Source: Chlamydiota bacterium
GTDB lineage: Bacteria > Chlamydiota > Chlamydiia > Chlamydiales > JAAKFR01
Direction: 5' to 3'
Assembly: GCA_013287335.1 (NCBI GenBank)
Contig: JABDDZ010000003.1
Location: 1,104-54,776, forward strand
DNA: 53,673 nucleotides
A model generated the notes under the pieces. It ran no database searches. It was not told the DNA's origin and saw nothing but the letters and a program-made list of their open reading frames with translations. The first letter of the stretch is position 1. Each line of letters starts with the position of its first letter. Positions 1-53,673 of this stretch are shown here, piece after piece. The position numbers and the translations under genes were made by a program.

Positions 1-19475: not shown

Positions 19476-21365
19476 TTAAACAATTTTTGGAACATTACGC
19501 GGGAGATTTTTCAGCTCGGGTCTACTTTTTTTTGCAACACGGTAGTCGCGGAGTTCTGGCTCATCGATGTGTCTTGTATCGACGGGCTCATAGGTGATAA
19601 GAGGTTCGCCCTTGAGAGGGTCATAGGTAGCAATGGTCGTTTTAAGCCAATTTTTATCATCGCGCTCCGGGAATTCGGGTTTAAAATGGGATCCGCGAAA
19701 TTCATTGCGAAGAAGAGCGCCCTTTGTGATCACTAGGGCTAGTTCGAGCATCGATTGGAATTGATGGGCAAACTGAAGGGTCTGGTTAACAAAAAGCCCC
19801 CGGTCATCAAGAGAGATCTGTTGATATCTCTCTCGTATCTCTTTGATTTTAGCAATTGTCTCTTCAAGGAGAGGGTTTGTCCGTTTCACCGTTACATTGC
19901 GCACCATATAGTCGGCAAGTTCCTCGTGGAGCTTAAAGACGTTCTCCTTTCCCTTGCGGTTCAAAAGCTCTTTTATAAAGCCCTCTTCGCAGGCTACCGC
20001 CTCCTCAAAGATCTTCTCCTCTGCAGCTGCAAAAGAAGAGGCGTGGGTCTCAATGTAGCGAGGCGCTTCCATACCGACGACAAGTCCGCCAAAGATGCAG
20101 GATAATAGAGAATTCGCTCCTAAACGATTAGCTCCATGATATTGATAATCAGACTCTCCCACATTGAAAAGCCCGGGAATATTGGTCATCTGCCGAAAGC
20201 GCTTTAACCTATCAGGATCATCGGCTGCCGGCCAGTCGACCCACCCCCCTCCCATTGAGTAGTGGACTGCAGGGAAGATCTTCATAGGAACTTTTCTCGG
20301 ATCCTCTCCTGTGAACTTCTGGTAGATATCTAAAACCGATTCGAGTTTATGCTTTACCTCCTCGCTAAGATGGGTCACATCGAGATAGACTTGTGATTCC
20401 CCCTCAACGCCTAACCCCAATTCGCAGACGCGGAGCACCTCTCGGGCTCCGACATCCCGTCCGACGAGATTGCCATAAGCTGGGTACATCTCTTCCAAAA
20501 AATACCAGGGCTGCCCGCTCTTTCCACAAGGAATCATCTCTCCATTGGGGGCTTGAATTTGTTTAGAAGAGTCTCCCCAGACCCAGACTCTCCCCCCCTC
20601 TCCACGGACCGATTCAGAGATAAGCCTTAGCTTATCGTGAGCGGGAATTGCTGTCGGATGTATTTGGATAAATTCCCCATTGGCATAGCGCATCCCCTGC
20701 ATAAAGAGGCGCCCATTGGCAGCTCCTGTACAAAAGGTGGAGTTGGTCGATTTTTTAAAGATGAGTCCGGGCCCCCCGCTTGCAACGACAATCGCATCGC
20801 CTCGCAGCACTTCGAGCTTCTGGTTAAAGAGATTCATCAGTACAATCCCGCGCGCTTTCCCATCATGATCTTTCACAAGACGCAGGAATTCATGGTTTTC
20901 AAATTTTTCGACCATTCCTACTGTTTCAAAGCGGCGCACCTGCTCATCGAGGGTATAGAGAAGCTGCTGCCCCGTTGAGGCGCCGCAAAAAACCGTCCGA
21001 TGGTAGAGGGTTCCCCCAAAGCGGCGCACATCCAGATGTCCCGAAGGACTCCGGTTAAAGGGACAGCCAAAACGATCCATCATATCGATAATATGGGGGG
21101 CTGCAAGACACATCTCGAGCACGGGGGGTTGATTTGCTAAAAAATCTCCCCCCTTGATTGTGTCATAAGCATGAATTAGAGGAGAGTCCTCCTCCCCCTT
21201 TGTATTCATAGAGGCATTGATTCCCCCTTGCGCGCAGACAGAGTGGGAACGTTTCACTTTAGTCACCGAAACAATTTTGACATGGCACCCATTTTCAGCA
21301 AGGCGCATCGCAGCTGATAATCCCGCAAGCCCTCCCCCAATTACTATAACTTCTTTTTTATCCAT
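19476..21365 (-). CDS. sdhA: Succinate dehydrogenase flavoprotein subunit
   Basis: GGGLAGL, RSHSVCAQGG, QIHPT, HYSMGG and HGANRLGANSL. Confidence 0.98.
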   Translation of the reverse strand: MDKKEVIVIGGGLAGLSAAMRLAENGCHVKIVSVTKVKRSHSVCAQGGINASMNTKGEEDSPLIHAYDTIKGGDFLANQPPVLEMCLAAPHIIDMMDRFGCPFNRSPSGHLDVRRFGGTLYHRTVFCGASTGQQLLYTLDEQVRRFETVGMVEKFENHEFLRLVKDHDGKARGIVLMNLFNQKLEVLRGDAIVVASGGPGLIFKKSTNSTFCTGAANGRLFMQGMRYANGEFIQIHPTAIPAHDKLRLISESVRGEGGRVWVWGDSSKQIQAPNGEMIPCGKSGQPWYFLEEMYPAYGNLVGRDVGAREVLRVCELGLGVEGESQVYLDVTHLSEEVKHKLESVLDIYQKFTGEDPRKVPMKIFPAVHYSMGGGWVDWPAADDPDRLKRFRQMTNIPGLFNVGESDYQYHGANRLGANSLLSCIFGGLVVGMEAPRYIETHASSFAAAEEKIFEEAVACEEGFIKELLNRKGKENVFKLHEELADYMVRNVTVKRTNPLLEETIAKIKEIRERYQQISLDDRGLFVNQTLQFAHQFQSMLELALVITKGALLRNEFRGSHFKPEFPERDDKNWLKTTIATYDPLKGEPLITYEPVDTRHIDEPELRDYRVAKKSRPELKNLPRNVPKIV

Positions 21366-21371
21366 AAACTC

Positions 21372-22301
21372 TTAGGTGTGTATCTGGAAGGTGATATAGA
21401 CGCCCCAAGCAGCCATTAGACCCATCACAGAGACAATAAACATGAGGCCATTGCAAATTTTGCGGAAAATCGATTGGGCTCTCCGCGTGATAATGATTCC
21501 CCAGGTAATAAGAAATGTCCATAAGCCGTTAAAGGCATGGTAGGCTGATGCAATCACTAAAATGGAATAGAGAATAACCATCAGGGGGCTTTTAAAGGTC
21601 TCTCTCACAACAAGAAAATAGGCGGCTCCAGCGCTCGGAGCTACAGCTATGACTTGATTCTCTTTCAGTTTTTTTATCCCCCCTATCTTTTGCTCCTCCT
21701 CTAACATCTGGCTCTTAGTATAAAGTTGAGTGCCCAACTTTTCGGCTGTGTCATAGAGTCCAGCGTCACGGTTAAGTTTAATGATATAGTTGCTACTGAG
21801 GTCATGGTGAACAAGGAGAGGATTCTCCACAAAACGCATCTGAATGACATGGGCAAGGATGCCCACTACAAGAATCCAAGAGGTAATCCTCTGCCAGCTA
21901 TAAGCGCGATTACGGGGATATTGGGGAAGGGAGGGGGCGCTTCCATCTGTAATCTTTGAGTTCATCTTGCCTTGCATGGCATAGAACATCCCCCATCCCG
22001 CGTGAACAAGAAAAGGAAAGGCCAAGAGAAGTAGCTCAACAACCCTTAAATAGGGGATCGCATGGATCTTATTTACAAGAGAGATAAAGCCTGCGCCATT
22101 ATCTTGAGTGTAAAAAGCTGCGAGAGAATTTACAAGCAGATGTTCAAAGAGGTATATAACAATCCATAGGCCCAACAATGAATGAAGCCTCCGCATCACA
22201 AAGGCTCTTGGAAGAGCTCTCTTCTCCTCTCCGGGAAAGACCTTCTCTTTTGTAGGCGTTGTCGTTGTCAATAGCTTTGCGCTGCTAAATTTTTTTTCCA
22301 A
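21372..22301 (-). CDS. sdhC: Succinate dehydrogenase cytochrome b558 subunit (start uncertain)
   Basis: RRLHSLLG, EHL, HAG, QRITS and YHAFNGLWTF..TWG heme-ligand motifs; position in the operon. Confidence 0.92.
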   Translation of the reverse strand: MEKKFSSAKLLTTTTPTKEKVFPGEEKRALPRAFVMRRLHSLLGLWIVIYLFEHLLVNSLAAFYTQDNGAGFISLVNKIHAIPYLRVVELLLLAFPFLVHAGWGMFYAMQGKMNSKITDGSAPSLPQYPRNRAYSWQRITSWILVVGILAHVIQMRFVENPLLVHHDLSSNYIIKLNRDAGLYDTAEKLGTQLYTKSQMLEEEQKIGGIKKLKENQVIAVAPSAGAAYFLVVRETFKSPLMVILYSILVIASAYHAFNGLWTFLITWGIIITRRAQSIFRKICNGLMFIVSVMGLMAAWGVYITFQIHT

Positions 22302-22400
22302 TCTACAACGCCTCCCACCTTATGACAAGCAAAAAATTTTGTTGCGGGAGTTATATTTTTTAGCTGAGATCCTTATTGCTACTGCTCTCTGATTAAATTC

Positions 22401-22429
22401 TTGTTTTTTGACAGATTTTTTGTTATAAT
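22401..22429 (+). promoter_or_regulatory. Sigma66-type promoter of F-box gene 1
   Basis: TTGTTT-17 nt-TATAAT with extended TG; AAGGAG SD before ATG 22462. Confidence 0.6.
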
Positions 22430-22461
22430 CACTTAACATTTAAATATTAAGGAGACAAACA

Positions 22462-24225
22462 ATGCATATTCAATCTTTTCCCCTCGAAATTAGCTGCATG
22501 ATTTTGGGACACCTTGATGATGATAGTATTAAAAATGCAGTTCTAGTAAGTCGTTACTGGTATCATGCAGTAGGTGTCTACACGACTCCGAGGCGAAAAG
22601 CAGCTTTCCAATATTTGCAACCCATTTTAAAAGAAGTATGTGATGCTATTGCTAACTGTTACAAAACACGTAATAAAATACTTGAAGCCTTCTCTCAAGA
22701 TCCTACGAAACACATAAAAAATATTAATATTACTTGTTTTCGAAAAAAACAAATTGCCGGCCTGGAAAAAAAATGGTTGGAGAAGTTTTTAGAAAAAGCC
22801 TCGCTAGATAAATTACAATTACTAGAGGTCAAGTTAGAGGATACACGTTTTTTTGCTGATTTGCCCATAACGCTTATTATTAAGAAGAAATTGAAACTTC
22901 AAAGACCTCTCGAAAGGCTCTTTGATTTAGTACAAGAACGCCTAGGAACAAGTATCAGCCATTCTCTGAAAAAACTTAACCTCACTACATTTAGTATAAT
23001 TAAACATTGCCCTCATCATGGCTTTTTTTTATTAAAACTTTTTTCTTATTATTATCGCACTAATTTCCCTCTACAAATGGTAAAGGATATAGATAAAGAT
23101 CATGAAGCCAAACCTTTTGGCAATGATATATTAGAAATGACTGTTTGTACAGCCCAAAGCCCGCAAGATGGAGCATATATAAACTATCCTCTAGTTACAT
23201 TCTCGCCCGATAGATATGAGTCTATAGGTCAGAATCGGGGGCCATTTCTGGGCTCACTCCTACTTCAGAAGCGGGGGCCATTTCTGGGCTCACTCCTACT
23301 TAATAGAAAATATAATACCCAAGCTTTTTCTATTTATCTCTGGTTATGCACCTTCTCACGCGAAGTTCCAGGACACAATAAATTCTTGAATTTTTCTTAT
23401 CGTGTATATGTCAAGGTTTGTCAAATTATTCATGATCATCATTCAAGCTTTGGTTTTTTTCCTAAAAACCCTGAGTTATCCTCAAAATGTTTAGAATTTT
23501 ATAAACATATGGCTGAGAAAAAGTTACATGCTCTCGAAAAAAAACAAAAAAAAATTGAACCAGCCCCTTCAGGAGAACCTCTTTTTATAGGGTGTGATGA
23601 CGCAGAGCCAGAGGTTATTACGGAGCTAGTTCAAAAAAGATTAGTCGCAGAACGGGAAAATCCTATAGATAAAGACGAAATAGTAAAAAAACTGAATCAA
23701 GAATTCATTATCCTAGCGAAGCATTACAGAGATGAATCGAAATTCGAAGACTTATTGAAATTAATGAAGTTTTTAAATTACTCGGACCAGAAAGATTTTC
23801 TACATTTGTTTATGTCCATTTTAGAAATTTTTGACTCGAATCCCCAAGTAATAGTTAAATTAATACAAAAAGTAAATAATTATCATAGATTATTAAATAA
23901 TAAAGGTATCTCATACTCCACAAAAATTTGTTTTCTTTCAAAACATTTGCTATCTACTCGTATTGTGGATTTGAAATCTCAGCATGATTTCTTAAAAATG
24001 TTTAAATTATCCAAATATGAAAGATTCCAAATTGCCTCAACGATGTTACATATAATCTCAAGTAACGGGCGGAACGAGCGGTTGGCTCAAAGACTGCCCC
24101 TAGTGATGGCTTTAATGGGTGTTTCCCTCCTTCCATCTGAGGCTCAATTGCCCAGCCCCGAGGCGGGTGAAGGCAAAGGAGAACCTATGGAAGTCGATGA
24201 CGAATGCGAAAAAAAATACTATTAA
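22462..24225 (+). CDS. F-box-like domain protein, paralog 1 (putative secreted effector)
   Basis: N-terminal FPLEISCMILGHLDDDSIKNAVLVSRYWYHAV matches the F-box consensus LP.EI...I...L....L....VSR.W. AT-rich gene. Confidence 0.85.
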   Translation: MHIQSFPLEISCMILGHLDDDSIKNAVLVSRYWYHAVGVYTTPRRKAAFQYLQPILKEVCDAIANCYKTRNKILEAFSQDPTKHIKNINITCFRKKQIAGLEKKWLEKFLEKASLDKLQLLEVKLEDTRFFADLPITLIIKKKLKLQRPLERLFDLVQERLGTSISHSLKKLNLTTFSIIKHCPHHGFFLLKLFSYYYRTNFPLQMVKDIDKDHEAKPFGNDILEMTVCTAQSPQDGAYINYPLVTFSPDRYESIGQNRGPFLGSLLLQKRGPFLGSLLLNRKYNTQAFSIYLWLCTFSREVPGHNKFLNFSYRVYVKVCQIIHDHHSSFGFFPKNPELSSKCLEFYKHMAEKKLHALEKKQKKIEPAPSGEPLFIGCDDAEPEVITELVQKRLVAERENPIDKDEIVKKLNQEFIILAKHYRDESKFEDLLKLMKFLNYSDQKDFLHLFMSILEIFDSNPQVIVKLIQKVNNYHRLLNNKGISYSTKICFLSKHLLSTRIVDLKSQHDFLKMFKLSKYERFQIASTMLHIISSNGRNERLAQRLPLVMALMGVSLLPSEAQLPSPEAGEGKGEPMEVDDECEKKYY

Positions 24226-24254
24226 TAACATTCTAAAAGAACTTAAACTTCTTA

Positions 24255-24373
24255 TTGAACGGAGCTAAGCCGCAATCTTAGGTCTAAGGCCTACGTTAGG
24301 CGAGCCATGCAAATCGGCCCTATCCAAAACCTCGAAAGAATCACAATGTGCCCTTTAGGACTGAGTTCTTCAA
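24255..24373. mobile_element. 119-bp MITE-like element TTGAACGGAGCTAAGCCGCAATCT...GTTCTTCAA, copy 1
   Basis: Near-identical copy at 26255, shorter variant at 38704; TTGAA/TTCAA termini. Confidence 0.75.
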
Positions 24374-24409
24374 ATCCTGATTGCTATCTACTGCTCTCTT
24401 ATTAAATTC

Positions 24410-24438
24410 TTGTTTTTTTACAGATGTTTTATTATAAT
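24410..24438 (+). promoter_or_regulatory. Promoter of F-box gene 2
   Basis: TTGTTT-17 nt-TATAAT, homologous to the 22401 promoter. Confidence 0.6.
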
Positions 24439-24470
24439 CCATTAGCTTTTAAAGTTTAACGAGACAAATA

Positions 24471-26225
24471 ATGTCTATTCACCCTCTTTCCTCTGTGAAA
24501 CTTTTTTTTCCCTTAGAGCTTAGCTGCATGATTGCAGAAAACCTTGATGATGATAGTATTGGAAATGCAGCTCTAGTAAGTCGTCAGTGGTATGATGCAG
24601 TAGTTGGCTTCAAGAGTTTATCGCGAAGAGACGCTTTCAGACATTTGCAACCCATTTTACAAGAAGTATGTGATGCTATTGCTAAATGTTGCAAAATATC
24701 TAAAAAAATACTTGTAAAATTCTCTCAAAACCCTACGGAATACATAAAAAATACTGCTTGTTATCGGATAGAACAGATTGCCGAGGAGGAGAAAAAATGC
24801 TTGGAAGAGTTTTTATGCAACGCCACGGAAAAAGCATTAGAATCCCTAGAGGACAGTTTAAAAGAGGATACACCTTTTGCTGATTTGCCCATAACGCTTA
24901 TTATTAAGAAGAAATTGAAACTTCAAAGACCTCTCGAAAGGCTCTTTAATTTAGTACAAAAACGCGTGACAAAGAGACTCTGCCATCCTGTTTCTCCTCT
25001 TTCGAAAGGCACTATATTTAGTATAGTTAAACTTTGTCCTTATCATGGCTTTTTTTTATTAAAACTTATTTCTTATTATAATAATTTTAATGATTTCCCT
25101 CTACAAATGATAAAGGATATAGATAAAGATCATGAAGCCAAACCTTTTGGCGATGATATATTAACAGCGACTGTTCATACAAGGCGAGGAGTAGGTGGAG
25201 CATATGTGAACCATGCTATAGCTATATTCTTGCCCGATAGAAGCAATAGGAAGCAAGATTATCTTCGAACTCCAAATGAGGGGCCATTTCTGGGCTCACT
25301 CCTACTTAATAGAAAATATAATACCCAAGCTTTTTCTATTTATCTCTGGTTATGCACCTTTTCACGCGAAGAAAACAAGAAATTCTTGAATTTTTCTTAT
25401 CGTGTATATGTCAAGGTTTGTCAAATTATTCATGATCATCATTCAAGCTTTGGTTTTTTCCCTGAAAAGCCTGAGTTATCCTCAAAATGTTTAGACTTTT
25501 ATAAACATATGGCTGAGAAAAAGTTACATGCTCTCGAAAAAAAACAAAAAAAAATTGAACCAGCCCCTTCAGGAGAACCTCTTTTTATAGGGTGTGGTGA
25601 CGCAGAGCCAGAGGTTATTACGGAGCTAGTTCAAAAAAGATTAGCCGCAGAACGGGGAAATCCTATAGATAAAGACGAAATAGTAAAAAAGCTGAATCAA
25701 GAATTCATTACCCTAGCGAAGCAATACAGAAATGAATCGAAATTCGAAGACTTATTGAAATTAATGAAGTTTTTAAATTACTCGGACCAGAAAGATTTCC
25801 TAAAATTGTTTAATTACATTTTAGCACTTTATGGACGAATTTCCCAAGTAGTAGTTAAATTAATACAAAAAATAAACAATTTTCATAGAATGCGGCTAAT
25901 TGCGAACGGATTTTTGCATCCTACAAAAATTTATTTTATTTCAGTCTATTTGACACATACTCTTAATGAGGATTTGAAATCTCAGCTTGACTTCTTGAAG
26001 GAGTTTGAATTAACCAAATATGAAAGATTCGACATTGCAAGAAGGATGTTAGAGACAATCTCAGGCGGGCAAAGCGAGCGGTTGGCTAAAAAACTGCCCC
26101 TGGTGATGGCTTTAATGGGTGTTTCCCCCCTTCCATCTGAGGCTCAATTGCCCAGCCCCGAGGCGGGTGAAGGCAAAGGAGAATCTATGGAAGTCGACGA
26201 CGAATGCGAAAAAAAATACTATTAA
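24471..26225 (+). CDS. F-box-like domain protein, paralog 2
   Basis: FPLELSCMIAENLDDDSIGNAALVSRQWYDAV; collinear with paralogs 1 and 3. Confidence 0.85.
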   Translation: MSIHPLSSVKLFFPLELSCMIAENLDDDSIGNAALVSRQWYDAVVGFKSLSRRDAFRHLQPILQEVCDAIAKCCKISKKILVKFSQNPTEYIKNTACYRIEQIAEEEKKCLEEFLCNATEKALESLEDSLKEDTPFADLPITLIIKKKLKLQRPLERLFNLVQKRVTKRLCHPVSPLSKGTIFSIVKLCPYHGFFLLKLISYYNNFNDFPLQMIKDIDKDHEAKPFGDDILTATVHTRRGVGGAYVNHAIAIFLPDRSNRKQDYLRTPNEGPFLGSLLLNRKYNTQAFSIYLWLCTFSREENKKFLNFSYRVYVKVCQIIHDHHSSFGFFPEKPELSSKCLDFYKHMAEKKLHALEKKQKKIEPAPSGEPLFIGCGDAEPEVITELVQKRLAAERGNPIDKDEIVKKLNQEFITLAKQYRNESKFEDLLKLMKFLNYSDQKDFLKLFNYILALYGRISQVVVKLIQKINNFHRMRLIANGFLHPTKIYFISVYLTHTLNEDLKSQLDFLKEFELTKYERFDIARRMLETISGGQSERLAKKLPLVMALMGVSPLPSEAQLPSPEAGEGKGESMEVDDECEKKYY

Positions 26226-26254
26226 TAACATTCTAAAAGAACTTAAACTTCTTA

Positions 26255-26373
26255 TTGAACGGAGCTAAGCCGCAATCTTAGGTCTAAGGCCTACGTTAGG
26301 CGAGCCATGCAAATCGGCCCTATCCAAAACCTCGAAAGAATCACAATGTGCCCTTTAGGGCTGGGTTCTTCAA
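26255..26373. mobile_element. 119-bp MITE-like element, copy 2
   Basis: Exactly 2000 bp downstream of copy 1; differs only at a couple of positions near the right end. Confidence 0.75.
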
Positions 26374-26405
26374 ATCCTGATTGCTACTATTCCCTTATTA
26401 AATTC

Positions 26406-26435
26406 TTGTTTTTTTGACAGATGTTTTATTATAAT
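26406..26435 (+). promoter_or_regulatory. Promoter of F-box gene 3
   Basis: TTGTTT-18 nt-TATAAT, with a poly-T tract in the spacer. Confidence 0.55.
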
Positions 26436-26467
26436 CCATCAGCTTTTAAAGTTTAACGAGATAAATA

Positions 26468-28231
26468 ATGTCTATTCAACCTTTTTGCTTTGTGGAACAT
26501 TTGCCCTTAGAAGTCAGCTGCATGATTTTTGGAAAACTTGATGATGATGATAGTATGAAAAATGCAGCTCTAGTAAGCCGTCAGTGGCATCATGCTGTAG
26601 ATACCTCCAAGAATACGGGGCGAGGAGAAGCTTTCCAATATTTGCAACCCACTTTAAAAAAAGTATGTGATGCAATAGCTGAATCTTGCAAAGTATCAAA
26701 ACAAAGACTTGAAAACTTCTCTAAAAACCCTAAGAAACATGTTAAAAATATTACTTTGTATCGAAAAGGACAAATTGCCGAGGAGGAGAAAAAATGGTTG
26801 GAAAAGTTTTTAGACAAAGCCTCGCAACAATCATTAGAATCATTAGAGATCAAGTTAGAGGATACGTCTTTTTTTGCTGATTTACCCATAACGATTATAA
26901 TTAAGAGGAAGTTAAAAACTAAAACACCTTGCAAAGAGCTTCTTGATTTAGTGCAAAAACGCCTGGGAAAAAGTATCTGCCCTCCTGTTCTGAAAAAATT
27001 TAACTGCACTATATTTAGTATAATTAAACTTTTTCCTTATCACGGCTTGTTTTTATTAAAACTTATTTCTCGTAATTATAACAATGATTTCCCTCTACAA
27101 ATAATAAAGGATATAGATAAAGATCATGAAGCCAAACCTTTTGGTGATGATATATTAGAAGTGACTGTTCATACAACTCCAAAAGCGCAAAATGGAAAAT
27201 ATGTGAACTGGACTCTACCTACATTCTTAGCCGATAGAAGTCAGAGGGTGCAAGATCATGAGTTTGTAGCTCATACTAAAGGGCCATTTCTGGGCTCACT
27301 CCTACTTAATAGAAAATATAATACCCAAGCTTATTCTATTTATCTCTGGTTATGCACCTTTTCACGCGAAGAAAACAAGAAATTCTTGAATTTTTCTTAT
27401 CGCGTATATGTCAAGGTTTGTCAAATTATTCATGATCATCATTCAAGCTTTGGTTTTTTCCCTGAAAAGCCTGAGTTATCCTCAAAATGTTTAGACTTTT
27501 ATAAACATATGGCTGTGAAAAAGTTACGTGCTCTCGAAAAAAAACAAAAAAAAATTGAACCAGCCCCTCCAAGAGAACCTCTTTTTATAGAGTGTGGGGA
27601 TCTAAACCCACAGGTTGCGGAGCTAATTCAAAAAAGAGTAGAAGCAAATCAATGGGTAAATTCTCTAAAGAAAGAGAGAGAAATAAAAAATCTGAATCAA
27701 GAATTCATTACCCTAGCGAAGCGTTACAGAGATGCATCGAAATTCGAAGATTTATTGAAATTAATGAATTTTTTAAATTATTCGGATCAGGAAGATTTCG
27801 TAAAATTGTTTTCATCGATTTTAGGACTTTGTGACCGAAGTCCCCAATTAGTAGTTAAATTAATACAAAAAATAAACAATTTTCACAGAATGTCAATGAC
27901 TGCAAATGGAATCTTGCATTCTACAAAAAATTATTTTGTTGCCCAACATTTGGTATTTACTCATACTGAGGATTTGAAATCTCAGCTTGATTTCTTGAAG
28001 GAGTTTAAATTAACCAAATATGAAAAATTCCACATTGCAATAAGGATGTTAAATACAGTGTTACGCGAGCAAAGCGAGCGGTTGGCTAAAAAACTGCTGC
28101 CCCTGGTGATGGCTTTAATGGGTGTTTCCCCCCTTCCATCTGAGGCTCAATTGCCCAGCCCCGAGGTGGGTGAAGGCAAAGGAGAAGAGTCTATGGAAGT
28201 CGACGACGGATGCGAAAAAACCTACGATTAA
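26468..28231 (+). CDS. F-box-like domain protein, paralog 3
   Basis: LPLEVSCMIFGKLDDDDSMKNAALVSRQWHHAV; stop codon overlaps the tatD stop. Confidence 0.85.
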   Translation: MSIQPFCFVEHLPLEVSCMIFGKLDDDDSMKNAALVSRQWHHAVDTSKNTGRGEAFQYLQPTLKKVCDAIAESCKVSKQRLENFSKNPKKHVKNITLYRKGQIAEEEKKWLEKFLDKASQQSLESLEIKLEDTSFFADLPITIIIKRKLKTKTPCKELLDLVQKRLGKSICPPVLKKFNCTIFSIIKLFPYHGLFLLKLISRNYNNDFPLQIIKDIDKDHEAKPFGDDILEVTVHTTPKAQNGKYVNWTLPTFLADRSQRVQDHEFVAHTKGPFLGSLLLNRKYNTQAYSIYLWLCTFSREENKKFLNFSYRVYVKVCQIIHDHHSSFGFFPEKPELSSKCLDFYKHMAVKKLRALEKKQKKIEPAPPREPLFIECGDLNPQVAELIQKRVEANQWVNSLKKEREIKNLNQEFITLAKRYRDASKFEDLLKLMNFLNYSDQEDFVKLFSSILGLCDRSPQLVVKLIQKINNFHRMSMTANGILHSTKNYFVAQHLVFTHTEDLKSQLDFLKEFKLTKYEKFHIAIRMLNTVLREQSERLAKKLLPLVMALMGVSPLPSEAQLPSPEVGEGKGEESMEVDDGCEKTYD

Positions 28232-46619: not shown

Positions 46620-49409
46620 TTGAGATATATTCTTTTCTTTGTTTTTGCCTCGATCTGCCTACCTCTTCACGCCACATTTGCAAAAAATGATGAGGAAGCT
46701 CTTTTGGTAAGGAGAATCAATGAATTTTGGCATGATAGGGAATACCCTTTTGCTAAAGTTCAGATTGAAGAATTTCTTGCTAAGTTTCCCAAAAGCGATT
46801 CCGCCAATACATTCTATGCAATGCTTGGCAATATTTCCATGGAAGAAAAAGATTATGAGAGGGGCTTAAATAATTTTGATAAGATCAACTCTTGCTCACT
46901 TGCCCGGCAAGTACGTTTAAAAAGATTCCACTGCCTCTATCAACTTAAAAAATATTCTACTCTTCAAGAACTCCTGCCAAATATTTTAAAAGAAAATCCC
47001 CCTAAAGCCGAGAGCGATCTCTGCCATTTTTATTACGCAGAAGCTCTTTTTCGTAAAGCCGCAACTATTTACAATGAGGGAGAGAAAGAATTCATCTTAG
47101 CTAAAGAGTATTGCCTCGAGGCAATAACCCATTATGAAGAGCTGGTCTATGGGCCTTTCGCTTCACATGCAAAAATTGCACTCGCTGAAATCTATCGACT
47201 TCTTGGAGAGTATGAGAGGGCAGCTATCATGTACCTCGATCTAAGCTCTCTCCCCGGTAGCGATTTTAATGAATCGCTTCTTCTCCATGCCGGGAAGATG
47301 CTGAGTAAATTTGATAAAGATAGAGCCATTGCTACCTTTTCACATCTTGCTCGTTTTGGAGTGAAACAACAGGAGGAGGCTGCTCTTCTTTGGGCAAGGC
47401 TCTTATTTCAAGACAAAAGATGGGAGGAGCTTGCCTTAAATCAGGAGGAAATTTTTAACTATCTTTCGAGCAAAACCCGAGATGAGCTCCATTATTTTCT
47501 TGGAGAGGCTCGCTTTCATTTAGGGGAATTTGCCCCCGCAGCGCATCATCTCGAGATCTTTTTGCAAAAAGCCGGACTCTGCTCACAAGAAGAGAATGCC
47601 CTCCTCACCTTAATGAAGGCTTATAGAGAGCTAAAAATGGTTGAAAAGCTTGAAGTTTGCTGGGCGCGGTATCTCTCTCATTATGGAAATGACCCTGCGC
47701 ATCTTCCGGAAAAAACAAGAGCTCAGTTAATGCGCGCCCTTGCTCTTAAAGAATGGGCTCTTGCCGAGGGTAAAAAAATGGATAGGGCGATCGCAGAGTT
47801 TGATGCAATCTTTTCGGAGTGGGTAGAAGCGCCCCGCGAGGAGACTAAAGAGATCGCCGAGATTGCCCTAGCAGAAAAAACCCTCCTCTATTTTCGATTC
47901 AAAAAATGGAGGGCCTCCTATGCAGCTGCGGGCGATTACCTCTCCTATTTCCCAAATGGGCATAATCAAAAAATGGTTTGTAAATTCTCCCTCTCCTCCC
48001 TTCTTGAGCAGATCTATCTTGTACAGACCCAGGGAAAGCTCCAAGAAGAGAGGCACCTTTTGGAAACTCTTGCAAGCGATTTGGAAAGAATCAATAGTAA
48101 CTCCTCTTCTTTTACTGAAAAGGAAAAAGAAGAGAGTAGGCAACTCTTGGCAAAAGCTTATTACACAATTGGAAAGAGCAGTGAGGCAATCTCAATTCTT
48201 CATACCCAGCTGATGAGCAATCCCAGCTCTCAAAAAAGCGCAGAGTTGCATTTTCTCTTGGCTCTCTGCTATCTCAAAGAAAACCGCTCTCCCAAAAAAG
48301 CGATCTTTTATGGAGAGAATGCCCTTGCGCTTAATGAGAGCGGCGCTCCCTTCCCCGAAGAGCGAATGCTCCATCTTGGCCTTTTTAATGCCTACCTTGC
48401 TCTAAAAAACCAGATAAAAAGAGAGGAGGAGAGAAAAGCGGCAGACCACCTCTTTTTAGCAATTTCTGCATTTCCACTTGAAGAGAGTACCCGGCCCATT
48501 TCTCTTGAAAACCTTCTCTGGCTTTCACGATTTTACTATAGAGAAGTGATGGAAGGTTCAAAGAAAGCAGGAGAAGAAACGATTGTAAAAACAGTATTTA
48601 CCCTTGAGCATCTTCTGGGAAGAGACAAGGATCCTGTAAACTTTACCCCAAACCTTCCCTTCTTGGAAGAGGAAGCGCTTAAACTTGCAAAGATCTACGC
48701 TATCAATGAAGAGCTGCAGAAAGAAAAAGCTCTTCTCTTGGCTCTTTTAGCTTTTGAAAATAATCATAGAGCTACCTGGAAATATTATTTCTACATTAAG
48801 CTTGCTCTCGCAGATTGCTATCTAAAAAATGGGGAGATAGGAATGGCCCTTCCCCTCTATTCTCAACTTGAAATGGAGACTCCCGATGATAAGATCGAGA
48901 TCCTCTATAAAGCAAGATTAATGAGTGCCCGCCTGACTTTTGCAATGCTTCCCGAAGAGGAGAAAAATGAGGAGTCACCGGCGCTTCTTGAAATTTTAAA
49001 TAAGCTCAAAGAGCTTGTTTTACGAAAAAATTTAAGTTTAGAACCGATCCATCTGGAAGCTGCCATTGATTATGCCGATTTTTCTTCCCGTGGCTGTTCA
49101 AAGCGAGAAGAGATCCATCTTGCCCTCCTTAGAGTTGCAAAAGAGGAATTCACAAAGCAGGATGACATACATTCTAAGGACTACCAGGCAAGTTTTGCCA
49201 TCTACCCTGAGAAAGCAGCAGTCTATCAAGCCTATTTGCGCTACATCGATGCAAAAATCCTGCTGCTTGAGGGAGAAATTGCTTTAAGCCATGGAGAGAA
49301 TTCCCTAGGAAAAGGAAAAATAAGCGCTGCGCGGGCCCTTTTTTCAACCCTCCGCCAAAAACGCTTTGCCCTTTCTCTCTATTTAAACGATAAAGTGGGC
49401 CGGGTTTAA
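46620..49409 (+). CDS. Large exported TPR-repeat protein
   Basis: 929 aa with signal peptide; TPR-like FLAKFPKS, YFLGEARFHLGEF..A and LAKAYY. Confidence 0.8.
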   Translation: MRYILFFVFASICLPLHATFAKNDEEALLVRRINEFWHDREYPFAKVQIEEFLAKFPKSDSANTFYAMLGNISMEEKDYERGLNNFDKINSCSLARQVRLKRFHCLYQLKKYSTLQELLPNILKENPPKAESDLCHFYYAEALFRKAATIYNEGEKEFILAKEYCLEAITHYEELVYGPFASHAKIALAEIYRLLGEYERAAIMYLDLSSLPGSDFNESLLLHAGKMLSKFDKDRAIATFSHLARFGVKQQEEAALLWARLLFQDKRWEELALNQEEIFNYLSSKTRDELHYFLGEARFHLGEFAPAAHHLEIFLQKAGLCSQEENALLTLMKAYRELKMVEKLEVCWARYLSHYGNDPAHLPEKTRAQLMRALALKEWALAEGKKMDRAIAEFDAIFSEWVEAPREETKEIAEIALAEKTLLYFRFKKWRASYAAAGDYLSYFPNGHNQKMVCKFSLSSLLEQIYLVQTQGKLQEERHLLETLASDLERINSNSSSFTEKEKEESRQLLAKAYYTIGKSSEAISILHTQLMSNPSSQKSAELHFLLALCYLKENRSPKKAIFYGENALALNESGAPFPEERMLHLGLFNAYLALKNQIKREEERKAADHLFLAISAFPLEESTRPISLENLLWLSRFYYREVMEGSKKAGEETIVKTVFTLEHLLGRDKDPVNFTPNLPFLEEEALKLAKIYAINEELQKEKALLLALLAFENNHRATWKYYFYIKLALADCYLKNGEIGMALPLYSQLEMETPDDKIEILYKARLMSARLTFAMLPEEEKNEESPALLEILNKLKELVLRKNLSLEPIHLEAAIDYADFSSRGCSKREEIHLALLRVAKEEFTKQDDIHSKDYQASFAIYPEKAAVYQAYLRYIDAKILLLEGEIALSHGENSLGKGKISAARALFSTLRQKRFALSLYLNDKVGRV

Positions 49410-51205
49410 TGCAAAAACAGCTGCAAAAAAAACAAAAATTGATCCTCCTTTTTGCCTCTCTCTTAGCCCTCCTCCTCCATGCAGGATTCATCTACATCCT
49501 TTATGACTCTGCAATGCCCATGGGCTTTTACCCCCTCTCTAAAAATTCTTATCTCTCTTCCGTTCCAAACAGAAAAGAGGAGGAGGGGAAAAAGGATAGA
49601 AAGGTGGCTCTTGCTGAGATTTTTACGAAGATACAAAAAGTTCCGACTCTTTTGCCAGGGAAGGAGAATCTAGCCGATCTCTCCCCCGAGTTTGCCCCCC
49701 CTCCTGTCGTCTTCTTTGCAAATATCCCTTTGGAACTCCAGGAGAACTCTGCTGCCAAGCTTAATCGAGATCTTCCAATCGTTATTCTTGAAGAGGCAAA
49801 GAATATCAAGCTTGAGATTCCTGAGATGGAGTTATCTCTTGCCCTTCCTTTTCCCGCCAATCTCCTATTAGGCGAACTTGAAAAGGCAGCCTTAGGATTG
49901 CAAGGGGAGATTCCCTGCATGGAAGAGGAGCTCGCAGCAACCGGCCTTCAATATGGTATTGAGGAGCACTTGCCAGATATTGGAGAGGACTTTTTTTCAA
50001 CATCCGGTTTTCTATCGGAACAAAAAGCAGAGGCAACCTCTTGCCATGCTCTTTGTAATAATGGACAGCTTATAAATCAGATAGGCCCTAAAGGAGGACT
50101 CCCTGAAATCTGTCCTCCCCCTTTAGCAGATTCTCTCCCACTACCTGCTCCTAAAGAGGGGGCCTTCCCGGCAAGCGATTGTTTTGATATTGCCATAGAA
50201 TATAGCCCCAAAAGATCCCGGCCAGGTTATGTCTTTAAAATCACTCTTTCTCCCAAAAAAGATCTTTCCTTTAAAAGAATCACTCAAAATTTCTTCTTTT
50301 TGCTGGATAGATCCAATTCAATTGCCCGCTACAGATATCAAAAAATGCGAAGAGCCGTCTCTGAAGTTCTTACTCTCTTGCAGCCGGGAGACACCTTTAA
50401 TATCCTGGTCTTTGAGGCCAAAGTCGCCGCGCTCTCCCCAGAAAACTTGCCTTGGAGCCATGAAAATGTTGCCAAGGCGCGACTTTTTCTGGAAAGGCAG
50501 AGTCATGGGGGGATGTTTGCAACCACAGATCTTTATGCATCCCTTGGAAAAATCATCCCCAAAGCTGTCATAGATACGGAGATCAATACAGCAGTTTTAC
50601 TCTCGGATGGCGATACCTTTTTATCTTTGGATAAGCAGCGCAAGATGATTGGCTCTTGGACAGAGCAGAACGCTGGAAAGGTCTCTCTTTTCAGCATCGC
50701 AACAGGCGTTGGCAATAATTTACCACTTTTGGAACTACTCTCCACTTTTAATAAGGGAAAGCTCTTCTATGCTCCTGAACATGACCTCATCAAAGAACGT
50801 CTTTTCCAATTGATGAAGCTCATTAAAAACCCTATAGGTAAATCGATTACTCTTACTGCCGTCACCCTTGATAAAAAAAGTACCATTCTTCTGCAGCCAA
50901 AAAACAGCCGCCTTCCCGACCTTTATCAGGATCGTCCCTTTATTATCTATGGTTCAACCAATCGTCTTTCTGATTTCACCCTTTTCTTGCAGGGGCAGTA
51001 TTATGATTCAACTTTTGATATTAAAAAACTGATCTCTTTTAAAGAGGCAAGGGGAGGCACCCTCTCATTGGAAAGAGAGTGGACTCAACTTCTTGCCCAG
51101 GAATTTTTTGAAAGATACTTCAAAGATGGCAAGGAAAAGCATCTTGAGTCAGCCAAACAGCTTCTAAGCCCGCTAAATCTTCCCATCCCTTTTTTAAAGA
51201 GATAG
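49409..51205 (+). CDS. Membrane-anchored vWA domain protein
   Basis: N-terminal TM; MIDAS LLDRSNS, T and LLSDG; translationally coupled to the upstream gene (TAATG). Confidence 0.85.
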   Translation: MQKQLQKKQKLILLFASLLALLLHAGFIYILYDSAMPMGFYPLSKNSYLSSVPNRKEEEGKKDRKVALAEIFTKIQKVPTLLPGKENLADLSPEFAPPPVVFFANIPLELQENSAAKLNRDLPIVILEEAKNIKLEIPEMELSLALPFPANLLLGELEKAALGLQGEIPCMEEELAATGLQYGIEEHLPDIGEDFFSTSGFLSEQKAEATSCHALCNNGQLINQIGPKGGLPEICPPPLADSLPLPAPKEGAFPASDCFDIAIEYSPKRSRPGYVFKITLSPKKDLSFKRITQNFFFLLDRSNSIARYRYQKMRRAVSEVLTLLQPGDTFNILVFEAKVAALSPENLPWSHENVAKARLFLERQSHGGMFATTDLYASLGKIIPKAVIDTEINTAVLLSDGDTFLSLDKQRKMIGSWTEQNAGKVSLFSIATGVGNNLPLLELLSTFNKGKLFYAPEHDLIKERLFQLMKLIKNPIGKSITLTAVTLDKKSTILLQPKNSRLPDLYQDRPFIIYGSTNRLSDFTLFLQGQYYDSTFDIKKLISFKEARGGTLSLEREWTQLLAQEFFERYFKDGKEKHLESAKQLLSPLNLPIPFLKR

Positions 51206-51259
51206 TTTTCTTTTCCCAAAAAGAAGAGTCCAGCTATGGTAGAAAAAAAAGGATGAGCT

Positions 51260-51814
51260 ATGCATATCATTGGTGGAAAATATAAGAAAAAGACTCTCAT
51301 CTCTCCCGATAGCGAAGAGGTGAGGCCGACTAGCGGGAAATTGCGCGAAACAATCTTTAACATTTGCCAAGGATCTATTCTAGATGCAGAATTTCTCGAC
51401 CTTTTCGCAGGATCGGGGGCTGTCGGCCTTGAAGCATTAAGCCGTGGGGCGAAACATGCTACCTTTGTTGAAAAGAGCCGCCATGCGGCGAAAGTGATTA
51501 AGGCAAATATTGATGCACTTAAAGAGCATACCCACACAACACTCATCGCAGAAGATGCCTTTCAAGCCCTCCGGGGCTTTGCCGATGAGGGCCGTAAATT
51601 TGATATTATCTTTGCCGATCCCCCTTATCGGATGGGTTTTGGAATAAAAGTCTTGGAAGCGGTAGATTGTTTAGCCATTCTAAAGCCGGGTGGAGAGCTT
51701 TTCATTGAAGATGAGGAGTCTCCTCCAAATCTTGAATTCTCTTTAAACCATCTAGAACTTAAAAGCAGCCGCAAAGTCGGACGTACTCTCCTCCAGCAAT
51801 TCATAGCCAAATAG
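51260..51814 (+). CDS. rsmD: 16S rRNA m2G966 methyltransferase
   Basis: RPTSGKLRETIFN, LDLFAGSGAVGLEALSRGA and FADPPY. Confidence 0.95.
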   Translation: MHIIGGKYKKKTLISPDSEEVRPTSGKLRETIFNICQGSILDAEFLDLFAGSGAVGLEALSRGAKHATFVEKSRHAAKVIKANIDALKEHTHTTLIAEDAFQALRGFADEGRKFDIIFADPPYRMGFGIKVLEAVDCLAILKPGGELFIEDEESPPNLEFSLNHLELKSSRKVGRTLLQQFIAK

Positions 51815-51823
51815 ATCAATTAG

Positions 51824-52013
51824 AATTAAACGCAAAGACGCAAAGTCCCAAAGACGCAAAGAAAAATAGGAAAATAACAGGTAGGCCACGATGGGTAAGA
51901 TAGATTTATAATATTACTACCAATTTTTTTGTATATTAGAAGATATTATCCTTATCCTATCTATCCTGTTATTTCTTTTTTTTCTTTGGGCCTTTGCGCC
52001 TTTGCGTTTAATT
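51824..52013. repeat. 190-bp nested palindromic element (AATTAAACGCAAAG outer, AATAACAGG inner)
   Basis: Outer arms AATTAAACGCAAAGACGCAAAG / CTTTGCGCCTTTGCGTTTAATT; inner arms AAATAACAGG / CCTGTTATTT. Confidence 0.8.
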
Positions 52014-53504
52014 GGATTGGTGGAGACGAAGGTGGCTGCGTTTGCGTGCAAGGAAAAAGGTTGCAAGAAGGACAATGAAAAGCCAGGCAAAGCGAACCGA
52101 TTCGCTTATTCCAAATGGATTGGACAATTCTTTCCAAAGAGCGGCTATTAGGCTGAAAAAAAGAAGCGGCAAAACAAGATATTTCAAAGCATAGAGCGAA
52201 AAAGAGGCTCCATTTTTTGCCATCCAAATAGGATCTTTACGGATGGATTGAGAGAGGAGTAAAAAAAGAATAATCTCGGCAATGCCCCCAATAAGCATCG
52301 CATCGCCAAGTACCATGGGTGCGATGGCCCCAATTAAATGCTGCCCATTTCCCAAACAGAAAGGAACCGCAAGAGCGCCAATTAAAAGCATAGCAAAAGC
52401 GACTGCCGTCTTCCGTTTTTTTCGGAATTCTATCTCAAAATTTCCAGCCACACTCTCTACAATGGAAAAGACTCCTGTGATTCCTGCAATAAAGACGCAG
52501 AAGAAAAATATTGGGCCAATAATCCGGGAGAGCATCCCGCCAAATTGAGAAAGTATTGTTGGAAAGATCACAAAGCCGATTTCGAAAGCAGAATCACTTG
52601 TAATAATTGAAGAGAATGGCAGATCGGTTTTATGACTTAAATAACCAATCGAGCCGAAGATGACAAGGCCGGCAATAAAGGAGATCAGAAAATCTCCAAT
52701 TGCAACACGTACCATTGCCCTTTTAATGCTAAAAGAGGAGGGGTTATATCTTGAATAACCCGTCACAATTCCAAGTCCGAGTGATAAGCTAAAAAAGAGC
52801 TGCCCAAAAACATCTCTCCATAAAGTCCAGCTTTTGAGCTGGTCAAACTGAGGGATCAGATAATGTTTAAATCCAGTGGTGGCCCCTGGGAGAAAAAAAG
52901 TTGCAATCAGGAAGATGCCAATCAAGAGTCCTAGAAGGGGGAGAAAGAAGGAACAGAGCTTTTCTATGCCGGTCTGGATATTTTTTGCCAAGACTATCCA
53001 AGCAATAGCTACAACAATCAGGGTTGACAATAAGACAGGAGCTGCAATCCCCCCAATAATCTTTATACTTCCCGAGTCATGTAAAAAAGTATGTTTAAAG
53101 AAATAAGCGCTATCTGGGCCAATTGTTCCCGCAGCAGAGAAGTAGGTGTAAGCTACCGCAAAACCTGTGAGGACAATGTAAAAGCCTCCAATTGTGGCGC
53201 AGGTTAAGATAGCAAGCCAGCCAAACATTTTGCCCTTAATACCTGCAACAGTGCCCATTGCAGAAACAAGGGGTAGTTTCGTTCTCTGCCCAATCACCCC
53301 CTCAAGAAAGAGCATCGGCAATCCTACAATTAGATAGGCCAGAATATAGGGAATTAAAAAAGCTGCTCCGCCATTTTTATAGCAGTGAGCTGAAAAGCTT
53401 AGAATATTTGCAAAACCGACAGCCGATCCAATCATCGACCAGATAAACCCAGACTCTTTTTTCCAGGTACTCTCTTTAAAAGCATCCTGTTTTATGTTTG
53501 CCAC
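52008..53504 (-). CDS. Sodium-dependent NSS/SNF (LeuT-like) amino-acid transporter
   Basis: GSAVGFANI..F...YKNGGAAFLIPY, GQLFFSLSLG and FFCVFIAGITG; GTG start with AGGAG SD. Confidence 0.93.
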   Translation of the reverse strand: MANIKQDAFKESTWKKESGFIWSMIGSAVGFANILSFSAHCYKNGGAAFLIPYILAYLIVGLPMLFLEGVIGQRTKLPLVSAMGTVAGIKGKMFGWLAILTCATIGGFYIVLTGFAVAYTYFSAAGTIGPDSAYFFKHTFLHDSGSIKIIGGIAAPVLLSTLIVVAIAWIVLAKNIQTGIEKLCSFFLPLLGLLIGIFLIATFFLPGATTGFKHYLIPQFDQLKSWTLWRDVFGQLFFSLSLGLGIVTGYSRYNPSSFSIKRAMVRVAIGDFLISFIAGLVIFGSIGYLSHKTDLPFSSIITSDSAFEIGFVIFPTILSQFGGMLSRIIGPIFFFCVFIAGITGVFSIVESVAGNFEIEFRKKRKTAVAFAMLLIGALAVPFCLGNGQHLIGAIAPMVLGDAMLIGGIAEIILFLLLSQSIRKDPIWMAKNGASFSLYALKYLVLPLLFFSLIAALWKELSNPFGISESVRFAWLFIVLLATFFLARKRSHLRLHQSN

Positions 53505-53548
53505 ACCTTCTCCTAAATGTTATAAATTAAAATAAAAAATTTAACTTT

Positions 53549-53575
53549 AAAAAAAGAATTACCCCTTATGGGGTA
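53549..53575 (-). terminator. Possible intrinsic terminator upstream of the NSS transporter
   Basis: TACCCC-ATAA-GGGGTA followed by ATTC-T7 on the minus strand. Confidence 0.5.
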
Positions 53576-53673
53576 GGAAAAGGCAAGATGCGTGATTAGG
53601 GATCTTCACTTTGTTTCGCTCAAATTAAGGTGGGACAATTTTAACAAACCCAACCTTAATATTCAAGGGGCCA

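Follow-up and report, generated by a model that had tools for sequence, protein, structure and literature searches.

A tandem array of three F-box genes with an orphan C-terminal region at the sdhC-tatD junction of a soil chlamydia

Introduction

What are three adjacent, diverged copies of an F-box gene doing in the genome of an uncultured soil chlamydia, and how did they come to lie between sdhC and tatD? F-box effectors are a recognised route by which amoeba-associated bacteria hijack host ubiquitination, and one of them, AnkB of Legionella pneumophila, depends on a type IV system for delivery. To our knowledge, the targets bound by bacterial F-box effectors are almost entirely unknown. We analysed a window of 53,673 nucleotides, the whole stretch of DNA containing the array, from a short-read metagenome-assembled genome (MAG; 50 contigs, 60% complete). 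The genome is of the chlamydia type, that is, of an obligate intracellular organism: a TLC nucleotide transporter gene lies inside the window, and two FHIPEP export-gate genes (type III/flagellar type, not told apart) are present in the genome.

The array and its insertion site

A preliminary description, made from the sequence alone, reported three collinear paralogs of 584-587 aa with stops at 24225, 26225 and 28231, and these coordinates were confirmed exactly. The three open reading frames share 66-71% pairwise identity, with a repeat period of exactly 2000 bp across most of the unit:

21372..22301, - strand: left flank, sdhC-like membrane subunit gene, weak Sdh_cyt match, directly upstream of sdhA and sdhB
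22462..24225, + strand: copy 1, 587 aa, F-box at residues ~3-37 (nt ~22468-22572)
24471..26225, + strand: copy 2, 584 aa, F-box at residues ~13-51 (nt ~24507-24623)
26468..28231, + strand: copy 3, 587 aa, F-box at residues ~10-48 (nt ~26495-26611)
28228..28998, - strand: right flank, tatD (PF01026, 240.5 bits)

Copy 3 and the convergent tatD share 4 nt at their stops. The reported position between sdhC and tatD holds: the TatD match is clear, and the left neighbour, which scores 20.2 bits against Sdh_cyt (under the cut-off of 25.8), is assigned to sdhC by this weak match, by its neighbours sdhA and sdhB, and by homologues that adjoin tatD in 17 of 27 relatives' loci. In 12 of these 27 loci sdhC and tatD are near neighbours (distance of 215 nt or less), and none of the 27 carries a relative of the array proteins. 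The array is also more AT-rich than its surroundings, as had been noted, with a GC content of 0.30-0.41 against 0.46-0.51 in the flanks and a GC3 of 0.30-0.31 in its genes against 0.41-0.50 in sdhA, sdhC, tatD and dsbD. From the closeness of sdhC and tatD in relatives, the absence of the array there and its foreign GC3, we conclude that the array was inserted at the sdhC-tatD junction.

The N-terminal F-box

The N-termini, described earlier as F-box-like, were scanned against Pfam with hmmscan (cut-offs of 24.3 bits for F-box-like, PF12937, and 20.5 bits for F-box, PF00646). Copy 3 scored over both cut-offs (29.9 and 25.6 bits), copy 2 over that of F-box (21.8 bits) and just under that of F-box-like (23.6 bits), and copy 1 just under both (22.7 and 19.5 bits); in a six-frame search of the genome all three copies exceeded the cut-off (33.7, 27.6 and 26.3 bits, the last being copy 1). 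A fourth paralog, 469 aa long and located on another contig of the same genome, has an intact frame at 36% identity and an F-box scoring 28.9 and 24.8 bits. When a profile of the four N-termini was searched against solved structures, 10 of the 12 rows at E ≤ 10 were SCF F-box proteins, with individually weak scores and with Cdc4 as the best match (E = 0.0014, 41 residues aligned). Key F-box positions are invariant, and AlphaFold places helices at residues 14-23 and 27-45, at a pLDDT of 27-39, too low to confirm the three-helix fold of an F-box. The Pfam and structure searches bear out the earlier reading, and by its profile matches the module is evidently a genuine, eukaryote-type F-box. F-box-like matches occur in 26 of the 28 genomes of the family; this genome has 14 F-box matches in 11 ORFs (six-frame search), and its other F-box genes have an equally low GC3.

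An orphan remainder

Beyond the F-box lie ~535 aa in which no LRR, ankyrin, WD40 or Kelch repeats had been recognised. Pfam agreed, with no match at E ≤ 1 in any copy for LRR, TPR, ankyrin, WD40, Kelch or BTB, and none at that threshold for ARM/HEAT/TPR repeat-family profiles. Searches with the remainder returned only this genome's own paralogs among 1.84 billion representative proteins, only this genome's proteins in a 5.8-billion-cluster index, and nothing elsewhere in two contig collections. Within the chlamydiae, 0 of 60 relatives matched the array family, and a survey of 400 genomes of the phylum (1 not scorable) gave no credible match in any of the 399 other genomes, one hit having 9 internal stops. 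The suggestion of an undescribed family stands in the sense that the collections searched hold no homologue outside this genome, and the array proteins most likely form a new, genome-specific family within a known kind, the chlamydial F-box effectors.

AlphaFold modelled the array protein as all-alpha. Its confident part covers residues ~340-555, where 10-residue blocks mostly have a pLDDT of 67-87 and three have 43-50, and includes a candidate domain delimited by model confidence and structural superposition:

27590..28132, + strand: helical-repeat-like domain, copy 3 residues ~375-555, most 10-residue blocks at pLDDT 67-87, two at 47 and 50-51

In VIA-align the best neighbours of residues ~375-555 were designed helical repeats, Get4, VPS35 and importins, at Z scores of 9.3-6.5 where the tool asks for ~13 in helical proteins; Foldseek returned no match to the model at E ≤ 0.001, and the Atlas models of the fourth paralog were nearest to TPR, HEAT and PPR clusters at TM 0.30-0.37. 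On these models, residues ~340-555 would resemble helical repeats in a generic, unspecific way.

The invariant core

An invariant core had been quoted from the preliminary alignment, and we found it in all three copies (copy 3 residues ~205-365):

23274..23669, + strand: homogenised core of copy 1, with equivalents at 25280-25669 (copy 2) and 27280-27669 (copy 3)
23216..23301, + strand: 36-nt (12-codon) internal tandem duplication at the core start, in copy 1 only, giving the GPFLGSLLL stretch twice

In the core, copies 1 and 2 agree at 97-99% of nucleotides, and copy 3 matches them at 83-97%. It is the most conserved part of the protein and is recognisable in the 36%-identical fourth paralog, with invariant polar residues in His-Glu-Ala..Pro-Phe-Gly, Tyr-Asn-Thr-Gln-Ala and Cys....Asp-His-His-Ser. 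In the C..IIHDHH cluster, proposed earlier as a possible metal site, all four paralogs retain the Cys, Asp, His-His and Ser, but not the first His, which the fourth replaces by Gln. Such a pattern of polar residues suggests an active site or a ligand site more than it does a scaffold.

Models of the core have a pLDDT below 50 in the full-length protein and of 40.8 when folded alone, and both predict helices only. The core being beyond modelling, they bear neither way on a new fold or a metal site. The new fold suggested earlier accordingly gains no support from the AlphaFold and Foldseek check, in which the confident part is generically helical-repeat-like and the core models are unusable.

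DHH phosphoesterases were considered because of the Asp-His-His motif and rows from the Atlas search. The profile search gave this candidate no support: neither PF01368 nor PF02272 matched at E ≤ 1, and the Atlas DHH rows reached TM 0.24-0.28 with a model pLDDT of 0.42. On the alpha/beta fold with a parallel sheet that DHH proteins have, the core models, with helices only and a pLDDT below 50, bear neither way.

Upstream regions and spacers

Each gene was described earlier as having its own promoter. The following elements were located upstream of the copies and in the spacers:

22369..22461, + strand: copy 1 upstream region, repeated before copies 2 and 3 (repeat family)
24410..24438, + strand: promoter-like TTGTTT, 17-nt spacer and TATAAT before copy 2
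26406..26435, + strand: promoter-like TTGTTT, 18-nt spacer and TATAAT before copy 3
24254..24372, + strand: dispersed ~120-nt genome-specific repeat element, spacer between copies 1 and 2
26254..26372, + strand: dispersed ~120-nt repeat element, second copy, spacer between copies 2 and 3

Before copy 1, TTGTTT (22401-22406) and TATAAT (22424-22429) are separated by a 17-nt spacer and followed by AAGGAG ahead of the ATG, and in all three copies a perfect TATAAT ends 32 nt ahead of the ATG. The AAGGAG is Shine-Dalgarno-like and, with the TATAAT, gives the region a bacterial style. A scan for consensus promoters found no site in the array spacers (13 sites in the region, 18.6 expected). The claim of separate promoters thus stands in part: the consensus scan does not support it, while all three upstream regions share TTGTTT, 17-18 nt and TATAAT.

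Gene conversion and selection

The copies differ pairwise by 273-299 nucleotides and by 9-13 indel events, all multiples of 3. The core and one further segment are nearly identical between the copies:

28097..28186, + strand: conserved C-terminal tail segment of copy 3 (also 24094-24183 and 26094-26183), 98-99% nucleotide identity in the three copies

Neither dS nor dN exceeds 0.12 in core and tail. Copies 1 and 2 have a run of 17 shared polymorphic sites (reached in 0 of 10,000 permutations), and copies 1 and 3 one of 9 sites (P = 0.0007). Since these runs exceed the permuted expectation and dS and dN are low in core and tail, we conclude that gene conversion between the copies has homogenised both segments. 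Part of this mosaic could be an assembly artefact of the short-read MAG.

Whole-gene dN/dS was 1.00-1.16 (NG86) or 1.21-1.40 (YN00), these being rough pairwise estimates from three sequences, and it is ~1 outside core and tail. Under neutral simulation a gene would have gathered ~11 stop codons, and 0 of 5000 simulated sequences kept an open frame, whereas all the real frames are intact. A dN/dS of ~1 without a broken frame points to selection for diversity rather than decay, and fits, we infer, selection for a repertoire of receptors that differ in specificity; a dN/dS near 1 is also compatible with recently relaxed constraint.

Relation to known F-box proteins

Domman et al. 2014 (PMC4209131) describe, in the passages drawn on here, F-box expansions in Parachlamydiaceae (Neochlamydia NEX1a and NEX2, Protochlamydia F-box arrays). 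Like the array, these families are chlamydial, tandem by duplication, with homologues in their own lineage only, and proposed to be secreted host-SCF adaptors; in a heterologous assay, type III signals proved functional in N-terminal F-box families of other chlamydiae (PMC4209131). The families in those passages carry LRR or TPR repeats, some OTU or DUF294, and BTB in PEX1, whereas no such domain was detected in the array; their dN/dS is given there as 0.29-0.63 with no convincing recombination, in contrast to ~1 and a clear conversion mosaic here. The array has no sequence relationship to NEX/PEX-type families, our protein searches having returned only this genome's proteins.

AnkB, an effector with an F-box and ankyrin repeats that engages the host SCF ligase (PMC4209131, in the part cited), would follow the same logic of an F-box joined to a helical-repeat binding module, the array's module being a model prediction; the array has no ankyrin match and no similarity to AnkB beyond the F-box. 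Among eukaryotic proteins, the F-boxes of Cdc4, FBXL17, FBXO42, FBXW7/8/11 and beta-TrCP align to the N-terminal ~40 residues. The WD40, LRR and Kelch repeats of eukaryotic SCF F-box proteins are absent from the array, which is unrelated to them after residue ~50. A second array in the same genome (contig C19) comprises four tandem ORFs of 626-681 aa with a GC3 of 0.24-0.26, F-box-like matches (two per protein in 3 of the 4 ORFs, six-frame search), an unrecognised remainder and the same dispersed ~120-nt element in its spacers, but this remainder is unrelated to that of the sdhC-tatD family (hhalign probability 0.2%).

Discussion

We consider it probable that the array is a genome-specific chlamydial F-box family whose products act as exported receptors for the host SCF ligase, inserted at its present site and then amplified. 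An F-box gene would have entered the sdhC-tatD junction and multiplied in place to three copies. The protein would be exported into the host cell, most likely via a type III system, where its F-box would dock on host Skp1 and make it a surrogate substrate receptor of the SCF ubiquitin ligase. The C-terminal helical-repeat-like domain would be the likeliest target-binding surface; while gene conversion keeps core and tail near-identical, the other parts would diverge into receptors of different specificity. Export, Skp1 binding, target binding and diversifying selection are thus the inferred steps, added to the observed gene structure, F-box, orphan status, insertion, conversion mosaic and intact frames. 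A host-directed role is favoured by the export-gate and TLC genes, by the spread of F-box-like matches through the genomes of the family and by the type III signals of other chlamydial F-box families. Several results count against such adaptors. Conservation peaks in the core and not in the putative binding domain; the Z scores of that domain (9.3 at most, against ~13) and the absence of a repeat-family HMM match disfavour a helical-repeat receptor; and dN/dS in F-box and leader exceeds 1 (1.45-1.79 by NG86; 1.74 and 2.34 by YN00 for the two computable pairs), which is unexpected for a module fitting a conserved host protein, although the key F-box positions do not vary.

The peak in the core invites another reading, to which we give a low though appreciable probability: the core is a new catalytic or metal/ligand domain, and the F-box places it on Skp1/cullin, or times the protein's own destruction, rather than recruiting substrates for ubiquitination. 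The core is kept identical, its His, Glu, Asp, Asn, Gln, Cys and Asp-His-His-Ser persist even in the 36%-identical paralog, and other chlamydial F-box families join the F-box to enzyme domains such as OTU and DUF294 (PMC4209131, in the passages cited). No enzyme family matched by sequence or fold, however, the low-confidence core models contain helices only, and invariance across four sequences is weak evidence; since synonymous sites share in the near-identity of the core, gene conversion explains it no less than constraint does. It seems unlikely, in particular, that such a catalytic or metal-binding domain is delivered by the F-box onto host Skp1/cullin and modifies or disables the ligase machinery or its clients, with the fast-evolving helical parts tuning which complexes or hosts are hit.

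Quite improbable, in our view, is that the genes are redundant duplicates drifting under relaxed constraint towards loss, by birth-and-death and genomic drift, with no diversified function. The dN/dS of ~1 across the variable parts and the confinement to one genome in the collections searched would suit drift, and birth-and-death with drift has been proposed for chlamydial F-box families (PMC4209131, in the passages cited); but three frames of 584-587 codons remain intact where ~11 stops per gene were expected, indels are in-frame only, every copy retains its perfect TATAAT, and the much older fourth paralog also has an intact frame and F-box. We regard it as very unlikely that the array, or its bacterial placement, is a mis-assembled eukaryotic or other repeat, or foreign (host) DNA. 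The incompleteness and fragmentation of the MAG and the departure of the array's composition from the flanks would allow it, as would the Logan contigs of the single DNA run, which break within the array, none spanning it, so that the assignment of variable segments to given copies rests on the assembly. Against this, a mismatch-free contig of 11,483 nt joins the bacterial flank to the first 419 nt of copy 1, and another of 4,308 nt joins copy 3 to tatD; word depth, which does not translate into copy number, is close in copy-specific segments (687-1074) to that of the flanks (729-762), with 2127 in the shared core unitig; the upstream regions are bacterial in style; and the genome's other F-box genes have the same low GC3.

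As it stands, the array adds one more lineage-specific effector family to a phylum known for them; a core that proved enzymatic would amount to a new effector domain. It combines gene conversion with a dN/dS near 1, where the large published families, in the passages cited of PMC4209131, show purifying selection and no clear recombination. With four paralogs in one genome, no known repeat class, a conserved core and fast-changing flanks, the family is a compact study case, and the array a natural experiment on the fixed and variable parts of an F-box adaptor.

Organization of the F-box array

The three tandem F-box genes lie between sdhC and tatD and occupy the following positions in the window:

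22462-24225, forward strand: copy 1, 587 aa
24471-26225, forward strand: copy 2, 584 aa
26468-28231, forward strand: copy 3, 587 aa

The preliminary description of three collinear, AT-rich paralogs with an invariant core was borne out: the proteins share 66-71% identity, the quoted core is seen in all three, and GC content is 0.30-0.41 inside the array versus 0.46-0.51 in the flanks (GC3 0.30-0.31 versus 0.41-0.50 in sdhA, sdhC, tatD and dsbD). For most of the unit, successive DNA repeats start exactly 2000 bp apart. The right neighbor is a clear tatD (PF01026, 240 bits), convergent with copy 3, the two stops overlapping by 4 nt. The left neighbor, which lies immediately upstream of sdhA and sdhB, matches the succinate dehydrogenase membrane subunit only weakly. 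Copy 1 only carries a 36-nt in-frame tandem duplication (23216-23301), by which the first 12 core residues are doubled. Its leader falls short of those of the other copies by 7 codons.

F-box genes in the genome

The genome is a MAG of 1.14 Mb in 50 contigs, 60% complete, and the single run containing the stretch is labelled soil metagenome, no RNA run being listed for it. The genome encodes two FHIPEP export-gate proteins and a TLC-type ATP/ADP (nucleotide) transporter (window 7944-9536; PF03219, 635 bits), which together we take to be as expected for an obligate intracellular, chlamydia-type bacterium. A second, weaker TLC transporter copy is found on contig C4.

F-box-like matches occur in 26 of the 28 other genomes of the family (0-24 per genome). 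A six-frame search of the present genome yielded 14 such matches in 11 ORFs, all of low GC3 (0.24-0.36):

Window: array copies 1-3
Contig C8 (locus L004), 1234-2643, reverse strand: 469-aa paralog of the array copies, GC3 0.30, flanked by cupin and CorC/CBS genes
Contig C4: 527-aa protein
Contig C21: two ankyrin proteins
Contig C19 (locus L049), 918-2960, 4276-6156, 6453-8498 and 8912-10876, all reverse strand: second array, four tandem ORFs of 626-681 aa, adjoining lpxB

The C8 paralog stands alone, shares 36% identity with the array copies, and is without a ~45-residue segment and part of their variable linker. It retains the F-box, the short conserved C-terminal tail and several short invariant motifs (His-Glu-Ala-x-Pro-Phe-Gly-x-Asp, Tyr-Asn-Thr-Gln-Ala and Lys-Val-Cys-x-Ile-Ile-x-Asp-His-His-Ser). 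In the C19 array (GC3 0.24-0.26), the six-frame search gave two F-box-like matches in three of the four ORFs, and no recognised domain was found outside these parts; kinship with the window family was rejected (hhalign probability 0.2%).

Detection of the F-box

An F-box-like motif had been noted at the start of all three copies, and profile searches agree. With hmmscan, copy 3 was above both Pfam cut-offs, copy 2 above the F-box cut-off and copy 1 just below; the six-frame search placed all three over the cut-off, and the C8 paralog was over both Pfam F-box cut-offs. When all PDB sequences were searched with a profile built from the four N-termini, 10 of the 12 rows returned were F-box proteins from SCF complexes, led by Cdc4 (E = 0.0014); the sole row for the whole-protein profile was the Cdc4 F-box (E = 0.29). 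ESM Atlas placed the fourth paralog with F-box clusters at 0.83-0.85. Invariant residues of the F-box comprise Pro, Glu, Ile, Leu and Trp. The F-box fold is unconfirmed by the AlphaFold model because pLDDT is 27-39 over this stretch.

Homology searches and structure prediction for the remaining ~535 residues

No family beyond chance was found in Pfam, and no match among PDB sequences, for the ~535 residues after the F-box; NCBIfam gave no credible match to the array proteins. A DHH phosphoesterase reading was dropped, the Pfam scan containing no such match. Word-index searches using copy 3, the C-terminal profile and the fourth paralog as queries returned own-genome proteins only, and an exhaustive phmmer search of 1.84 billion representatives gave two matches, both own paralogs. 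Pattern and tblastn scans across contigs from genomes and metagenomes found no homologue beyond this genome, nor did 60 relatives contain one, and a profile search of 400 genomes of the phylum (one unscored) gave a single outside match (E = 8.8e-4) with 9 internal stops. Overall, the searches recover only this genome's four proteins.

AlphaFold2, run with an input of only four sequences, produced a wholly helical prediction with a mean pLDDT of 49.7. Its sole confident part is residues ~340-555, where most 10-residue blocks reach 67-87 and three are at 43-50. With this model, Foldseek returned nothing at E <= 0.001 from either PDB or BFVD; cullin repeats and designed armadillo proteins headed the weak rows. 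In a VIA-align comparison with 48,161 chains, residues ~375-555 matched designed helical repeats, Get4, VPS35 and importins at Z 9.3-6.5, a range that is unspecific for helical proteins by the tool's own standard. The ESM Atlas's own models were poor (pLDDT 0.42 and 0.45) and offered no usable feature matches for the C-terminal region; models of the C8 paralog were nearest to TPR, HEAT and PPR clusters (TM 0.30-0.37), with TM not exceeding 0.37 in any structural row. Given the all-helical model and the weak helical-repeat matches, the best description of the predicted protein is all-alpha with a helical-repeat-like C-terminal domain.

Comparison of the tatD-sdhC junction

The position between sdhC and tatD was compared with 27 tatD loci of relatives (L007-L033), using a flank of ~1.5 kb. 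dsbD adjoins tatD in 26 of these loci and sdhC lies inside the flank in 17, at a gap of <=215 nt in 12 and of 317-1227 nt in 5. In the other 10, sdhC is not within 1.5 kb and the slot holds unrelated ORFs, with putative labels such as ATPase-like and RibB-like. None of the 27 loci carries a relative of the array protein, which makes the array an insertion, and the junction it occupies is variable within the family. The site may be a hotspot of recombination or insertion.

Spacers and a dispersed repeat

The preliminary claim that each copy has its own promoter stood in part: a consensus scan detected neither promoters in the array spacers nor terminators behind the genes (counts at or below those of shuffles), but all three copies are preceded by TTGTTT and, after 17-18 nt, by a perfect TATAAT whose end lies 32 nt from the ATG; a purine-rich ribosome-binding stretch follows. 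These common blocks make a separate promoter per copy plausible. A hairpin after the stop codon was unsupported (z = -0.46), and an Rfam scan of window 21000-29500 gave two rows, both at chance level.

The spacers also contain a dispersed, genome-specific intergenic element. It measures ~100-122 nt, its head (24 nt) and tail (23 nt) are fixed, and its copies are located as follows:

Window: 24254-24372, 26254-26372 and 38703-38800
Other contigs: C1, C2, C9, C11, C13, C18, C19 (two), C22 and C25 (two)

It lies ~30 nt past the stop codons of array copies 1 and 2, recurs in the spacers of the C19 array, and takes full, truncated and head-to-head hairpin forms. A blastn search gave 14 matches in this 60%-complete genome and none in 28 genomes of the family. 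It is absent from Rfam, and a consensus RNA structure had no support (-0.84 kcal/mol, 3 of 7 rows having slightly offset coordinates). The element may be a MITE- or REP-like repeat giving homology for unequal crossing-over. One Logan contig end at window 24293 and one at 26254 run into the reverse complement of the element head; these loose ends resemble the hairpin form on contig C25 and could reflect either an alternative arrangement within the population or an assembly-graph artefact.

Divergence between copies

Differences per 150 nt number 20-41 over most of the gene and 1-8 in the core, and copies 1 and 2 differ at 2-6 positions per 150 nt over the 300 nt after the core. In the core and tail, dS and dN are both <=0.12. 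The longest run of polymorphic sites shared by copies 1 and 2 comprised 17 sites, reached in 0 of 10,000 permutations, and that shared by copies 1 and 3 comprised 9 (P = 0.0007); for copies 2 and 3 the best run of polymorphic sites was not significant by permutation (P = 0.09). Such mosaic divergence reads as a signature of gene conversion, bearing in mind that short-read assembly could mis-phase segments.

Whole-gene dN/dS was 1.00-1.16 (NG86) or 1.21-1.40 (YN00), and 1.06-1.50 (NG86) in the N-terminal half. Taken with the intact reading frames, diversifying selection would be the simplest reading of these values, which are rough pairwise estimates from three sequences. In contrast to this array, with its apparent conversion and dN/dS of ~1, the large chlamydial F-box families described in PMC4209131 are reported to have dN/dS of 0.29-0.63, without convincing recombination.

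Alternative readings and proposed function

Among the alternatives, the main rival takes the invariant core to be enzymatic or ligand-binding and to be carried to the ligase by the F-box, which we consider unlikely. Folded alone, the core reached a pLDDT of 40.8, and its best Z was 5.9; these values do not allow a fold call, and on a putative new fold, catalytic site or metal site in it the models weigh neither way. Drift and artefact are less likely readings. Drift without function has a slim chance: dN/dS is near or above 1 outside the homogenised parts, yet with 273-299 nucleotide differences per pair, the 9-13 indel events of each pair are all multiples of three. Under neutrality, simulation predicts ~11 stop codons in each gene, and 0 of 5000 simulated genes stayed intact; against this expectation, the intact frames and in-frame indels place the frames under selection.

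That the array is an artefact seems very improbable to us. In the single DNA run, Logan contigs reach 29 of 30 bins, and >=99% identity to the window is seen for 40 of 46 pieces. No contig spans the array; one joins the left flank to copy 1 and another joins copy 3 to tatD. Word depth in the common core is 2127, compared with 729-762 in the flanks and ~690-1070 in segments specific to one copy, which fits three copies, depth being no copy number according to the tool's warning.

The proteins resemble a known kind, the chlamydial and Legionella F-box effectors treated in PMC4209131, and differ from these in being without the usual repeat domains. For other chlamydial F-box families, that paper reports a type III secretion assay in a heterologous system. 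Judged by sequence searches, the family studied here is new and confined to one genome; we found no paper on such a family in the open-access literature, and a description in print is unlikely because no homologue exists in public protein collections.

We favor, as moderately probable, a role as effectors: the array proteins would be exported into the host, where the F-box would dock them on Skp1 and they would act as surrogate SCF substrate receptors, their helical regions binding targets, while duplication, conversion and diversification would maintain a small set of variants.
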